Assembly (NCBI GenBank): GCA_052035525.1
Contig: JBPOHN010000035.1
Span: 7,135 to 71,134 of the forward strand
Source of the DNA: Armatimonadota bacterium
GTDB lineage: Bacteria; Armatimonadota; UBA5829
DNA: 64,000 bases
Direction of reading: 5' to 3'
Shown: positions 1 through 64,000 of the stretch, piece after piece
How positions within the stretch are numbered: the first letter of the stretch is position 1
Layout: every line of letters starts with the position of its first letter
Notes under the pieces: generated by a model
What the model saw: the letters and a program-made list of their open reading frames with translations, nothing else
Told to the model about the DNA's origin: nothing
Database searches by the model: none
Made by a program: the position numbers and the translations under genes

Positions 1-692
1 GCGATCGGCACGGCCGCCGAGTCCCTGAGGTCAGCATGCTCCATGATGATATCGGCCACGTCTCCCGGATGGGAGGTATGCCTTATCTGGAAGCTGGCCG
101 TCATCAGTTCGTTACCCGTGAACGTGTCAGGACCGGTGATGGTAACCTCCAGAAATTCCGGCATCCCGGCGTTTACGCTGACTTCTGACGAATCAGGGAT
201 GCCTCCGCCCGCCTGAACCGAATGGGGATCAAGCAAGAGCTCAGAGCTGTCGTATCCGAGCATGATGCTGCAGTTCGCCGCTGTCGAGAAGTCGTTCAGC
301 TTCACACGCACGGTCACGTAGTCGCCCGCGTTGCCAGAGACGTCCTGCACGAAGACCGATCTGGGGTTGTTCACATTCAAGGTGTGCGATGTGGTATAGA
401 CGTTGCGGGTAGTCTCAACGGTGACGGCGACCGGCCCATTGGGCAGATTGAGACTTAGCGTGTCCATCCTCGGGGTCATCGTATTGGCGGGAGTAACCGT
501 CGCGAATATCTTTCCGCCAGCCCTGAAGATAACGCTTTCGGCCATGGCAGGGTTCAGCATGGTACAGGTGATGACCTGATTGCCCTTACACGTGTAACCC
601 GCCGGCGGGTCGGTGATCTTGAGCATCATCGACCCCGTTTCTCCGCCGCATCCGCAGACGAGGGCCAGAAGAAGCGCGGAACACACAACCAT
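1..692 (-). CDS. Secreted lipoprotein with cohesin-like domain (3' end runs off the window start)
   Basis: Minus-strand frame open from ATG at 692 to position 1. It is absent from the ORF track because no stop lies in the window. N-terminus MVVCSALLLALVCGCGG looks like a signal peptide plus lipobox Cys. VFVQDVSGNAGDYVTVRVKLNDFSTAANCSIMLGYDSSELL resembles a cohesin-type domain. Confidence 0.6.
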   Translation of the reverse strand, partial: MVVCSALLLALVCGCGGETGSMMLKITDPPAGYTCKGNQVITCTMLNPAMAESVIFRAGGKIFATVTPANTMTPRMDTLSLNLPNGPVAVTVETTRNVYTTSHTLNVNNPRSVFVQDVSGNAGDYVTVRVKLNDFSTAANCSIMLGYDSSELLLDPHSVQAGGGIPDSSEVSVNAGMPEFLEVTITGPDTFTGNELMTASFQIRHTSHPGDVADIIMEHADLRDSAAVPI

Positions 693-820
693 TCCCAGAG
701 CGACTAGTAACCTATGAGTACGCAAGCATCGCCTCCAAATCAGCATTCGTGGCTCACTATAGCAGAATACGGCTCACCCTAGCAAGCGGGCTAATTGCTG
801 AGAGTCGATGAGGGCGCTGT

Positions 821-889
821 CGTCATCCTGAACTTGATTCAGGATCCGTCGCCACACTGTCTGGATGCCGGATCAAGTCCGGCATGACG
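821..889. repeat. Compound palindromic REP-like element
   Basis: ATCCTGAA-N5-TTCAGGAT (825-845) and GCCGGA-N5-TCCGGC (867-883) are nested inside the outer inverted repeat CGTCAT (821-826) / ATGACG (884-889). It sits immediately 3' of the 929..2614 gene. Confidence 0.6.
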
Positions 890-928
890 CATTTCCCACC
901 AACACTGAGCAGTTACCAAGCGGGCACG

Positions 929-2614
929 CTACCTGGCCGGAACCAGCTTCACAGCATCGGCCAGCACATTGCCGTTAGCGTCGTTTGTGAAGGTGATCGA
1001 GCCCTTGCTGCCTGCCTGGAACGTATACGGACCGCCGAGGGAAACCCACTGTCCCTTCATCGTCCGCAGATCGACGTGCCTGGTGACCGTCCCGCCGAGA
1101 TAACTGATGATCACGGGCGCATGGGTTGAATGGTCTTTGACAGGGTCCGGCCCGAAGTAAGCGTAGACCATATAGCGTCCTGTTTTGGGCACCTTCGGGG
1201 TGAAAACTGCCCTGGCCTCGCCCTTGCCCTTCCACGCCCAGCGGGTACCGAGGAAGTAACCGCTATCACTGCCGGACGCGTGCTGCCACTGGCCGATGAA
1301 CCTGGCCCCGTCGTCAGTGTCATCCACGACTATAGCCCCGGCTTCCTCCTTCGGCCGCACCGGCGCCTTCTCGAACACGTTCAAGCCGATCTGCAAATCT
1401 GCATTTGCGGGGTTAGCTATGGCCTTCGGCCCGCCCATCCGATTCCCCATCACAACGGCCGACTTGGCCTTGCCTCTGAGCGAAATCTGAGGGCCGTTTC
1501 CGTTGAAGTTGCAGGAACTGACGATAAGGTGGCCGCCAAAGGAGGCAATCGCGGGCGTCTTGTCCGCCTTGCGGTTCCAGCCCAGGAAGTTGCATCCCGT
1601 GAATGACACGGTGCCCGTGCCGGCAATGCGAGCGATCTCATCGGACGTGCCCCAGTAAGCGCAGTTGTTGAACTGAACTACGCCGGTGTTGGTATCCTTC
1701 ACGACGACCTCACAGGGCCTCTCTCCGCCGAATGCCACAAACTCGCCGTTAGTAAACAGCAGTCCCGGAGCCTGGCACTGCTCCACTAGCACAGAAGTCA
1801 CAGCCGCATCCACGCCGCATCCGAGCAGGTTGCCGTTCATCGCCCCGTCCTTGGACTGGGTGAACCGGAAGCCGGTGCCGTAGCCGAAGCAGAACACGTT
1901 GAAGACGTATTCCCAGTCGGTGCGCGCGAACACGAACGCTTCAGCATTCTTCGCCTGCCACTCCAGAACGTCGAGCTTCCAGAACGGCCAGAAGTGCACG
2001 TTCTCGATGCGCCCCACGTCGTAGCACTTGTCCACCGAGATACCGATCTTCAGCGGCTGGCCGTAGAGGTTTCGGATGTAATGCCGCCCGGATGCGTTGG
2101 TCGCAAAATCGACGCCTTTGTATGGGTTCACGATCAGGCAGTCCAGGATCGACATGTTGTCGCCGCCGGCGCCCTGGATGCACCACGGATACGGCACGAT
2201 CTCGTCCGCCTTCTGGTCAGGATAGTAGATCGTGACCCCTTTGAGGCACGAGTTGATGTTGAGGGTGATGAATGCAGGGCCGTCTTCCGATCCCGCGCCC
2301 TCGACCGCCAGCAGAGTGGTTCCCTTCATCTGCGAGAAGGCCGTGGGAATGGTCCAGACGCCCTCAAGTGTCACATTTGGGGGCACCACGAGGTGGGACT
2401 TGATCATGTAGTTGCCCGTCGGGGCAAACACCGTCCCGCCCTGCCCTCCAACGGCGTTGAGGGCGGCAGTGAACGCGGCGGTGTCATCAGTAACGCCGTC
2501 ACCCTTCGCGCCATAGTCCATAACGTTGACACGGGACGGCTGTTGAGCGGCGCACGCCGCGAAACTCACCGTGCACAGAAGGGCCAGAATGAGTGCGAAT
2601 GTCTTGAGAACCAT
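929..2614 (-). CDS. Secreted right-handed beta-helix enzyme (pectate-lyase superfamily, PF12708-like) with C-terminal golvesin-like domain
   Basis: Signal peptide MVLKTFALILALLCTVSFAACAA. Hallmark N-terminal motif DYGAKGDGVTDDTAAF. The C-terminal ~130 aa (GQWQHASGSDSGYFLGTRWAWKG...NVLADAVKLV) resemble the golvesin/Xly-type C-terminal domain (recognised from memory). Confidence 0.75.
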   Translation of the reverse strand: MVLKTFALILALLCTVSFAACAAQQPSRVNVMDYGAKGDGVTDDTAAFTAALNAVGGQGGTVFAPTGNYMIKSHLVVPPNVTLEGVWTIPTAFSQMKGTTLLAVEGAGSEDGPAFITLNINSCLKGVTIYYPDQKADEIVPYPWCIQGAGGDNMSILDCLIVNPYKGVDFATNASGRHYIRNLYGQPLKIGISVDKCYDVGRIENVHFWPFWKLDVLEWQAKNAEAFVFARTDWEYVFNVFCFGYGTGFRFTQSKDGAMNGNLLGCGVDAAVTSVLVEQCQAPGLLFTNGEFVAFGGERPCEVVVKDTNTGVVQFNNCAYWGTSDEIARIAGTGTVSFTGCNFLGWNRKADKTPAIASFGGHLIVSSCNFNGNGPQISLRGKAKSAVVMGNRMGGPKAIANPANADLQIGLNVFEKAPVRPKEEAGAIVVDDTDDGARFIGQWQHASGSDSGYFLGTRWAWKGKGEARAVFTPKVPKTGRYMVYAYFGPDPVKDHSTHAPVIISYLGGTVTRHVDLRTMKGQWVSLGGPYTFQAGSKGSITFTNDANGNVLADAVKLVPAR

Positions 2615-2630
2615 TGTTGCCTCGCGTTTT

Positions 2631-4991
2631 TCAGTCGTAATACAGCATCATCGGACCGACGAAGACGGCGCCTTTGGCTTCCGCGCCACCGACATTGTCC
2701 AGTAGAAACACCGTGTCCCATCTGATGGGATAGGCCATTCGCCCATCGTTCTTTCCGCCCCAATGGCCCGCTACTTTGCCCGTCATATCAGCTTCCAGGC
2801 AGCGCCAATCGCTGAAGTTGAGCGTGCCGAAATCGGGCTGGAAAGTCTGATCGCCTGAATCTATGACTCGCAGCCGCCCAGCCCCGTTGCCGCCATCGCC
2901 CTTCACCCAGATCCTCGCCCGGGACGGCTGTTCCACGATCGGCACCGGGATTCCGTGCGTCACGCGCACGAACTTCCAGCCGTTGCCGAAGGAGTAGTCC
3001 AGCTTCGCGCATACCTCGGCGGGAGCACCGCCGGGAGCTTTGCAGTAGGTCAGCTTCGCATCAGCCGGCACCTTGGGATCGCCATCGAGCTTCACCGCAT
3101 ATTTCAGAACCACCTCACCTGGCTTTCCATCGGCGAAGGACTCGACCAGCGAATAGCGCTTTGCAGGCATGCTGATGACATTACCGCCATCTGCATCCAC
3201 CAGCCTGCAGGAGAATGCAAACAACACGGATGGCCGGAGGGTGCACTTGAAGCGAGCGAGCGCCTGCGTCTGGCCCGCGGCGAGCGTGACCGGGACGGTG
3301 GTCTTCTCGAACTGGATCCCCTGCGGATTGCCGATGGTCACGCTTCCCTTGAACGGCTCTTTGGCGATGTGCTCCGGCCTGCGAACCTCGACGATGATCT
3401 CCCGCCCGGCTGAGGGCAGCACTTCAAGCCTGGGACACTCGGAGGCGTCCACTTCGACCACACGAACAAGCGGCTCCTTGAGGCCGTCGAGCTTCAGCGT
3501 TACCGTTACAACCGGCGCCGATTGCCCGGCATACCTGTAGGGAACCGACGCGCCGTCACCAGAGGACTCCAGGGCCCCATTCTCAACGCCTGCGCCGGAC
3601 ACAGTGACGACTCCGCCCTCACTCGCGCTGGAGTTGACCTTGAGCATCAGGCCTTCTTTTGTCACCTCCGCCCTGGCGTCCACGTCCCACGCAGCCTCGG
3701 CCGCCCAGCGGGCGCTCTTGCCGAGAGGCTCGATGTACTGCGGGGATTGGGTCAGCTTAAGCGCCAGCTTGCCGTCCTTCACCTGCGCTTTGGTTCGCTC
3801 GCCCGAGCGAGAGACGATCTCGACTTCCTCTACGTCCAGCGGCAGGGATATGGTGTGCGGATCGGCCGTCGTCCAGGCTGCCAGGCGGTAGTCGTCGCCC
3901 TTCTTGAACAGCGCCAGGTAGTCTTCATCACTGCCGAAGCGGATTCGGTTAGCGTAGGAGTAGCCGTTCAGCTCGGTTGTGAGCGTATTCATTGCGTGGA
4001 AGGCAGGTTTGGGGTCCATGTTCTGTCGGACCGTGCCGAATCGGTGCTCGTTTTCGTTCGGATCGGGGCCGTCATCCCGCCAGTCATACCAGATGTTGAT
4101 ACGGCAGCGGTTCATCATGTTTGACAGCGCCTGCCGCGCGATGTAGTCCGCCTGGGTTTCCTCGGAAACGCCCTTGGTGAACGTGGAGTAGCCCCATTCG
4201 CCGCTTACAATCTCGTATTGCCGGCCCTTAGGCGCGTATTGGGCGATGAACTGCCGGAGCTTCATGTAGCGGTCCGCGGCATCCTCGGGCTTGCTGCAGC
4301 CGTAGGGATGGACCGAGATGACGTCGCAGTTCTCGAGCAGCCCCAGCTTGAACGCCTTCTCCAGGAAGCCCAGATCGACGCCCGACGTGGCGGGAGCAAG
4401 GAGAAGGCTGTCAGGGTCGGCTTTCTTCAGCGCGGGATAGACGACTTTGGCGAGCTTGACGTAGTCCTCAACGTTCGGTTGAGGCCGCCAGAAAAAGATG
4501 TTGGGCTCGTTCCAGAGTTCCCATACGACGCCTTTGCCCTTGAAGTGCGCCACCCCGGCGGTGACGAACTTCACGAACGCCGCCCTGCCCTCGTCAGTGT
4601 GCGGGGCCATGTCGTTATCGTAGAGCGGATTGCCGTAGTCGAGGATGAAGTAGGCGCGGATACCCTTGGTTGCAAGGGAGTCCACAAGCTCATCATACTT
4701 GCTGAAGTCGTAAACGCCCTTCTCGCGCTCGATATGCACCCACGAGAAGTCCATGCGAATGAACCGGAATCCTTCCTCGGCGATTTTCGCCACCTGCTCA
4801 GCTTCAGTGCCCGTGAAGTGGATGTTCACCCCAAGGCAGTCAGGGACTCTAAGCGCAGGCAGCGCAGAGCCATCCCGAGGCGGCAGCCCGAAAACACCCT
4901 GAGCCTGTCGAAGGGCGCTTCCGGCATCTGCCGCATAACTTGCCGTGGATATGAGCACCATCAATATCAACACCCCCAGGAGCCTGGTCAT
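2631..4991 (-). CDS. Secreted clan GH-A glycoside hydrolase (GH5-like) with long C-terminal beta-rich extension
   Basis: Signal peptide present. TIM-barrel motifs are FIRMDFSW, VWELWNEPN (acid/base Glu) and SGEWGYST (nucleophile Glu). It lies 16 nt upstream of the beta-helix gene on the same strand. Confidence 0.7.
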   Translation of the reverse strand: MTRLLGVLILMVLISTASYAADAGSALRQAQGVFGLPPRDGSALPALRVPDCLGVNIHFTGTEAEQVAKIAEEGFRFIRMDFSWVHIEREKGVYDFSKYDELVDSLATKGIRAYFILDYGNPLYDNDMAPHTDEGRAAFVKFVTAGVAHFKGKGVVWELWNEPNIFFWRPQPNVEDYVKLAKVVYPALKKADPDSLLLAPATSGVDLGFLEKAFKLGLLENCDVISVHPYGCSKPEDAADRYMKLRQFIAQYAPKGRQYEIVSGEWGYSTFTKGVSEETQADYIARQALSNMMNRCRINIWYDWRDDGPDPNENEHRFGTVRQNMDPKPAFHAMNTLTTELNGYSYANRIRFGSDEDYLALFKKGDDYRLAAWTTADPHTISLPLDVEEVEIVSRSGERTKAQVKDGKLALKLTQSPQYIEPLGKSARWAAEAAWDVDARAEVTKEGLMLKVNSSASEGGVVTVSGAGVENGALESSGDGASVPYRYAGQSAPVVTVTLKLDGLKEPLVRVVEVDASECPRLEVLPSAGREIIVEVRRPEHIAKEPFKGSVTIGNPQGIQFEKTTVPVTLAAGQTQALARFKCTLRPSVLFAFSCRLVDADGGNVISMPAKRYSLVESFADGKPGEVVLKYAVKLDGDPKVPADAKLTYCKAPGGAPAEVCAKLDYSFGNGWKFVRVTHGIPVPIVEQPSRARIWVKGDGGNGAGRLRVIDSGDQTFQPDFGTLNFSDWRCLEADMTGKVAGHWGGKNDGRMAYPIRWDTVFLLDNVGGAEAKGAVFVGPMMLYYD

Positions 4992-5007
4992 CGCTTCACC
5001 TCGTCGT

Positions 5008-5043
5008 GGTTAGAAGGTTGGAAGGTTCGGAAGGTTGGGAAAG
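5008..5043. repeat. GGTTnGAA octamer tandem run (4 units)
   Basis: Sequence is GGTTAGAA GGTTGGAA GGTTCGGAA GGTTGGGAA. It lies in the divergent intergenic region between the GH5-like gene and the cyclase gene. Confidence 0.7.
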
Positions 5044-5155
5044 CATCCCACTGAGTTCGTACTTGTACAGCGGGCGGAGCGTTACCTGCTTAGGCGGCTT
5101 GCCCGGCAGGCGCCGTTCGCGTTATACTTTCGGTGCAGTTGGAAAGGAGCTGGCC

Positions 5156-5809
5156 TTGAGACGAATCATCGATCTGACTCATACCATACGTGCCGGCATG
5201 CCGGTGTGGCCGGGCGACCCCGGCGTGGAGTTCAAGAAGGTCGCTTTCATACACGACGCGGGTTACAACTGCACGCGGATAGCCATGGGCGCGCATACCG
5301 GCACCCATGTAGACAGCCCCCACCACGTGATGCACGACGACCGGGGCGTGGACGCATATCCCGTGGACGCGCTCGTCGGCTGGGCGGAGGTGCTGGATCT
5401 GGGCGAGTTGGCGCCAAGGGCCGAGATCAGGTCCGCGGACCTCGACAGATTTGTGGGCCGGGTACCGGAGGGGGCGAGGGTCCTGCTGAGAACCGGCTGG
5501 GGCAAACGATGGGGCCAACCCGAGTTCTACACCGAGTTTCCCGGCATCAGCGAAGGAGCAATCGCCTGGCTGCAGGCCCGGAAGGTGAAGCTGCTGGGCA
5601 TTGAACAGCCCTCCGTGCACACGACACTCGACAAGCAGGTGCATAAAGCGGTGCTGGTAAGCGGCATGGTGCTGCTGGAGACGGTGGGGAACATGCACCA
5701 GATCACACAGGACCGCGTCTACCTCGCCGCACTGCCCATGAAGCTCGCCGGCCTCGACGGCGCGCCCTCCCGCGTGGTGGCGATAGAGGGGATAGAGGTC
5801 AACGAGTGA
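5156..5809 (+). CDS. Cyclase family protein (kynurenine formamidase-like, PF04199)
   Basis: Motif [11 protein letters not shown] matches HxGTHxDxPxH. I prefer the TTG start at 5156, preceded by GGAAAGGAG, over the track start at 5006. Confidence 0.75.
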
Positions 5810-6819
5810 CGGACAAAGCTGCACTGCGCCAGAAGCTGTATTCGCTGCTTGGCGATCTGCCGCCGCGGGACAGGCCGATATCGGCGGAGGTGGTATCCGA
5901 AGAGGATCGCGGCGGATATGTGCTGGAGAAGCTGGTTCTCGATCTGAACGGCATCGAGCCGGTACCGGCCTACTTCATGGAGCCCAAGGGCAACGGGAAG
6001 CGCCCGACGATACTGTATCACCACGCGCACGGCGGCGATTACTCGCTTGGCAAAGACGAGTTGATACTCGGCAGGCCTGCTCTGCAGAAGCCGCCATATG
6101 CAGAGGCGCTGACGGCACTGGGCTACAACGTGCTGTGCGCCGACACGTGGCTGTTCGGGGAGCGCAGCCTGACAACCAAGAAACGCACGCCCGAGTTGGG
6201 GCTCGCGGGCAAGGTTATGCGGCGCGCCCTCAAGTCCATGGGCTACGAGGTGGTTCCGAGGACGGATAGACTGCAGCGCAGCACTGAAGGCACCCTCTTC
6301 AAGGAGATGCTCTGGAAAGGCCAGGTGCTGTGGGGCATGATGGTCTACGACTCGATCAGAGCGCTCGATTATCTGTGCTCAAGACCGGATGTTAATGCCT
6401 CCCGAATCGGCACGATGGGCCTCTCGATGGGATCGACCATGTCCTGGTGGCTGGCGGCTCTGGATGAGCGGGTCAAGGTGTGCGTCGATCTATGCTGCCT
6501 GACGGACTTCGACGCGCTGATCGATACACGCGGGCTGGACCGGCACGGGCTCTACTACTACGTCCCCGGGCTGCTTAGGGAATGGACGACGGGCAAGATC
6601 AACGCCCTGATCGCGCCCAGGCCGCACCTGGCGCTGGCCGGAGAGTTCGACCAGCTCACTCCCGCGCACGGGCTGGACAGAGTGGACGCAGAGATGAGGC
6701 AGGCCTACTTCGAAGCCGGCGCGCCGGATGCGTGGAGGCTGCTGCGATATCCCGTAGGACATCAGGAAACCGAAGGCATGCGTCAGGAGACGCTTGAGTG
6801 GTTCCAACGGTGGCTCTAA
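5806..6819 (+). CDS. Alpha/beta hydrolase (dienelactone hydrolase / acetyl-xylan-esterase-like)
   Basis: Nucleophile elbow GLSMGS. GTGA start/stop overlap with the cyclase gene suggests translational coupling. Confidence 0.65.
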
Positions 6820-6826
6820 GCAGCCG

Positions 6827-7165
6827 CTACCCCAACGCTACCTTGCAGCCTTGACGCCGCGAACGTGGCTCGGGGCAGCTAATCCTGATCGGCATATGGA
6901 GCGCGAAGCACACCCGCTTGAGTATCTCGATTGCATTCCCGTGGTAGTCGGCATTCTCGACTCTGGAGATGGTCGCCTGATTGGAGCCTATCAGCTTTGC
7001 AAGATCGGCCTGCGAGAGACCCACACTCTCGCGGAGGTCGTATACGGCCTGGCCGATCTGCATGTTCAACTCCTCCTCGGCCGACATCGCATCCCATCCC
7101 GGAATGCTGCCATACCATTTGTCCATCAACTCGACCACGTCGCTGACTCTCTTATTCCTGCTCAT
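6827..7165 (-). CDS. HigA-like XRE-family HTH antitoxin
   Basis: Internal Met at 7165. HTH segment LRESVGLSQADLAKLIGSNQATISRVEN is typical of XRE/HigA. Confidence 0.65.
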   Translation of the reverse strand: MSRNKRVSDVVELMDKWYGSIPGWDAMSAEEELNMQIGQAVYDLRESVGLSQADLAKLIGSNQATISRVENADYHGNAIEILKRVCFALHMPIRISCPEPRSRRQGCKVALG

Positions 7166-7348
7166 AGTAACTGAACCTTTCAGGATCCGACTCAAACAAC
7201 TGCTTGCGCTGACCCTCAGGTACTTGAGTCGCGCCTTACACTTGGCGAGCGCGCGACCGTCCCTGGCAGCTACCGAACTCTCCAACCACTCCTTGACGGG
7301 AACTCGGCCCTCTTCATCCCTGAAGAAGACTATCCTATTACGCGGCAT
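7166..7348 (-). pseudogene. N-terminal remnant of a HigB/Gp49-like (DUF891) toxin, fused in-frame to the antitoxin
   Basis: RIVFFRDEEGRVPVKEWLESS...AKCKARLKYL matches the first ~45 aa of Gp49/HigB-type toxins. The remaining ~60 aa are missing and the frame runs directly into HigA. Confidence 0.5.
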
Positions 7349-7396
7349 CGGCCACCTTTTTATTATACCACCAAAGACATAAGAATGTACACCGCA

Positions 7397-8080
7397 CTAT
7401 ATGATCCTCACGGGCGTCATGTCCACGTGATCCGCTGAGACGAGGCGGTAGTCGATGCCGTTGATGTCGCCCTGCAGATAGAACCCGGTGTGGATGTGCC
7501 CGTAGACGAGGATGTCCACGGCGTAGGCTTGCAATAGACCGGCGAACTCGTTCGGTTCCAGGTCCGCGTTGAACGGCGGGTAGTGCAGCATCACGATCTT
7601 CCTGTCCACCGTCTGTGGCATTTCCTTGAGGCCGCGCTCCAGATAGCCAAGCTCTCGCATCATCACCTTCGAGTCGCCCGCGTCGGGGTCCTCGTCCAGT
7701 TCTATCCGCCAGCCGCGAGTGCCGGTGATCCCGATGTTGTCGATCACGATGGCGTGACCGTGCATTAGCGTCATGTCTTCGGGTAGCTGCTTCTGAATGC
7801 GGGTTGTCGCCTCCCGCCGCCACCAGTAGTCGTGGTTGCCCCTTATAAGGATCTTGCGGCCGGGACGTGCGGAGATGAAATCCAGGTCCTGCCTCGCGTC
7901 CTCGAACTTGAGCGCCCAGGAATGGTCGCCGGCAAGCAGCACGGTATCCTCCGGCTGAACCGCGGCGTCCCAGTTCGCGGCGATACGCGCGGCGTGGTCG
8001 CGCCAAGCATCGCCGAATATGTCCATTGGTTTCTCGCCGGAAAGCGAAAGATGCAGGTCGGAGATAGCGTAGATCGACAT
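7397..8080 (-). CDS. Metallophosphoesterase (calcineurin-like)
   Basis: Motifs MSIYAISDLHL, LLAGDHS, GNHDYWW and GHIH. The Met at 8080 is preferred, because the upstream extension translates the octamer repeat (PSNLLTLRPSNL). Confidence 0.8.
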   Translation of the reverse strand: MSIYAISDLHLSLSGEKPMDIFGDAWRDHAARIAANWDAAVQPEDTVLLAGDHSWALKFEDARQDLDFISARPGRKILIRGNHDYWWRREATTRIQKQLPEDMTLMHGHAIVIDNIGITGTRGWRIELDEDPDAGDSKVMMRELGYLERGLKEMPQTVDRKIVMLHYPPFNADLEPNEFAGLLQAYAVDILVYGHIHTGFYLQGDINGIDYRLVSADHVDMTPVRII

Positions 8081-8102
8081 GGCGTTACTATTATACAGGT
8101 TT

Positions 8103-8131
8103 GAAGGTCGTAAGGTTAGAAGGTTGGAAGG
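8103..8131. repeat. GGTnnGAA/GGTTnGAA octamer run
   Basis: Sequence is GAAGGTCGTAAGGTTAGAAGGTTGGAAGG, directly upstream of the metallophosphoesterase start. Confidence 0.6.
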
Positions 8132-8265
8132 CCGGTACGGCACGGCAGGCCACGCGTGTGCGTGGCCTGCCGCTTGTCCAGACTCGCCCCCGAAACAGCT
8201 TCTGCACTAGCCACAGAAGTGGACTGCGCCCGTTCGGCGGATTTGCGGGTTGGGCATACTCCGCG

Positions 8266-8394
8266 CTATTTCTTCTTTCTGGGCTTCCTGACCGGTTTGG
8301 GCGATCCCATGTCGAAATCCGCGGACCCGCCCTTGCTCCCCGCCTTCTTGTTGCTCTGCTTAGGCTTCTTAGTATTGCTTTTCTTGTTTGCCAT
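8266..8394 (-). CDS. Small lysine-rich basic protein (42 aa), hypothetical
   Basis: Hand-translated as MANKKSNTKKPKQSNKKAGSKGGSADFDMGSPKPVRKPRKKK*. It is below the track's size cut-off. AAG/AAA-rich coding is conspicuous in GC-rich DNA. Confidence 0.35.
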   Translation of the reverse strand: MANKKSNTKKPKQSNKKAGSKGGSADFDMGSPKPVRKPRKKK

Positions 8395-8491
8395 CGCCAC
8401 AAGCTCCGCGATCATAGTGATGTTTGCTTGTACCCAAGGCGGAACACGGGCAAAACGAGATCGAACTACTCGCCTGCGTCCTTTGTCACAC

Positions 8492-8532
8492 GGAATCAGC
8501 CATCCTTCGACGCCGCTCAGGATGCTGATTCC
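8492..8532. repeat. Hairpin-embedded copy (reverse orientation) of the CTGAGC..TCGAAGG element
   Basis: GGAATCAGC (8492-8500) and GCTGATTCC (8524-8532) flank CATCCTTCGACGCCGCTCAGGAT. It lies just 3' of the 8560..10719 gene. Confidence 0.55.
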
Positions 8533-8559
8533 GCAGCTCGGAGTTGCAGGATCGGTCGC

Positions 8560-10719
8560 CTATTGCTGCTTGTCGAACCTCGCACTCGCGTGTTTGGACC
8601 AATCAACCTCGAACGATCCGTCGGCTAGCTGCCTCGGCAAGGCCTTTTCGCCGATGTACGAGGCTTTCCACTTACCTCGGGGCAGGCGGATGATCGATGG
8701 CCGCTCCGAACGCACGGAGTTGCTGACCTCGATGGCGTTTCGTGTTGCCCGCAGCGTCAGCACGTTACCGTGGTGGCCGATGCGGTCGATCGCTAGCTCC
8801 GGCCAGTCCGAAGGCAGCTTGGGATCGAGCGCGAAGCCGTCCGATAGCGGCCGGAAACCGAGAAAACCGTCCAGCATCACGGTCGGTACCAGCACGCTCT
8901 CGGAGAACTCCATGTCGAGCCCCAGTCCGCCTGCAGTGCCTCCGCCCTGCAGAGAGCCCTCGCGCGAGCCGTCATAGTATTTGCGGTAACCGCCCGCAGC
9001 CTGCACCTCGTCGAACCAGGCCAGGATCTCCTTCAAGCGCGCCCATGCGTTGTCCGGCCCTAGGACCGCCAGCCGGGCCATGATGTCGTGGTAGGAGAAC
9101 CCCAGCACAGCACCGCCGTCCTGCACCTGACCGCCCCAGGGAATTGTCTCCGGTCCAGACCACACCCAGAAGTAGAACTCCACGTTGCGTTTGACGGTCG
9201 CACGAGGAGCAAAGCGCCAGTGGTAGATGTCCTTGCCCTGCGAAGTATCGCCCTCGACGATGCGGTCGCCGTTGATCCAGCTCATAATCGTTTTCGCGTG
9301 CTCGGGAGTGGCGAAGTCGTAGTAAATCGCCTCCAGGTTCAGGAAAGTGAACCCGTAGTCGTGGGTCTTCTCATCGGCGTCGATGCCGGGTATGAACCTG
9401 CCCGATTTGGCGTCCCAGAAAAGCTTGTTACTCACGGCTTTCACTTCGGCGGCGTGCTTGGTGAGCATCGCGGGATCGAATGCGGACTCACTGACGGGCA
9501 CGTTCCACTCCGGGTGCTCGCGGATGGCCTGCTCCACGCGCGCCATGCAGTGCAGAGCGTTGTAGTAGAGCATCGTGGCGTAGAAGTCCTTGTTGCCGAA
9601 CGGGAGCAGGTCCCAGTAGTTGTCGCCGATGCCGTGGCCGGAGAAAACCTGCCTGTTTCCATCCTTGTCGAACCCGATCCCACTGCGGCCGTCATGCCCG
9701 ACCCAGGTGTTGTAGACATACTTACGGTTGAGCGTATCGAACTCGGACATCGTGTAGCGCAGCGCGGTACGCATGCGGTTGATGTTGCGCCGCAGGAAGT
9801 TGATGTCGCGGGTCCACTCGAAGTAGGTCACGCAGCCGCGGATGAAGCACTGGCCGTTGATGTCGTGGCGGGTGTCGTATTGCGTGAAGAACGCCTGGAT
9901 GATGACCTCCGCGCCGGGGCTTGCGTTGCCGAAGCCGATGCGCATCTGCGTGATCTCGCCGGTCCACTTAGGGTGTTTGTAGACCGGGACGGCGGTGTGG
10001 ACGTAGTGGTCGGTCGAATCAACCGGATCGAAGTAGAAGCGGCGGTCCGGGCCGAATGCCGGCTCGGCTTTTGTGGTCCATTCGACATAGGGCTGCGCGC
10101 TGCCGAGGCCATTCGCCTTCCACCTGAGCTGCAGGAACGGCGCGTTGAACGTGTCCGTGTTGTGCGGCGGGGCCGTGATATGCGCGTTCGCTGCTGTGAG
10201 CTTCAGGTTCCAGCCGTTTTCGTCGATCCCGCCGTCATCTGCGCCTGAAACGGCCCAGCCGTCGGTTGCGCTCAACTCATCCTGCCGCCAGCCGCCGCCG
10301 ACCGTGTCCTTGAACGAAAAGTGCCACCCGATCCCGCCCGTGCCCTGGTTCCAGAACGGAAACGGCCAGCCGAGCGGGTGCGCGATGGAGGCATGCTGGT
10401 GGACCGACACATAGCCGTCCTTGTCGATGATGCGGCTGGAGAGCACATCATCCCAGGCCTTGATCTTGCTGGCTGCCGAGTTGTCCGTCTCGACCGCGGG
10501 CGCTACACTGGGCGGCACCAGCCACTGGTCCCACAAGGTCGCCATCGGGCCACTGCGGCCATAGTGCAGCCAGTAGAGCTCCCGGACGGCCTGCATCTGC
10601 TTGTCGTACCCGGGGACCTTGAAGCGCGGGAAATCGTTGGGAATATCCATGGGATCAGCTCCTTGAGTTGGCATTGAGATGATGGCGGTCAGCGCAATCG
10701 CAGCGATGATAGAGCGCAT
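8560..10719 (-). CDS. Secreted (alpha/alpha)6 six-hairpin glycosidase-like protein
   Basis: Signal peptide present. The C-terminal half (DNYWDLLPFGNKDFYATMLYYNALHCM...) resembles six-hairpin glycoside hydrolase catalytic domains. The family is not assignable by eye. Confidence 0.45.
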   Translation of the reverse strand: MRSIIAAIALTAIISMPTQGADPMDIPNDFPRFKVPGYDKQMQAVRELYWLHYGRSGPMATLWDQWLVPPSVAPAVETDNSAASKIKAWDDVLSSRIIDKDGYVSVHQHASIAHPLGWPFPFWNQGTGGIGWHFSFKDTVGGGWRQDELSATDGWAVSGADDGGIDENGWNLKLTAANAHITAPPHNTDTFNAPFLQLRWKANGLGSAQPYVEWTTKAEPAFGPDRRFYFDPVDSTDHYVHTAVPVYKHPKWTGEITQMRIGFGNASPGAEVIIQAFFTQYDTRHDINGQCFIRGCVTYFEWTRDINFLRRNINRMRTALRYTMSEFDTLNRKYVYNTWVGHDGRSGIGFDKDGNRQVFSGHGIGDNYWDLLPFGNKDFYATMLYYNALHCMARVEQAIREHPEWNVPVSESAFDPAMLTKHAAEVKAVSNKLFWDAKSGRFIPGIDADEKTHDYGFTFLNLEAIYYDFATPEHAKTIMSWINGDRIVEGDTSQGKDIYHWRFAPRATVKRNVEFYFWVWSGPETIPWGGQVQDGGAVLGFSYHDIMARLAVLGPDNAWARLKEILAWFDEVQAAGGYRKYYDGSREGSLQGGGTAGGLGLDMEFSESVLVPTVMLDGFLGFRPLSDGFALDPKLPSDWPELAIDRIGHHGNVLTLRATRNAIEVSNSVRSERPSIIRLPRGKWKASYIGEKALPRQLADGSFEVDWSKHASARFDKQQ

Positions 10720-10728
10720 ATTCAGCTC

Positions 10729-12090
10729 CTATTTCTCGTCCGTGCCGAACAGGTTGTCCTTGATGATTACGTTCTTCTTGGCGTTGTTGACGATCTCTTT
10801 GCTCGAGTAGAACTCGTTGCCGGTGATCATCGCCGAGATAACGTTCTCGCCAATCACCATCGGGGCCTTGCCCGCGGTGCCGATGAAGACGCTGTTCGAT
10901 ATTCCGAGCCTGCCGCCGACGACGTTCATGAACTGCTCGGTCTTGGGCGTGGGGTCGATCGCATAGAACGAGCAGTTGTCGAAGGATACGCGCCCGCGGC
11001 CGTCGATGCGGATCATCTCTTCGGCCTCGATCTTGCCCGACGCGCCGAAGATGCCGCAGGAACTGAACCTGACGGGGCCGATGTTCTTCTCGCTCACGAC
11101 TATACGGCCGAAAATTTGCGAGTTGGAGAAGCTGACTCCCGAGTGGCCCTGCGTTTCCTCGACATAGAGCGCGACATCGCAGCAGTCAGCGCCGCTTTGC
11201 GTCATCAGGTAGTTGCCGGGACCGGGATCGGAGGCTTTCATGAAGTGAATGCCGGTCTTGTAGAGAATCGCAAAGCAGTTGGAGACGTATTCCCAATCGG
11301 ACCTGGCGAAGATGAAGGCAGTGCCGTTCTTGAGAACCCACTCGTCCATCTTAGGGGCCTTGCCGCCGAGGACGTGTCCGGTCCAGAACGGCCAGAAATG
11401 GATGTTTTCGAGCCGCCCGACGTCGAAGCACACGTCGATGAAGAGGCCCTTATACAGCGGCTGGCCGTAGAGATTGCGGATGAAGTGCCTGCCGGCCACG
11501 CGGGTGCCGAAATCGACGCCCTGATAGGGGTTCACGAGGAGGCAGTCGATGATGCTCGTGTTATCTGCTCCGGCGGACGCCACGCACCACGGATATGGCG
11601 TCGGCGGGCCGTCGGGTTTCTGATCGGGATAGTAGATGGTCATGCCCTTCAGCACCGAGTTCGCGTGAAGGAGGATGAACGGCGTACCGTCCGGCTTGCC
11701 CGCGCCTTCGACCGCAAGCAAGACGCTTCCGGAAAGCCAGGTCTTGTCCTCTGAACCCGCCGCCGCATCCTGAGCTTGTCGAAGGGTCGGCGAATGGCTC
11801 TTCACCTTCGTCGGGCACGGCGGAGCCGTCCAGACCCCCTCCAGAGTGACGCAGGCCGGTATGCTGAGGTGGGTCTTGATCATATAGTTGCCCACGGGCA
11901 CGCGGACGATGCCGCCGCCGTCTGCTCCGGCTTCGTCGAGCGCCTTCTGGAACGCGGCGGTATCGTCGGTGACGCCGTCGCCTTTGGCGCCGTAGTCCCT
12001 CACGTTTCTGGCGAAATCACTGGAAGCGCAGGCCGCGAGCGGAAGCAGCGCGACCAGGCAAGCCGCGATGAGTATCTTCGCAAAGCACAA
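10729..12090 (-). CDS. Secreted beta-helix enzyme (pectate-lyase superfamily), paralogue of 929..2614 without the golvesin-like tail
   Basis: Motif DYGAKGDGVTDDTAAF, and collinear similarity to 929..2614 at both protein and DNA level. It lies 9 nt upstream of the 8560..10719 gene. Confidence 0.75.
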   Translation of the reverse strand: MCFAKILIAACLVALLPLAACASSDFARNVRDYGAKGDGVTDDTAAFQKALDEAGADGGGIVRVPVGNYMIKTHLSIPACVTLEGVWTAPPCPTKVKSHSPTLRQAQDAAAGSEDKTWLSGSVLLAVEGAGKPDGTPFILLHANSVLKGMTIYYPDQKPDGPPTPYPWCVASAGADNTSIIDCLLVNPYQGVDFGTRVAGRHFIRNLYGQPLYKGLFIDVCFDVGRLENIHFWPFWTGHVLGGKAPKMDEWVLKNGTAFIFARSDWEYVSNCFAILYKTGIHFMKASDPGPGNYLMTQSGADCCDVALYVEETQGHSGVSFSNSQIFGRIVVSEKNIGPVRFSSCGIFGASGKIEAEEMIRIDGRGRVSFDNCSFYAIDPTPKTEQFMNVVGGRLGISNSVFIGTAGKAPMVIGENVISAMITGNEFYSSKEIVNNAKKNVIIKDNLFGTDEK

Positions 12091-12196
12091 TGTCTTATCC
12101 CCCTGGACGGTGGTTGGGTTGGTCCTTACGGGTACGGTTCGGCTGCGCGGGAGGAGGTTCCTTCCGCGGCAGGCTATGATATACTAGCCGTGCAAT

Positions 12197-13261
12197 ATGA
12201 CAAGAGAGGTAGCAAAGGTGAAGTCGCTGATGTACGTATCGATTTGTTCGGCAGTGGTCAGCCTGCTCTGCGCGCCCGCGTCGTCGGGCCGGACGATGAA
12301 GATAGAGGGCGAAAGTCTTGTGCTTGCGGGGCGGGAGGCCGGAAACCTGATGTTCGCGGATATCGTGCCGGGAAGCATATCCATCAGGAGCACATACGAG
12401 CCCGGCAAGGACACGATTGTGTATGAACAGGGCCGTGACTACGTGGTCAACTACGCCCAGGGCACAATCGCCAGATCGCCCGCGTCGCGTATGCCCGATT
12501 ACTCCAAGAGCATCCTCTACGGCCAGAAGAATTTTGACCACGGCCAGTTCCCCGGCTTCACGAACAACGGGTTTTTCGTGTGGGTGGACTATCAGACGCG
12601 GTCGGGATCGCCTCTGACGACCCCGACCGACCAATCCGCACTACTGCGGAAAACGCGCAAGAAGCTCAGCGCCGGCGGCCCGTTCAAGCTCATCGCCTTC
12701 GGGGACAGCATAGCCGCTGGAGGAGAGGCGTCAACCGAGGACCTGCGTTTCCAGAACCGCTACGGCGCCTATCTGCAGAAGCGGTTTCCGAAGGCACAGA
12801 TTACCGTCGAGTGCGGTGCGACGGGCGGTGACACCACGGCAAACGGCCTCGCAAGGCTGGAAGAGAAGGTGCTTACGCGAAAGCCGGACCTGGCACTGGT
12901 CGCGTTCGGCATGAACGACCACAACGTGCCGCCGTATGGCGTTTCCCTGGAGTCCTTCGAGGCGAATCTGAAGCAGATGATCGATGCCATACGACAGCGA
13001 ACCGGGGCTGAGATCATCCTGCTCTCCACATTCCCGCCGAACCCTGAGTGGCGGTTCGGGTCTCACCAGATGGACAAGTATGCGGAGGCGACGAAGCGCG
13101 TCGCGAGGGAGAGCAAGTGCGCCTACGCGGACGTCTACTCCGTATGGATGAAGGTGCTCGATCGCAAGGACCCATCCAGCCTGCTGGGCAACAACATCAA
13201 CCACCCCAACGATTTCGGCCACTGGCTGTATCTCCAGGCGCTGGAAGCAGTGGAATTCTAG
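12197..13261 (+). CDS. SGNH/GDSL hydrolase
   Basis: Blocks FGDSIAAGG, FGMNDHN and NHPNDFGH. An alternative GTG start at 12218 follows AGAGAGG. Confidence 0.75.
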   Translation: MTREVAKVKSLMYVSICSAVVSLLCAPASSGRTMKIEGESLVLAGREAGNLMFADIVPGSISIRSTYEPGKDTIVYEQGRDYVVNYAQGTIARSPASRMPDYSKSILYGQKNFDHGQFPGFTNNGFFVWVDYQTRSGSPLTTPTDQSALLRKTRKKLSAGGPFKLIAFGDSIAAGGEASTEDLRFQNRYGAYLQKRFPKAQITVECGATGGDTTANGLARLEEKVLTRKPDLALVAFGMNDHNVPPYGVSLESFEANLKQMIDAIRQRTGAEIILLSTFPPNPEWRFGSHQMDKYAEATKRVARESKCAYADVYSVWMKVLDRKDPSSLLGNNINHPNDFGHWLYLQALEAVEF

Positions 13262-13273
13262 AAGGTTCGGCCT

Positions 13274-13308
13274 GCCTGCCCGGCTAAGCGATATTGTACC
13301 GGGCAGGC
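13274..13308 (+). terminator. Stem-loop after the SGNH gene
   Basis: GCCTGCCCGG-N15-CCGGGCAGGC followed by GTCTTGTGG. The T-tract is weak. Confidence 0.45.
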
Positions 13309-13326
13309 GTCTTGTGGAGGCATTAG

Positions 13327-14358
13327 TTGGAAAAGAAGTTGAACGTTGTCGCGGTTATAGCTTCCGTCCTGCTTGCCGGAGGCTATATCTTGAAGCACCT
13401 GGGCTGGGGAGCCGGCGTGTACGTGCCGCTGTTCATCCTCGGAGGCGTGGCACTGCTAATCACGGCGGTCGGGGCCGCGATCCTGGGCCGCCGGGAGGGG
13501 TTGGAGGAGGCGCGGCAGGCTGCTCAGCCCCCGCCGAGGCCGACACCGGAGGAAGCTATAGCAAGAGCGGCCGAAGAGGGCGCGACCGAGTTGGACCTAT
13601 CGGCCATGGGTCTGGAGTCGCTCCCGTCCGAGCTCTTTGAACTGACGCAACTGGAGACGCTGGATCTGACCGGCAACGATCTGACCACGCTCCCGCCGGA
13701 GATTGGGGAGATCAAGAACCTCAAGGTCCTGGATCTGACCTCGAGTATGTTCAGGACACTGCCGGCTGAGATCACGAAGCTGACCGGGCTGGAGTCTCTG
13801 CTGCTGGTGGACAACCAGATGGATTCAGTGGGGCCTGAGATCGGACAGCTCGGCAAGCTCAAGGAACTATCGCTGCATCATACTGAGATCGATGCGCTGC
13901 CGGCTGAGATCGGCAACCTTAGCAATCTGGAAGACCTGGACTTGGGCCGGAATATGATCGGTTCGCTCCCGCCGGAGTTGTGGAAGCTATCGAAGGTGAC
14001 GACTCTGATGTTGGAATCGAACGAGTTTACCGAGCTGCCGGCGGGGATCAGCGGGCTCAAGAGCGTGCAGTTCCTGGGCCTCGGCGAGACGCCGCTCAAA
14101 GAGGTCCCGGCGGAGATCGGCCAGCTTGGGAATCTGGAAGAGTTGTACCTCAACGATACTGAGATCACTACGCTGCCGCCGGAGATCGGGCAGATCAAGA
14201 CGCTGAAGACGTTGTCGCTGACGGGATGCCCGCTCGTGTCGCTGCCGGAGAGCATTAAGGACCTGCCGGACCTGGAGGCGCTGTATCTCGACGCGGAGCA
14301 GGTGGAGAAGCTGGAGCCCTGGGTGAAGGAGTTGCCGAGTCTGAGTGTGCGCGACTAG
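13327..14358 (+). CDS. Membrane-anchored leucine-rich repeat protein
   Basis: Two N-terminal hydrophobic helices are followed by about 10 LRR units (LxxLxLxxNxLxxLPxEI). TTG start after GGAGG. Confidence 0.75.
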   Translation: MEKKLNVVAVIASVLLAGGYILKHLGWGAGVYVPLFILGGVALLITAVGAAILGRREGLEEARQAAQPPPRPTPEEAIARAAEEGATELDLSAMGLESLPSELFELTQLETLDLTGNDLTTLPPEIGEIKNLKVLDLTSSMFRTLPAEITKLTGLESLLLVDNQMDSVGPEIGQLGKLKELSLHHTEIDALPAEIGNLSNLEDLDLGRNMIGSLPPELWKLSKVTTLMLESNEFTELPAGISGLKSVQFLGLGETPLKEVPAEIGQLGNLEELYLNDTEITTLPPEIGQIKTLKTLSLTGCPLVSLPESIKDLPDLEALYLDAEQVEKLEPWVKELPSLSVRD

Positions 14359-14397
14359 TTGGCGGCGTCACTTAGACGCTGTCGGGCCAGCTTTATG

Positions 14398-14426
14398 TTG
14401 ACACAGATGCAGCCACGCGGTATAAA
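14398..14426 (+). promoter_or_regulatory. Sigma70-type promoter
   Basis: TTGACA, a 17-nt spacer, then TATAAA, 55 nt upstream of the 14482 start. Confidence 0.5.
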
Positions 14427-14481
14427 CAAAACAGACCCATCAGTGTTTGCATTGGTGTTCGTGTGAAAGGGGAGAACCATA

Positions 14482-15141
14482 ATGCGTGCCACATTGACTC
14501 AACTCGCCGCCGCGGCGCTGGCCATTGCCGCCATCTGCGTGTGCTTTGCCGCGCCTGCACTGGCGGAGGATACCACACCTGCGCCCACCGTGACGGTTGA
14601 CACGGTCAGCCAGCCACCTTCGGACCTGGCGTCGGAAATGCCGACATCGAGTGCTGAGCCGCGCGGCCAGAGGGACGGCCGGCTTGTTCTTGTGCCGGCG
14701 TTCAACATGTTCTATCCGAGCGATTCCAAGACCCAGGAGCGGTTCGGCGACTCGTGGCCAAGCATCGGCCTGTCCGTGGCGTGGCGCGAGAGGGGCCTGG
14801 ACCCCAAGAAGATCGAGCTTCGGCTGGATGGTATGGGATGCTCCGGCGACAAGGTCAAGGCACTCGTCTTCCCGCTCGGGATGGGCGTGAGCCAGAGGCT
14901 GAGCTCAAGCGACAACTTCGTGACCTACGCGGGCGTCTCAGCGAACTTGTACATAAGCAAGGTCGTATCCGAGCTTGACGGCGTAAACACGGGCTGGAAG
15001 CTCAGGTTCGGCCCGGGCGCGTTCCTCGGAGCGAACATCGGCGAGAGGTTCAACCTCCAGGCCAGTTACTACGTCGTCCCGAGCCTCGGCGGGTTCGGCC
15101 TGTCAGGGTTCAACCTCTCCGCGCACGTGCAGTTGTTCTAG
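14482..15141 (+). CDS. Putative outer-membrane beta-barrel protein
   Basis: Signal peptide ending in ALA-ED. Alternating hydrophobic pattern. C-terminal aromatic residue (..SAHVQLF) as in the OMP beta-signal. Confidence 0.5.
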   Translation: MRATLTQLAAAALAIAAICVCFAAPALAEDTTPAPTVTVDTVSQPPSDLASEMPTSSAEPRGQRDGRLVLVPAFNMFYPSDSKTQERFGDSWPSIGLSVAWRERGLDPKKIELRLDGMGCSGDKVKALVFPLGMGVSQRLSSSDNFVTYAGVSANLYISKVVSELDGVNTGWKLRFGPGAFLGANIGERFNLQASYYVVPSLGGFGLSGFNLSAHVQLF

Positions 15142-15147
15142 CGAATC

Positions 15148-15215
15148 GTTAGAAGGTTTTGAAGGTTAGAAGGTTGGAAGGTTAGCAAGACACATCCTTC
15201 TAACCTTCCGACCTT
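15148..15215. repeat. Octamer repeat run folding into a 16-bp hairpin between convergent genes
   Basis: A run of GTTAGAAGG TTTTGAAGG TTAGAAGG TTGGAAGG TTAG. Positions 15170-15185 pair with 15200-15215 (15/16). Confidence 0.6.
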
Positions 15216-15240
15216 GCAACATTCAGACGCCCGGCTTGAT

Positions 15241-16812
15241 CTACTTCTCCGGTTTGTCCTCTGGCTTCTTGCCCTCTATCTTGTCCTGCAGCGCCTGAGC
15301 CACCTCAAGGACCTCTTTCGGAGGGTTCAGGTCGCGTATCTTGCCGATAAGCTCCAGCGGCTCGTCCTTCTTGCCCTGATCGGCCAGGAACGATGCCAGC
15401 GCCATCAGCGCGTCGGGGGCTTTCGGCTGCTTCTCGACGAGCTTCCGATAAGCCTGTTCCGCGTGCGTCATATCGCGGCCGGCCTCATAGGTTGCCCCCA
15501 GAGCGAAGTATGCTTCCGCCAGGTCGGGGGACAGCTTCAGGGCCTCGCCTATGGCCTTCACCGCAGATAGATAGTCCTTGTTGCTCTTGTATGCCTTGCC
15601 CAGGAGCAGTTGTGCGGCGGCGCTGTTGGGCGACATCTGAGCGGCCTGCTTGGCGTAGGTAAGCGCCTTGCCGAGCGTCTTTTCATCACCGAGGTAGAAA
15701 TCGGCCAGAGCCGCAATCGGTCGCACGTCGCCGGTGTTCTCCTGCGACGCCTTCAGAAGTTCCGCTTCGGCTTCCGAGTTCCTCTTCAGCGCAACCAGCG
15801 CAAGCGCCCGGCTGGTCCGCAGCGCCGGGAGCCTCGGGTTGAGGGCGGACGCCTCATCAAAGGTCTTCAACGCCTCCTCGAACTTGCCGGACGCCAACTG
15901 GGCCTGCCCCAGCGCCAGGTGCGACTGCGCGTCCTTTGGGCGCAGCTTCACGAGCTGGGCAGCCGGCTCAAGCGCCCTTGCGGCAAGCTGCTGACCGATC
16001 AGGGAGTAGACCCTGACCTGAAGCTGGAAGGCGGCATCTGCGTCCGGGGCCTTCTGAACCGTCGCCGCGGGAGGATCGTAGAGCCCCTTGGTTTCGACTC
16101 CGAAATCACCAAGGAAACGAGCGATCTCAGGTGACATCGCGCACCTGCCGTAGACCACGTCCTCCTTGCCGCCGGTAACGCGCAGTTTGTTGATGTACAT
16201 CCCCACTACCGTGGTCTCACGGGCAAGGATCGATCCGTTAGGGATGGCGGAATCGGGAGTGATCTCGCTGATGAAGGCCCACTTATACCTGCCCATGTCC
16301 GTGACGAACACCCTGGCCGCGTTCCATTCACCTACGACGAGCTTGGACCCCTGAGATGTCTTCTCAGCCGTGACGCCGTAGACGGTGGTGGGCCACTTGT
16401 TTCCGACAAGCTCGCCGCTTGATAGCTGCCCCATGGTGCCTGTGGCGGCTTTAGCGAATTCGGATATCTGAGCAAGCGGCGCCGCCGGGAGGCCGCTCAC
16501 CGGCAGCTTGAGCAGGGCTACGTCCAGTTCCTTGTTGCTGGCCTTGACCTCGCACTGATAGGCGAGGCCTGTGTAGGGACTGATGAAGATGGGATACTTC
16601 ACCGTCTGAGTGGCGTTCGGGCCGATGGTCTCCGTGACGGATCGTGCGGTAGTCACGACCCAACTGCCGTCGCCGACGACGAAGCAGGAACTCATCCAAC
16701 TGCCCGTATCCGCGAACGCGCGCACGACGCCCGTATAATCGGCGAAGTTGGCGGCGGAAGCGCAGGCGGCGATCATCGTCAGGCATACGAGCGCAAGCAA
16801 CAGAGTTCTCAT
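15241..16812 (-). CDS. Secreted trypsin-fold (S1-like) domain fused to TPR repeats
   Basis: ATG at 16812 follows GGAGG. The N-terminal domain has DVALLKL (Asp motif) but TTARSV where TNAHV is expected. The C-terminal ~250 aa are TPR-like. Confidence 0.65.
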   Translation of the reverse strand: MRTLLLALVCLTMIAACASAANFADYTGVVRAFADTGSWMSSCFVVGDGSWVVTTARSVTETIGPNATQTVKYPIFISPYTGLAYQCEVKASNKELDVALLKLPVSGLPAAPLAQISEFAKAATGTMGQLSSGELVGNKWPTTVYGVTAEKTSQGSKLVVGEWNAARVFVTDMGRYKWAFISEITPDSAIPNGSILARETTVVGMYINKLRVTGGKEDVVYGRCAMSPEIARFLGDFGVETKGLYDPPAATVQKAPDADAAFQLQVRVYSLIGQQLAARALEPAAQLVKLRPKDAQSHLALGQAQLASGKFEEALKTFDEASALNPRLPALRTSRALALVALKRNSEAEAELLKASQENTGDVRPIAALADFYLGDEKTLGKALTYAKQAAQMSPNSAAAQLLLGKAYKSNKDYLSAVKAIGEALKLSPDLAEAYFALGATYEAGRDMTHAEQAYRKLVEKQPKAPDALMALASFLADQGKKDEPLELIGKIRDLNPPKEVLEVAQALQDKIEGKKPEDKPEK

Positions 16813-16977
16813 CGGCAGGACCTCCACTATATCAACTACATCAGTAAGGCGGCAAATGTTCCCTCAAGCCAGTGTCGGGGGGTACGGAGGCAGTATACCC
16901 ATCGGGAGTCCGGGGTGTCAAATGCGCACCAGGCAAGACTTGGCATGCAACCACGGATGGGGTACAATCCGAGTGCT

Positions 16978-17454
16978 ATGGTCACCATGGACAGCATACG
17001 CGAATTCAGCCGACGGCTGGCGACAGAGTTTCACCCGGAGCGGATTGTCCTGTTCGGGTCTTACGCTTCAGGCACCCCCACGTCCGATTCTGACGTCGAT
17101 CTACTCGTCGTAATGCCGTTCGAGGGTAAGCCAGTCAACCAGTCCGTAGAGATGAGAGTCCGACTGCGGCCTAAGTTCGCGGTTGACCTGATCGTGCGCA
17201 CCCCGCAAGCAGTCCAGCAGCGGCTGGAGATGGGTGATCCGTTTATGCGTGACGTGCTTCGTGACGGAAAGGTGCTCTATGAAGCCGAACCGACCTGGGA
17301 GCTATCGCGGGTGGACTCGGCATATCTTTCGGACTTCGCGGTGGCTTTTCGCTATCCCGGCGAGGCAGCAGACAAGGAATCCGCACTTGATGCTCACCGC
17401 CGCTGCCGTGCATTTCGCTCAGTAGCGCGCACCGCATTCAAGCTACCCCTCTAG
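16978..17454 (+). CDS. Minimal nucleotidyltransferase (MNT antitoxin-like) fused to the C-terminal end of a HEPN domain
   Basis: LFGSYASGTPTSDSDVDLLVV is the GSx10DxD NTase motif. The C-terminal 55 aa (LSDFAVAFRYPGEAADKESAL...) match only the tail of HEPN domains, with no Rx4-6H motif. Confidence 0.6.
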   Translation: MVTMDSIREFSRRLATEFHPERIVLFGSYASGTPTSDSDVDLLVVMPFEGKPVNQSVEMRVRLRPKFAVDLIVRTPQAVQQRLEMGDPFMRDVLRDGKVLYEAEPTWELSRVDSAYLSDFAVAFRYPGEAADKESALDAHRRCRAFRSVARTAFKLPL

Positions 17455-18879
17455 CCTCTGCACAAACCACTCCATCGCCTGCCTCGCCTTCTCGATCTTG
17501 AGCTCCTTGCGGTCGCGCTTGTGGTGCTTTTCGGTGAGCTCAGGCAGGATGCCGAAGTTGGAGTTCATAGGCTGGAAGTCGTCGATTGGGCAGCTGGCCA
17601 CATAGTCCACAAGCGCCCCGAGGATCGTTTCCTTCGGCGGCACGACCGGCTCCTCTCCCAGGGCAACCCTCGCGGCGTTGATTCCCGCGAGTATCCCAGA
17701 CGCGGCGGATTCCATATAGCCCTCAACGCCCGTAAGTTGCCCTGCGAAGAACAGACCTCTGCCTCCCCCCTTGCCAAGGGACGCCAGGCCCTTCCTTCCC
17801 CCCTTGCGAAGGGGGGACACAGGGGGGTCTGGACGCAAGTGCAGCGCCGGGGTCAGCAGATTCGGCGAGTCGATGTAGGTGTTGCGATGGACGGCGCCGT
17901 AGCGCACGAACTCCGCGTGCTCCAGGCCGGGGATCATTCTGAACACCCGTTCCTGCTCCGACTGCCTGAGCTGAGTCTGAAACCCGACCAACCCGTAAAC
18001 GCTGCCCTCGGTGTTCTCCTGCCGGAGTTGGACGACCGCATGAGGCCGCCTACCTGTGTGAGGGTCCGTCAATCCGACGGGCTTCATCGTGCCGTGAGCA
18101 AGCGTATCCCTGCCGCGCCGGGCGATCTCCTCGACGGGCATACATCCCTCGAAGTAGGCCCTGCCGCATCCTGAGCCTGTCGAAGGGTCGCCGGCAACGC
18201 GCTCCTCCTCCAGGTGCAGGTGCGCGATCTTGGCCTCAAGCAGCGCATCGATAAACGCTTCGTACTCCTCGCGGGTCATCGGGCAGTTGATGTAAGCCGC
18301 CTCGCCCTTGTCGTAGCGAGACTGCCGGAAGACCTTGCTCTGATCAATGCTGTCGTACTCGACCGAGGGCGCGATCGCGTCGAAGAAGTGCAGGTGCTGC
18401 GCGCCAGTCAGGTTCTTGATGCTCTCCTCGAGCGCAGGCGAAGTGAGCGGCCCCGTTGCAATGATGCACGGCACGATCTCCCCTTCATTCGTAACTAGTG
18501 ATTCGTAACTCGTGACTTCTTCCCTGATCACCTCGATCAACGGATTACCCTCAACGGCTTCGGTGACAAGGTCGGCGAAGCGCTCCCTATCCACGCACAG
18601 CGCGTCCCCGCCGGGGACGGCGGCCTTCGCGGCGCAGTCGAGGATGATCGAACCCAGCCGCCTCATCTCCTCCTTCAGCAGCCCGTGCGCCGTGCCGGGC
18701 GAGTTGGACTTGAGGGAACTGGAGCATACGAGTTCCGCGAGCTTGCCCGACCTGTGCGCGGGCGTCATCACATTCGGCCGCATCTCATACAGCTTGGCGC
18801 GAATCCCGCGCTTTGCTATCTGAAAAGCGGCCTCGCATCCCGCAAGCCCACCGCCGATGATGATCACTTCATCTGCCAT
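17443..18879 (-). CDS. trmFO: Methylenetetrahydrofolate-tRNA-(uracil54-C5)-methyltransferase
   Basis: Motifs VIIIGGGLAGCEAA, IATGPLTS, FAGQLTGVEGYMESAASG. The Met at 18879 is the preferred start. Confidence 0.9.
   Translation of the reverse strand: MADEVIIIGGGLAGCEAAFQIAKRGIRAKLYEMRPNVMTPAHRSGKLAELVCSSSLKSNSPGTAHGLLKEEMRRLGSIILDCAAKAAVPGGDALCVDRERFADLVTEAVEGNPLIEVIREEVTSYESLVTNEGEIVPCIIATGPLTSPALEESIKNLTGAQHLHFFDAIAPSVEYDSIDQSKVFRQSRYDKGEAAYINCPMTREEYEAFIDALLEAKIAHLHLEEERVAGDPSTGSGCGRAYFEGCMPVEEIARRGRDTLAHGTMKPVGLTDPHTGRRPHAVVQLRQENTEGSVYGLVGFQTQLRQSEQERVFRMIPGLEHAEFVRYGAVHRNTYIDSPNLLTPALHLRPDPPVSPLRKGGRKGLASLGKGGGRGLFFAGQLTGVEGYMESAASGILAGINAARVALGEEPVVPPKETILGALVDYVASCPIDDFQPMNSNFGILPELTEKHHKRDRKELKIEKARQAMEWFVQRLEG
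17757..17833. repeat. Two G/C-stem hairpin repeat units inside trmFO
   Basis: CCCTTGCCAAGGG (17768-17780) and CCCCCC-TTGCGAA-GGGGGG (17798-17816). They encode PPVSPLRKGGRKGLASLGKGGGRG. Confidence 0.7.
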
Positions 18880-19269
18880 ATCACGGAGATTATACCAAAG
18901 AACTGTCCCCCAACCATAAACCCTCAATCCTCATGCCGTCTTTCGCTCGTGAACAACATTTAACTGAAGTTTCAATCTTTCGATGTACAGAAATGGCCTT
19001 CTCGCCGTCTTATAATTATGGGGGACAAATGTCTACGCAACACATCCGGCCCCGGCTTCCGCGCCTCCCGGAGTCTGTTTTCTCAGATAACATATGCTGT
19101 GCGCCAGGCGGCCCGCTCCTTTCCAAGAGGCTTGAGGGAGGTCAGAAAACGGGCGCGGGTCAGACTTCGCTGTTCTGCTTCCCGATTGGAACCTTCTGCG
19201 ATATAATAATCGTCTATACACAAACACCAGATCGGGATCGTGTGACCACACTTTGAAGGAGGGGCTAGA

Positions 19270-20799
19270 TTGGCGGACAACAGGACACCGGTGGACGGGC
19301 TTTCGGCGGAGCAGCTGTTCGGATCAGGCAAGGGCCTGACGTATGACGATTTTATCGTGCTACCCGGATACATTGACTTCCAGGCGAGCGAAGTCGACCT
19401 TGAGACCTATGTCACGCGCAACATCAAGATCAAACGGCCCCTCGTCAGTTCACCGATGGACACGGTTACCGAATGGAAGATGGCGGCGACGCTGGCGCTG
19501 CTGGGCGGTATAGGCATCGTTCACTACAACAATTCCGTCGAGGCCCAGGTCGAACACGTCCGCAAGGTGAAGAGGTTCGAGAACGGGTTCATTATGGACG
19601 CCGTCGTGCTGAGCCCCAGGAACACCGTCAAGGATGTTGACGAGATCAAGCAGGAGCACGGGTTTTCGGGCATTCCGATAACCGAGGACGGAACGCTGGG
19701 CTCGAAGCTGGTTGGCATTGTTACAAACCGCGATATCGACTTCGAAAAGGACCGCAGCAGACCGCTCTCGGAAGTGATGACCACCGAGCTTGTCACCGCC
19801 AAAGAGGGCGTAACCCTCCACGAGGCAAACCAGATCCTCAAGCAGAGCAAGAAGGGCAAGCTGCCCGTGGTCGACGACCAGTTCAGGCTGGTCTCGCTGC
19901 TATCCCGGCGCGACCTGCTCAAGAACAAGGAGTTCCCGTATTCATCGAAGAGCGCCGACAAGCAGCTTCTGGTGGGCGCGGCGGTTTCGACTCGCACCGA
20001 GGACAGAGAGCGGGTCGAGGCACTGGCGGATGCAGGCGCGGATATTATTCTGATCGACTCCGCGCAGGGCTACTCGGTGTTCCAGATCGAGATGCTCAAG
20101 TTCATCAAGGCCAACTTCCCTCATGTGGACGTGATAGCAGGTAACGTGGTCACAGTCGATCAGGCGCGAGCCCTAATAGAGGCCGGCGCCGATGGGCTGC
20201 GTGTCGGCATGGGACCCGGTTCGATCTGCATCACCCAGACGATGATGGCAGTCGGCAGGCCGCAGGCAAGCGCGGTCTATCATTGCGCGAACTACGCCAG
20301 GCAGTTCGGTGTTCCTGTAGTTGCCGACGGCGGAATTCAGGGAATCGGGCATATCGCCAAGGCGCTTTCGATAGGCGCCGGCGCGGTGATGGCCGGATAC
20401 CTGCTCGCAGGCACGACCGAAGCCCCGGGTGAATACTTCTACGAAAACGGCATGCGCGTGAAGCGCTACAGAGGCATGGCGAGCGTGGAGGCAATGAGCG
20501 CAGGCGGCGGCAAGCGTTACCTGAGCGAGGACAACAAGGTCGTGGTGCCGCAGGGAGTGTCGGGAACCGTCCTCGACCGCGGCTCACTGGTGGATTACGT
20601 CCCCTATTTGATGAAGGGGCTGCAGCAGAGCTTCCAGGACATGGGGCACCGCACCGTTCCATCACTGCGCGAGGCGCTTTACTCCGGCGTCATGCGATTC
20701 GAGCACAGGACCGCCGCCGCGCAGGCCGAGGGCACAGTCCACAGCCTGCACTCCTACAGCCCGCCCAAGTTCGGGCGGATACAGGTGGATGGATTCTAG
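19270..20799 (+). CDS. guaB: IMP dehydrogenase
   Basis: Motifs [16 protein letters not shown], a CBS pair and [10 protein letters not shown] start after GAAGGAGGGG. Confidence 0.9.
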
Positions 20800-20832
20800 G
20801 CATTTGCAATTTGCAGTCTGCAATTGACAATC

Positions 20833-20853
20833 GGGCCGGGAATATCCCGGCCC
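20833..20853 (+). terminator. Stem-loop after guaB
   Basis: GGGCCGGGA-ATA-TCCCGGCCC followed by TTGCTGT. It is preceded by the heptamer run ATTTGCA ATTTGCA GTCTGCA ATTGACA (20801-20833). Confidence 0.5.
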
Positions 20854-20894
20854 TTGCTGTATGAAGAGAAGCGAGCATAGAGTGGGAGGCTAGC

Positions 20895-22034
20895 GTGAGC
20901 AACGATATCGAGGTGGCGGTGTATTACTTCCCGGAGTATCACGCGGACGCGCGGAACGATAAGTGGCACGGGAAGGGCTGGACTGAATGGGAGCTTATGA
21001 AGGCTGCCCGGCCTCGCTTTGAGGGACATCGACAGCCGAAGGTGCCGGCGTGGGGCTACTTCGATGAGTCCGATCCCCAGTGGGCGGCCAAGGAAATCGA
21101 TCTTGCCGCAGATTCGGGCATCACCGCGTTCATCTACGACTGGTATTGGTGGGAGGACGGCCCGTTCCTCGAAGACGGCCTCAATAAGGGATTCTTGAAC
21201 GCGCCGAACCGCGACCGGCTGAAGTTCGCCCTGATGTGGGCGAATCACGACTGGCTGGACATCCATCCGGCGAAGGCCAGTAGCCCTGCGGCTATGCTTG
21301 CATCCGGGAAGGTCTCGCGCGAGGCGTTTGACCGGGCGGTGAATCACGTCATTGGCGACTATTTCTCTCAGCCGAACTATTGGACGATCGACGGTCAGCC
21401 ATACTTCTCCATATACGACATCGGCGCGCTGATAGAGGGGCTTGGCGGGTTCCGTCAGACCCGTGACGCGCTGGCCTCGTTCAGGGAAGAGACGATCGCG
21501 GCGGGCTTCCCGGGGCTGCACTTGAACTGCGTGGTGTGGGGGATCAAGGTGCTGCCGGGCGAGGCGGGCGTGGCCGAACCCGAGCGAGTGGTACCGGATC
21601 TCGGCTTCACGAGCGTCGGCAGCTACGTGTGGGTCCACTATCACTATCCCGACTGGGATGGCTTCCCGCGAGGCGACTTGCGCAAGGCGGCGGAGCGGAA
21701 CTACAAGGTCTGGGAAGAGCTGAGTTCTCAGTTCCCGCTGCCGTATCATCCGAACGTGACGATGGGTTGGGACCCGAGCCCTCGCACGATGCAGAGCGAC
21801 ATATTCGAGCCCAGAGGCTACACGTGGACGGCGATCCTCGAGGATGATCCCGTAGTTTTCAGAGAGGCGCTCGAAAAAGCGAAGGCGTTCGTGTCGCGTC
21901 CGGAGTGCAAGCAGAAGATCATCACCATCAACGCCTGGAACGAGTGGACCGAGGGCAGCTATCTGCTGCCGGATACGGAACACGGGACGGCTTACACTGA
22001 TGCGATAAGGGACGTGTTCGGTGTTTATGGTTGA
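20895..22034 (+). CDS. GH99-like / WbsX-family glycoside hydrolase-like protein
   Basis: YYFPEYHADARNDKWHGKGWTEWELMKAARPRFEGHRQP matches the WbsX (PF14307) N-terminal signature. The fully overlapping minus-strand ORF is Arg-rich antisense. Confidence 0.7.
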   Translation: MSNDIEVAVYYFPEYHADARNDKWHGKGWTEWELMKAARPRFEGHRQPKVPAWGYFDESDPQWAAKEIDLAADSGITAFIYDWYWWEDGPFLEDGLNKGFLNAPNRDRLKFALMWANHDWLDIHPAKASSPAAMLASGKVSREAFDRAVNHVIGDYFSQPNYWTIDGQPYFSIYDIGALIEGLGGFRQTRDALASFREETIAAGFPGLHLNCVVWGIKVLPGEAGVAEPERVVPDLGFTSVGSYVWVHYHYPDWDGFPRGDLRKAAERNYKVWEELSSQFPLPYHPNVTMGWDPSPRTMQSDIFEPRGYTWTAILEDDPVVFREALEKAKAFVSRPECKQKIITINAWNEWTEGSYLLPDTEHGTAYTDAIRDVFGVYG

Positions 22035-22064
22035 GGCCAGGCGTAGCCCGGCCTCAACCGTTTT
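22029..22064. terminator. Bidirectional stem-loop between convergent genes
   Basis: GGTTGAGGCC-N11-GGCCTCAACC followed by GTTTT. It overlaps the stop codon of the plus-strand gene. Confidence 0.6.
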
Positions 22065-22067
22065 GAT

Positions 22068-23171
22068 CTATTCGTCTAGCTGGCCGTGCAGGAGGCCCAG
22101 CGGCAGCGGCTGAGGCCGCGCGACCGTGCTCTCCAGCTCGATGTGCTTGCCGGTATCGGACGCATCGTGGAATGCGTGCATGATGTCGAGCACATGGTAG
22201 GCCAGGTCGCCGCTTGCTCGGTGGCCTCTGCCCGATCTGAGCGCATACGCCATATCCGCGACGCCGATTCCGCGGCTGTTTTCCGCGTAGCCGTGCGACA
22301 GCGCCACGGGGCTCCACTCGCCGGCGCCCTGGCGCCTGATCTTCACCGGTCCGCCGAACCCGTTCGGATCGGGAACGCTGAGGCTGCCGGTTGTGCCGTA
22401 GATCTCGATCCTCGGCAGCTCGGCCGCCCAGACATCGAAGCTGGTAATGATGGAAGCGACCGCGCCGTTGGCGAAGTCAACGATTCCCGCAACGTGCGTG
22501 GGAACGTCAACGACGACTTTGGTGCCGTATTTCGGCGCGCTGGTGATGGTGCGCTCGGGGAAGGTGATCCGGGTCGAGCCGGTCACACGCTTTGCCGGGC
22601 CCATCAGGGCGACAAGCGCGGTCAGATAGTAAGGACCCATATCGAACATAGGACCGCCGCCGACCTTGTAGTAGAACTCAGGATCGGGGTGCCAGCTTTC
22701 GTGGCCGTGGCACATCATGAACGCCGTCGCGCCTATCGGTTCGCCGATCCAGCCGTCGTCGATGAGCTTGACGCAGGTCTGGATGCCGGCGCCCATGAAC
22801 GTATCCGGCGCGCAGCCGACCCGCACACCCTTAGCCTTAGCCGCAGCGAGCATCTTCTTGCCGTCCTCGCGGGTTATGGCGAGCGGCTTCTCGTTGTGGA
22901 CCGACTTACCGGCCTCGATCGCCGCCATAGCAACCGACGCATGAGCGTTCGGGATCGTGAGGTTCATCACAATCTGGATGTCGGGATCGGCCAGAAGTGC
23001 TTCGGGCGAAGGATACGCTTTGCAGCCGTGCTCCTCGGCCTTGGCTTTCGCCCGCTCCGGCAGAAGATCCGCGCAGCCCACGATGTCGAGTATCTCGAAC
23101 GTCTTGCCTGCCTGGAAGTAGATATTGCTGATGTTACCGCATCCGATGATGCCAACCTTGGTGGGAGTCAT
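22068..23171 (-). CDS. Gfo/Idh/MocA family oxidoreductase
   Basis: N-terminal Rossmann motif [14 protein letters not shown], with family-typical length and layout. Confidence 0.8.
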
Positions 23172-23174
23172 TTC

Positions 23175-23825
23175 TTACCTCGCTGCCCAGATCATTCCGC
23201 GTTTCATTATTTCGAGAACCTCGGGAACGTCGAAGTCCGACGCCGAGTGTCCGAGGGAGGAGTAGAACACCTTGCCCGCGCCGTATCTGCGCTTCCAGAC
23301 CGCCGGCATTATGCAGCCCTTGACCCAGGGCGCTTCATCCGTATGACCGAGGATGGACACAGCCAGGACCTCGTTTGAGGGGTCCACGTGCATATAGTAC
23401 TGCTCCGAGTGCATCTTGAAGTCATTCAGGCCCTCGATGATCGGATCACCGGTGTAGCTGAGCAGCTTCACTTCGTAGTCGATGATCCCGCCGGGGTGCG
23501 CGACCCACTGGCCGCCGACGAGGAACTGGTAGCCGGTGTTGGTGCGAAATGCGTCGCCCGCGCCGCCGTGCCAGCCCGCGAAGCCGACGCCGCTCTTTAC
23601 GGCCTGCTCCATACCGCTCCACTGTTCGCCGCTGATGTCGGTCATGGTGAAGCAGGGCACGATCAGGTCGTACGACTTCACCTCATCGACGTCCTTGAAC
23701 GCGTCGAGGGTGTCCTTTACGACAACCTCGAAACCCGCATCCGCAAGCGCGGCAGAAGCCTTTTCGGTGGTTTGTCTTGGCTCATGGCCTTCCCAACCAC
23801 CCCATGCAAACAAAGCTCGTTTCAT
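23175..23825 (-). CDS. ThuA domain protein (trehalose-utilisation-like)
   Basis: GWHGG and SLGH blocks. It lies 3 nt upstream of the oxidoreductase gene on the same strand. Confidence 0.7.
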   Translation of the reverse strand: MKRALFAWGGWEGHEPRQTTEKASAALADAGFEVVVKDTLDAFKDVDEVKSYDLIVPCFTMTDISGEQWSGMEQAVKSGVGFAGWHGGAGDAFRTNTGYQFLVGGQWVAHPGGIIDYEVKLLSYTGDPIIEGLNDFKMHSEQYYMHVDPSNEVLAVSILGHTDEAPWVKGCIMPAVWKRRYGAGKVFYSSLGHSASDFDVPEVLEIMKRGMIWAAR

Positions 23826-23915
23826 TGCTTATCTCCTGCAACTATGGATGTGCTCATTAAACCGCAACTAGGGTAGCACCCGAGGCGGGATAATGCAACG
23901 AGACCAGCTCAACTA

Positions 23916-23944
23916 TTCCCAAAAACGCGGAGGTTTGGTATATT
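23916..23944 (+). promoter_or_regulatory. Sigma70-type promoter for the ABC transporter operon
   Basis: TTCCCA, a 17-nt spacer, then TATATT. The RBS AAAGGAG follows before the ATG at 23967. Confidence 0.4.
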
Positions 23945-23966
23945 AATACGGCCAAAGGAGAAATCT

Positions 23967-24878
23967 ATGGGGCGAGGCAAGAAAGGAAGCAAAGGAGCTT
24001 CAAGCAGCAAGCTTAGACGTGAACTGACGGGTGACGCGTTCATAGCGCCGTGGTTGATCGGATTTGCTGCCTTTACTCTGGGGCCGTTTCTGGCGAGCAT
24101 CTACCTCTCGTTCACCAGATACGATATCATCTCCTCGCCGGTGTGGGTGGGGACCGCGAACTACAAGCACCTGCTGAACCACGATCCGCTGTTCTGGAAA
24201 GCGCTCGGTATCACGCTCAAGTACGCGGCGGTGGCGGTTCCGCTGGGGATCTTCACGGGCGTGTGTCTTGCGCTGCTGCTGAACAGCAAGATAGCCGGCA
24301 TCAGCATCTATCGTACGATCTTCTTCATCCCATCGATTGTGCCGCTTGTTGCTACCTGCGTCGTCTTCATGTGGATTCTGAATCCGCAGATCGGGCTGGT
24401 GAATGGGATCCTGAAGCTGTTCGGTGTTGTGGGACCGGCATGGCTGATGGATGCGAAGTGGGCGATTTGGTCGCTAGTGTTCATGTCCGTGTGGGGTGTC
24501 GGCGGGAGCATGATCATCTACCTCGCTGGACTCAAAGACATCCCGGCGCATCTGTATGAGGCCGCGATGATCGACGGCGCCAGTGCCTGGCAGCGCACCA
24601 GGCACGTCACGCTGCCGATGATGACACCGGTGATCTTCTTCAACCTCGTGATGGGCGTCATTCACGCGTTCCAGTACTTCACGCAGGCCTTCATTATGAC
24701 GCAGGGCGGCCCGGAGGAGAGCACCACATTCTATGCGCTCTATCTGTTCTACCGCGCGTGGCGGTATCTGGACATGGGCTACGCGAGCGCAATGGCGTGG
24801 ATACTATTCGTCGTCATCATGGTCTTCACCGGGCTTATCCTCAAGTCCCAAAAGAAGTGGGTGCATTATGGTAGCTGA
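23967..24878 (+). CDS. Carbohydrate ABC transporter permease (MalF/UgpA-like)
   Basis: Six TM segments. EAA-type loop YEAAMIDGASAWQRTRHVTLP. Confidence 0.8.
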   Translation: MGRGKKGSKGASSSKLRRELTGDAFIAPWLIGFAAFTLGPFLASIYLSFTRYDIISSPVWVGTANYKHLLNHDPLFWKALGITLKYAAVAVPLGIFTGVCLALLLNSKIAGISIYRTIFFIPSIVPLVATCVVFMWILNPQIGLVNGILKLFGVVGPAWLMDAKWAIWSLVFMSVWGVGGSMIIYLAGLKDIPAHLYEAAMIDGASAWQRTRHVTLPMMTPVIFFNLVMGVIHAFQYFTQAFIMTQGGPEESTTFYALYLFYRAWRYLDMGYASAMAWILFVVIMVFTGLILKSQKKWVHYGS

Positions 24879-26226
24879 CAGAAACGGCCGGCTAGCTATC
24901 ATTCTGCTTTTGACGTGCGCGCTCATTGCCGCATCGATCTTCTATATCACGCACAGGCGGCCGGCGGCGCGGCAGGAACGTCCACAGCGCGAGAGAGTCA
25001 TTATGTGGCACATGTGGACCGCGGAATGGAAGGCGGTGGTTGATCGGATCGTCGAGCGCTTCAATGAGAGCCAGGACAAATATGAAGTGGTTGCGCTGTC
25101 GGTGCCGGCATCGGCGGCGGATGCGAAGTTCCTGCTGGCTGTGGCGGGCGGATCGAGTCCGGATATTATGTGCCAGTGGACGCAGGTCATCCCCAGTTGG
25201 GCCGAGAAGGGCATACTGCAGCCGCTCGACGAGTTGATGACCCCCGAGGAGTGGGAGGACTTCAAGAAGACCACGTTCCCCTGCGTGAAGAAGATCGGGA
25301 TCTACAAGGGGAGGCTCTACGGCGTCACGACGGGCATGAACACGTGGGCCTGCTACTACATTCCTCAGGATTTCCGGGATGCAGGCATGGACCCCGACAA
25401 GTTCCCAAAGACGCTGGAAGAGCTGGTAGAGGTCGGGTATAAGCTGAACAAGTTCGACGAGAAAGGCAATCTCATCCACATGGGCTTCCTGGCCAAGTGG
25501 TGGCTGCTATATGTGAACGGCTTCGGCGGCGGGTTCTACGACTGGAAGAACAACAGGCTGAATCTCGATGACCCCGGCAACCTGCGGGCGCTGGAGTTCC
25601 TCACGGAGCAGCGAAAGAAGCTGGGGTTCCACAACGTCGTGCGTTACGAGTCGGGGCTGCAGACCGGTGTAGGCGGCGCGGAGTGGCCCTTTATGACGGG
25701 CGCTTACTCGATAGTAGCTGACGGCCAGTGGCGGGTGCAGCAGCTCGCCAAGTTCGCGCCGAAGCTGGAATATCGCACGGCCCCGATTCCTCCTCCCGTG
25801 GGCGGACGGCCGAACTACTGCCACTCAAACGGCAACTTCATCCTGATTCCAAAGACCGCGAAGAACGTGAAAGGAGCATGGGCGTTTGCGAAGTTCTGGT
25901 CGGGGCTCGACAATCCCGAGCGCGCGGCGGAGTTCGCTACGTGGGGCGGCTGGCTGCCGATCAACAGCAGGGTCGTCAACGCGCCAATCTACCAGAAGTA
26001 TATCAAGGAGCATCCGCAGTTCAAGACGTTCGTGGACCTGATGGCCAGTGAGAACGTTTCGCCTAGCTCTCCGGTGCCGTTCCAGAACTACCTGGGCGAC
26101 AGGATAGCACGGGCGGATGATCTGGCGATGAGAGGATCGCTCACGCCGAAGCAAGCGATAGAGGAGCTCAAGAAGGACGTGGCGCAGGAGATCAAGCGCA
26201 GGAAGGAACTGCGGTATGACGACTAG
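24868..26226 (+). CDS. ABC transporter extracellular solute-binding protein (family 1)
   Basis: ATG at 24868 gives an N-terminal anchor (LAIILLLTCALIAASIFYI). The track start at 24733 overlaps the previous gene. Confidence 0.7.
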   Translation: MVADRNGRLAIILLLTCALIAASIFYITHRRPAARQERPQRERVIMWHMWTAEWKAVVDRIVERFNESQDKYEVVALSVPASAADAKFLLAVAGGSSPDIMCQWTQVIPSWAEKGILQPLDELMTPEEWEDFKKTTFPCVKKIGIYKGRLYGVTTGMNTWACYYIPQDFRDAGMDPDKFPKTLEELVEVGYKLNKFDEKGNLIHMGFLAKWWLLYVNGFGGGFYDWKNNRLNLDDPGNLRALEFLTEQRKKLGFHNVVRYESGLQTGVGGAEWPFMTGAYSIVADGQWRVQQLAKFAPKLEYRTAPIPPPVGGRPNYCHSNGNFILIPKTAKNVKGAWAFAKFWSGLDNPERAAEFATWGGWLPINSRVVNAPIYQKYIKEHPQFKTFVDLMASENVSPSSPVPFQNYLGDRIARADDLAMRGSLTPKQAIEELKKDVAQEIKRRKELRYDD

Positions 26227-27082
26227 ATCCACCGGTATGTCGCGCGGGCAGCGGCTCCTGACGCACGCTGTCCTGATACTGCTCTGCATTCCGTTCATCC
26301 TGCCGCTGGTGTGGATGGTATCCACATCGCTCAAGGCAGACGATCAGATATATGCCAGGAAGGGGCAGGATACGGTCATTTCGATCAAGTCGCTGATCCC
26401 GAGTCCCGTGGAGTTCTCGAATTATCCGGAAGCAATGCAAACGGTGCCGTTCGGGACGTATTTGCGCAACACGCTGATGCTGTGCTTCTTCACGGTGATC
26501 GGCGCGGTGTCTTCGAGCGCGATTGTGGCGTATGGCTTTGCGAGGCTGAGGTTCCGAGGCAGGGATGCGCTGTTCTACCTGATGATATCCACGATGGCGC
26601 TGCCGGCGCAGGTGACGATGGTGCCGGTGTTCGCGCTGTTCCGGTCGCTGGGTTGGTATGGCACGTTCCTGCCGCTCATTGTGCCGGCATTCTGCGGACA
26701 CGCGTTCTACATTTTCCTGCTGCGGCAGTTCTTTAGCACACTTCCCGAGGAGCTTTCGGAGGCGGCGCGCATCGACGGGTCCGGCGAGTGGACGATATTC
26801 TGGCGGATTATGCTGCCGCTGTGTAAGCCTGCGCTTGCTACGGTCGCGCTGTTCCAGTTCCTGCACACGTGGAACGACTTCTTCGGTCCGCTCATCTACA
26901 TCAACGACCCGAGCAGGTATACGCTGGCGTATGGCCTGCAGCAGTTCATGTCCAGCTACGGCGGGAAATGGGCTGAGCTGATGGCGGGGGCGTGCATCTT
27001 CACGGTACCGATCATCATCCTGTTCTTCTTCGCGCAGAAGACGTTCATCCAGGGGATTGCAACCACGGGGTCGAAGAGCTAG
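26216..27082 (+). CDS. Carbohydrate ABC transporter permease (MalG-like)
   Basis: EAA loop EAARIDGSGEWTIFWRIMLP. Confidence 0.8.
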   Translation: MTTRSTGMSRGQRLLTHAVLILLCIPFILPLVWMVSTSLKADDQIYARKGQDTVISIKSLIPSPVEFSNYPEAMQTVPFGTYLRNTLMLCFFTVIGAVSSSAIVAYGFARLRFRGRDALFYLMISTMALPAQVTMVPVFALFRSLGWYGTFLPLIVPAFCGHAFYIFLLRQFFSTLPEELSEAARIDGSGEWTIFWRIMLPLCKPALATVALFQFLHTWNDFFGPLIYINDPSRYTLAYGLQQFMSSYGGKWAELMAGACIFTVPIIILFFFAQKTFIQGIATTGSKS

Positions 27083-27104
27083 TTTTGCGGATTCTTCGCG
27101 CTGC

Positions 27105-27785
27105 TCAGAATGACGCAGCCAGCAGTGCCCTCGCCTTTTGCAGCGCCTTGCCCCTGTGAGAGATCGCGTTCTTTTCCTCGGCTGTGAGTTCAGCCATGTG
27201 CTTGCCGAGTTCGGGGACGTAGAAGACTGGATCGTAGCCGAAGCCGTGGGTTCCTCTGGGCTCGCGGGCGATCAGGCCTTCGACAGAGGCTTCGCAGGTC
27301 TTTACCCCCCCTGCCCCCCCCTTCGTAAGGGGGGGGATAGGCTGGGATTCGGCCTTCGTAAGGCGGGGGACTCGTTGCGGTTCCCCGCTTGTAAGGGAGC
27401 GGGCTCGCTGGGGTTCGGCGATGGCTATCGCGCAGCGGAAGCGGGCGGTGCGCTTCTCGTCAGGGACATCTCTCATCAGACCGAGGAGTTTCGAGTTGCG
27501 CTCCGCATCGGTGGGCGCGAAGCGGCTGGATAACACTCCGGGGGCGCCTTCGAGGGCGTCCACTTCCAGGCCGGAGTCGTCCGCGAGCGTCAGTTCTCCA
27601 GTGAATTCGGCGTAGGCAGTCGCTTTCAGGATCGCGTTTTCGATGAAAGTGCTGCCGGTCTCCTCTACGTCGGGTGCCTCGGGGTAATCGGCGAGCGAAA
27701 CGACCTCATACGGCAGATCGGAAAGCAGAGCCGCGACCTCCCTTGCTTTGCCAGCATTCTTTGTGGCTATGACGAGTCTTTTCAT
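27105..27785 (-). CDS. rdgB: Non-canonical purine NTP pyrophosphatase (RdgB/HAM1) with repeat-derived insertion
   Basis: Motifs VIATKNAGKAREV, DDSGLEVDAL and GFGYDPVF. Confidence 0.85.
   Translation of the reverse strand: MKRLVIATKNAGKAREVAALLSDLPYEVVSLADYPEAPDVEETGSTFIENAILKATAYAEFTGELTLADDSGLEVDALEGAPGVLSSRFAPTDAERNSKLLGLMRDVPDEKRTARFRCAIAIAEPQRARSLTSGEPQRVPRLTKAESQPIPPLTKGGAGGVKTCEASVEGLIAREPRGTHGFGYDPVFYVPELGKHMAELTAEEKNAISHRGKALQKARALLAASF
27314..27416. repeat. Three tandem G/C-stem hairpin units inside rdgB
   Basis: C8-TTCGTAA-G8 (27314-27336), GCCTT-CGT-AAGGC (27352-27364) and CCCGCT-N8-AGCGGG (27384-27403). The spacers end in GGATTC or GGTTC. Confidence 0.75.
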
Positions 27786-27818
27786 GACCGCATTGCTATT
27801 CGGGGTACTGACGTCGGA

Positions 27819-28112
27819 CTATGGCTGCCGTCTTCTTATGCCGACGTAGGAGAGCAAGCACTTCCCGTTGTATATGATGTGAACCGTGCCGAACAACAGA
27901 AACGTATAACCCGCCAACTCGTGAAGTCCTTTGGGGAAGAATCCGTGCTTGCCGTGCGGCGGCCGAAATTGCCGGGCACCGTCAGCCTGCGAGACCACCG
28001 GCGGTCTACCACGGCGCTGAGGTTCGTGGTGCTTCCGAGCCGTCGTGTAGATCACTGTAACAAGCACTAGCACAAAGCAGATAGAGCAAACGATCGACGT
28101 TACTTTTCTCAA
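27819..28112 (-). CDS. Small membrane protein (DUF4405-like)
   Basis: Two hydrophobic helices. HELAGYTFLLFGTVHIIYNGKCL resembles the DUF4405 His-containing helix. Confidence 0.4.
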   Translation of the reverse strand: MRKVTSIVCSICFVLVLVTVIYTTARKHHEPQRRGRPPVVSQADGARQFRPPHGKHGFFPKGLHELAGYTFLLFGTVHIIYNGKCLLSYVGIRRRQP

Positions 28113-28231
28113 TGCAGAGCCCTCCCTAGCAAGTCAAAGAGCTGCGCATACGCGCGATCACCGCTAGTACTAGACGTGGATACACAACCGCGGTTACTTC
28201 CTGACGCTAGCTTGGCCGTTATAGCGCCAAT

Positions 28232-28957
28232 CTACAGCACGTCCGCAAGCGTCGTCCTGACGGTGGTCATCAAGTCGTTGATACCCTTCGTAGCCAGATC
28301 GAGCAGATTGTTGAAGCGGTTGCGGGTGAAGGGCGCGCCCTCGGCCGTCGTCTGTATCTCGACTATGCGGCCGGTGGCGGTCATTATGACGTTCATATCC
28401 ACCTGTGCGCTGGAGTCTTCCTTGTAGTTGAGATCAAGGAGTTCCTCGCCCATCACGACGCCGACGCTGATCGCGGCTATGAGGTCGGTAAACGGCATCT
28501 TCTTCGCCAGCCCGTCCTTCTTGAGCTGCGCGCAAGCGTCTACGAATGCGACGAATGCTCCAGTTATGGACGCCGTGCGAGTGCCGCCGTCGGCCTGCAG
28601 CACATCGCAGTCCAGCCAGATCGTGCGCTCGCCGAAGCCATTGAGGTCGGTGATGGAGCGAATCGCCCGTCCAACCAGCCTTTGTATCTCCTGACTCCTG
28701 CCGTTGACGCGGCCTGTGGAGGAGTCTCTCTGGGTGCGCGTCTCGCAGGACCGGGGCAGCATTCCATATTCGGCGGTCACCCAACCCTGTCCCGAACCCT
28801 TGAGAAACGGCGGGACCTTGTCTTCGATCGAGGCCGTGCAGATGACTTTCGTATCGCCCATCTCAATCAGGCAGCTTCCCTCGGGGTACTTGATGAAGTC
28901 TCGGGTTATCTTGACCGGGCGAAGTTGGTCATTCGCGCGACCGTCCAATCGGATCAT
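28232..28957 (-). CDS. rph: Ribonuclease PH
   Basis: R(L)[22 protein letters not shown] and GRSQEIQRL are classic RNase PH blocks. Confidence 0.9.
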
Positions 28958-28991
28958 TCAGATACTCTCCAATCCGCAGAGCCTGCAGCCC

Positions 28992-29837
28992 TCAGCTATC
29001 AGCTCTGAGCTTACTTGGCTGACGAGCGATGAGCGCGACCTGTTCCCACTCCATGTGTTCTACGGACTCTATTCGCCGCCCCAGAAAAGCGCTCCCGAGG
29101 GTGGCGAAGCCCTCGGTGTCGCCGCTGGCATAGAACTCGTGGTTACTGTCAGGCCCCTCGCTGGCCAGCCCATGTTCTACAAGAGAGTTCCCAAGAACAC
29201 GCACGGTTTCCTCCGCGGGATCTACTATGGCAACTCCGGCGCCCGCGGCAGCCGCGATCTGCTTTCTGAGGAATGGGTAGTGGGTGCAGCCGAGGACGAG
29301 CGTGCGGCAGCCTTCGGAGAGGAGCGGAGCAACGTAGGTGCAGGCCGCGGCTTCGGCCTCTTCGCTTTCAGCCTGACCCGATTCCACGAGCGGCACGAAC
29401 TTCGGACATGCCTGCCCGAATACCGGCACGGCGGGATCAAGCTGCGCAACGCTCTTCTCGTAGGCGCCGCTCTTGATCGTTCCAGTTGTTGCAAGCACAC
29501 CGATGGGCGCACCGTTGCAGGCGTCAACCGCGGCGCGCGCGCCGGGGCCGATAACGCCGAGGATGGGCACATTCGGGTATGCACGGCGGGAAATATCGAG
29601 CGCGACGGCGCTGGACATATTGCATGCCATTACTATTGCCTTCGCGCCTTTGGAGATCAGGAACCCGACGATTGCGAGGGCAAACTCCTGGATCTGCTCC
29701 AGAGGTCGCTCGCCGTAAGGGACATGTGCCGAGTCCGCGAAGTAGACGATCCTCTCATTGGGCAGCTTTTCGAGGATGTGCCTGGCGACGCTGAGTCCAC
29801 CAAGACCGGAATCGAACACACCTATAGGAGACGTCAA
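28992..29837 (-). CDS. murI: Glutamate racemase
   Basis: Motifs GVFDSGLGGLSV, ACNMSS and GCTHYPFL. Confidence 0.9.
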   Translation of the reverse strand: MTSPIGVFDSGLGGLSVARHILEKLPNERIVYFADSAHVPYGERPLEQIQEFALAIVGFLISKGAKAIVMACNMSSAVALDISRRAYPNVPILGVIGPGARAAVDACNGAPIGVLATTGTIKSGAYEKSVAQLDPAVPVFGQACPKFVPLVESGQAESEEAEAAACTYVAPLLSEGCRTLVLGCTHYPFLRKQIAAAAGAGVAIVDPAEETVRVLGNSLVEHGLASEGPDSNHEFYASGDTEGFATLGSAFLGRRIESVEHMEWEQVALIARQPSKLRADS

Positions 29838-30448
29838 TTCAAACTACCGGGTCGAAGCATGGCTGAATCGGCAGCGACGGGATCTGCAAGACCAAAATGT
29901 CCACCCAATGATTCGACCTTCTTTCCTTCCACCAGAATCTGCACTCTACGTACTTTCCCATCACTGTTAGAAACGAGTGTGTGGACGATGGAGTTTACAG
30001 TCGCTGCTTCTTGTTCTGAACCACCCGAGAAATTTTCCGTGAATTCCTGGCTCAGGTTTACCGTCGCTATCCCGCGCTTCACTTCCACCGGAGATACCAG
30101 TTTGGTGCCCTCGGGTATGAGCTGGGCAGAGAGACCTTCCTGCTTGTTCGTAGCCAGCAGCGCATCCATGGCCGCGTCCAGCACGCTTCCCTCGCTGGTG
30201 GTAGTCACGGGGGTCTTGCCCAGATGGAAGCCCCGGCTGTCTTTCTTGATCAGATAGAGGTAGACAGTGCGCTGAGTCATCACGGCGGGCCTTGGGGTGA
30301 CGCTGACACGAGGTTTCTCCCTGGGAGGCGTGATGTTCCATTGGAAACTGCTTATCCCGTAGTAGGCGGCAAAGGCAGCCGCCACGACCACAAACGTCCC
30401 CAACGCATAGAGACCAATACCCGCTGACTTCCTCTTTTTCCTAGCCAT
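29834..30448 (-). CDS. GerMN domain protein (membrane-anchored)
   Basis: N-terminal TM segment. GerMN-like LIPEGTKLVSPVEVKRGIATVNLSQEF..EQEAATVNSIVHTL. 4-nt overlap with murI. Confidence 0.7.
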   Translation of the reverse strand: MARKKRKSAGIGLYALGTFVVVAAAFAAYYGISSFQWNITPPREKPRVSVTPRPAVMTQRTVYLYLIKKDSRGFHLGKTPVTTTSEGSVLDAAMDALLATNKQEGLSAQLIPEGTKLVSPVEVKRGIATVNLSQEFTENFSGGSEQEAATVNSIVHTLVSNSDGKVRRVQILVEGKKVESLGGHFGLADPVAADSAMLRPGSLN

Positions 30449-30467
30449 TAGCCATCCTCGGTTGGAA

Positions 30468-32057
30468 TTAGTCGATCGATCCGCCTTCTATATAGGCCTT
30501 GAGCCCGGCCACTACGCCAGCCGCGAGCTTCTCGCGGTAGGCTGCGTTCAGAAGCCTGGCCCGGTCGGAAGCATTGTTTATGTAGCCGCATTCTAGCAAT
30601 ATGCCCGGGATGCCGGAGCCTCGCAAATCGCGCAGGACCTTTAGCCCGGAGGAGTAGAGCGAGCTATCGCTGCGAGCCTTCCTGTCACACATTCCCGTGT
30701 ATTTGCAGACTCCGTCGTGGATAAGGTACGCGAGCGTCTTGGGGCTCGGCTCCTGCATATGGTAGTAAGTCTCGATACCCGTGGCGCTCCCCGGCACCAC
30801 GTTGGAGTTGCAATGAAGCGAAATGAAGAAGTCGGCCCCGCGGTCAATGGCCGCGCGCGAGCGGTCGGCGAGTCCCATGTCGATGTCGGTATCGCGTGAC
30901 AGCACCGGCCTGGCGCCGTGCTTCGCAAGAGCCGCCGCGAGGGCCTTTGCCAACTGCATATTGATGGTCTTCTCCATCGCTCCACCCGCGCAGGCGCCTT
31001 TCTGCTTGCCTCCGTGGCCGGGGTCGATCACGATCAGTTTGCCTTCCAGCGTTCCGCCGGATTTCTGCAGGGGCCGCACCCGGACTATGACGCAGTCATC
31101 GGCGATGTCTACTGCGTAGTCGGCGGGCCTGGCCAGATCGAGCGTCACTTTCACTCCGGTGGCAGTATTGGTGAGCTGGGGTGTGACCAGGGAATGTGAC
31201 CCCGTGATGGCGCAGGTGTCACCGATTCTGGCGCTCTTGACGCCGACCACGATCCTCGGCGGCACAACGCTGTAGTCCCTTGATATGGCTGCTCTGGCAG
31301 TGGTGCCGATCACAATGTCAACCGTTTGATCGTCGATGCGCTGCACCGCAAGTTTGGTCACGGTGATGGACGGAGGCGCGCCGGGGGCTGCCGGCGTCAC
31401 GGGGATCAGATCGTCGGCGATTCTCAGCAGGACCTGAGCGGAGGCGTCCGAGGTCACCAACCCGTAACCTGTCTGCTTGTTCAGGTCCAGAACCACACGG
31501 CTGACCATAGGCTCCAACTGGCCCAACCTGGCCCGCTGGACCGCGGGAGTCCCGATGTAGACCTCTCTTGCTTCGCCTGTCAGCTTCGTCCCGAGGACAT
31601 CGACTATCACCCTGCCGTCATAGTGCTTTGCCGATGCGTGCACCGGGAAGGAGCAGTTGACCTTGAGCGTGTCGTTGTCGAACTCGACCGACTCCAGGTG
31701 GGCGAGCAGCGTGAGAGTGCGGGTTCGCGAGTCATAGCTGTAATCGCCGCCGATTATCTCGATGAGTCTCTCGACCGAAAGCATCGGCTTGCCGTCGATA
31801 TTGACCACTCCAACAACGCCTGATTGCCCCGAGGCGGCGGTGATGGTGGCCCTGTCGCCATCGAACTCGCTTGCAGCGCCAAGGCGAGCAAGTATGCTCA
31901 ACGGCGCCAGTACCTGGGTGCCGTCATACAGCGGAGACGGAGCGAGAGGGACCTCGCTTTTTCCGATCATTATGCGAACCGGAACGGTCTCGGCGTGGGC
32001 ACACGAGGCGAGGAAAGAGAGGCAGATGAAGAGAGCTATATACCAGGAAAAGCGCAT
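30468..32057 (-). CDS. N-acetylmuramoyl-L-alanine amidase (Amidase_3, AmiC-like) with N-terminal stalk/AMIN-like domains
   Basis: Motifs VIDPGHGG, FISLHCNS and ILLECGYINN. The Met at 32057 gives a signal peptide. Confidence 0.8.
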   Translation of the reverse strand: MRFSWYIALFICLSFLASCAHAETVPVRIMIGKSEVPLAPSPLYDGTQVLAPLSILARLGAASEFDGDRATITAASGQSGVVGVVNIDGKPMLSVERLIEIIGGDYSYDSRTRTLTLLAHLESVEFDNDTLKVNCSFPVHASAKHYDGRVIVDVLGTKLTGEAREVYIGTPAVQRARLGQLEPMVSRVVLDLNKQTGYGLVTSDASAQVLLRIADDLIPVTPAAPGAPPSITVTKLAVQRIDDQTVDIVIGTTARAAISRDYSVVPPRIVVGVKSARIGDTCAITGSHSLVTPQLTNTATGVKVTLDLARPADYAVDIADDCVIVRVRPLQKSGGTLEGKLIVIDPGHGGKQKGACAGGAMEKTINMQLAKALAAALAKHGARPVLSRDTDIDMGLADRSRAAIDRGADFFISLHCNSNVVPGSATGIETYYHMQEPSPKTLAYLIHDGVCKYTGMCDRKARSDSSLYSSGLKVLRDLRGSGIPGILLECGYINNASDRARLLNAAYREKLAAGVVAGLKAYIEGGSID

Positions 32058-32190
32058 CCTGCGACTCCAACTCAACGATAGGTGAATTCTACCAGTCCGA
32101 AATGTCAAACGCAAACAAGCAAACGTCGGGGACAAAGCGGCCGGATGCAGAAGAGACATCCGGCCGCGTATGCTATGCAGACTAAGGCAG

Positions 32191-33159
32191 CTACTTGGTC
32201 AGTTTTTCGAACTTGTGCAGGCCATCGACCATGTGACACGTGGCGCACGTCGCGTCGGCGGGAGCGTCAGGCGCGTGAGCCTTGATGCTCTTGACGGTCG
32301 CGGTATGGCATGCCATACACTGTGTGTCGGCGGGTTGTGTGAGCTGAGGAACGGCCTTGCTCTTATCGCCGTGCGGATCATGGCACGTGGTACACTTCAT
32401 GCCGCCCTGGGCGTGCGTGCTTGTGATGAAGTCATTGTACTGGCGGTTCTGGCTGGCTGTGCCCGGATCTTTCAACTTGACGTGAGCGGCTATATCATCC
32501 CCCGGCAGGAACGTGGTAGGGAAAGCGTATTTGCCGGTCGGATCGGTGCCGACTGCATGACACTGACCGCAGACCATGTTCAGTTTCCCGGCGTCGAATG
32601 CTCTGAGGACCTTGATGTCAGCAGCATCCATGCTGTCCGCATGGTCTCCACCGGGGCCGTGGCAGGCCTCGCAGCCCACGCCAAGCTCCGTCCACTTCTT
32701 GCCTTCGGGCTTGAAGTTGGTAACGTGGCAGCCGACGCACTTGGTCGCGCCATCGACTGGCTCGATCTTGGTCCATTTCTGGTCCGTCACGCTCCACTGG
32801 CCGGGCAGGACCTTCAGGTCTTTGTCGAGGTAGTTCTGGTACGACTTTCCCCGGCCCATCACGTACTTGATGTCCTGCTTCTTGATGGGGGATTTGGCGT
32901 CGAACTTGGCAACGATGGCATTGGGCTTCTTTGTTGCGTCAACCATGGCAAGGCGGTGGGCTGTCTTCTCCCAACCCGCGAACAGGGCCGCATGCGTGCT
33001 CTTGTGACACGTCGCACATTCCGCGCTGCCTATATACTTGGCATCCTTTTTGCTGACCGCGGCAAACGCAGTGCCTAACGCCGCGGCAACGATCAGGCCT
33101 ACTATGATCATCCTGCGGTAACCGAACTTGCTCAAGTCAGTACCCCCTGAAAGTATCAC
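32191..33159 (-). CDS. Multihaem c-type cytochrome (7 CXXCH)
   Basis: Seven motifs counted: CATCH, CVGCH, CEACH, CGQCH, CTTCH, CMACH, CATCH. N-terminal membrane anchor or signal. Confidence 0.8.
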   Translation of the reverse strand: MILSGGTDLSKFGYRRMIIVGLIVAAALGTAFAAVSKKDAKYIGSAECATCHKSTHAALFAGWEKTAHRLAMVDATKKPNAIVAKFDAKSPIKKQDIKYVMGRGKSYQNYLDKDLKVLPGQWSVTDQKWTKIEPVDGATKCVGCHVTNFKPEGKKWTELGVGCEACHGPGGDHADSMDAADIKVLRAFDAGKLNMVCGQCHAVGTDPTGKYAFPTTFLPGDDIAAHVKLKDPGTASQNRQYNDFITSTHAQGGMKCTTCHDPHGDKSKAVPQLTQPADTQCMACHTATVKSIKAHAPDAPADATCATCHMVDGLHKFEKLTK

Positions 33160-33244
33160 TTCTTGTATTATAGACGTTGCTTCTTTCTACCTCTGCCCCA
33201 CCAGCCGTTTTTACCGGCGGCACACAGGGTATCTGAGTAGCAAG

Positions 33245-33970
33245 ATGAACGACCTGTTTGCCTCACAAGAGCGCGACCTCTACATCGAAGCCCTGGATGC
33301 GCTGTGCGACTCCGGGGTGCCTTTCATGGTCGGGGGCGCCTTTGCCGTCCACCACTACACCGGGTGGTGGCGCAACACCCACGATATCGACGTCTACGTC
33401 GTGCAAGACGACGTCAAGGCCGCGGCGGAAGCGCTGCACTGCGTCGGTTTCGTGGACATCGGCGAGCAAGCATTCGGAGACCGGGAGTGGATATACCATT
33501 CGGGCAGGAATGAACTGGTTTTTGACGTTATCTGGCGCTTTGCCAATCTTGCCAATTACATCACACCCGATTGGTTCGAGCGCGCTTCAATTGGTGAGTT
33601 CATGGGGCTGCGGCTGCGTTTCCTGCCGCTGGAGGAGCTCATCTGGATCAAGGTTTTCGTTATCAACCGTCATCGCTGCGATTGGCCGGACGTCATGCGG
33701 CTGATACAAGCTCAGTGCCAGAAGCTCGATTGGCCAAGGCTTCTCGATCTAATCGGGGAGCACTGGCTGCTGCTGGCCGGGCTTATCGACGTGTTCGATT
33801 GGCAGCACCCCGACCAGATGGACTGCATTCCCGACTCGGTCAGAGACGAGGTCGCCGCGAGGCGTCAAGACTACAGGATCAACCATCCAACCGACGTCAG
33901 CAGAGAACACCTGCTGGACCCGTGGTTACATCAAAGGGCGGATCGATATGCGATTCGGAGCGATGAATAA
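33245..33970 (+). CDS. Putative nucleotidyltransferase-fold protein (uncharacterised family)
   Basis: GGAFAVHHYTG..THDIDVYV resembles the G[GS]x9-13DxD NTase core. Family assignment is uncertain. Confidence 0.4.
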   Translation: MNDLFASQERDLYIEALDALCDSGVPFMVGGAFAVHHYTGWWRNTHDIDVYVVQDDVKAAAEALHCVGFVDIGEQAFGDREWIYHSGRNELVFDVIWRFANLANYITPDWFERASIGEFMGLRLRFLPLEELIWIKVFVINRHRCDWPDVMRLIQAQCQKLDWPRLLDLIGEHWLLLAGLIDVFDWQHPDQMDCIPDSVRDEVAARRQDYRINHPTDVSREHLLDPWLHQRADRYAIRSDE

Positions 33971-34733
33971 CCCTATGGTCGATGTTCTGGAGGAGATCGC
34001 CTCTTTCCGGGACCTTGGCTTCGATTTCATCGACCTGACGTTGGAGCCGGAGCAGACGTACTCGGCTAATCTGAAGGCGGACGTGATAGCAAGCGCCCTG
34101 GAACGGGCGGGAATGTTCGCGGTGGGTCACAGCGCATGGTTCCTGCCGATCGCGTCCCCTTTCCCCGAATTCCGCGAACTGGCGATTCGGGAGTTGAAAC
34201 GGTGCCTTAGAATACTGCGGGACATAGGCGCAAAGAAGATGAACGTCCACCCTCACAGGAATGTGCCACTGCACAGTGAAGAGTGGATTATCGCGCAGAA
34301 CATGGATGCAATCGCCCGCCTGTCAGACTACGCTCAGGAGATGGGGATGACGATCCTCGTCGAAAACATGCCTGGCTACAGCCGGGTGTCTCAGATGAAG
34401 CCCCTGCTGGAGATCGTGCCCGGCACGCAGATGCTCATCGACGTCGGTCATGCGAATCTTGACACTCCCTACCATCGCGCAGAGGAACTGCTGGCGAACT
34501 TCGGCCACCGGTTGGGTCACGTGCACGTCTCAGACAACCGGGGCGGACATGACGACCTTCACCTGCCGCTGGGAGTCGGCAACATCGATTGGCTTCAAGT
34601 CACGCGCGCGATCAAGAACACCGGCTACGATGAGACTATCACCGTGGAAGTGTTCGGCGACGACGATGACTACCTCAGGCTGAGCCTGAACAAGATCAAG
34701 TATCTGTGGGAGCACACGGAGGCAGGAGAGTAG
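33948..34733 (+). CDS. Sugar phosphate isomerase/epimerase (xylose-isomerase-like TIM barrel)
   Basis: LVENMPG and HVHVSDNRGGHDDLHLPLGVGNIDW blocks. 23-nt overlap with the upstream gene. Confidence 0.75.
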   Translation: MRFGAMNNPMVDVLEEIASFRDLGFDFIDLTLEPEQTYSANLKADVIASALERAGMFAVGHSAWFLPIASPFPEFRELAIRELKRCLRILRDIGAKKMNVHPHRNVPLHSEEWIIAQNMDAIARLSDYAQEMGMTILVENMPGYSRVSQMKPLLEIVPGTQMLIDVGHANLDTPYHRAEELLANFGHRLGHVHVSDNRGGHDDLHLPLGVGNIDWLQVTRAIKNTGYDETITVEVFGDDDDYLRLSLNKIKYLWEHTEAGE

Positions 34734-34760
34734 CGGCAAGGGTGGCGCCAGCCGCAAGAA

Positions 34761-35816
34761 TCAGGCAACGCTGAGAGCGGTGAGCAGATCGCCGAGGTTT
34801 GTGGCCATGAACTCGACCGCGCTGACGGCGCGGCGGTAGTCCATTCTGGTGGGGCCGAGGATACCTATTGTGCCTGCGGGCTTGCCGGCAATCCTGTAAC
34901 GAGTGCCTACGAAGCTGCAATCGCGCATTTCCTCGATCGGGTTCTCCTCGCCGATGATGACCGAGACCTCAGGGCCCAGATACACCGACGAGAACAGCTT
35001 GTAGAGGGCGCTGCGCTCCTCGAGGACCGAGAGAACCGCCTCAAGCCGGCGGGCGTCCCGGAACTCCGGCTGTTGCACGATATAGCCCGTGCCCTCGGTG
35101 GTTACGTCGGCCTGATCGGCTGCCTCGAACTCGCGCCTGAGGCACTCTATCACCTTGCCGAGCAGTTCCTTCAAGTCGGCACGGTCATCTTCCGAAGTGC
35201 TCAACGAGACGACGGATTCAACCGTCTGGCCGTCCAGTAACGACATCAGGTAGTTGGTCGCGGTGAGAGGGTCGAGCTTCTGTGACTCGGACGAAAGCTC
35301 CACGAACTCATGGAACACCTGCCCGTTGTCGAGCACCAGCAAAGCAAGGAGCTTCCCCTGCCCTACACGCGCGATGCTGGCGTGGCTGACCTTGACGTCG
35401 CGTACCACCGGGTGCGTCGCTACGGATGCATAACGGGCGAGGTCGGACAGAATGCGGCAGGTCTGCTCCAGGATCACGTCCATCTCCGTCCGCCTTGGAG
35501 ACAGCTTGCTCTTCACCGTCTCAGCTTCATTGCGCGCGAGCCGCGTCGGCTGCATAAGGCGGTCAACGTAGAACCGGTAGCCGCGATCCGAGGGGACTCT
35601 TCCGGCGGAAGTGTGCGGCTGGCGGAGGTAACCGAGCTCCGCAAGCTCTGCCATTTCATTGCGAATCGTGGCGGACTTCACACCGAGGGAGTAGTGGGCC
35701 ATAAGCGTATGGGAACCGACCGGCTCAGCGGTTCGCACGTAGTCGGTCACTACTGCTTTGAGTATGACTTGCTTGCGGTCATCGATGGGAGTAATCGGGT
35801 CGCGTTTCACTTCCAT
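34761..35816 (-). CDS. hrcA: Heat-inducible transcription repressor HrcA
   Basis: The winged-helix N-terminus EPVGSHTL...SATIRNEMAELAELGYLRQPHTSAGRVPSDRGYRFYVD is diagnostic. Confidence 0.9.
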   Translation of the reverse strand: MEVKRDPITPIDDRKQVILKAVVTDYVRTAEPVGSHTLMAHYSLGVKSATIRNEMAELAELGYLRQPHTSAGRVPSDRGYRFYVDRLMQPTRLARNEAETVKSKLSPRRTEMDVILEQTCRILSDLARYASVATHPVVRDVKVSHASIARVGQGKLLALLVLDNGQVFHEFVELSSESQKLDPLTATNYLMSLLDGQTVESVVSLSTSEDDRADLKELLGKVIECLRREFEAADQADVTTEGTGYIVQQPEFRDARRLEAVLSVLEERSALYKLFSSVYLGPEVSVIIGEENPIEEMRDCSFVGTRYRIAGKPAGTIGILGPTRMDYRRAVSAVEFMATNLGDLLTALSVA

Positions 35817-35852
35817 AGCTGCTACGAAGCCGGGATTGTATTGCTTATCTGG

Positions 35853-35881
35853 ATATTAGCATTCGATTGGCGGAGTGTCAA
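35853..35881 (-). promoter_or_regulatory. hrcA sigma70 promoter overlapped by a CIRCE-like operator
   Basis: The minus strand reads TTGACA-CTCCGCCAATCGAATGC-TAATAT (17-nt spacer). The embedded TTGACACTC-N8-GAATGCTAA matches 15/18 of the CIRCE arms TTAGCACTC-N9-GAGTGCTAA. Confidence 0.6.
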
Positions 35882-35996
35882 GGCGTGCCGGCCAGGGCGA
35901 ACGCGTGAAGGGTGAACGCGGAACCACGGAATCGGTGAAACACCGAAATCGGAGGCCAGGTCCTCCTGCTGGAAGGAAGGGGAGCATTGTGACTTG

Positions 35997-36013
35997 CCCC
36001 CTTGCGAAGGGGG
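35997..36013. repeat. Solo G/C-stem hairpin repeat
   Basis: CCCCC-TTGCGAA-GGGGG in the hrcA / Lon-like intergenic region. Confidence 0.7.
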
Positions 36014-36138
36014 ACTGAGGGGGATGGCTCGGGACCAACGGTGCTGCCGAGAGCAGACTTGGAGGAAGCGGTGTGCAGTTTCTGGCTTGCATACGGGCGG
36101 GTAAAGCAGTTCTAGACGCTTTGAGGAGTGAGCAAGAC

Positions 36139-38598
36139 ATGGCTATCAACCACCTTACATACGATCAGCTAAGCCACACCTGCAATCCCGACGACCTGGG
36201 TTTCGAGACTACCGCCGATCTCTCGCCGCTGGACGTGACCCTGGGACAGGAACGGGCCGTCAGCGCCCTCGACTTCGGTCTGGACATCGAGGCGCCCGGC
36301 TTCAACCTCTACGTCGCAGGCAGGTCCGGCACCGGAAGGAACTCCAGCGTGCTGCAGCACACGTCCACAAAGGCAAAGGGCGAAAAGCGGCCTGACGACT
36401 GGTGCTACGTATACAACTTCAACGATCCCTACCGCCCGCGAACAATCCGGCTGTCATCCGGCAAGGGGCCGGAGTTCGCCGCCGATATGGACGAGTTCAT
36501 CAAGAGCGCTCGCACGGAGATGCCACGCGCGTTCGAGAGCGAGAACTACGAGAAACGAAAGAACGAAATCCTGGAGACGATCCAGCACAGACGAGAGGGT
36601 ATGCTCGCCGAACTGCAGCGAGACGCCGCCGATCTTGGGTTTTCCATCGAGGCGACGCCGGTTGGCATTGCGTCCGTGCCTCTCACTCCCGACGGCCGGC
36701 CGTATACGCGAGATGAGTATGACGCCCTGTCCGATGAGATCAAGAACGACATAAAACAGCGGGGACAGAGGCTGCAGGAAAGCACCAACCAGTTCGTCTC
36801 GCGCTCCAGAGCGCTGGAGAAGGAGGCACAGGAGAAGCTGCGCGATCTGGACAAAGAGATCGCCCTCTTCGCCGTTGGTCACCTTCTGGAGGATCTGCGT
36901 GAGAAGTACCAGCGCTGCGAGGGGTTCGGGAACTGCGATGACATCCTGGACTACCTCAACTGCGTTGAGAAGGATATGGTCGAGCACCTTGATGATTTCC
37001 GAACGCCGGACAGGCACCAGCAGGGGATTCCTCCTGTTATGGCCGAGATGGTGGAACCGGCATTCGACAGGTATCGCGTCAACGTCTTCGTCACCCACAA
37101 AGACCGAGACGGCGCGCCGGTCGTGCAGGAGAACAACCCGACTTACATGAACCTGCTGGGCAAGATAGACTTCAAGGCGCGCTTCGGCTTCATGACCACC
37201 GACCACAATATGCTCAAGCCGGGGGCCATTCATCGCGCGAACGGCGGGTATCTGATCGTCCAGGCGCTGGACGTGCTTCTGAGTCCATTCTCCTGGGACG
37301 GTCTGAAACGGGTGATGCGGGCCAGGGAAGCGGCGCCGGAGAACCTTGCCGACCAGTACGGTCTGGTGGCCGTGTCCACGATCAGGCCTCAGGCAATACC
37401 TCTGGACGTGAAGGTGATCATGGTCGGCAGCCCGTTCCTCTACTATCTGCTGTACTATCTGGACGAGGACTTCCGGAAGCTCTTCAAGGTCCGGGCCGAT
37501 TTCGACATCGAGATGGCGCGGGACGAGAAGCACACCGCCCAATACGCCGCGTTGGTGTCGCTCAAGTGCAAGGAACTCGGCCTGAAACCATTCACCAAGG
37601 AAGCCGTGGCTAAGGTGATCGACTACGGCTCCAGGATCATAGAGGACAAGAACAGGCTGTCAGCGCGGTTTCTTGATATCTCCGATATGGTGATCGAGTC
37701 GGCCCACTGGGCAGACCGCGCAGGCAGTGATACCGTCAGGCTGGAGCACGTCGTCCAGGCGCTGGAGCACAAAGAGTATCGTTCTCGAATGATAGAAGAC
37801 AAGGTCCAGGCGCTGATCGAAGAGGGCGTCATAATGATCGACACCACGGGCGGCGTTGTCGGGCAGGCCAATGCGCTTTCGGTCTATGACCTCGGCGACA
37901 GGTCCTTTGGCAGGCCATCCAGGGTGACCGCCCGAGTCGCTGTGGGACGCGGAAAGCTGATAGATATCCAGCGCGAGAGCGAGATGGGGGGCCGAATCCA
38001 CAGCAAGGGCGTGATGATCCTCACTGGCTACCTGGACGGCAAGTATGCAACGGACAAGCCAATAGCGATGGTGGCTACCCTGGCGTTCGAGCAGTTGTAT
38101 GAGGAAATCGAAGGGGATTCCGCTTCCAGTACCGAGCTTTACGTGCTGTTGTCCGCTCTATCCGCCCTGCCGATCAATCAGGAGATAGCGATCACGGGCT
38201 CCGTCAACCAGTTCGGCCAGATTCAGCCAGTTGGCGGCATCAATGCCAAGATAGAGGGGTTCTACGAGGTGTGCAAAGCCAGGGGGCTGACCGGAAATCA
38301 GGGAGTAGCGATACCATCCGCGAACGTCCGGCACCTTATGCTCAAGCCCGAGGTCGCCGACGCGGTCAGAGACGGAAAGTTCCACGTGTGGGCGCTCGAT
38401 ACCGTTGACGATGGCGTGGAACTGCTGATGGGTGCTCCGGCGGGCGAACGGCAGGAGGATGGGACGTATCCCGAAGGCACGGTGCACTACCTTGTGGACA
38501 GGAGGCTCCGCCAGCTTGCCGACGCCGCCAAGGAGTTCGCCGTACCACCGCCTCTGCCGGCCGGCACCGATCGGACCGAGCCGGCCGCAAGGATATAG
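36139..38598 (+). CDS. Lon-like protease with AAA+ domain carrying a long helical insertion (YcbZ/LonH-like)
   Basis: Walker A GRSGTGRNS. A long coiled insertion. C-terminal Lon S16 domain (GDSASSTELYVLLSAL, ITGSVNQFGQIQPVGGINAKIEGF). ATG at 36139 follows GAGGAG. Confidence 0.8.
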   Translation: MAINHLTYDQLSHTCNPDDLGFETTADLSPLDVTLGQERAVSALDFGLDIEAPGFNLYVAGRSGTGRNSSVLQHTSTKAKGEKRPDDWCYVYNFNDPYRPRTIRLSSGKGPEFAADMDEFIKSARTEMPRAFESENYEKRKNEILETIQHRREGMLAELQRDAADLGFSIEATPVGIASVPLTPDGRPYTRDEYDALSDEIKNDIKQRGQRLQESTNQFVSRSRALEKEAQEKLRDLDKEIALFAVGHLLEDLREKYQRCEGFGNCDDILDYLNCVEKDMVEHLDDFRTPDRHQQGIPPVMAEMVEPAFDRYRVNVFVTHKDRDGAPVVQENNPTYMNLLGKIDFKARFGFMTTDHNMLKPGAIHRANGGYLIVQALDVLLSPFSWDGLKRVMRAREAAPENLADQYGLVAVSTIRPQAIPLDVKVIMVGSPFLYYLLYYLDEDFRKLFKVRADFDIEMARDEKHTAQYAALVSLKCKELGLKPFTKEAVAKVIDYGSRIIEDKNRLSARFLDISDMVIESAHWADRAGSDTVRLEHVVQALEHKEYRSRMIEDKVQALIEEGVIMIDTTGGVVGQANALSVYDLGDRSFGRPSRVTARVAVGRGKLIDIQRESEMGGRIHSKGVMILTGYLDGKYATDKPIAMVATLAFEQLYEEIEGDSASSTELYVLLSALSALPINQEIAITGSVNQFGQIQPVGGINAKIEGFYEVCKARGLTGNQGVAIPSANVRHLMLKPEVADAVRDGKFHVWALDTVDDGVELLMGAPAGERQEDGTYPEGTVHYLVDRRLRQLADAAKEFAVPPPLPAGTDRTEPAARI

Positions 38599-38626
38599 GG
38601 CAAGGCGGGGTCGAACCGCGAGCCGA

Positions 38627-39292
38627 TTACCAGTAGAAGGTGACGTTCTCCTTCGAGGTGAGTACCTTCATCTGACCCCACCACTTCCACTTCGCGTGTC
38701 CGTCATTGTAGATGTAATTCGCGCCCACAGGCACGGCTCTTGGCGGATGGCTGTTGAAGTGGTGCGGCTTGCCGTCCGTAGTTGTCACGGCGATATCGGA
38801 TAGCAGCAGCGAGTAGGGATACTGGCCCGAATTGACGGCAATCTCCTTACGCGTAAGGCCGTAGCCCAGGTAGTTGCCCCAGTAGCTGTAACCGGCCCAG
38901 TAGGTGTAGGCGGAGCTTCCAGCAACCCAGTAGGGAGGGCTCTTGAAGAAGAGATTGCTGGGGCAGAAAAACACTTTGACATTCTTCACGTAGGGGTTGA
39001 GGGCCCGCAGGCCCAGGTTCAATGGCTGGGTCGTTCCCCACGGAGGCCTTATGTCCCAATCCCCCCAGGGCCAGTTTTCTAGACGAGCGGGAGGATAGAA
39101 ACCGTTGTTCAGATCAGCGTAGGCATGAGCCGCAAGGCCTAGCTGCTTCAGGTTGCTCAGGCACTTTGAACGTCTGGCATTCTCCTTGGCCTGCATAAAC
39201 GTCGGGAACAATATCGCGGCCAGAATCGCGATGATCGCGATCACCACCAGGAGCTCGATAAGAGTAAAGCCAAAACGTCGTCTGAGTATCAT
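38627..39292 (-). CDS. Prepilin-type N-terminal methylation domain protein, DUF1559 / H-X9-DG type
   Basis: [23 protein letters not shown] at the N-terminus when starting at Met 39292. C-terminal ..[18 protein letters not shown]. Confidence 0.8.
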
Positions 39293-39419
39293 AGCTGCAT
39301 CCCCCCACGACCGGCCAGTACTCGGTAGAGTGGTCCCTGATGTTACAATACCCAACCGAGCAGCCGTTGTCAAGGGCTGGCAGGAGTTTGCGGCGCATGT
39401 GGGAAACTCTCTATTCAGT

Positions 39420-40322
39420 ATGAAAGGCGTATACGATTGTGAGATTATCGAGCAGCGCGAGGTGTCGCCTGGTGTGTATCGCACACTGCTGACGGGTGGG
39501 GAGATCGCGCGGGAGTCCGTGGCGGGCCAGTTCGTGAACCTGCAGGTATCGCCGACGACTGATCCACTCCTGCGCAGACCGTTTTCCGTCCACGCGGTCT
39601 ACCCGGAGAGGGGCGTCTACTCGCTGCTTTATGTTGTTGTGGGGCGCGGGACGCAGCTACTTCGGCAGATTCCAGCGGGAGAGAAGGTGAGCGTGGTAGG
39701 GCCGCTGGGACGAGGTTTTGGCCTCGGAGACTCCCCCGATGATGAGCACATTGTGGTAGCCGGCGGATGCGGGGCCGCTCCACTGCACTTCCTCTGCGAT
39801 GCGCTCTGCGACAAGTGGGGCTGCGAGAAGGTGACGGTCCTCGCGGGCGGCAGGAGCAAGAATGCGGTCCTCTGCGAAGCTGAGTTCCGGGAGCACGGAG
39901 TAGAAGTGGGCGTCGCTACAGACGATGCCAGCTACGGCTACGCCGGATTCGTAACCCAACTGCTGGAGGAGCAATTACGAAGTACGAATTGCGAATTACA
40001 GAGAATTCGTGTCTACTCCTGCGGGCCGCATGCCATGATGCGCGAAGTCGCCCGGATCTGTCACGAGGCCGGAGTCGCAAGCTGCCAGGTATCGCTCGAG
40101 AACAACATGGCCTGCGGCCTTGGCGTGTGCGTCGGCTGCGTTCAGAAGATCAGGGGAGCCGAGAGCTCGAAGTCGAAAGTCGAAAGTCACCAATGCACGT
40201 GCGCAGGTGGTCCCGACAATGATCAATGCGTAACAATCAATCATGAAACTGAGGCGTGGCACTACGAACGGGTGTGCACGGATGGGCCGGTTTTTGATGC
40301 GGAGGATGTGATATGGGAGTAA
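39420..40322 (+). CDS. pyrK: Dihydroorotate dehydrogenase electron-transfer subunit
   Basis: RRPFSV FAD motif and GPLG NAD motif. [2Fe-2S] Cys pattern C-X4-C-X2-C...C. The track's upstream extension is antisense to the pilin-like gene. Confidence 0.85.
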
Positions 40323-41224
40323 AGCTGAAAACCCAGATCGGCCGCATCAAGATGAAGAACCCGGTGACGGTCGCTTCGGGAACGTTCGGGTTCGGCCAGG
40401 AGATGGCGGAGTTCTACGACCTCTCCCGTTTGGGCGCGATCACCGTCAAGGGCACTTCTTTGAAGCCTTGGAAGGGCAACCCGTATCCGCGCACAGTCGA
40501 GACGCCTTCGGGAATGCTGAACGCAATCGGCCTGCAGAACGACGGCGTGGATTCGCTCATCAACGAGAAGATGCCGTTCTTGCGCCGGTTCGACGTGCCG
40601 GTGATAGTGAACATCGTGGGGCACTCGGTCGAGGAATACGCGGAGCTTGCGAAGCGGCTGGATAAGGTCGAGGGCATCGCCGGGCTGGAGATCAACATTT
40701 CCTGCCCGAACGTGAAGGAGGGCTGCCTCGTCTTCGGAGGCACGCCTCAGGGCACCTCAGAAGTCGTCAGCGCGGTGCGCGCTAATACGGGTCTCACCCT
40801 CATCACGAAGCTCTCTCCCAACGTAGGCGACTTGCTGCCCATCGCCCGCGCCGCGATAGACGCCGGCACGGATGCTCTTTCGCTCATCAACACGCTGCTC
40901 GGGACCGCTATCGACCCGTGGACGCGCAAGTTCAAGCTCGCTAACGTCACCGGAGGGCTATCCGGCCCGGCGATCAAGCCGGTCGCGCTGAAGATGGTGC
41001 TGGATGTCGCCCGCGCGGTTGACGTGCCGATAATCGGCATGGGCGGGATTGTGAACGCGATGGATGCGGTGGAGTTCCTACTCGCCGGAGCCGACGCCGT
41101 AGCCGTAGGCACCGGCAACTTCGTGAACCCAAAGGCAGCCGTCGAGATAGTGGACGGCATCGAAAGCTACCTAACCAAGATGGGCATCGGCGATGTGAAG
41201 GAGATAGTGGGAACGATTAGCTAG
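40313..41224 (+). CDS. pyrD: Dihydroorotate dehydrogenase catalytic subunit (class 1B)
   Basis: Motifs [31 protein letters not shown]. Confidence 0.9.
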
Positions 41225-41249
41225 GGCGCGTTGGCCCGCGGAGGATGAA

Positions 41250-41963
41250 TTGAGCAAAGAGAAGATCATTCTGCCCCTGGATGTAGATTCGACTGAGAAA
41301 GCCGTGGAGCTGACGCGTCTGCTCAAGGACGAAGTAGGCGCGTTCAAGGTGGGGTTGGAGTTGGTGAACTCCGCCGGCCTCGATGTGTTCCACGCGATCA
41401 GGGAGGCCGGGGCAAGAAAGATCTTCTACGATTGCAAGTTTCACGATATCCCGAACACTGTCGCTGGAGCATCGCGTGGAGCCGCCAGACTCGGCGTGTG
41501 GATGTTCAACGTGCACTGCTCGGGCGGGTTCGCTATGATGAAGGCTGCCAAGGAAGCTGCCGTCGAGACGTCTGCGAAGTCGGGGATTCCGCAGCCGCTC
41601 GTCATCGGCGTCACGGTGCTGACGAGCATCGATCAGGCGACACTTAACGACGACCTGCGCGTGGAGGGCAGCGTGGCCGATCAGGTGGTGCACTTCGCAA
41701 CGCTGGCGAAAGAGGCCGGGCTAGATGGCGTGGTCGCCTCTCCGCACGAGATCGAGCTGATCCGCGCCGCCTGTGGCTCTGATTTCGTCATCGTCACACC
41801 TGGCGTCCGCCCCGCTGGAGCCGATATCGCTGACCAGAAGCGCGTCATGACACCATCCGAGGCGGTTGCCAAAGGCTCCAGCTACCTCGTTATCGGGCGG
41901 CCAATCATTGCCGCCGCCGACCCCAAAGCGGCCGCGCAAGCCATCGCCAAAGAGATCGGCTAG
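41250..41963 (+). CDS. pyrF: Orotidine 5'-phosphate decarboxylase
   Basis: Motifs LPLDV, FKVGLEL, DCKFHDIPNTV, VIGRPI. Confidence 0.9.
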   Translation: MSKEKIILPLDVDSTEKAVELTRLLKDEVGAFKVGLELVNSAGLDVFHAIREAGARKIFYDCKFHDIPNTVAGASRGAARLGVWMFNVHCSGGFAMMKAAKEAAVETSAKSGIPQPLVIGVTVLTSIDQATLNDDLRVEGSVADQVVHFATLAKEAGLDGVVASPHEIELIRAACGSDFVIVTPGVRPAGADIADQKRVMTPSEAVAKGSSYLVIGRPIIAAADPKAAAQAIAKEIG

Positions 41964-42105
41964 CATCTGCCCGACTGCACAAAATGGGAACTACATAGGG
42001 TAGCAAACTCGTCTGAAATATATCCTACAGCAACCACTGTAGAGCCTCTACTGCTAGATACACCGCGGAACGGACTAAAAAGGGAGGAATACCACCCTAG
42101 TACAT

Positions 42106-42621
42106 ATGTGGTATAATTGCGATATGAGTGTCCAACTGAACTATAATATGTCCGACGAGAGAAGCAAACTCAGGGAAGTCTTTCCTCGATACAGGAACAT
42201 CAGGCCCACCGGGGTCACCATCGTCGGTTCACTGCTTGTCATCGCATCCGCCCTGGCGGTCTTCAGTGTTTTTATGGCCCTTAATGTACCGCTTATGCGC
42301 TACGGCATCGAGCAGAACTACCGGTCGTTCGGGTCCTACATCTTCTTTGCGCTGGTCGGCGCGGGGCTGGTATTCCCGGCAGGGGTGGCGATGCTGAGGC
42401 AGGCGACCTGGGGAAGGCTGATGTATCTCGTTGCCGGGCCGATCTACCTTGCCGCTTTCGTCACGATCAACGGGATCCGTGAGACCGTGGCGCTGCCGGT
42501 GCTCAGCTACATCGTTTTCGCCGTCGTGCTGAACTGCAAAGACTGCGTGGAGTATTTCACAGGTTGGGTCCCGCGCGATTGGTGCCCCTACACGACAGAC
42601 CGCGACGTCGAGAACTGGTAA
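42106..42621 (+). CDS. Hypothetical membrane protein (about 4 TM)
   Basis: Four hydrophobic segments and no recognisable motif. The true start may be the ATG at 42124. Confidence 0.45.
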   Translation: MWYNCDMSVQLNYNMSDERSKLREVFPRYRNIRPTGVTIVGSLLVIASALAVFSVFMALNVPLMRYGIEQNYRSFGSYIFFALVGAGLVFPAGVAMLRQATWGRLMYLVAGPIYLAAFVTINGIRETVALPVLSYIVFAVVLNCKDCVEYFTGWVPRDWCPYTTDRDVENW

Positions 42622-42648
42622 CGGTCCTCAGTCATCACTTCAACCCCC

Positions 42649-43770
42649 TCACCCAGCAAGGCACTGCCGATAGAGCATCCGAGCCCACTCGTCGGTCACT
42701 TCGACGGGGTTCGTCTGCCGGTGGCTACCGTAGCGGTTCATAGCGGCGATCACCTCGTCCTCGTCTGAGGCCGTCAGCCCGTATGATGAGAGGCTGGTGG
42801 AGACGCCGCCTGCGTGGCAGAACTCGATGAGACGCGCGGCAACATCATCGACACCCATCGCGCGCCTGACCTCGTCGTAAGCAGCGGGATGCTCGCGCTC
42901 GTTGAGCCGCATGGAGTGCGGCAGCAGCACGGCGATTGCTTCCGAGTGCCGCAGCTTACCGACAATGCAGACCGCGGGCGCAAGCGAATGCGAAGCCCCT
43001 AGACCGTTCTGCATCGCCAGCCCCGCAAGGCAGCTTCCCATCAGGCACGCCAGACGCGCATCCAGGTCCTGCATATGGACCTGGCAAACCGGCAGCCCCT
43101 CCGCAAGCTGCTCTATCGCCCCCAGCGCCATATGCCGCGTGTAGGAATCCGCCTTCAGCGAAACGGCGCTTTCGATAGAATGCGAGAACGCGTCCATCGC
43201 TGTCAGCGTAGTGAAACGCTTGTCTAGCGACACCGTCAGTTCCGGATCAAGGATCGCTGCAGCAGGGGTCATATACGGATGCGATATGCTGCGCTTGATG
43301 CCGAGGCGCTCGTTCGTCAACACCGAGACTCGCGTCGCCTCGGAGCCGGTACCCGCCGTAGTAGGCGCCGCCATGTGCGGAAGCGGAGGGTTTACGATCT
43401 CACGCCGCTTGAGCTGATATGCTTCGGTAACGCCATCGTTCGTGGCCAGCACAGCCGCCGCCTTGGCGGTATCCAGCACGCTGCCTCCGCCGATCGATAT
43501 CACAAGATCGGACTTGTGCTGTCGCAGGAAGGCGGCCAGCTCGTCCACGCGCTCCACCGTTGGCTCCTCGGTCACCGGATCGGAGATGACCACGGACAGC
43601 CCGCGCTTGCGCAGGTCCTCATACAGATCGGCAACGCGTTTCGACTGCCGCAGATGCGCGCCCGTCACTATCGCCGCGCGTCTGCCCAGACGGGGCGCTT
43701 CCTCCGCTATCCTGGCGAAAGCGCCTGCTCCGCAGTGGATGATCGATGGACTTGTGATATCGAACGCCAT
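42649..43770 (-). CDS. Iron-containing (group III) alcohol dehydrogenase
   Basis: Motif GGGSVLDTAKAAA plus His-rich metal-site blocks. The Met at 43770 is preferred. Confidence 0.8.
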   Translation of the reverse strand: MAFDITSPSIIHCGAGAFARIAEEAPRLGRRAAIVTGAHLRQSKRVADLYEDLRKRGLSVVISDPVTEEPTVERVDELAAFLRQHKSDLVISIGGGSVLDTAKAAAVLATNDGVTEAYQLKRREIVNPPLPHMAAPTTAGTGSEATRVSVLTNERLGIKRSISHPYMTPAAAILDPELTVSLDKRFTTLTAMDAFSHSIESAVSLKADSYTRHMALGAIEQLAEGLPVCQVHMQDLDARLACLMGSCLAGLAMQNGLGASHSLAPAVCIVGKLRHSEAIAVLLPHSMRLNEREHPAAYDEVRRAMGVDDVAARLIEFCHAGGVSTSLSSYGLTASDEDEVIAAMNRYGSHRQTNPVEVTDEWARMLYRQCLAG

Positions 43771-43850
43771 GCGGTTATTATACCATCCAGACAGGAAGGC
43801 ACGCAGTGAGGGTAGAAGCATCTGGTGACAGAACGGCTATGGAGGGACTG

Positions 43851-46373
43851 ATGGCAAGCATACCTTACGATAGGAAAGACCTCTTCGCAAAGGGCAAGCA
43901 GCGAAGCTACACCGGCGATGCTCTGAAGGAGATCGCGTTTCCGCTCGGTGGAATCGGCACCGGAACCGTTTCTCTCGGCGGCAGAGGCCAGCTCCGCGAC
44001 TGGGAGATCTTCAACCGCCCGGCCAAGGGCCACATAATGCCGTACACGTTCCCCTCGATCTATCTAAAGCCCGAGGGCGGTGAGCCGATGGCGCGGGTTC
44101 TGGAAACGCAACTGAAGCCGCATTTCATCGAGGGCGGAGGAATGTCCCCGCATCGCGTATGCGGCCTGCCCAGGCTGAAGGACGCGACGTTCTACGGCGA
44201 GTATCCCTTCGCCCACATCGAGTTCAAGGACCCCAAGCTGCCGGTGAAGGTGGAAATGACCGCTTTCAACCCGATGATCCCGCTGAACGAAAAGGACTCC
44301 TCCATACCGACCGCGGTTTTGCGTTACAAGGTTACGAACCCCAGCCGCAAGAAGGCCGATGGGACTATCTGCTGGTCGCTGCACAATCCGGTTGGGGACT
44401 TCGAGGGCAGGCACAGCGAGTGGATCGACGAGCCAACCTTCCGGGGCGTCAAGTTCACCAACCCCAGCTTCCCGCCGGACACGATTCGCACCGGGTCGAT
44501 GGCGCTCGTGACCACTCACAAGGACGTCACCTGCATAAAGGCCTGGCCGGTTGCCGGATGGTGGGATGCCGCGCAGGCTTTCTGGGATGATTTCAAGTCC
44601 GATGGCAAGTTCGACGCCGCCGAGCCCGAGAAACCCTCCGATATCGCCAGCCTCGGCCTGCGGTTCTCTCTCGCGCCTGGCGAATCGGTCGAATTGCCCT
44701 TCATCATCACCTGGTACTTCCCGAACCGCGACAACTACTGGAACGGGGAAGAAGAGGTCAAGGGCGCGCGGCTGCGCAATCGCTACGCCGGATGGTGGGA
44801 TGATGCCTGGGAGGTCGCGGGCTACGTCGTGAAGAACCTGGACCGGCTGGAGAAGGAGTCCCGGCTCTTCTCCGATGCGCTCTACTCCAGCACTCTGCCG
44901 GCCGTCGCGCTGGATGCTGCAGGCGCGAACATGTCGATCATGCGCACCAATACCGGGCTGTTCCTCGACGATGACCGCTTCTACGCCTTTGAGGGCTGCA
45001 GCGACGGCGGCGGATGCTGCCCGATGAACTGCACGCACGTCTGGAACTACGAGCAGGCCCTGGCCCACCTCTACCCTCGCCTGGAGCGGACCATGCGCCT
45101 TACCGACTTCATGGCCAACGTTGAAGATGACGGCAAGATGGCGTTCCGCACCCTCGTCCCGATCGGCAAGCATCTGTGGAAGTTCCACGCCGCCGCTGAC
45201 GGGCAGATGGGCTGCATCCTCAAGTACTACCGGGAATACCTCATGAGCGGCGATATGGAGTTCCTGAAGGGAATCTACCCCGCCGCCAAGCGCTGTCTGA
45301 GCTTCGTCTGGCTCACCTGGGACAAGGACGAAGACGGCGTGATGGAAACGATCCAGCACAACACCTACGATATCGAGTTCCTCGGCGCTAACACGATGAT
45401 GGGCACGCTCTACCTTGGCGCGCTCAAAGCGATGGAAAAGATATCCGAAATCCTTGGGGAAACCCAATACGCAGCCAAGTGCCGGGAGATCTACGAAAAG
45501 GGCTCCAGGAACCAGTCAAAGAAGCTCTTCAACGGCGAGTTCTTCATCCAGGACGTAGATGTCGAGAATGCTCCGCGCTACCAGTTCGGCCCCGGCTGTC
45601 TCTCCGATCAGCTCCTGGGGCAGTGGTTCTGCGAGGTGGTCGATCTCGGCTACGTCCTGCCCGAGGACCAGGTCAAATCGGCCCTGAAGTCGATCTTCAA
45701 GTACAACTGGAAATCCGACCTCAGCGACCACGACAGCGTGCAGCGAACCTACGCGCTTAATGACGAGGCCGGGCTGCTGCTCTGCTCCTGGCCGAACGGA
45801 GGCCGCCCGAAGTATCCATTCACCTATGCGGACGAGGTCTGGACCGGCATCGAGTATCAGGTCGCCGCTCACCTTATCTATGAAGATATGCTCGACGAGG
45901 GCCTTGCGATAGTGAAGGGTGTCCGCGACCGCCACGACGGCATCGCGCGCAACCCGTGGAATGAGTTCGAGTGCGGGCACCACTACGCCCGCGCGATGGC
46001 GAGCTGGTCGCTCGTTCTGGCGCTCTCCGGCTTCCATTACAGCGCCCACGATCGGTTTATCGCGTTCGCGCCCAAAGTGGACGCAGACGACTTCAAGTGC
46101 TTCTACTCGACGGGCTCCGGCTGGGGAACGTATTCGCAGAAGATCACAGGCGACAGCCTCAGCGCGAAGATCGGCGTGGACTGGGGCGAGATCGACATCC
46201 AGCAAATCCGCCTTGCACTACCCAGGGGTATGAAGGCCGCCATAGCGACTCCATCAGGAGCGGCCAAAGGCTTCGGCGCCACCGTCCGCACCGAGGGCAG
46301 CGTCGCCTACGTCGCCTTTACCGAGCCCGTCAAGATTGATGTGGGGAAGGCGTTGGAGGTAGAGCTGGGATAA
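43851..46373 (+). CDS. GH116 family beta-glucosidase (GBA2-type, N-terminal domain plus DUF608 catalytic domain)
   Basis: IAFPLGGIGTGTVSLGGRGQLRDWEIFNRP is the GH116 N-terminal signature. ATG at 43851 follows GGAGGG. Confidence 0.8.
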   Translation: MASIPYDRKDLFAKGKQRSYTGDALKEIAFPLGGIGTGTVSLGGRGQLRDWEIFNRPAKGHIMPYTFPSIYLKPEGGEPMARVLETQLKPHFIEGGGMSPHRVCGLPRLKDATFYGEYPFAHIEFKDPKLPVKVEMTAFNPMIPLNEKDSSIPTAVLRYKVTNPSRKKADGTICWSLHNPVGDFEGRHSEWIDEPTFRGVKFTNPSFPPDTIRTGSMALVTTHKDVTCIKAWPVAGWWDAAQAFWDDFKSDGKFDAAEPEKPSDIASLGLRFSLAPGESVELPFIITWYFPNRDNYWNGEEEVKGARLRNRYAGWWDDAWEVAGYVVKNLDRLEKESRLFSDALYSSTLPAVALDAAGANMSIMRTNTGLFLDDDRFYAFEGCSDGGGCCPMNCTHVWNYEQALAHLYPRLERTMRLTDFMANVEDDGKMAFRTLVPIGKHLWKFHAAADGQMGCILKYYREYLMSGDMEFLKGIYPAAKRCLSFVWLTWDKDEDGVMETIQHNTYDIEFLGANTMMGTLYLGALKAMEKISEILGETQYAAKCREIYEKGSRNQSKKLFNGEFFIQDVDVENAPRYQFGPGCLSDQLLGQWFCEVVDLGYVLPEDQVKSALKSIFKYNWKSDLSDHDSVQRTYALNDEAGLLLCSWPNGGRPKYPFTYADEVWTGIEYQVAAHLIYEDMLDEGLAIVKGVRDRHDGIARNPWNEFECGHHYARAMASWSLVLALSGFHYSAHDRFIAFAPKVDADDFKCFYSTGSGWGTYSQKITGDSLSAKIGVDWGEIDIQQIRLALPRGMKAAIATPSGAAKGFGATVRTEGSVAYVAFTEPVKIDVGKALEVELG

Positions 46374-46382
46374 ATGCGAAAA

Positions 46383-46412
46383 GGCGGGCAGCTACTCACG
46401 CCACTGCCCGCC
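46383..46412 (-). terminator. Rho-independent terminator for the PEP-CTERM gene
   Basis: GGCGGGCAG-N12-CTGCCCGCC. On the minus strand it is followed by TTTTCGC. Confidence 0.55.
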
Positions 46413-46435
46413 TGCATAACTGGCCTAAGCTTGAG

Positions 46436-46879
46436 CTACGCCGTCCGCCTGCGTCTCAGCAGGAGGCCCAGCAGCCCTGCGCCGAGCACGGACATGGTCC
46501 CGGGCTCCGGGACGCTGGCCACTATATACGGGCCGAGACCGCTCTCGGCAGCATAGATGGAGCCGGAGGTGTCGCGCGATGCAGACACAACGAATGTCGA
46601 GTACGCACGCCCCGCAGCCAAGTCGGCCTGCACGCAGGACAGCACATCGAAGGACATGGGTCCCGCCGGGGTGTCGCCGTTATTGCTGTCGTAAATCCAG
46701 AACCCGCCCGGTAGGCTCCCGCTAGCCACCGGCCCCAAATCGTCCGCGACAACATCTCCGGTCGTGACTCGCGAACCGGTATCAAGCCATCCTATTGTGG
46801 CTGATCCGTAGAAGTACCAAGTCGAAAATCCGAGCGTATTCACCACCAGAGTCGCGCTGCGAACGTCTTTGCCCGCCAA
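46436..46879 (-). CDS. PEP-CTERM sorting-signal protein, apparently lacking a signal peptide (possible 5'-truncated gene)
   Basis: C-terminus VPEPGTMSVLGAGLLGLLLRRRRTA is PEP, a TM segment and a basic tail. An in-frame TAA lies 18 codons upstream of the TTG start, and the N-terminus has no hydrophobic leader. Confidence 0.55.
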   Translation of the reverse strand: MAGKDVRSATLVVNTLGFSTWYFYGSATIGWLDTGSRVTTGDVVADDLGPVASGSLPGGFWIYDSNNGDTPAGPMSFDVLSCVQADLAAGRAYSTFVVSASRDTSGSIYAAESGLGPYIVASVPEPGTMSVLGAGLLGLLLRRRRTA

Positions 46880-47188
46880 CGGAGCAATCGGGATCTCGAT
46901 TATGGGTACGATGTAGTCGTTTTACCAAGAAACCGGTAATTCCACCAGGGCGCTACGCGCGTCCCGCCAATCATTGCCGAGCGACTACCTCCCACGCGCC
47001 GACCTCCCTTTGTTGCGGATAAGCATCAATATCGCAGCACGTAGACGGAGGGGCACACTGCTGAGCGACGCTCTGTTGCAAGCAGACGCATATCGCGCGG
47101 TCCTGCAGCTAAGACTTCCGGCTGGGGCGGTGTGATGTGCGCCCCCGGCGCGGGTTTGCCGGCCGGGGGCAGGAACTCGCGGAAGCTA

Positions 47189-50100
47189 TCAGGGGTAGAC
47201 GTTGATCTGCGTCAACACCGTTACCAACTGCGGCGGAACCGCCAGCGGATCCCAGATGCCCAGGGCAGTAACGTGTTGACCTGCGCCCAGACCGTGGTTC
47301 GGGCAGTGAACCCTCACCGGATCCCTCGTTCCGTCGCTGAGATCGAAATTGTCGGTATCGACCGGCGTGACCGTTCCGAAGATCTTGAAGACATACTTCG
47401 TTCTGCAAGCCGCCACAAGATCGGAAAGCAAGCTGTTCGAGGTGACGGCAAATGCGCGCGCGGTAGTGTAGCTGGTGCTGGACGTGGTGCTGTTGCCTGC
47501 AGCATCGGCGGCTGTCACCTCCACCGTATGCACTCCCAACTCGCTGTCCGCTGTTACGGTGCCGGTCCAGACCTCATCATCGCCTTGGGTGAACATGATT
47601 CCAGGCGATGAGACGTTCGAAATGCCCACGTTGTCCAATGCGACAACGGCTATCTCTATCGGGAAGCCGGCGGCAGTCATGCCCGGCGTGGCAGTAATCG
47701 ACTCGATCACCGGCGGCGTCGTGTCGGTGGTCAGCGCACTTGCCATGTTGCTCCTGGCCGATTCGTTTCCGGCGGCATCGTAGGCCGACACCTCATAGAT
47801 GTACAACGTGCCCGAACTCAGCCCCGTATCCTGGAAGCTGTTGGTCGACGTGGAGTTCAGGAACGATCCGTCACGGTATATGTTGTACCCGGTGACTCCC
47901 ACGTCGTCGGTCGAGGCTTCCCAGCTCAGGTTTATCTGGCTGCTGCTCACCGCGGTAGCAAACAACCCGCCAGGCACGCTTGGGGCAGTGTAGTCGTAGA
48001 CGCTCTTATACAGGAACCGTACCGCATCGGCAACGAGCGTCTTACCTGCTACTGCCGTCCCGCTGTTCAGGATCACGTAGCCGCCAGTTCCGGACTTGAA
48101 CGGCTTGTTCGAGGCTATCAAGTTCCACGAGCCACCATTGATCGTCTGGTTGACCGGCGTTACCACCGATCCGCCGTCATACACGACCGTATACTTGGCG
48201 TCGGTCGGCCGGTCAGCCCCTATTGTCCAACAGGCAAATACGTCATAGTAGCCCGCCACTTCAATGCTCGGCGTCCATTTTGCCGATTTCGTATCCGTGA
48301 GCGTAGATGGCGTCCACGCGTAGTCTGACCCATAGCCGGAGCCCGTGACTACCGTCCAGGCGCCTACCTTCTCCGCCAGATTCTCGTCAATGACATACTG
48401 CGTCGTGAAGCCCGTCGTCACGCTAACAGCGTTGCTCTTTTCGGACTCGTTACCAAAGGCATCGACCGCCGAGACCTGGTAGGAATAGAGGGTCTTCGGC
48501 ATCAGTCCCATGTCCAGATAGCTTGTGGACGCCGTGGTTGCCACATATTCGTCGTCGCGGTATATCTTGTACCCGGTGACACCAAAATTGTCGGTCGAGG
48601 CGCTCCAGGTGAGGCTGACCCTATTCGTACCCACGGGCGCTCCGGAGAGATTGGCGGGAACCGTCGGCGGCTGGGTGTCGGAGCCGGGTTCAGCCACCAT
48701 GATGCTCTTGCTGATCGTCGGTCCAAACCAGGTGACCGATTCCCGCACCATTCGCCAGTCCGTGACATATACGCCGGGAGTCGTGGGCGCTGTCAGGGTG
48801 ATATCGAAAGTGACAGTCTGCGTCGCCTCGATATCTCCCGCTACGGTGAACCTCGTCTGGGTAGTGAACGGATCCGAGTCACCAACCGCTCCAAGCCTGA
48901 ACTGATGGTTCTCGTTCCACAGCACGCCCGTATTGCGCAGCGTGATGTGCGCGGTGTACTCCTGACCGGGAGCGAGCACGGTCGGGAAATCGGTGCTTAC
49001 CACGGTGTAGGAGTAGAAGTCATACGAAGGATTCACGCCGAAGTAATCGCAGATGCCCTTATACACGGCCCACATCGCGCCGCTGCGGAAGAATGGGTCC
49101 TGCAAGTACAGACCGTCCCTGTCGCACGAGTCGTGGAATGCAAGCTCGATCAGGATCGCCGGCCGGTCAGGTACCCTGGTCTCGGCAAAGCCTCCGGCAG
49201 CATTCTTGATGCCGCGGTTTTGCCAGGTCGGGTCAGCGTACTTGTTCCTGATAAAATCCATCAGGCCGTTCTGCACCTTGTTTGCGAGGTTCTGGCTGAT
49301 CGCTCCCCACGGGGCGTGCTCTCCAACGTCATCGTAGAACGTCTCCGTTCCATTAGGACAGCTCATCCCGAGACAGTCGCCGCTCAGGGCATTCGTGTGG
49401 AAGGAAACGTGGATGTCCGTATTGTCGTAGTCTGCGGCCAGCGGCCTGGACCGGATGTTGTCATTGACCTCACTGGAACCGCTGCCGAGGGTGCAACTCC
49501 CGGTGCTCGGCGCATAGACCGAACACGGATAACCGATTTCCTTGAGCCAGTATGACGCCGACATCTGCCACCACGGCGTGCCGGTAGGATAATTGCCGTA
49601 GTCCTTGTCCAGGCACCTGTAGACTTTCGTGATGGCGCCATCCTGGACCAGGAACGTGTTCAGGTATCTCGTGATCTCGTTGTTGTGCAGGTCTTCGCGC
49701 AGCAGGGGAAGGCATGTATCCGGGCGCTCCCAGGACCAGCCGGTGCCGTTCCAGAACAGACCGTGCCCCGGCGATAGCGATATCTTGCGGCCCGCCAGTC
49801 CGGCGGAAGTGGCGATCGGCCCTCTGTCGGCGTTCGCCTCGGGTCCAGGCTCGATTACCGGAAGCGGCGGAAGGAAACTGTAGAGCGGCATCCCGCTCGT
49901 TGTGATCTTTATGGTGCCAGGCAGAGAGAACTGCCAGAGCGTCTTCCGGACCTGCTCGGAGATCGACTGCAGACGCGCCTCGTCGAGCCCGCCGGCCAGA
50001 ATAGCCTGTGAAAAGTCCACGATCACTTCTTCTGGTTCAACGGTCACTGATGCCACTTGAGTGCCCGCGGGAATCGCGGACGTGTATCCCGGCGGAGGTG

Positions 50101-50272
50101 AAGCAAGCGCGGCGATCACTTCGCTCAGTCCGTTGGCCTCAGGAACATTCACGACTGTCGGGCCGCCATTGGGGCCGTAGTAGCAAACCAGCCCGGCGAA
50201 AACCGGCAGGGCGGAAAGGAACAGCAGAATCGTCAGAGGAAAAAGAAGTCTGAGAGCACGCGAGCAAACCAT
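47189..50272 (-). CDS. Secreted multidomain cell-wall amidase: GerMN-like, Amidase_3, NBR1-like Ig, FN3, golvesin-like, FN3, Ig-like
   Basis: Signal peptide present. GerMN-like AIPAGTQVASVTVEPEEVIVDFSQ. Amidase_3 blocks LSPGHG, HVSFHTNA, ILIELAFHD. Two FN3 units (LTWSASTD..GYKIYRD and LSWEASTD..GYNIYRD). Golvesin-like segment ending LVADAVRFLY. Confidence 0.75.
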   Translation of the reverse strand: MVCSRALRLLFPLTILLFLSALPVFAGLVCYYGPNGGPTVVNVPEANGLSEVIAALASPPPGYTSAIPAGTQVASVTVEPEEVIVDFSQAILAGGLDEARLQSISEQVRKTLWQFSLPGTIKITTSGMPLYSFLPPLPVIEPGPEANADRGPIATSAGLAGRKISLSPGHGLFWNGTGWSWERPDTCLPLLREDLHNNEITRYLNTFLVQDGAITKVYRCLDKDYGNYPTGTPWWQMSASYWLKEIGYPCSVYAPSTGSCTLGSGSSEVNDNIRSRPLAADYDNTDIHVSFHTNALSGDCLGMSCPNGTETFYDDVGEHAPWGAISQNLANKVQNGLMDFIRNKYADPTWQNRGIKNAAGGFAETRVPDRPAILIELAFHDSCDRDGLYLQDPFFRSGAMWAVYKGICDYFGVNPSYDFYSYTVVSTDFPTVLAPGQEYTAHITLRNTGVLWNENHQFRLGAVGDSDPFTTQTRFTVAGDIEATQTVTFDITLTAPTTPGVYVTDWRMVRESVTWFGPTISKSIMVAEPGSDTQPPTVPANLSGAPVGTNRVSLTWSASTDNFGVTGYKIYRDDEYVATTASTSYLDMGLMPKTLYSYQVSAVDAFGNESEKSNAVSVTTGFTTQYVIDENLAEKVGAWTVVTGSGYGSDYAWTPSTLTDTKSAKWTPSIEVAGYYDVFACWTIGADRPTDAKYTVVYDGGSVVTPVNQTINGGSWNLIASNKPFKSGTGGYVILNSGTAVAGKTLVADAVRFLYKSVYDYTAPSVPGGLFATAVSSSQINLSWEASTDDVGVTGYNIYRDGSFLNSTSTNSFQDTGLSSGTLYIYEVSAYDAAGNESARSNMASALTTDTTPPVIESITATPGMTAAGFPIEIAVVALDNVGISNVSSPGIMFTQGDDEVWTGTVTADSELGVHTVEVTAADAAGNSTTSSTSYTTARAFAVTSNSLLSDLVAACRTKYVFKIFGTVTPVDTDNFDLSDGTRDPVRVHCPNHGLGAGQHVTALGIWDPLAVPPQLVTVLTQINVYP

Positions 50273-50494
50273 AGTAACCCCCCTCGTTCCCAGTGTTCAC
50301 GGCGGCGGTTGAGTCACTGCCTACCAGCCTGAATGTAGCATGCGAATATCCAGTAGTCAAGACAATTTTCTCCGCTCACCGTCGAATCGTTACTGGACTT
50401 ACCTGATGATCGGCGAAGTATCCATCTTGTGCGAATCTCCTGCCGGGTGCGCTGGTCACGCTGTCGCCGCCCGTGGTAGACTAGAGAACAGCGG

Positions 50495-51751
50495 GTGCTC
50501 TTTCCAATGCCTTATTACCGGCGCAACGTCTACATATTGTCCGTCACGGTGTTCCTTGCCTCGCTTAGCTGGCAGCAGGTAATGCCATTCCTGTCCGACT
50601 ACCTAAAGGAGTTGGGCGCGGCTCCGGGCAAGCAGCTCTTCTTCTGGACGAGCATCGTTTTCGCTGTGCAGTCCCTCGCGGCGATTATCATGCAGCCCTT
50701 GTGGGGCAAGATGGGAGACACCCACGGCCGCAAACCGATGATCATCCGCGCCGGCCTCTGCCTCGCGGGCGTTTACTACGCAATGGCATTATGCCACACC
50801 CCGTTCCAACTCGCCATCTGCAGGTTCTTGAACGGCGCCTTGACCGGGTTCATCCCCGGCTCCTTCGCTCTGATCGCAACGAACACCCCCGAGGATGAGG
50901 CCCCCAAGTCCATGGCCACCGTGCAGGCAGTCTCCAACGTAGGCCTTATCATCGGCCCGATAGTGGGCACCATACTGGCGAGTCTGCTCAACTATCGCGG
51001 TTCCATGGTCGTGTCAGGCACCGCTGTGTTGCTATCGACCTTAGTGGTATGGTGGCTCGTTCAGGAGCCGAACAAGGTTGCGCTCGTTGAGAAGACCAGC
51101 TTGATCGAGGACTTTGGCATAGCGTTCCGATCCAGAGTCCAGATGGCGGTGCTGTTTGCCGTGATGCTCTCTTGGGCGTATGGCACTGCGATCACCCCAT
51201 ATCTGATCGGCCATCTGAAATCGCTCGGCGGCGAAGTCCCGCGCTGGCTCGCAACAACGCTCTCCAGCCTGCACATGGACCTCTCCGGCGCGATCTTTTC
51301 CCTGCCTGCGTTGGCCTTCGTGATCTCTGCAAGGGCCTGGACGGCTGTGGGCGCGAGGCGAGGCTACAACTGGACGATCGTGCTGGGTCTGGCCGGCGGA
51401 GGCATCGGTGCTCTGATCCTCTTCTTCGTCCACGACATCTGGCTTTTTGGCGCGATCTACTTCCTTACCGGCCTATCTATGTCCACCCTTGGCCCATCCA
51501 TCGCCGCTGTCACCTGCACGAAGGTCGATGAGTCTTTCAGGGGCCGGGCCTACGGCATTCAGCAGTCCGTCGGGACACTTGGCTCCCTGATGTCTCCGCT
51601 TATCGCAGGCGCGGTCGGCAGCGCGTGGGGACGGCCGGCGATATTCATCTTCGTCGGCACGATGTTCCTGAGTGGCTCGTTCATCTTCCGTGGCCTCAGC
51701 CGCAACTGGAAGTCGGAAGCGCCCGCGACTTTACCTGAAGAGCCGCTATAG
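50495..51751 (+). CDS. MFS transporter
   Basis: About 12 TM segments. Loop motif GKMGDTHGRKPMI between TM2 and TM3. The start may be the ATG at 50507. Confidence 0.8.
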   Translation: MLFPMPYYRRNVYILSVTVFLASLSWQQVMPFLSDYLKELGAAPGKQLFFWTSIVFAVQSLAAIIMQPLWGKMGDTHGRKPMIIRAGLCLAGVYYAMALCHTPFQLAICRFLNGALTGFIPGSFALIATNTPEDEAPKSMATVQAVSNVGLIIGPIVGTILASLLNYRGSMVVSGTAVLLSTLVVWWLVQEPNKVALVEKTSLIEDFGIAFRSRVQMAVLFAVMLSWAYGTAITPYLIGHLKSLGGEVPRWLATTLSSLHMDLSGAIFSLPALAFVISARAWTAVGARRGYNWTIVLGLAGGGIGALILFFVHDIWLFGAIYFLTGLSMSTLGPSIAAVTCTKVDESFRGRAYGIQQSVGTLGSLMSPLIAGAVGSAWGRPAIFIFVGTMFLSGSFIFRGLSRNWKSEAPATLPEEPL

Positions 51752-51829
51752 GCTATAGTAATGAACACAGACGCCGCCTGTCCGCTGACGGGGCGGGACA
51801 GCGCGCGGTTCGGTAAGGAGAAGCACCCA

Positions 51830-53077
51830 ATGACTACCAACGCAGACGCTATCACGGTACAGGATCGTGTTCGCAAGGCAGTACGCGAAGCGAGGATCTT
51901 CGACATACACACGCACCTCTACTCCAAGGGCTTCGGCGGTCTGCTCTTGCGCGGCATTGACGAGCTTCTTACCTACCACTACCTCGTCGCCGAAACAGTG
52001 CGGTGGGGCGTGATCGGAGCCGATGCGTTCTACGCGCTCCCCAAACGCGAGCAGGCTGATCTGGTGTGGAAGACGCTCTTCCTCGATCACTCGCCCGTCA
52101 GCGAGGCCTGCCGTGGAGTGCTTACGGTTCTGGAGCGGTTTGGTCTGGGCGTGGCGTCGCGGGACCTCGCCTCATACCGTGAGTTCTTCGAGTCTATGTC
52201 TGTCGATGAGCATACGGATCGCGTGTTCGAGTTGGCCGGCGTTGATTCGGTTGTGATGACCAACGGCCCATTCGACGACCAGGAACACTCGCTGTGGCTG
52301 AAAGGCGTCGATCGGGACCCGAGGTTCAAGGCGGCTCTGAGGGTGGACCCGCTGCTCAATAACTGGGAGCAGACGAACGAGACTCTGCGCTGCTGGGGCT
52401 ATGATGTCAGCGATTACCTGGATCACAAAGCCACCTCCGAGGTCAGGCGCTTCCTCCACGAGTGGATCGACCGAACGCAGGCCCTGTATCTGGCCGTCTC
52501 TCTCTCGCCCGATTTCCAATTCCCTGACAGCAGTTTCCGCACGATATTGACTTCCGAATGCCTGCTTCCGGTGGCTGAGGAAAGGGGTGTGCCATTCGCG
52601 CTGATGATAGGGGTCAAGCGGCAGGTGAATCCGGCGCTCAGGCTGGCCGGAGATTCAGTCGGCAAAGCGGATATCACATCAGTGGAGCATCTCTGCGCGA
52701 ACTACCCTAACAACAAGTTCATGGTGACCATGCTGTCACGCGAAAACCAGCACGAGCTGGCCGTAGCCGCCCGGAAGTTCCCAAATCTGATGGTCTTCGG
52801 GTGCTGGTGGTTCCTGAATACACCCACTCTGATAGAGGAAATCACGCGCATGAGGCTGGATCTGCTGGGACCGGGCATGATCCCGCAGCACTCCGACTGC
52901 CGCGTGCTCGATCAGCTTCTCTACAAGTGGGAGCACTCCAGGGAACTCATCGGCGAAGCTCTGGCGAGGCAATACGCCAACCTGGCGGCAACAGGATGGA
53001 ACGTGACCGATGAGGAGATCCGCCGCGACGTCGAGGGCCTGTTCGGCGGCAACTTCACGGATTTCCTGAGGCGATAG
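51830..53077 (+). CDS. Glucuronate isomerase-family (UxaC-like) amidohydrolase-fold protein
   Basis: IFDIHTHL, LLTYHYL and FGCWWFLN blocks resemble UxaC. ATG at 51830 follows AAGGAG. Confidence 0.6.
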   Translation: MTTNADAITVQDRVRKAVREARIFDIHTHLYSKGFGGLLLRGIDELLTYHYLVAETVRWGVIGADAFYALPKREQADLVWKTLFLDHSPVSEACRGVLTVLERFGLGVASRDLASYREFFESMSVDEHTDRVFELAGVDSVVMTNGPFDDQEHSLWLKGVDRDPRFKAALRVDPLLNNWEQTNETLRCWGYDVSDYLDHKATSEVRRFLHEWIDRTQALYLAVSLSPDFQFPDSSFRTILTSECLLPVAEERGVPFALMIGVKRQVNPALRLAGDSVGKADITSVEHLCANYPNNKFMVTMLSRENQHELAVAARKFPNLMVFGCWWFLNTPTLIEEITRMRLDLLGPGMIPQHSDCRVLDQLLYKWEHSRELIGEALARQYANLAATGWNVTDEEIRRDVEGLFGGNFTDFLRR

Positions 53078-53079
53078 CG

Positions 53080-53871
53080 ATGCCCGTTCGGTGCTATGAT
53101 GACCTTGTAAGCCGGATGCAGAGGATCGCGCGCTCGCCCACCGTCGAGCTTGAGCAGATAGGCGAGTTCGAGGCCAACTCGCGCACATATCCGATGTATC
53201 TGATGCGGATGGGTAATCCGGCGCCGGACAAGGTGTCAGTGCTGATCAACGCGGGCATCCACGGCGATGAGCCCGCCGGCGTGGAGGCTGCTCTCAGGTT
53301 CCTGGAGACGAACTCGGACAACAGGGACCTGCTGTCCCGCTTCAGCTTTGTCGTCTTCCCCTGCAACAACCCCACCGGCTGGGAACTCGACACAAGGGAG
53401 AACTGGGCGGGAATCGACCTCAACCGCGAGTTCAACACCCGAAAACCGCCCCCGGAGGCCGCCATCATATCGGACGCTCTCCAGGGCAGATGCTTCGACG
53501 TCGTCTTCGAAATGCACGAGGATGTGGACTCGCCGGGGCTGTATCTTTACGAGATCGCAGAGGATTCATCGCGCTTTATCGGGCACGAGATCATATCCGC
53601 CGCCGCCGCGCTCGATTGCCCGATCAATCGTGAGGAATGCATCGAGGGAATGAGCGCCAGAGGCGGCCTGATCCGCCGGAAAGCCGTCCGATTCCGCAAG
53701 ACGCGCCTGCCTCTGGCCATCTTTGTCTATCGCACTTGTGGAGGGCACGTCATCACGCTGGAGCCGCCTGCTTCCAGGCTTTCGTTCGAGAAGCGCGTGG
53801 AGATACAGCTTACTGCGCTCCGGATACTGCTCGACTCCGCCGCCACAAACCGAAGAACATCGCAAAGTTGA
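53080..53871 (+). CDS. M14-family zinc carboxypeptidase-like protein
   Basis: Motifs GIHGDEPAG (HxxE), DLNREF and EMHED. The start is 3 nt after the uxaC-like stop. Confidence 0.65.
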   Translation: MPVRCYDDLVSRMQRIARSPTVELEQIGEFEANSRTYPMYLMRMGNPAPDKVSVLINAGIHGDEPAGVEAALRFLETNSDNRDLLSRFSFVVFPCNNPTGWELDTRENWAGIDLNREFNTRKPPPEAAIISDALQGRCFDVVFEMHEDVDSPGLYLYEIAEDSSRFIGHEIISAAAALDCPINREECIEGMSARGGLIRRKAVRFRKTRLPLAIFVYRTCGGHVITLEPPASRLSFEKRVEIQLTALRILLDSAATNRRTSQS

Positions 53872-55012
53872 GCGCGGCCAGAACGAAGCAAATCCACGAA
53901 GCGTTCCGCAACCCCACGAGGTCCGCAGCCTGGCCTATAAGAGGCGGCAAGAATGCAGCTCCCACGCCTCCCGCCGCGACCACAACCGCCAGCACCGCAC
54001 CAGACTGCATCGGGTGCGCCGCTCCCGCGCGGCTTACAATCGTCGGCCACACCGGCCCGAGAGTGTAGCCGAGCAGTATCACCGCCGCGAGTCCGAGTCC
54101 GGGGCTCCTGCTGAGCAGCAGAATGGCCTCGAAGATGGCTGCGGCCCCCATGCACCACGTGATCAGAGCATAGTCGGAGACGTGCCTCGACAGCCAGACC
54201 GCGGTAACCCTTCCCAGTCCGATACTCGCCCAGAAGATCGCAACAGTTGCGGCTGCCAGAGGCCCCGCGGATTTCAGGTCCTGCTTGAAGTAAACTGCCA
54301 GCCAGCTCTCCTGGCCGGTCTCAGCGCCTACATACAGCAGAATGCCAAGGGCTAGCAGAAGCACAAGCCTGTCCTGCAGAAGTGTCTTCCAATCGCCGTC
54401 GTGCGCGTGCGCAAGCGGTGTCTCCTCACTTCGGGCTAGTGATACAAGACAGATAACCGCGGCCACCGCGCAGGCGCTTGCTGTCCCGATGAACGCCCAT
54501 CGCCAGTCGTAACCGGCGGCAAGAAGGCTTGTTGTGGTCACCGGGCCCGCGACAGCGCCGGCCGCAAAGAAGAACTGGGCAACGTTCATCATCGCCGTTC
54601 GTCTGGACCCGCCGAAGATGTCCGCTATCAATGCCATGGCGATCGCTTCGGAGAAACCGCCTCCGGCTCCCATGACAAACGCCGAGGCAAGGGCGTGGTA
54701 GTATAAGGACGCGCGCCCGAACATGGCGCATCCTATCGCCATCAACACGCATCCTGCCGCCAGTACAGGCAGTTTTCCGCGCCTGTCTGCGTATCGTCCG
54801 CCTATCAGCACGCAGGTGAAGAACCCGATCATCCATACGGGGTAGATCAGGCCGAAGTCCGCCTTGGAGTTGTGGCAGAGCTGTGTCAGGATCTCATTCG
54901 CCGCGGCGGGGATTATCGTGACGGTGATAGCAAAGGAGAACAGGCTCGAAAACGCGGACGCAGCCGCAAGCCGTCGAAACCTGGGGGATGTTGTGAGCGG
55001 CGCCTCAGTCAC
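53810..55012 (-). CDS. MFS transporter
   Basis: About 12 TM segments. GGRYADRRGKLPV loop. GTG start. Confidence 0.8.
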   Translation of the reverse strand: MTEAPLTTSPRFRRLAAASAFSSLFSFAITVTIIPAAANEILTQLCHNSKADFGLIYPVWMIGFFTCVLIGGRYADRRGKLPVLAAGCVLMAIGCAMFGRASLYYHALASAFVMGAGGGFSEAIAMALIADIFGGSRRTAMMNVAQFFFAAGAVAGPVTTTSLLAAGYDWRWAFIGTASACAVAAVICLVSLARSEETPLAHAHDGDWKTLLQDRLVLLLALGILLYVGAETGQESWLAVYFKQDLKSAGPLAAATVAIFWASIGLGRVTAVWLSRHVSDYALITWCMGAAAIFEAILLLSRSPGLGLAAVILLGYTLGPVWPTIVSRAGAAHPMQSGAVLAVVVAAGGVGAAFLPPLIGQAADLVGLRNASWICFVLAALNFAMFFGLWRRSRAVSGAQ

Positions 55013-55154
55013 TGTCGATGGTCGCTCGCAGTTGTTCGATCAGCACCGGCAAGTCATCGAGGTCCGCCCTGGTCCGATCGCTGGCGAATGCGATAGCTAT
55101 CTGGGCGGAATCAAGCATGTGGCGGAGCCGGATCAGATCGGCGTCAGGCAGCAT
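55005..55154 (-). pseudogene. Internally deleted HepT (DUF86/HEPN) toxin remnant, 49 codons
   Basis: Hand-translated as MLPDADLIRLRHMLDSAQIAIAFASDRTRADLDDLPVLIEQLRATIDSD. It keeps the DUF86 N-terminus and the C-terminal DLPxL..Q..I helix but lacks the central Rx4HxY core. The ATG overlaps the MNT stop (ATGCTGCCTGA). Confidence 0.5.
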
Positions 55155-55449
55155 ACTGCACCTCTGCCTCGGCCACGACCTGATCCCGGAAACACCTACC
55201 CCGGTCGTTAGCTGTCCTCAAATCGACCTTTCGACCGATGCCCCCCGATAACTCAATCTCCATACCGGCCATCCGGAGTAGCCCAACCGGGTGGCCGGGC
55301 TCGAACTCGACCAGCACGTCCACATCAGAGTCATCCCTAAAATCATCGCGCAGCACTGAACCAAAGAACGCCAGCTTACGGATGTGGTTCCGGCGAGAGA
55401 AATTCGCGATCTGCTGCCTGTCAACTCTGATCATAGCACTCCTTACCAT
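55144..55449 (-). CDS. Minimal nucleotidyltransferase (MNT-type antitoxin)
   Basis: NTase motif FFGSVLRDDFRDDSDVDVLVEF. Confidence 0.75.
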   Translation of the reverse strand: MVRSAMIRVDRQQIANFSRRNHIRKLAFFGSVLRDDFRDDSDVDVLVEFEPGHPVGLLRMAGMEIELSGGIGRKVDLRTANDRGRCFRDQVVAEAEVQYAA

Positions 55450-55501
55450 TCACCTCAGAACGGTTCGATACATCCGAGCTCCTTTCCTCTAGCCGGATGT
55501 G

Positions 55502-57430
55502 CTATCTCACCGCATAGACATCCACACCGCAGGATATGTAAAGCTCACCATTCGGCCCGACAGCCACGTTGTGCACGTTTTCGGGCGCCTCCACAACAAC
55601 CGAAGTCTCACCGGTGCGCATATCCAGCCGCACGACCGACTTTCCGCTGCCGTATACTACCGAACCGTCGCCCGGCACTGCTACGGAGCGTCCACCAACC
55701 TTGGCGGCGCCATCGAGGTCCTTGACGAACCCTCGAACCTTGCTATCGAACAACATCGGCTTACCGCCGACCGCCAGGAAAACCCGCCTGGACTGCTGAT
55801 CGTAGGCCAGCACTCGCACGCCGGCATAGCCCTCGAACTCGTGTTGAAACACCGTGTCCTTCGTCTTCGGATCGACTATCCCAAAGCGCGCCCACTCGCC
55901 CTTCTTGTGGGGTAGACCGTTTCCAGACAGGCTGGTACCGACAAAGATGGCATCATCGGCGCGAAGCACCCCCGTAACCGCCTGCTCCCCGAGCGGGTTC
56001 TCGATCAGCTCCGTGTCCCCGGTCTTCGGGTCCGTTATGGACACCGCGCCGCCATACGTGCCGTATTGAGCCAGCCATCCCGCATACAGCTTGCCGTCCG
56101 GGCCCACCGAAACCCCCGCCTCAGGCCGGATATACTTGCTCCCGACCTTCTTGATCACAACCGGGTTCCTCTTTCCCACCTGGTCCCACGGCTGCGCGGG
56201 ATCATACCGCACGATGTCGCCGCCGGCATACGCAACTGCGTAGACCTTGCCATCTACAAACGCTACATCATACACTTCCCCGCCGGAATCGCTCACGGCG
56301 CCGGTGTTCACTGCCTTCCGGGTTTTCGGGTTCATGTGCCACAGCGTCTGCCCGAATGTCGGTCCGCCCCACAGGGTGCCATCCGGTCCCACCCGCAGGA
56401 AATGCGTGTCCCGCGGCCCGGACTCCGCGGGTATAGGCCTTAGCTTGATCTCCTTGTCGCCCGGCCTGATAACGAAGTAGTCCTGACCTCGCAGGCCGAG
56501 CAGATCGCCATTCGACGCCGCCCCGCGCAATCCTCCGCGCAATAGGTCCAGGTCGCATGCAACCTTGATCTCCTTATCGCCCTTCGTGTAGCTGTAGACC
56601 GTCTCACCCTGGCGCATATACACGGTGTCGGGCGTCGTCAGACTGATGTCAAACAACCACGCGCCCTTGTCCGGCGGCGGAGTGGGCCAGGGAATCGGCT
56701 TGACTTCCGTCAGTTCCTTGCCCTCGAACACCTGCCTTCCCGCAATGAAGTAACCATTCCACACAGCTCCCCGCACGCCGCCGCTCACCGCGGGCGGGGC
56801 TGGGCGAAACTTCTTCGTCGCGGGATCATACAGCAGCGTGGTCGGCTTTTCGGTATTGAAGAAGCAGAGGATATCCCCGGACGGGGTCGGAGAAACGTAG
56901 CGGAGGTAGAGGTTCGGAGGGGCCGGCGCGCCGCAGTCCTCGACCTCGTATGTCGTCAGATCGAGTGCCCCCAGCTTCCCACCGGGATACGTGCCCCCGT
57001 AGATCCTCCCATCAGAGCCCATCGCCATGGTCCAGATGTAGGTCTCCCCCGGGAAGTCCGCCACCTTCACGAACTCCATCTTCTTCAGATCGAATATCAT
57101 GAAGACGCCATCGTAGAACGTGCTGACGACGAGCCTGTCACCAGGTATCTCATTGAGGCCCCACGCGCCCGCGCCTGCAGGAGCACGATACACCTTCGCG
57201 GTGTCGTTCTGATAGTCTACGAAAATCAGTTCCGCGCCCGAGTTCTCGTTCATATTCGATAGCACGAGCATCTCCCGGCCCGTCGCTCTGTCTTTGACCA
57301 TCAGGCACGCCAGGACGTTCTTGGCGCGACATGGCTGCCCCAGCAGCTCCAGCCTGGCGGCATCAGCGCCTCCATTTACACCTGCGATGGCAAGTCCGGC
57401 AATCAGCATGGCTAGCAGCTTCCCCCACAT
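55502..57430 (-). CDS. Secreted beta-propeller repeat protein, function unknown
   Basis: Signal peptide present. Recurrent ~45-aa units with DG.(I/L)Y.G and VY(A/S) patterns. Confidence 0.55.
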   Translation of the reverse strand: MWGKLLAMLIAGLAIAGVNGGADAARLELLGQPCRAKNVLACLMVKDRATGREMLVLSNMNENSGAELIFVDYQNDTAKVYRAPAGAGAWGLNEIPGDRLVVSTFYDGVFMIFDLKKMEFVKVADFPGETYIWTMAMGSDGRIYGGTYPGGKLGALDLTTYEVEDCGAPAPPNLYLRYVSPTPSGDILCFFNTEKPTTLLYDPATKKFRPAPPAVSGGVRGAVWNGYFIAGRQVFEGKELTEVKPIPWPTPPPDKGAWLFDISLTTPDTVYMRQGETVYSYTKGDKEIKVACDLDLLRGGLRGAASNGDLLGLRGQDYFVIRPGDKEIKLRPIPAESGPRDTHFLRVGPDGTLWGGPTFGQTLWHMNPKTRKAVNTGAVSDSGGEVYDVAFVDGKVYAVAYAGGDIVRYDPAQPWDQVGKRNPVVIKKVGSKYIRPEAGVSVGPDGKLYAGWLAQYGTYGGAVSITDPKTGDTELIENPLGEQAVTGVLRADDAIFVGTSLSGNGLPHKKGEWARFGIVDPKTKDTVFQHEFEGYAGVRVLAYDQQSRRVFLAVGGKPMLFDSKVRGFVKDLDGAAKVGGRSVAVPGDGSVVYGSGKSVVRLDMRTGETSVVVEAPENVHNVAVGPNGELYISCGVDVYAVR

Positions 57431-57576
57431 CTTTGTGTACCCCCACTTATCGTAGCGCTATGGTAACTGAAATCCTGGTTGGCGTAAAGGCCTGGTGTTC
57501 GGCATACTCCGTGCGCGCAGTTGTGGAAATGGGCATAAGGAGTCATGCCGGACCGCCAGGTGGGAGATGACCAGAG

Positions 57577-58692
57577 ATGATCGTGGGGATACCGAAGGAG
57601 ATCAAAGAGCGTGAATACCGCGTCTCGGTAGTGCCTGCCATAGTAGCGTCGCTTGTCAAAGAAGGCCATAGGGTCATAGTCGAGACTGGAGCAGGGCGCG
57701 GGAGCGGAATAGAGAATGACGACTACAAGCATGCCGGCGCGGAGATCGTCTGCTCGGCCGAAGAGGTCTTCGGCGAGGCGGACATGATCGTCAAGGTCAA
57801 GGAGCCGCTTCCCCCGGAGTATTCGCTGATCCGCGAAGGTCAGGTCGTCTTCACCTACTTCCACTTCGCCGCCAGCGAGGAACTGACTCGCGCGATGGTC
57901 GCAGCCAAGTCCATTTGCATCGCCTACGAGACGATAGAGGAAAATGATGGCTCCTTGCCGCTGCTCATTCCTATGAGCGAGGTCGCGGGCCGGATGGCGA
58001 TCCAAGAGGGCGCTAAGTATCTGGAGCGCCCGATGGAAGGCAGGGGAATCCTTCTTGGCGGCGTCCCTGGAGTTGACCCCGGCAACGTGGCAATCCTCGG
58101 AGGAGGGGTTTCCGGCGCAAGTGCTGCCCGCGTGGCTGCGGGACTCGGCGCGCAGGTCGTGGTACTCGATATCAACCTTGACAGGCTGCGCTACCTCTCG
58201 GACGTGATGCCCGCCAACGTCACCACCCTCATGTCCAACAGCTACAACGTCCGCGCCGCTCTCAGGAACGCCGATCTCGTCGTTGGAGCCGTCCTTCGCC
58301 CCGGAGCGAAGACACCCGTGCTGGTGACTCGTGATATGCTCAAGCTGATGAAGCCGCGAGCGGTTGTCGTAGATGTCGCGGTCGATCAGGGCGGCTGCTT
58401 CGAGACGACCCGGCCGACCACGCACTCCAAGCCCGTCTATATGGAGGAAGGCATCGTCCACTACTGCGTCACCAATATGCCCGGCGCGGTTGCGGGAACC
58501 TCCACCTATGCGCTCACAAACGCTACGGGCACATACGTCCTTCAGCTCGCCAACAAAGGATGGCAGCAGGCCCTGCGTGAGAGCGCTCCGCTGCGCAGAG
58601 GACTGAACGTAGCGTATGGCAAGGTGACGCTTGAGTCCATAGCGGAGCAGTTTGGCTACGAGTTCACAGAGGCCAGCTCCGTCATAGCCTAG
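57577..58692 (+). CDS. ald: Alanine dehydrogenase
   Basis: MIVGIPKEIKEREYRVS and the Rossmann motif ILGGGVSG. Confidence 0.9.
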   Translation: MIVGIPKEIKEREYRVSVVPAIVASLVKEGHRVIVETGAGRGSGIENDDYKHAGAEIVCSAEEVFGEADMIVKVKEPLPPEYSLIREGQVVFTYFHFAASEELTRAMVAAKSICIAYETIEENDGSLPLLIPMSEVAGRMAIQEGAKYLERPMEGRGILLGGVPGVDPGNVAILGGGVSGASAARVAAGLGAQVVVLDINLDRLRYLSDVMPANVTTLMSNSYNVRAALRNADLVVGAVLRPGAKTPVLVTRDMLKLMKPRAVVVDVAVDQGGCFETTRPTTHSKPVYMEEGIVHYCVTNMPGAVAGTSTYALTNATGTYVLQLANKGWQQALRESAPLRRGLNVAYGKVTLESIAEQFGYEFTEASSVIA

Positions 58693-58727
58693 CAGGCGGA
58701 ACGCAAGGTCCGAATAACCTCCCCCGG

Positions 58728-58808
58728 CCCCTCCTTCGTAAGGAGGGGAGAACCGAGATTTCCCTTAAGTAAGAGGAGACAATCTTAGCTCCCGCCTTGC
58801 GAAGGGGG
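58728..58808. repeat. Intergenic array of three G/C-stem hairpin units (30-33 bp period)
   Basis: CCCCTCC-TTCGTAA-GGAGGGG (58728-58748), a degenerate TCCCTTAAGTAAGAGGA (58761-58777), and CCCGCC-TTGCGAA-GGGGG (58791-58808). Confidence 0.7.
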
Positions 58809-58993
58809 ATGAAGGGGGGTTCCCGCAAGCTGCCATTACGTTCCCCGTGGAAGCTCCTCCATAGGTAATGGCCATTCATCGTTGGACGTATTACACTTGG
58901 ATCACATTCCGCGCGGGTGGATTCGGCTGCGCAGCTTCGGATCGATTCGAGGGCGGAGGCCTGGCAACCAATCTCTAAGAATTTCTGCTGATC

Positions 58994-59005
58994 TGACCCA
59001 GGTCA
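58994..59005. promoter_or_regulatory. Candidate CRP/FNR-family (HcpR-like) operator upstream of hcp
   Basis: Palindrome TGACC-CA-GGTCA. Its centre is 41.5 nt upstream of the TSS predicted from the -10-like TAGACT (59029-59034). Confidence 0.35.
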
Positions 59006-59079
59006 AAAAACTGTGCGTTTCGATAAGGTAGACTCTGGTTATAGAGATTTAACAACCTCATCAATAGGAGACAGGATCA

Positions 59080-60744
59080 ATGAGTATGTTCTGCTATCAG
59101 TGTGAGCAAACCGCCAAGGGGACCGGATGCACCATTCAAGGCGTCTGCGGCAAGGACGCAACGACGGCAGCGATGCAGGATCTGCTGCTATTCGCCGCGG
59201 AGGGCATCTCTCAGTATGCCCATCGGGCCGCACAGCTCGGCTCACGCGACCGTGATGTTGATGTGTTCGTCGTTGAGGCGCTTTTCACCACGGTAACCAA
59301 CGTCGATTTCGACCCGGCGAGGCTGCAGGAACTGCTGCTTGACGGGGCCGATATGCGCGACAGGGCCAAGATGCTCTACGAGGCCGCTTGTGTCAAGGCC
59401 GGCAAGACCCCGGAGGCGCTGACGGGCCCGGCTCTCTGGAACCCTGAAAGCAGCATCGAAGGGCTGGCCGCGCAGGGCGCGGAAGTCACCATCCTGAACC
59501 GCAAGGCGGCGCTCGGCGACACGATTGCCGGTCTGCAGGATCTGGTGACCTACGGCCTCAAGGGCGCCGCGGCTTACGCTGATCACGCGCACATACTCGG
59601 CAAGGACAGTGACGAAGTCTACGCCACATTCCATGAGGGCCTCGACTTCCTCACGAAACCGAACCCGACTGTCGATGAGCTTCTCGGCTGGGCGCTGAAG
59701 GTCGGCGAGCTGAACATGAAGGTAATGGAGCTTCTGGATGCCGCCAACACTGGCGCGTATGGCCATCCGGTGCCGACTCAGGTGCGTGTCGAGCCCGTCA
59801 AGGGCAAGGCGATCGTCGTCTCGGGCCACGATCTGCTCGACCTCGAGGAGCTTCTGAAGCAGACGGAGGGCAAGGGGATCAACGTCTACACCCACGGCGA
59901 GATGCTTCCGGCGCACGGCTATCCCGAGCTTAAGAAGTATAAGCACCTCGTAGGCAACTATGGCGGCGCTTGGCAGGACCAGGTCAAGGAGTTCGACGCA
60001 TTCCCTGGCGCTATCCTGATGACCACCAACTGCATCCAGAGGCCGCGCGAGAGCTACAAGGGCCGCATATTCACCACGGGCCTCGTTGCGATGCCGGGCG
60101 TGGAGCACGTCAGCCGCAAGGACTTCTCGCCGGTGATCCAGGCCGCTCTTGCCGCCGATGGCTTCGCCGAGGACGGCGCGGACAAGACGATCACGGTCGG
60201 GTTCGGACACGAGACCGTCATGGGCGTCGCGGGTGCAGTCATCGATGCGGTCAAGACCGGCGCTATCAAGCACTTCTTCCTGATCGGTGGATGCGACGGC
60301 GCGAAGCCGGGCCGCAACTACTACACCGAGTTCGCTCAGAAGGTGCCCGAGGACTGCGTGATCTTGACGCTCGCGTGCGGGAAGTATCGGTTCAACAAGC
60401 TCGATTTCGGCACCATCGGCGGAATCCCGAGGCTGCTCGACATCGGCCAGTGCAACGATGCCTATTCCGCGATCCAGATAGCGGTTGCGCTTGCGAAGGC
60501 GTTCGGGGTCGGCGTGAACGACCTGCCGCTGTCGCTGGTCCTGAGTTGGTATGAGCAGAAGGCGGTTGCGATTCTATTGACGCTGCTCTACCTGGGCATC
60601 AAGAACATCCGCCTCGGCCCGAGCCTGCCGGTGTTCATTACTCCGGACGTGCTCAATGTGCTTGTGGAGAAGTTCGAGATCAAGCCGATCACAACTCCGG
60701 ACGAGGATCTGAAGGCGATCCTCGGCGAGCCCGTCGCGGCCTAG
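59080..60744 (+). CDS. hcp: Hydroxylamine reductase / hybrid-cluster protein
   Basis: N-terminal Cys motif CYQCEQTAKGTGCTIQGVCGK, with family-typical length. Confidence 0.9.
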   Translation: MSMFCYQCEQTAKGTGCTIQGVCGKDATTAAMQDLLLFAAEGISQYAHRAAQLGSRDRDVDVFVVEALFTTVTNVDFDPARLQELLLDGADMRDRAKMLYEAACVKAGKTPEALTGPALWNPESSIEGLAAQGAEVTILNRKAALGDTIAGLQDLVTYGLKGAAAYADHAHILGKDSDEVYATFHEGLDFLTKPNPTVDELLGWALKVGELNMKVMELLDAANTGAYGHPVPTQVRVEPVKGKAIVVSGHDLLDLEELLKQTEGKGINVYTHGEMLPAHGYPELKKYKHLVGNYGGAWQDQVKEFDAFPGAILMTTNCIQRPRESYKGRIFTTGLVAMPGVEHVSRKDFSPVIQAALAADGFAEDGADKTITVGFGHETVMGVAGAVIDAVKTGAIKHFFLIGGCDGAKPGRNYYTEFAQKVPEDCVILTLACGKYRFNKLDFGTIGGIPRLLDIGQCNDAYSAIQIAVALAKAFGVGVNDLPLSLVLSWYEQKAVAILLTLLYLGIKNIRLGPSLPVFITPDVLNVLVEKFEIKPITTPDEDLKAILGEPVAA

Positions 60745-60822
60745 CTAACAAACGTAGATCGTCCGAGGTCTGTAACCCCGGACGCGGTTCCAGGGGTCTG
60801 TGGCCCCTCCCTCCCATCACCA

Positions 60823-60853
60823 GGCGCGGTCTTTACGAAGACCGCGCCTTTCT
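60823..60853 (+). terminator. Rho-independent terminator after hcp
   Basis: GGCGCGGTCTT-TACG-AAGACCGCGCC followed by TTTC. Confidence 0.65.
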
Positions 60854-60915
60854 CATCATAGCTTGGTCGGGTGTGGGAGCGTTTGACGCCGCTCGGCGCT
60901 GCGTACAACCACCCT

Positions 60916-61434
60916 ATGAGGAAGTATGACGAACCGGGGTTGGTGGAGGCGGTGATAGAGATCCCTGCCGGCGCGCGCAATAAGTATGAGTACGATGCCG
61001 AGCGCCGGGTCTTCCGGCTCGACCGCGTCCTTTACTCCTCCGTGCACTATCCGACCGACTACGGCTTCATCCCGAACACGCTCGCGGAGGACGGCGATCA
61101 TCTGGACATACTGGTGATCGTCGGGGAGCCCACATTCCCCGGCTGCCACGTGCCCGCGAGGCCGATCGGGGTGCTGGATATGATGGACGTGAACGGCGAG
61201 GACCAGAAGATTCTGGCGGTGCCGGTTGGCGACCCGCGGTTCGCTGAGGTGCGGGATATCGACGACCTATCGCCGCACTGGCTGCGCGAGATCGAGAACT
61301 TCTTTGCGACCTACAAGACCCTGGAGGACGTCGCAACCACCATGCGCGGGTGGGACCACCGGGACCGCGCGCTCCAGATCATATCAGAATGCACCGCCCG
61401 CTGCGCCGCAGCGACCGCGTGCCCCAAGACCTAA
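60916..61434 (+). CDS. ppa: Inorganic pyrophosphatase (family I)
   Basis: Motifs EIPAGARNKYEYD, YPTDYGFIP and DGDHLDILV. The Met at 60916 is preferred. Confidence 0.9.
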   Translation: MRKYDEPGLVEAVIEIPAGARNKYEYDAERRVFRLDRVLYSSVHYPTDYGFIPNTLAEDGDHLDILVIVGEPTFPGCHVPARPIGVLDMMDVNGEDQKILAVPVGDPRFAEVRDIDDLSPHWLREIENFFATYKTLEDVATTMRGWDHRDRALQIISECTARCAAATACPKT

Positions 61435-61453
61435 CATCTCCCGTTCCCACACC

Positions 61454-61462
61454 TGTTATAAT
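61454..61462 (+). promoter_or_regulatory. Extended -10 promoter element for engB
   Basis: TGTTATAAT lies 20 nt after the ppa stop and about 37 nt before the engB GTG. Confidence 0.4.
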
Positions 61463-61498
61463 AGAGCCGCTGCAGCAGCCAGCACGGGAGAGACTACA

Positions 61499-62098
61499 GT
61501 GCGCGTGACCGCGGAATTCGTGAAGAGCGTTGCGAAAATGGACCAGTTGCCCAGGGAGCGCCTGCCGGAGATCGCGCTCGTCGGGCGGTCGAACGTCGGC
61601 AAATCGTCGCTCATCAACACCCTCACCGGCAACTCGCGTCTCGCACACACGTCGAACAAGCCCGGCCGGACGCAGACGCTGAACTACTACCTGATCAAGC
61701 CAGAGGGCGGCAGACCCTTCTACCTTGTGGATATGCCGGGCTACGGCTACGCGGCGATCAACAAGGTCGTCCGGGGCGAGTGGGAGGAACTGATCGGCCG
61801 CTATGCGACTTCGCGCGAGCAGCTATGCGGGATCATCCAGCTAATCGACCTCCGCCACCCGCCGCAGCCGCTCGACCACGACGTATCACAGTGGCTCCAG
61901 GCTCACGACCAGAACGTGCTCGTTGTCGGCACCAAGGCTGATAAGATCGCCAAGACCAAAGTCCCCGAAGCGATGCTGCAGGTGGCCGAGAAGCTCAACA
62001 TCGACTCCCGCGACACGCTCGCCTTTTCCGCCCAAACCGGCTTCAATAAGGACAAGGTGTGGGGTTGGATTCTCGAGGCAACAGGCAACAGGGGATAG
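61499..62098 (+). CDS. engB: Ribosome-biogenesis GTPase YsxC/EngB
   Basis: G1 motif GRSNVGKSSLIN, G3 motif DMPGYG, G4 motif TKADK. GTG start at 61499 follows GGGAGAG. The track's upstream extension overlaps ppa out of frame. Confidence 0.85.
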   Translation: MRVTAEFVKSVAKMDQLPRERLPEIALVGRSNVGKSSLINTLTGNSRLAHTSNKPGRTQTLNYYLIKPEGGRPFYLVDMPGYGYAAINKVVRGEWEELIGRYATSREQLCGIIQLIDLRHPPQPLDHDVSQWLQAHDQNVLVVGTKADKIAKTKVPEAMLQVAEKLNIDSRDTLAFSAQTGFNKDKVWGWILEATGNRG

Positions 62099-62162
62099 CT
62101 CTCCCCCCGAGGCGCAGTGGGTTTGGGGGAAGTCGTTACGGATCCCTCCGACCCCACCCCAG

Positions 62163-62185
62163 CCCTCCCCTTCGTAAGGGGAGGG
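62163..62185. repeat. Solo G/C-stem hairpin repeat between convergent genes
   Basis: CCCTCCCC-TTCGTAA-GGGGAGGG. Confidence 0.7.
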
Positions 62186-62189
62186 AGCA

Positions 62190-63023
62190 CTACCGCACCG
62201 CAGTCTCACGACCCCTGGGACCGGCAGCCCAGCTTCCCAGCAACCGCACAGCATTCCCGCCGGTGATTGCCTCGATTTCCGCCTCAGTAAATGGTAATGC
62301 ACGGATGGCGGCGAGTTCTGCTGATTGGTCCGTCCAGGGCGAGTCTGTGGCGAACAGCACGCGCTCGGGGCCGTGCGCCTTGATCAGCGCGGTGATCGCC
62401 TCGGGACCGAGATCGGCCATGGAATAGGACGTGTCAAAGTAGACTTCCCGACCGACGAGGTAGCGCTCAACGCCCTCCCAGCACCTGTAACCGCCCATGT
62501 GCGCGGCGATGACTGTGAGATCGGGGACGGCATCGAGCACCCTCGCGAGCCTGTCTGGAGGGCAGTGCACCGGCGGCGGGAGCCCGATATCGATCCCTGC
62601 GTGGAACAGCACGATCAGGCCCGCATCCGCAAGAGCTCTGTAGATCGGAACGAGACCCGGGTCATCGACGAAGAATTCCTGGTAATCGGGGTGGAACTTC
62701 ACGCCCTTGATGCCATCGGCGGCGATTCGATCGATCTCTTCCCGCCAGTCCTCCTGCGCGGGATGGATCGAGCCGAAACTAATGAGGTCTGAGCTGCCCG
62801 CGTTGATCTCAGCCGCCCAACGATTGATGCTGCGGGCCTGCGAGGGCTTGGTGGCGATAGGCATAACAACCGATCTGTCGATTCCAGCCTTTCGCATCGA
62901 GTCCTGCAGTTGTGCGCACGTTCCATCCAGAACCGGCGGCACCCCGCAGTTCGCTTCCAGCACCTCCATAGCGCGCCCGGCAATCGCGTCGGGGAAACAG
63001 TGGGTATGTATGTCGATGACCAT
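62190..63023 (-). CDS. Amidohydrolase-2 family metal-dependent hydrolase (TIM barrel)
   Basis: N-terminal VIDIHTHCFP, with HAG and FATDSPW blocks. Confidence 0.7.
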   Translation of the reverse strand: MVIDIHTHCFPDAIAGRAMEVLEANCGVPPVLDGTCAQLQDSMRKAGIDRSVVMPIATKPSQARSINRWAAEINAGSSDLISFGSIHPAQEDWREEIDRIAADGIKGVKFHPDYQEFFVDDPGLVPIYRALADAGLIVLFHAGIDIGLPPPVHCPPDRLARVLDAVPDLTVIAAHMGGYRCWEGVERYLVGREVYFDTSYSMADLGPEAITALIKAHGPERVLFATDSPWTDQSAELAAIRALPFTEAEIEAITGGNAVRLLGSWAAGPRGRETAVR

Positions 63024-63152
63024 GGCCAGTTAACCCTCCGGGTGTATTGTAGAACTATGGGCATGGAAGTTCAAGAGTGGAGGGTGGAGAGTCCAGAGGC
63101 AGAAGGTCTTGCTCTTGAACTCGCCACTCTCAGACAATAAGCTGTTTTTCGT

Positions 63153-63182
63153 TTGACACCCCCGCTCACGGTGTGCTAATAT
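63153..63182 (+). promoter_or_regulatory. Sigma70-type promoter upstream of topA
   Basis: TTGACA, an 18-nt spacer, then TAATAT. This implies a 5' leader of about 160 nt. Confidence 0.45.
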
Positions 63183-63349
63183 CACTCTCCGTACCGCCAT
63201 CCCCGCTGAAATCCCTCGCTTGGGACTCTGTCGGGCCAATTTGGCGGTGAGACATGAAGGGTACTGGCCAGCCTCTGTCCTGGCCTGTCCGAGGCGGTAT
63301 ACCGAACGCCACGGACAAGACTGCAGAATCGGTAAGGATAGGATCATAT

Positions 63350-64000
63350 ATGGCGAAATCGCTGATAATAGTTGAGTCGCCCGCGAAGACGAGAACGCTG
63401 AAGAGCTTCCTCGGTGCGGGTTACGATATAGAAGCAAGCATGGGTCACGTGCGCGACTTGCCCAAGAGCAAGCTCGGCGTAGAGATCGAAAAGGGCTTCC
63501 AGCCGCAGTACGTCACCATCCCTGAGCGGCGGGATGTGATCAAGAAACTCAAGGACGCGGCGAAGAAGGCAGAAGTCGTGTATCTCGCCTCGGACCCTGA
63601 CCGCGAGGGCGAGGCCATAGCGTGGCACCTGCGTGAGACGCTCGGGCTTGAGAATGCGCGCCGCATCCAGTTCAACGAAATCACCGCCACCGCCGTGAGG
63701 GAAGCGCTCGAGAACGCCCACGACATCAACAGCGACCTCGTGAACGCCCAGCAGGCGCGCAGGGTGCTCGACAGGCTCGTGGGCTACATGCTCAGCCCGC
63801 TCCTCTGGCGCAAAGTCAAGAAGAACCTGAGCGCCGGCAGGGTGCAGTCCGTTGCCGTGAGGCTCATCTGCGACCGCGAGCGCGAGATCAGCGCTTTCGT
63901 GCCGGTCGAGTACTGGTCGATCGTCGCAACACTCACGCCCCTGGAGAAAGAGCACCTCTTTGAGGCGAGACTCCTCTCCTGCGCTGGCACGAAATGTGAG
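63350..64000 (+). CDS. topA: DNA topoisomerase I (5' part; continues beyond the window)
   Basis: Hand-translated as [22 protein letters not shown]...[14 protein letters not shown]...[13 protein letters not shown]...SAGRVQSVA. It is absent from the track because no stop lies in the window. Confidence 0.9.

Follow-up and report, generated by a model that had tools for sequence, protein, structure and literature searches.

Cyanobacterial STRR are heptanucleotide tandem repeats that lie in intergenic DNA. Similarly short arrays of 7-nt TAACTGA repeats occur at many genomic loci in the Beggiatoaceae and are also described as intergenic (PMC4679880). Repeats within protein-coding genes are best represented by the Rickettsia palindromic elements (RPE), which are described as selfish palindromes that sit in frame in unrelated housekeeping genes, are translated, and were deemed compatible with protein fold and function (Ogata et al. 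2000, 2002; PMC10969869, PMC3184786). Several RPE families of ~105-150 bp are found per genome of this obligate intracellular alphaproteobacterium, with both genic and intergenic copies (PMC10969869, PMC3184786). Intragenic REPs, as described by Di Nocera et al. 2013 (PMC3733652), are GTAG- or CGTC-tagged, G/C-rich hairpins of 20-40 bp, often arranged as dimers or clusters, that encode 20-30 residues in known proteins, and some ORFs have two inserts at separate sites. Genes decorated in this way include RNA helicases, tRNA synthetases, and an entry beginning 'tRNA pseudouridine' (PMC3733652). Both in-frame RPEs and intragenic REPs of 20-30 residues are documented (PMC10969869, PMC3733652, PMC3184786), and about nine protein genes of Bordetella and other betaproteobacteria contain BRE repeats as internal inserts that keep the frame (Hot et al. 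2011, as cited in PMC3184786).

We analyzed a 64 kb stretch of an Armatimonadota genome (referred to as the window), in which a trmFO gene carries extra segments of a comparable kind, and the repeat census covered the window and ~100 kb from relatives. A sequence-only reading of the same DNA had pointed out three extra in-frame segments in this gene and assigned them to different repeat families. All of the sequence features were found where that reading had placed them, and the peptides it quoted match the translation. The results presented below show that the segments are copies of short repeats, most likely resulting from active spread combined with purifying selection that keeps in-frame, stop-free copies in tolerant loops. 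Feature coordinates are listed in Table 1.

Table 1. The trmFO gene, its inserts, and related repeats elsewhere in the window (positions are window coordinates).
Feature	Position	Strand	Description
trmFO CDS	17443-18879	minus	478 aa, intact; ATG at 18877-18879
Site A, decayed heptanucleotide array	18486-18514	minus	Encodes TSYESLVTNE; net +21 nt (three heptamers) vs empty alleles
Site B, variable segment	18157-18201	minus	Encodes RVAGDPSTGSGCGRA; replaces 12 nt (KDAK) of empty alleles, net +33 nt
Site C, unit 1	17794-17826	minus	33-nt family-1 element (C-run, spacer, 8-bp G/C hairpin); encodes PPVSPLRKGGR
Original Lys-Gly codons AAGGGC	17788-17793	minus	Empty-site remnant between the two site C units; empty alleles read GAC/AAGGGC/YTS
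Site C, unit 2	17755-17787	minus	Degenerate 33-nt family-1 unit; encodes LASLGKGGGRG
rdgB (27105-27785), three family-1 units	27304-27410	minus	In frame; PQRARSLTSGE / PQRVPRLTKAES / QPIPPLTKGGAGG
pyrK, heptamer (AATTACG)x3.9	39973-39999	plus	In frame, same as site A; TRF, translation, alignment to PyrK 1ep3_B
pyrK entry, second heptamer array (AAGTCGA)x2.7	40170-40188		TRF
Pectate-lyase-like gene (10729-12090), family-2 copy	11762-11789	minus	In frame; TLRQAQD; 96% over 28 nt
GH5 gene (2631-4991), family-2 core	4898-4915	minus	In frame; ALRQAQG, directly after signal peptide; 18/18
Intergenic family-1 copy	35996-36025	plus	Hairpin then G-run; between ORFs 34761-35816 (minus) and 36073-38598 (plus)
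Intergenic family-1 cluster	58729-58822		Both orientations; hairpin matches
Intergenic family-1 copy	62157-62186	minus	Between convergent genes; hairpin match

The gene is a strongly conserved TrmFO, of the folate/FAD-dependent tRNA m5U54 methyltransferase family, and its activity is predicted from this assignment. In a profile search, the product scored above the curated TrmFO equivalog cut-off over its full length (NCBIfam NF003739, 602.5 bits with a cut-off of 262; TIGR00137, 566 bits with a cut-off of 428.65), and the ORF is as intact as the sequence-only reading had described it. Thermus TrmFO (3g5q) aligned to the product with an E-value of 4e-122 and was also the best PDB match of its AF2 model (E 1e-42), a model of only moderate confidence with a mean pLDDT of 76.7 and TM scores of 0.55-0.62 to 3g5q. 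The N-terminal GGGLAG FAD motif (G10-G15) was invariant in 34 relatives, as were Cys52 and Cys246 (C53 and C247 in alignment numbering). By motif position, these two residues would be equated with Cys53 and Cys226, the catalytic cysteines of B. subtilis TrmFO (PMC4081110); the FEGC motif of the product aligns with Tth C223 in the 3g5q alignment. Amino-acid identity to relatives was 83-85% compared to 56-65% at third codon positions, indicating that the gene is under purifying selection. An identical 478-aa sequence is present as a database protein (P0001), and the trmFO DNA showed 100% identity across six assemblies that came from different samples and runs; assembly GCA_964391295.1 carries the gene.

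Alignment to the Thermus enzyme produced just three internal gaps, of 8, 12, and 22 residues at Tth T129/V130, K216/L217, and E327/A328, respectively. All three fall at the repeat segments, so Thermus TrmFO is indeed without them, as the sequence-only reading had stated. Across 114 TrmFO relatives, internal indel-prone blocks were observed only after residues 126, 228/229, and 351, which correspond to the same three sites (A, B, and C), with expanded sequences in 9, 5, and 32 relatives, respectively. The segments are not generally conserved among orthologues, and their presence or absence is lineage-specific. Empty and occupied alleles were taken from contigs encoding close TrmFO relatives; a search of genome contigs with TrmFO gave, among the matches listed, identities of at most 54% (best aligned segment) and no empty-site alleles. 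Relative to clean empty sites in close relatives, the net sizes are +21, +33, +33, and +33 nt, and every insert, in this gene as in its relatives, preserves the reading frame and is free of stops. Close relatives (TrmFO 58-87% identical) carry other repeat families at the same three sites, some of them nested, including family 4 (VSGFERSGNPET), GEGRGEG, family 2 as PELVEG, and heptamer-type periodic peptides. The site B and site C inserts are the lowest-confidence, coil-like parts of the AF2 model (pLDDT < 50 at residues 223-241 and 355-362), which agrees with loops in the modeled fold, though it is not proof of them. Predicted peptides spanning the trmFO inserts include GLASLGK and VAGDPSTGSGCGR.

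On the coding strand, site A reads ACGAGTT ACGAATC ACTAGTT ACGAATG. It had been described as a 14-bp tandem duplication, and this repeat is present (ATTCGTAACTAGTG/ATTCGTAACTCGTG at 18487-18514; TRF period 14, 2.1 copies, 93% matches), but the segment is better read as four diverged heptamers of the ACGAATT type. The array was also found in five relatives (P0002, P0003, P0004, P0008, and P0020), while P0006, P0007, and P0012 were empty in the codon alignment. Unit sequence and number vary between relatives: P0008 has (ACGAGTT)x3 followed by ACGAATG, P0002 has the ACGAATT type, and P0020 has a longer region. Direct reading of an (AATTACG)n array indicates that it is stop-free only in the orientation found in trmFO and pyrK, while the reverse orientation meets a TAA within 21 nt in every frame.

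Site B contains GCATCCTGAGCCTGTCGAAGGGTCG at 18166-18190, within a family-2 core at 18163-18190 that is flanked by a possible 5-bp stem (TGCCG/CGGCA, 18162-18166 and 18192-18196). The site was empty in 7 of the 9 alleles compared, and P0002 has a different insert there. Because the insert ends only four codons before the catalytic Cys246, it may affect TrmFO activity. At site C, the two G/C hairpin units of the sequence-only reading are present, refined here to two 33-nt units, one on either side of the original Lys-Gly codons. The hairpin CCCCCCTTGCGAAGGGGGG has an exact copy at 17798-17816 and a degenerate one at 17765-17783 (3 mismatches). The unit 1 position is empty in P0008, P0012, and P0020, and P0006 has a single 33-nt insert there, a diverged variant (PPISPPNKGGG). 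Among 34 aligned relatives, unit 2 was seen in the window only, and in P0002 that position holds an unrelated hairpin (family 4). The inserts differ in age, with site A common to sister lineages and site B possibly going back to an insert held in common with P0002. We found no clear target-site duplications. A duplication of ~22 nt flanks a family-2 copy in P0004, and the similarities between element and target flank, CTTCGA (6 nt, site B) and AAGGG (5 nt, site C), are within chance expectation.

All three families recur in the window, a point on which the sequence-only reading had made its proposal depend: family 1 in rdgB and intergenically, family 2 at 11762 and 4898, and the heptamer in pyrK. 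Family 1 is a ~33-nt G/C hairpin followed by a G-run, and its hairpin, a short imperfect G/C palindrome with a 7-10-bp stem, occurs in at least six places in 64 kb. Allowing up to 3 mismatches, 9 matches were found in the window compared to 0.05 expected, four of them in trmFO and five at four other loci. Family 2 is a ~30-nt element with the core CCTGAGCYTGTCGAAGGG and has three copies in the window (trmFO, 11762-11789, and 4898-4915); the copy at 11765 has 1 mismatch to GCATCCTGAGCCTGTCGAAGGGTCG, with 0 such matches expected. Unit lengths are 21, about 30-35, and 33 nt. In-frame repeat copies were found in four other genes of the same 64 kb (rdgB, pyrK, the pectate-lyase-like gene, and the GH5 gene), and trmFO is not special within this genome in this respect. 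Several inserts in one gene are unusual across bacteria at large, as had been considered, but nothing out of the ordinary for this genome and its clade. The rdgB product has ~30 extra residues compared to E. coli RdgB (1k7k), and in Armatimonadota relatives the same loop holds 0, 1, or 3 units, or inserts of unrelated sequence. A paralogue of the pectate-lyase-like gene at 929-2614 is without the 23-aa segment that has the family-2 copy.

A short-range inverted-repeat scan of the window did not identify any further hairpin family. No insertion machinery, neither a transposase nor a RAYT, was observed among the scanned ORFs of the window; a Pfam scan covering 40 of the 51 predicted ORFs gave no transposase domain, and the remaining 11 include trmFO, rdgB, and pyrK, which were identified otherwise. 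The literature searched had no match for the repeat DNA or the peptide motifs, and no link of such repeats to Armatimonadetes was found in it. The repeat families are apparently new to description.

In the explanation we favor, several short repeat families (family 1, family 2, and heptamer arrays) populate this Armatimonadota genome and entered trmFO at different times, where they would be translated as part of the protein. Insertion and expansion would be genome-wide, while purifying selection would remove copies that shift the frame, bring in a stop, or disturb the fold. The survivors in a conserved enzyme would then be in-frame, stop-free copies in a few tolerant loops, of which TrmFO would have three internal ones, all occupied in this lineage. 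The inserts are most likely passengers, presumably neutral, that contribute little or no function themselves. They may have arisen by transposition, templated repair, or slippage, perhaps with a preference for insertion beside existing repeats, and conservation of the frame suggests that they are translated. Active spread and selection had originally been offered as two alternatives; both are supported, and they are not exclusive. Spread is consistent with the recurrence of all families, the other families at the same sites in relatives, and the four other decorated genes. Selection for in-frame loop insertions is consistent with the restriction of indels to three sites in 114 relatives, with the preserved frame and catalytic cysteines, and with the low pLDDT of sites B and C.

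Positive selection offers a different account, in which the inserts are adaptive loop extensions and, for example, the Lys/Arg/Gly-rich site C peptide (PLRKGGRKG...GKGGGRG) adds tRNA-binding surface. This peptide has a basic, glycine-rich composition, six samples contain the three-insert allele unchanged, and unit 1 has only one base different from its counterpart in P0002 over the first 30 nt, compared to 35% of third positions gene-wide. However, this extra conservation was not significant (9/10 third positions identical vs 0.65 expected, p ~ 0.09), the peptide sequence is set by a DNA repeat that is also present intergenically and in rdgB, and relatives have acidic or neutral unrelated peptides, or none, at site C, with 77 of the 114 at modal length. 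We consider adaptive loops unlikely. It is quite unlikely, too, that the segments arose by local slippage or duplication of pre-existing trmFO sequence and do not belong to genome-wide repeat families, as had been assumed for the 14-bp repeat. The site A heptamer is also found in pyrK, 21 kb away, families 1 and 2 are at unrelated loci, with the 18-nt family-2 core in at least 120 metagenome contigs (33-73% G+C), and the empty alleles are without a precursor of the inserted sequence. Heptamer arrays do generally grow and shrink by slippage, and the units at site A differ in sequence and number (three perfect units in P0008, a longer region in P0020), but slippage as the sole origin is opposed by the fact that the units recur at other loci of the genome.

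A nucleic-acid-level role, with mRNA hairpins modulating translation or stability, or heptamer arrays acting as phase-variation switches for trmFO, would draw on the observation that the two site C units as RNA can pair into one long hairpin (-46.5 kcal/mol), that the intergenic cluster at 58720-58825 folds at -56.6 kcal/mol (z -4.0), and that a one-heptamer change would shift the frame. We regard such a role as very unlikely, given that the trmFO hairpin, while stable, has a z of only -1.7 because of its base composition, and that the site A and site B RNAs showed no significant structure, folding no better than shuffles (z +2.0 and +0.5). The site A array is also decayed, its four units all being different, and its length is constant across the six assemblies. 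Rfam had no match in the window at gathering scores, only a chance-level whalefall-1 hit in trmFO (15.5 bits vs 37, E 0.9), and no match in 15 metagenome loci with family-2 copies. Finally, the gene comes from a metagenome-assembled genome, and repeats can be assembled wrongly. An assembly artifact or a decaying pseudogene is nonetheless extremely improbable, since the gene is identical in six assemblies from different runs, its frame is intact, its catalytic residues are invariant under a strong signature of purifying selection, and orthologous inserts are found in relatives from other samples. Further readings were rejected. A phase-variable contingency locus, for which a long, near-perfect array with a polymorphic unit number that switches the frame would be expected, was dismissed because the array has four diverged units and zero differences among six assemblies. 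Translational bypass (byp-like), an intron, and an intein were dismissed because the frame is kept without stops, there is no Rfam intron match, and the segments are too short for an intein.

Beyond spread filtered by purifying selection, we considered that the inserts are the footprint of a new insertion process targeting hairpin-forming or repeat-bearing DNA, which could promote the diversification of loops in housekeeping proteins throughout Armatimonadota. This is a doubtful reading, with which several observations are compatible: family 2 resembles a cross-phylum element, with its conserved 18-nt core, variable flanking stems, and no Rfam family; composite or nested inserts occur at the same loop in different lineages; and the family-2 copy in P0004 is flanked by the duplication noted above.

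The pattern of "selfish DNA inside protein-coding genes", best known from Rickettsia, is thus seen in free-living Armatimonadota as well, a phylum new for the phenomenon. Natural insertions map the permissive loops of a conserved enzyme, exactly three internal ones for TrmFO, and such a map is useful for tag engineering and structural work. Inserts of this kind also add to protein-length variation and leave spurious "hypothetical" peptide motifs in databases, and in metagenome-assembled genomes they can mislead alignment, gene calling, and the prediction of domain boundaries.

The trmFO inserts resemble RPE in being members of dispersed repeat families that lie in frame in a conserved ORF and are absent from its orthologues. 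This likeness is one of description; the units here are 21-35 nt without the long palindromic arms of the ~100-150-bp elements, and homology to RPE-1 to RPE-10 is unlikely given size and taxon. The elements are far smaller than RPE, the host is free-living rather than intracellular, and non-palindromic heptamer arrays are included, which a gene can retain only if the number of units is a multiple of three. The BRE, also compared by description only, differ in phylum and element. Family 1 is similar to REPs as a short G/C palindrome in many copies, but its copies are without the GTAG/CGTC tag (in the flanks read, GTAG is nearby only at 62157-62186), no RAYT gene is in view, and roughly half of the loci found here lie within coding regions, while REPs are mostly intergenic. 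The heptamer arrays are comparable to the STRR and TAACTGA repeats as short 7-nt tandem arrays dispersed in a genome. Unlike those, they have different unit sequences and lie in coding sequence, where they occur in multiples of three units and encode 7-residue periodic peptides.

Two NCBIfam TrmFO equivalog models recognized the trmFO product at 602.5 and 566 bits, above their respective cut-offs of 262 and 428.65 bits, and the product matched the Thermus thermophilus TrmFO structure 3g5q with an E value of 4e-122. The reading frame is intact across the whole gene, as the sequence-only reading had claimed. The repeat sequences it had reported in trmFO are all present where it had placed them, and the peptides they encode are correct on translation. 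Its statement that Thermus TrmFO lacks these segments was likewise borne out by the pairwise alignment, in which the only internal gaps in 3g5q (8, 12 and 22 residues) coincide with them, at T129/V130 (site A), K216/L217 (site B) and E327/A328 (site C). The GGGLAG motif and two cysteines were invariant in an alignment of relatives. Equated by motif position, these cysteines would correspond to Cys53 and Cys226 of Bacillus subtilis, both with described roles in catalysis (PMC4081110), and the FEGC of the window protein aligned to T. thermophilus C223. The site B insert ends four codons before Cys246 and, given this closeness, may affect catalysis. Amino-acid identity to relatives was 83-85%, compared with 56-65% at third codon positions. 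The complete gene (17443-18879) was 100% identical in nucleotide sequence across six assemblies with different run or sample accessions (loci L081-L086), which rules out an assembly artefact and points to a single, nearly clonal population that has been sampled widely.

Across 114 near-full-length relatives, aligned down to 53% BLASTP identity, the insert positions are variable rather than generally conserved. Termini aside, the alignment has mostly-gap column blocks at three places only, following residues 126, 228/229 and 351 and corresponding to sites A, B and C. Expansions by four or more residues were found at site A in 9, at site B in 5 and at site C in 32 of the 114, and only the window protein and the allele P0002 were expanded at all three. 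Many unrelated repeat-type peptides occupy site C, such as PPLSPPNKGG, VSGFERSGNPET, GEGRGEG and GLCASPSAARRPRTT, along with the 7-residue periodic TRNLQPE or LNLEPET. In an AlphaFold2 model built from 34 sequences (mean pLDDT 76.7), the three sites are mostly coil, with pLDDT ~73-80 around site A and below 50 for site B (residues 223-241) and site C unit 1 (residues 355-362). The best PDB matches of the model were TrmFO structures (E 1e-42, TM 0.55-0.62).

All three repeat families recur elsewhere in the window, so the possibility raised by the sequence-only reading, that they do not recur, is set aside. The family-1 hairpin CCCCCCTTGCGAAGGGGGG had nine window matches at up to three mismatches, against 0.05 expected, four inside trmFO and five elsewhere. 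Read individually, its copies share a hairpin with a C/G-run stem centred on TTNNNAA, after which a spacer of 2-5 nt leads to another G-run, making a whole element of ~29-34 nt. Family 2 is a ~30-nt element around an 18-nt core, with further window copies in the table. The site A element had been described as a 14-bp tandem duplication; Tandem Repeats Finder (TRF) does give a 14-nt period, but the coding strand is better read as four diverged heptamers (ACGAGTT ACGAATC ACTAGTT ACGAATG). Cleaner arrays occur in relatives, with (ACGAGTT)x3 then ACGAATG in P0008 and ACGAATT-type units in P0002, and TRF also found the heptamer in pyrK.

Features in the window and in trmFO loci of other assemblies (L handles)
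Feature	Position	Strand	Detail
trmFO ORF, as listed	17443-18927	minus	478-aa product from ATG 18877-18879
trmFO site C unit 1	17794-17826		33 nt
trmFO site C unit 2, degenerate	17755-17787		33 nt
Family-2 copy in trmFO	18163-18190		
Family-2 copy	11762-11789		near-identical over 28 nt
Family-2 core	4898-4915		18/18 match
Family-1 matches outside trmFO	near 27316, 35996, 58729, 58791, 62165	27316: both	search at ≤3 mismatches
rdgB	27105-27785		three in-frame family-1 units, ~27304-27410
pyrK	39153-40322		in-frame AATTACG x3.9 at 39973-39999, AAGTCGA x2.7 at 40170-40188
Nucleotidyltransferase (MNT-type) ORF	16915-17454	plus	sole domain; 12-nt overlap with trmFO 3' end
Octamer arrays (GGTTGGAA)n	5008-5038, 8097-8131, 15148-15185		first starts 17 nt upstream of GH5 start codon
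Reverse-complement match to octamer array 15148	15196-15215		19/20; between convergent genes
Heptamer array (ATTTGCA)x3.4	20802-20825		three bases past IMPDH stop codon
Heptamer array (AGGCAAC)x2.4	62076-62092		3' end of ORF 61226-62098
Nested site C structure, allele P0004	L090 10990-11130		family-2 copy flanked by two ~22-nt left-arm copies (GTTTCGGGATTTGARCGYAGYG)
Family-4 hairpins in relatives	L087 3237-3271, 6136-6170; L091 6734-6827; L092 4410-4444; L093 10997-11031		

A protein search returned numerous close TrmFO homologues of ~434 to 501 aa, and the DNA of eight alleles (78-84% BLASTP identity) was compared at codon level. A HEPN/nucleotidyltransferase pair and a TPR gene mostly remain syntenic with them. 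In place of the window's single MNT-type ORF, whose HEPN partner seems to have been lost or fused, most relatives examined encode HEPN (128 aa) and nucleotidyltransferase (103-125 aa) in two distinct genes. At site A, P0006, P0007 and P0012 are empty; relative to them the insert is +21 nt, exactly three heptamers, and its presence in six alleles (the window, P0002, P0003, P0004, P0008 and P0020) makes it comparatively old. Site B is empty in seven alleles, reading EEEKDAKYFEGC; in the window it is longer by a net +33 nt that includes family 2, and P0002 carries four GCGGAAT heptamers plus a segment, CGGACAAGCTCA, that looks like a family-2 remnant. Site C is empty (GAC|AAGGGC) in P0008, P0012 and P0020, and in P0006 it holds a single 33-nt insert, a diverged unit of family-1 type (PPISPPNKGGG). 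The two G/C hairpin units noted earlier in the window stand, refined to 33 nt each with the original AAGGGC codons between unit 1 and unit 2. In P0002, after the first unit comes an unrelated hairpin with a 12-bp stem, GTTTCGGGATTT...AAATCCCGAAAC (family 4), encoding VSGFERSxNPET, which is also present at site C of P0003, P0004 and P0007. Nested within it in P0004 is a family-2 copy in opposite orientation (PELVEG); the duplicated left arm may reflect either a long duplication of the target or a partial element nested there. Family 4 is absent from the window and common in relatives, where it lies both between genes and at site C of trmFO, and it also occurs with GCGGAAT arrays in the flanks of their trmFO loci. 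Neither family 1 nor family 2 was present in a set of 80 unrelated trmFO loci, most of them from Firmicutes.

In-frame repeat inserts are not peculiar to trmFO in this window, of which a GC3-based gene map assigns ~89% to coding sequence. RdgB has ~30 extra residues compared with Escherichia coli RdgB, and the corresponding loop, a second hot spot, has 0, 1 or 3 PPLTKGG units in Armatimonadota relatives, or else inserts unrelated to them. The RdgB homologues retrieved bear the names Armatimonadota or Armatimonadetes, and the window is assigned to that phylum on this basis. PyrK has ~30 extra residues near its C-terminal Fe-S cysteine motif compared with Lactococcus lactis PyrK (1ep3_B). The family-2 copy at 11762 lies in a 23-residue segment of a pectate-lyase-like gene that is absent from its in-window paralogue, and the core at 4898 directly follows the signal peptide of a GH5 gene. 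The remaining family-1 copies are intergenic. The three octamer arrays also appear to lie outside genes, and the one at 15148 could pair with its reverse-complement match as a hairpin.

The frame was kept at every independent insert, in trmFO (+21, +33, +33 and +33 nt) and in four other genes, which argues that ribosomes translate the inserts. Translational skipping or excision is disfavored, since inserts removed in that way could lose frame freely. A heptamer array runs through all three frames, so it persists only as 3n units with no stop in seven codons. (AATTACG)n is stop-free, its complement (CGTAATT)n runs into a TAA within 21 nt whichever frame is read, and both genic arrays of this type (trmFO and pyrK) are in the stop-free orientation. 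The sequence-only reading had proposed active repeat spread or selection for in-frame inserts. The simplest model combines both: several repeat families would insert or expand frequently, and selection would then filter the inserts. No transposase was found among the window ORFs scanned with Pfam (40 of 51 predicted), and no clear target duplications were seen at the inserts. The composite inserts at site C may mean that existing repeats attract more; a loop that simply tolerates insertion accounts for them too.

The family-2 core CCTGAGCYTGTCGAAGGG was found in at least 120 metagenome contigs with G+C of 0.33 to 0.73, and is not lineage-specific (three window copies; loci L095-L174). Of 122 copies, 23 had a flanking stem of 5 bp or more, against a permuted-partner mean of 7.2 and maximum of 16, and 24 had an inverted partner no more than 200 nt away. 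Together, these figures hint that family 2 is an element of broad distribution whose core is conserved and whose stems vary. From this distribution one could propose that the inserts are the footprint of an undescribed insertion process targeting hairpin-forming or repeat-bearing DNA, which we consider unlikely.

Our literature search returned no description of these repeat families, nor of the phenomenon in Armatimonadota, and Rfam has no family for them, including family 2. In-frame Rickettsia palindromic elements (RPEs) are established (PMC10969869, PMC3184786), as are intragenic GTAG/CGTC REPs, which encode 20-30 residues and at times occur twice per ORF (PMC3733652). The trmFO inserts are a further case of this phenomenon. 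However, the elements here span 21-35 nt, whereas RPEs span 105-150 bp, and they do not carry the GTAG or CGTC tags of REPs: the tag is missing from the family-1 copies, with a GTAG near the 62157-62186 copy only. The translated heptamer arrays and the host phylum, Armatimonadota, further set this case apart from both RPEs and REPs.

Follow-up and report, generated by a model that had tools for sequence, protein, structure and literature searches.

A dispersed C-G-G repeat in frame in rdgB of an Armatimonadota bacterium: probable single insertion and tandem duplication of a 33-nt unit

We analyzed a 64,000-nucleotide stretch of an Armatimonadota genome (contig JBPOHN010000035.1; hereafter the window), in which rdgB carries an in-frame array of three repeat units. 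The best explanation, and one that we regard as probable, is a single insertion of a dispersed repeat element into rdgB followed by tandem duplication of a 33-nt unit. The element consists of a C-run, a loop, a complementary G-run, and a second G-run. At one codon position of rdgB, orthologue L005 is empty (GAG CCC GAT GGC AGT GTA), orthologue L001 has one element, and the window has three units. A second in-frame case lies in trmFO, and the same element forms a family found in several phyla.

Features of the window discussed in the text
Feature	Position	Strand	Description
rdgB	27105..27785	minus	dITP/XTP pyrophosphatase, HAM1 family; intact 226-aa ORF, host of the insert
rdgB array, unit 1	27384..27416	minus	E124-G134, EPQRARSLTSG; best-kept host flank; hairpin register shifted to CCCGCT-N8-AGCGGG
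rdgB array, unit 2	27351..27383	minus	E135-A145, EPQRVPRLTKA; decayed, 5-bp stem GCCTT/AAGGC
rdgB array, unit 3	27318..27350	minus	E146-G156, ESQPIPPLTKG; hairpin intact, host-flank part (5') diverged
Complete canonical element	27304..27337	minus (coding strand)	T-C8-TTACGAA-G8-CA-G7-T
trmFO	17443..18879	minus	folate-dependent tRNA U54 methyltransferase; E=4.5e-122 to T. thermophilus TrmFO 3G5Q
Insert in trmFO	17761..17826	minus	in-frame 22-aa insert PPVSPLRKGGRKGLASLGKGGG; inverted doublet of the element
Intergenic full copy	35997..36023	plus	C5-TTGCGAA-G5-ACTGA-G5; between divergent hrcA and Lon-like protease gene
Intergenic full copy, one run interrupted	58790..58820	plus	T-CCCGCC-TTGCGAA-G5-ATGAA-G6-T; between alanine dehydrogenase and hybrid-cluster protein genes
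Intergenic hairpin-only relative	58728..58748	plus	CCCCTCC-TTCGTAA-GGAGGGG
Intergenic hairpin-only relative	62163..62185	plus	CCCTCCCC-TTCGTAA-GGGGAGGG; between convergent engB-like GTPase and amidohydrolase genes

Results

The insert in RdgB

The rdgB product was matched by the Pfam family Ham1p_like (E=6e-63), with the match split into two stretches, and RdgB proteins of the PDB, that of E. coli with E=6e-49, were aligned to residues 1-121 and 163-216. All 37 columns that are invariant in an alignment of 120 orthologues are kept. The AlphaFold2 model was similar to E. coli RdgB when compared by Foldseek (TMt 0.85-0.91), and its pLDDT was below 50 only at residues 128-158, between the strands 113-123 and 162-172. 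By domain, invariant columns, and modeled fold, the protein is a member of the HAM1 family. The model places the insert in a disordered surface loop at the tip of a beta-hairpin, and the enzyme is predicted to stay active despite it.

The insert amounts to approximately 32 extra amino acids, encoded by three in-register 33-nt units (27318-27416) and a G-run tail. This excess is measured against the 18-residue segment of 102 of the 120 nearest orthologues, which have no unit; in relation to E. coli RdgB it is approximately 30 residues. An earlier reading made from the sequence only (the sequence-only reading) had put the excess at 38 residues, which is too high. Its translation of the array (EPQRARSLTSG / EPQRVPRLTKA / ESQPIPPLTKGG), the open frame, and the surface loop for which it had suggested a test were all confirmed. 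The insert is lineage-specific, being absent from all RdgB/HAM1 proteins of the PDB and from the same 102 orthologues; the segment was common only to related Armatimonadota, so that the refutation named in that reading, a homologous segment in unrelated lineages, did not arise.

The period of the array in register is exactly 33 nt (11 codons), and the identity between units is 70-73%. With units only about 70% alike, the array escaped Tandem Repeats Finder, but it was recovered by a separate repeat search. Every unit opens with the host-derived sequence GAACC(C/G)CA(G/A)CGAG, and the EPQ(R) codons are single-copy flank in L001. The 33-nt unit is made up of host flank (GAACCCCAGCGAGTT, encoding EPQRV) and hairpin. 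The canonical element encodes (I)PPLTKGGAGG(V) and combines a 10-bp hairpin with a third G-run, which gives it triplex and G-quadruplex potential. This third G-run is present in all free copies of the element and retained in unit 3 alone.

The stems that had been described as three tandem hairpins were found where they had been placed, at 27314-27336 (C8-TTCGTAA-G8), 27352-27364 (GCCTT-CGT-AAGGC), and 27384-27403 (CCCGCT-N8-AGCGGG), but their spacing in register is exactly 33 nt and only the hairpin of unit 3 is strong, with 10 bp and a z of -2.2 relative to shuffles of matched composition. The hairpin of unit 2 was marginal, as 6 of 200 such shuffles folded equally well, and that of unit 1 was not told apart from them (40 of 200). 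In the stem GCCTT/AAGGC of unit 2, one C-G pair has become G-C by a double change. We do not take such compensatory flips, which occur in units 1 and 2, as a sign of hairpin selection, since the folds are no better than those of shuffles and since template-switch correction of quasi-palindromes would lead to the same pattern.

A dispersed element in the window and in other phyla

The element is G/C-rich, approximately 32 nt long, and has the form T-C7/8-TTACGAA-G7/8-N2-3-G7-T. The window contains four full and three hairpin-only copies. The core CCTTCGTAAGG, with at most one mismatch, occurred seven times as compared with an expected 0.87, and none of 100 shuffles reached seven. A further hairpin at 60822-60849 shares the core CTTTACGAAG and has an unrelated stem.

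Outside the window, at least 176 copies were found at 119 loci of Planctomycetota, Cyanobacteria, KSB1, Poribacteria, and others, and in several phyla the repeat is common in intergenic DNA. The modal run lengths of the 176 copies are 7/7/7, the loop is TTACGAA or TTGCGAA, and a T stands on each flank; the rdgB element is identical in architecture to this modal form and to the single unit of L001. Inverted doublets of the element were found among the Planctomycetota loci. In a scan of IMG/VR, only seven stretches with the element were found, and it is therefore not mainly phage-borne.

The presence of intergenic copies in the window and of a family across phyla bears out the suggestion that the insert is a DNA-level dispersed repeat within a coding sequence. 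The hairpin on which that suggestion was built is real, but the element has in addition the third G-run and the membership of a cross-phylum family. Likewise, the statement that the other copies are intergenic is correct for those at 35997, 58790, 58728, and 62163 but not for the copy at 17761-17826, which lies in frame within trmFO.

Neither a transposase nor a target-site duplication was found for the element, nor was anything else that would point to mobilization. All-against-all clustering of the 3,056 ORFs of the 119 element loci, a weak negative result, yielded nothing but one large family of paralogues, in 21 loci, and no recurrent transposase-like family. There was no Rfam family in the window at the gathering threshold, and sub-threshold matches of the Planctomycetota doublets to miRNA hairpins were judged spurious. 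No paper was returned by full-text literature searches with the element strings or with the peptides PPLTKGG and PPLRKGG, and nothing matching the element was found in the literature on small dispersed repeats of cyanobacteria.

Orthologues at the rdgB loop

The closest orthologue has one unit. Besides the gene of the window, eight Armatimonadota orthologues have a single forward-oriented unit at the same codon position, which encodes PPLTKGG(A/P)GG or a similar peptide (PPLARGG, PLVRGG). Judging from the orthologue sequences, the insertion is older than this genome. Three orthologues show comparable but different in-frame duplications in the loop: L002 has 57-nt units composed of the element and 3' host flank, a reversed element accompanied by 27-nt partial repeats is found in L004 and gives a different peptide at the same site, and L003 has another hairpin family with 24-nt repeats. 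The alignments indicate that the same rdgB loop was hit independently in other Armatimonadota lineages, and this loop is the sole internal indel site of the RdgB family.

In a rough neighbor-joining tree, the insert-bearing orthologues were spread over several branches; a lone ancestral insertion that was later lost in places cannot be told from recurrent insertion at a hot spot. The 70-73% identity between units means that they are more diverged from each other than the window is from L001 in the conserved part of the gene. For this reason, either the duplication may be an old one that L001 has since lost, or the loop may be fast-evolving.

A second host gene, trmFO

The 478-aa TrmFO product (P0121) is present on six contigs. 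When aligned with 3G5Q, its insert corresponds to a 22-residue gap directly N-terminal of the conserved GLFFAGQ. The doublet consists of a reverse element (C6-TGTGT-C6-TTCGCAA-G6), a 15-nt spacer, and a decayed forward element (C3-TTGGCAA-G6-A-GGCAGAGG), the first of which is also present in the closest orthologue, L138. In 44 of 79 orthologues the loop is a basic 20-residue segment, six more are within 4 residues of this length, and assorted repeat inserts were found in 29. The loop of orthologue L137 carries three tandem motifs of the TM_ECO pattern (CCCTCTCCY...GGGAGAGGG-N3-GGGTGAGGG).

Conservation and predicted folding

Across seven genes, all 27 glycine codons inside the element were GGG, whereas 7 of 98 outside it were. 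Four-fold sites had a pairwise identity of 0.91 within the element and of 0.48 in its flanks. Variation is limited to the loop center and the spacer between the runs, both unpaired. In these alignments, the nucleotide sequence of the element is much better conserved than the silent sites around it in the gene.

Energies of the hairpin and G-quadruplex forms were calculated with ViennaRNA, which does not model triplexes. For the rdgB element, the predicted values were -27.7 kcal/mol for a three-layer G-quadruplex and -20.7 kcal/mol for the hairpin. The tail G8-CA-G7 reads as a canonical G-quadruplex motif (G3+ N1-7, four tracts), namely GGG-G-GGG-(G)CA-GGG-G-GGG. Any one of the folded forms, be it hairpin, triplex, or G-quadruplex, may be relevant in the cell.

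The possibility exists that the element is kept for a function of the folded nucleic acid and is not merely tolerated junk, but we consider this unlikely. Translation of rdgB could be paced or throttled by a G-quadruplex or hairpin in its mRNA, or the C8, G8, and G7 tracts could act as a slippage-prone on/off switch. The synonymous-site identity, the GGG usage, and the confinement of variation to unpaired positions are as expected for such a function, as is the prediction that the coding-strand tail folds into a G-quadruplex that outcompetes the hairpin. Homopolymer tracts of 7-8, as in this element, are classical features of contingency loci. However, gene conversion between the element and its many free copies would produce the same pattern, and so would recent repeated insertion of the canonical sequence, as the patchy tree would allow. 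Moreover, the 102 orthologues manage without the element, units 1 and 2 decayed freely, and the G-runs of trmFO are on the template strand, so that no common role in mRNA is evident. PIT/BoxC repeats had no effect on promoter, terminator, or polymerase in vivo (PMC4666352).

Discussion

Origin of the array

We propose that an element of approximately 32 nt, T-C7-TTACGAA-G7-N2-3-G7-T, would have been inserted once, in an ancestor within Armatimonadota, into the beta-hairpin turn codons E-P-D-G-S-V. With its C-run, complementary G-run, and second G-run, it could fold into an intrastrand triplex or a G-quadruplex as well as into a hairpin. In forward orientation the element is stop-free in all frames, and an insertion whose length was a multiple of three would have added PPLTKGG(A/P)GG to a disordered surface loop, where the enzyme would have tolerated it. 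In the lineage of the window, the element and 15 nt of upstream host sequence would then have been duplicated twice in tandem as the 33-nt unit, most likely through polymerase stalling and slipped realignment at structured homopolymeric DNA; we infer this slippage, as we do the mechanism of insertion. The two upstream copies lack the third G-run and have decayed, with the downstream copy still canonical.

The sequence-only reading had implied that three hairpins landed in the gene. This is replaced by one insertion and duplication, because each unit includes the host flank EPQR. Three separate insertions of hairpin elements side by side in one loop are improbable, even though other lineages were hit independently at the same site (by a reversed element in L004 and by another family in L003) and the trmFO loop of orthologues holds different element types side by side. 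The stems of units 1 and 2 are also unlike that of unit 3, as would be expected of different family members, and the hairpin at 60822-60849 shows that the core can be joined to an unrelated stem. Nevertheless, the spacing of exactly 33 nt in register and the host-derived EPQ(R) start common to all units, single-copy in L001, led us to reject this explanation, and the restriction of the third G-run to unit 3 also argues against it.

Ordinary expansion of the loop at the protein level, in which a P/G-rich low-complexity linker grew by duplication and the hairpins are incidental, was rejected as very improbable: although length variation is common at beta-hairpin tips, the repeat is in frame, and PPLTKGG is common to several orthologues, the same 32-nt string occurs in non-coding DNA of the window and, in both orientations, in other phyla, its codons are at odds with the usage of the host, and the reversed copy of L004 encodes a different peptide at the same site. 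Equally slight is the probability of an artefact of assembly or polishing, namely collapse or expansion at homopolymer-rich repeats: long-read assemblies are error-prone at C8, G8, and G7 tracts, and an independent contig from metagenome JGI 3300000506 (L006) has a 4-nt indel relative to the window at another place in rdgB, but this is the sole difference, the two assemblies agree base for base across the whole array, the frame is open across three homopolymer tracts, and orthologues from unrelated samples have the same element at the same site.

Comparison with known repeats

The BoxC, PIT, and TM_ECO repeats are reportedly the subject of earlier work by Bachellier and by Maher. These motifs consist of a C-stem, a loop, a G-stem, a short loop, and another G-stem; in vitro they form triplexes and are a block to DNA polymerase, and the loci that they mark are unstable (PMC4666352). 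The element of the window has the same order of pyrimidine stem, loop, complementary purine stem, 2-3-nt loop, and second purine stem, and, like them, it is dispersed, highly conserved, multi-copy, with no transposase found nearby, and associated with local rearrangement. It differs in being homopolymeric (C7/G7/G7) with a TTACGAA loop, whereas theirs is a CCCTCNCCC/GGGNGAGGG consensus; the full BoxC/TM_ECO consensus CCCTCNCCC-N3-6-GGGNGAGGG-N3-GGGNGAGGG was found only in the trmFO insert of L137. In addition, its G7-N2-G7 part is a four-tract G-quadruplex motif. In E. coli K-12, TM_ECO was reported to lie between genes without exception (Holder et al. 2015, NAR, PMC4666352), unlike the copies in frame within rdgB and trmFO.

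The minus strand at 27304-27337 (C8 / TTACGAA / G8 / CA / G7) has the three blocks of the ITxF class II C-G-G definition (PMC4666352). The ITxF sizes are 6-15 nt for stems and 1-6 nt for loops; the stems of the window element are 7-8 nt, its second loop is 2 nt, and its first loop is 7 nt, or 3 nt if TT/AA pair, although TT/AA pairs cannot join G*G:C triplets. The element has triplex potential at the sequence level.

Repeats in frame within genes have been described before. The RPEs (Ogata et al. 2000/2002; summarized in PMC10969869) are selfish palindromes that lie in frame in many unrelated functional genes and give the proteins an additional surface peptide. The window element resembles them in its position in a permissive surface loop, with the RdgB fold and invariant residues intact. 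However, RPEs are approximately 100-150 bp long, encode a conserved peptide of 30-50 aa, and occur only in Rickettsia, whereas the present element is 32-34 nt long, occurs in several phyla, has an Armatimonadota host, and underwent local tandem duplication after insertion.

Some REPs, too, occur in frame inside ORFs, adding 20-80 aa, often in genes for nucleic acid handling (Di Nocera et al. 2013, PMC3733652), and different REPs were found at about the same site of Xanthomonas recB (PMC3733652). They are single or in inverted doublets and lie mostly downstream of genes (PMC3733652). As a multi-copy imperfect palindrome of 20-40 nt that forms inverted doublets in trmFO and in Planctomycetota, the element is like REP/REPIN sequences, the rdgB copy being a singleton. 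Unlike in REPs, no conserved GTAG or CGTC tag was seen in the 176 copies, the flanks being T...T, and the third G-run has no REP counterpart. An association with RAYT (Y1 HUH transposase) was not found among the ORF clusters of the 119 loci.

Bacterial MITEs may also fuse in frame with host ORFs, as in the Coxiella QMITE (PMC5896051) and in intragenic ERIC and BOX, and the present element is similarly a non-autonomous repeat that is predicted to be translated within a host protein. MITEs are 70-300 bp long and have terminal inverted repeats and target-site duplications, neither of which was seen in the element. Since in-frame palindromic inserts are already known (RPEs and intragenic REPs), the rdgB case, as far as its sequence tells, is a variant of them.

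Significance

The view that the element is actively maintained in coding sequence because its folded form works there, and that certain loops are preferred landing pads for structured repeats, has in our estimate a small probability. If it were true, the working form could be an mRNA switch between hairpin and G-quadruplex, or DNA folded as a triplex or G-quadruplex. The element could then serve as a pause site for translation or replication, or as a slippage-prone C8/G8/G7 contingency switch for turning RdgB, which sanitizes the nucleotide pool, and TrmFO, a tRNA modifier, off and on. The loops would be targeted by successive structured repeats, rather than being the sole places where random insertions survive.

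The findings on rdgB and trmFO join two separate literatures, one on triplex/G-quadruplex repeats as strictly intergenic sources of instability and the other on selfish palindromes translated in genes. A structured motif lies here within the ORFs of two conserved enzymes and is predicted to be read through by the ribosome. By seeding in-frame tandem duplications independently in several lineages, such a motif would provide a route from non-B DNA to new loop sequence. The two loops, which gather different repeat families across one phylum, may serve as a natural experiment on insertion targeting versus selection, and the strong synonymous-site conservation inside the element makes it testable whether such repeats are junk or functional. 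For annotation, the element also accounts for unusual low-complexity loops rich in P and G, and for gene calls that are split, in the genomes of Armatimonadota, Planctomycetota, and cyanobacteria.

The rdgB insert is a tandem array of 33-nt units

The sequence-only reading had described three tandem hairpin repeats in frame inside rdgB; the three stems lay where it had placed them and its translation was correct. In register, the array repeats a 33-nt unit three times in direct orientation (27317–27353, 27350–27386, and 27383–27419), the copies being 70–73% identical and spaced by exactly 33 and 33 nt (11 codons); it was not reported by Tandem Repeats Finder. A strong hairpin (10-bp stem) is present in unit 3 only, that of unit 2 being marginal and unit 1 folding no better than composition-matched shuffles. 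The tail GGG GCA GGG GGG GT comes after unit 3 and completes a copy of a dispersed G/C-rich element, which is built of a C-run, a loop, a complementary G-run, a short spacer, and a second G-run (the third run).

Features of the rdgB array, trmFO, and copies of the element
Feature	Position	Strand	Details
rdgB, HAM1/RdgB dITP/XTP pyrophosphatase	27105–27785	minus	intact 226-aa ORF
Unit 1 of rdgB array	27384–27416	minus	E124–G134
Unit 2 of rdgB array	27351–27383	minus	E135–A145
Unit 3 of rdgB array	27318–27350	minus	E146–G156
Complete element in rdgB	27304–27337	minus (coding strand)	unit 3 + tail, T-C8-TTACGAA-G8-CA-G7-T
trmFO	17443–18879	minus	E=4.5e-122 to T. thermophilus TrmFO
trmFO insert DNA	17761–17826	minus	inverted doublet: reverse-oriented element, 15-nt spacer, decayed forward element
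Three-run copy	17798–17827		in trmFO
Three-run copy	35997–36023		intergenic; hrcA, Lon-like protease (Pfam-verified)
Three-run copy, one run interrupted	58790–58820		intergenic; alanine dehydrogenase, hcp (Pfam-verified)
Hairpin-only relative	58728–58748		intergenic
Hairpin-only relative	62163–62185		intergenic; engB-like GTPase, amidohydrolase (Pfam-verified)

We compared the 120 closest RdgB proteins (69–87% identity, from Armatimonadota). The insert was lineage-specific: 102 of the 120 have the 18-residue segment AIAIAEPDGxVKTCEGxV without it, and this loop is the only site of internal indels in the family. The site is empty in one orthologue (L005, GAG CCC GAT GGC AGT GTA), the closest (L001) carries one element (GAG CCC CAG CGA GTT CCC CCC CTT ACG AAG GGG GGG GCA GGG GGG GTT), and the window has three units, all at the same codon position. 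Every window unit opens with host-derived GAACC(C/G)CA(G/A)CGAG (EPQR codons). What repeats is thus the hairpin together with host flank, and the second G-run occurs in the last unit alone; sequence comparison therefore indicates one insertion followed by local tandem duplication, not three landings.

The rdgB loop is a hot spot

A single forward-oriented unit was found at this position in eight other orthologues, six with PPLTKGG(A/P)GG (AEG in P0002) and two with the variants PPLARGG and PLVRGG; these forward copies may stem from one event or from several. In the L002 orthologue (P0012, 251 aa) four elements recur every 57 nt, the unit being element plus 3' host flank (PKPCEHTTL, similar to VQTCEGTIE). 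L004 (P0008) has the opposite orientation, C7-TGG-C7-TTCGCAA-G7, translated as PPLAPPSQGG and followed by 27-nt partial repeats, and in the L003 clade (P0022/33/48/50) the place is taken by another hairpin family, GGGCCGGGATA-TGT-TATCCCGGCCC, in 24-nt tandem units (VGPGYAxx). The differences in orientation and family make it certain that there were at least three independent events. Insert-bearing proteins fell on several branches of a rough NJ tree. The loop is a hot spot at which the element breeds duplications.

A member of the L003 hairpin family, GGGCCGGGA-ATA-TCCCGGCCC, lies in the window at 20833–20853, between guaB and a WbsX-type glycosyltransferase gene.

Predicted effect on RdgB

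The Pfam Ham1p_like match (E=6e-63) is split into two stretches; residues 1–121 and 163–216 align with E. coli RdgB, leaving a 41-residue gap versus 11 in E. coli. The AlphaFold2 model (120 aligned sequences) has a mean pLDDT of 84, falling below 50 solely at residues 128–158, between strands 113–123 and 162–172. As the model also resembles E. coli RdgB (TM 0.85–0.91) and 37/37 invariant family columns are retained, the insert is predicted to be a disordered extension at a β-hairpin tip, in a surface loop, and the enzyme would probably keep its activity.

In L006 (2756–3432), a JGI 3300000506 contig of the same organism from an independent metagenome, a 4-nt deletion (GACT, gene positions 208–211) outside the repeat leaves rdgB called as two genes, 101 and 143 aa long; the deletion is either genuine variation or an error of sequencing.

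A dispersed element in the window and other genomes

The element core occurs 7 times in the window versus 0.87 expected. The hairpin had been said to recur at intergenic sites; intergenic copies were found, but those in trmFO lie in frame in a coding sequence. The original observation was confirmed, and its interpretation partly supported and much extended.

Outside the window, a scan with C5-TTNCGAA-G5-N1-6-G5 (one genome per species) gave at least 176 copies in at least 119 loci, among the matches listed mostly Planctomycetota (Gemmatales, Isosphaeraceae), with further hosts in Cyanobacteria, KSB1, Poribacteria, Nitrospinota, Anaerolineales, and Bacteroidaceae. Among these listed copies the modal length of each run is 7, the loop is TTACGAA in at least 101 and TTGCGAA in at least 62, the spacer is TA, TCA, CCA, or CA, and a T stands at both ends; the rdgB copy has exactly this design. 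Planctomycetota typically carry inverted doublets 50–100 nt apart, and viral contigs rarely have the element (7 stretches). No Rfam family matched it, and its strings gave no match in the published literature searched by full text.

Several other repeats were observed. In the Gemmatales MAG JBBRLG01 (L009, L018, L030, L048, and other loci) the element lies inside a larger MITE/REPIN-like composite that has GTAACCGTTCACT / AGTGAACGGTTAC as its outer inverted repeats and occurs on dozens of contigs. In the window, TTACGAA, the heptamer of the loop, is over-represented (10 occurrences versus 2.7 expected). Outside the element it makes up, among others, an AATTACG array (x3.9; 39948–39999) with inverted ATTCGTAA upstream. 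A 12-bp perfect hairpin, AGGCGCGGTCTT-TACG-AAGACCGCGCCT (60822–60849), just downstream of the hybrid-cluster protein gene, has the CTTTACGAAG core in common with the element and an unrelated stem. Tandem octamers, (A)GGTTNGAA, make up three dispersed arrays of about four each (5008–5038, 8097–8131, 15148–15185), which look like another repeat family; directly after the third array comes its reverse complement, so that it could form a long hairpin.

A second in-frame case in trmFO

The trmFO insert encodes 22 residues, PPVSPLRKGGRKGLASLGKGGG, directly ahead of the conserved GLFFAGQ. At this site 44 of the 79 orthologues have a basic 20-residue segment (another 6 differ from it in length by at most 4 residues), and 29 carry inserts of many kinds, including PPLSPPNKGG, VSGFERSGNPET, ETxNLQP repeats, and SPSPxGEGRGEG. 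The last, in L137 (1348–1471; orthologue P0190), corresponds to three tandem CCCTCTCCY-N-GGGAGAGGG-N3-GGGTGAGGG motifs of the BoxC/TM_ECO triplex pattern, translated in frame as SPSPRGEGRGEG repeats.

Elsewhere in trmFO, TTACGAA outside the element forms a 14-nt direct repeat (18487–18515) encoding 7 extra residues, SLVTNEG, seen in the closest relatives only. At 18145–18180 (residues ~229–240) the protein has 12 residues, AGDPSTGSGCGR, that T. thermophilus TrmFO and most orthologues lack; in four other orthologues this site is occupied by unrelated inserts.

Conservation at silent sites

In the seven rdgB orthologues with a forward element, its codons read CCC CCC CTT ACN AAG GGG GGG (G/C)CN GGG GGG GTN. 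Gly is GGG in 27/27 cases inside the element versus 7/98 elsewhere in the same genes, mean pairwise identity at four-fold sites of conserved codons is 0.91 versus 0.48 in the N-terminal 108 codons, and variation is found at the loop centre and inter-run spacer. By these alignments, the runs are therefore conserved as DNA or RNA. The cause may be selection on structure, conversion by free element copies, or repeated insertion of the canonical sequence. Window units 1 and 2 slipped free of this constraint and decayed.

Relation to known repeats and mechanism

The blocks C7-loop-G7-N2-3-G7 follow the same order as in BoxC, PIT, and TM_ECO, which are published intrastrand purine-motif triplex repeats. 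TM_ECO folds into a triplex in vitro, lies exclusively between genes in E. coli K-12, is not associated with a transposase, and marks loci unusually rearranged between strains (Holder et al. 2015, PMC4666352); PIT elements stop DNA polymerase in vitro, according to earlier work cited there. With its four tracts, G7-N2-G7 is a G-quadruplex motif as well, and ViennaRNA with G4 folding on predicted a three-layer G4 (-27.7 kcal/mol) in preference to the hairpin (-20.7 kcal/mol). Palindromic inserts in frame are known from Rickettsia palindromic elements (RPEs; PMC10969869) and intragenic REPs, whose clusters encode 43–82 aa and of which different ones occupy one site in Xanthomonas recB (PMC3733652). 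The window element works like these repeats but belongs to no named family: the GTAG or CGTC tag of REPs is not a conserved feature of the at least 176 listed copies, the TM_ECO consensus does not fit, and size and lineage differ from RPEs.

The element inserted at a β-turn codon of rdgB and was read through in frame because, in the forward orientation, none of its three frames contains a stop codon (PPPYEGGGRGG, PPLRRGGQGG, and PPLTKGGAGG). Element and flank then duplicated in tandem in at least three lineages, and copies without the third run decayed. Polymerase stalling and slippage at folded or homopolymeric DNA may have produced the duplications. Since no mobilising enzyme was found among the ORFs around the at least 119 listed loci, we can only infer how the element spreads.

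The repeat is dispersed and of the triplex/G4 type; translated in housekeeping genes and conserved at silent sites, it is a new variation on known kinds, and here it seeds the in-frame expansion of loops that are recurrent hot spots. Its significance would be higher if the nucleotide-level conservation reflects function, or if hot-spot targeting were demonstrated.
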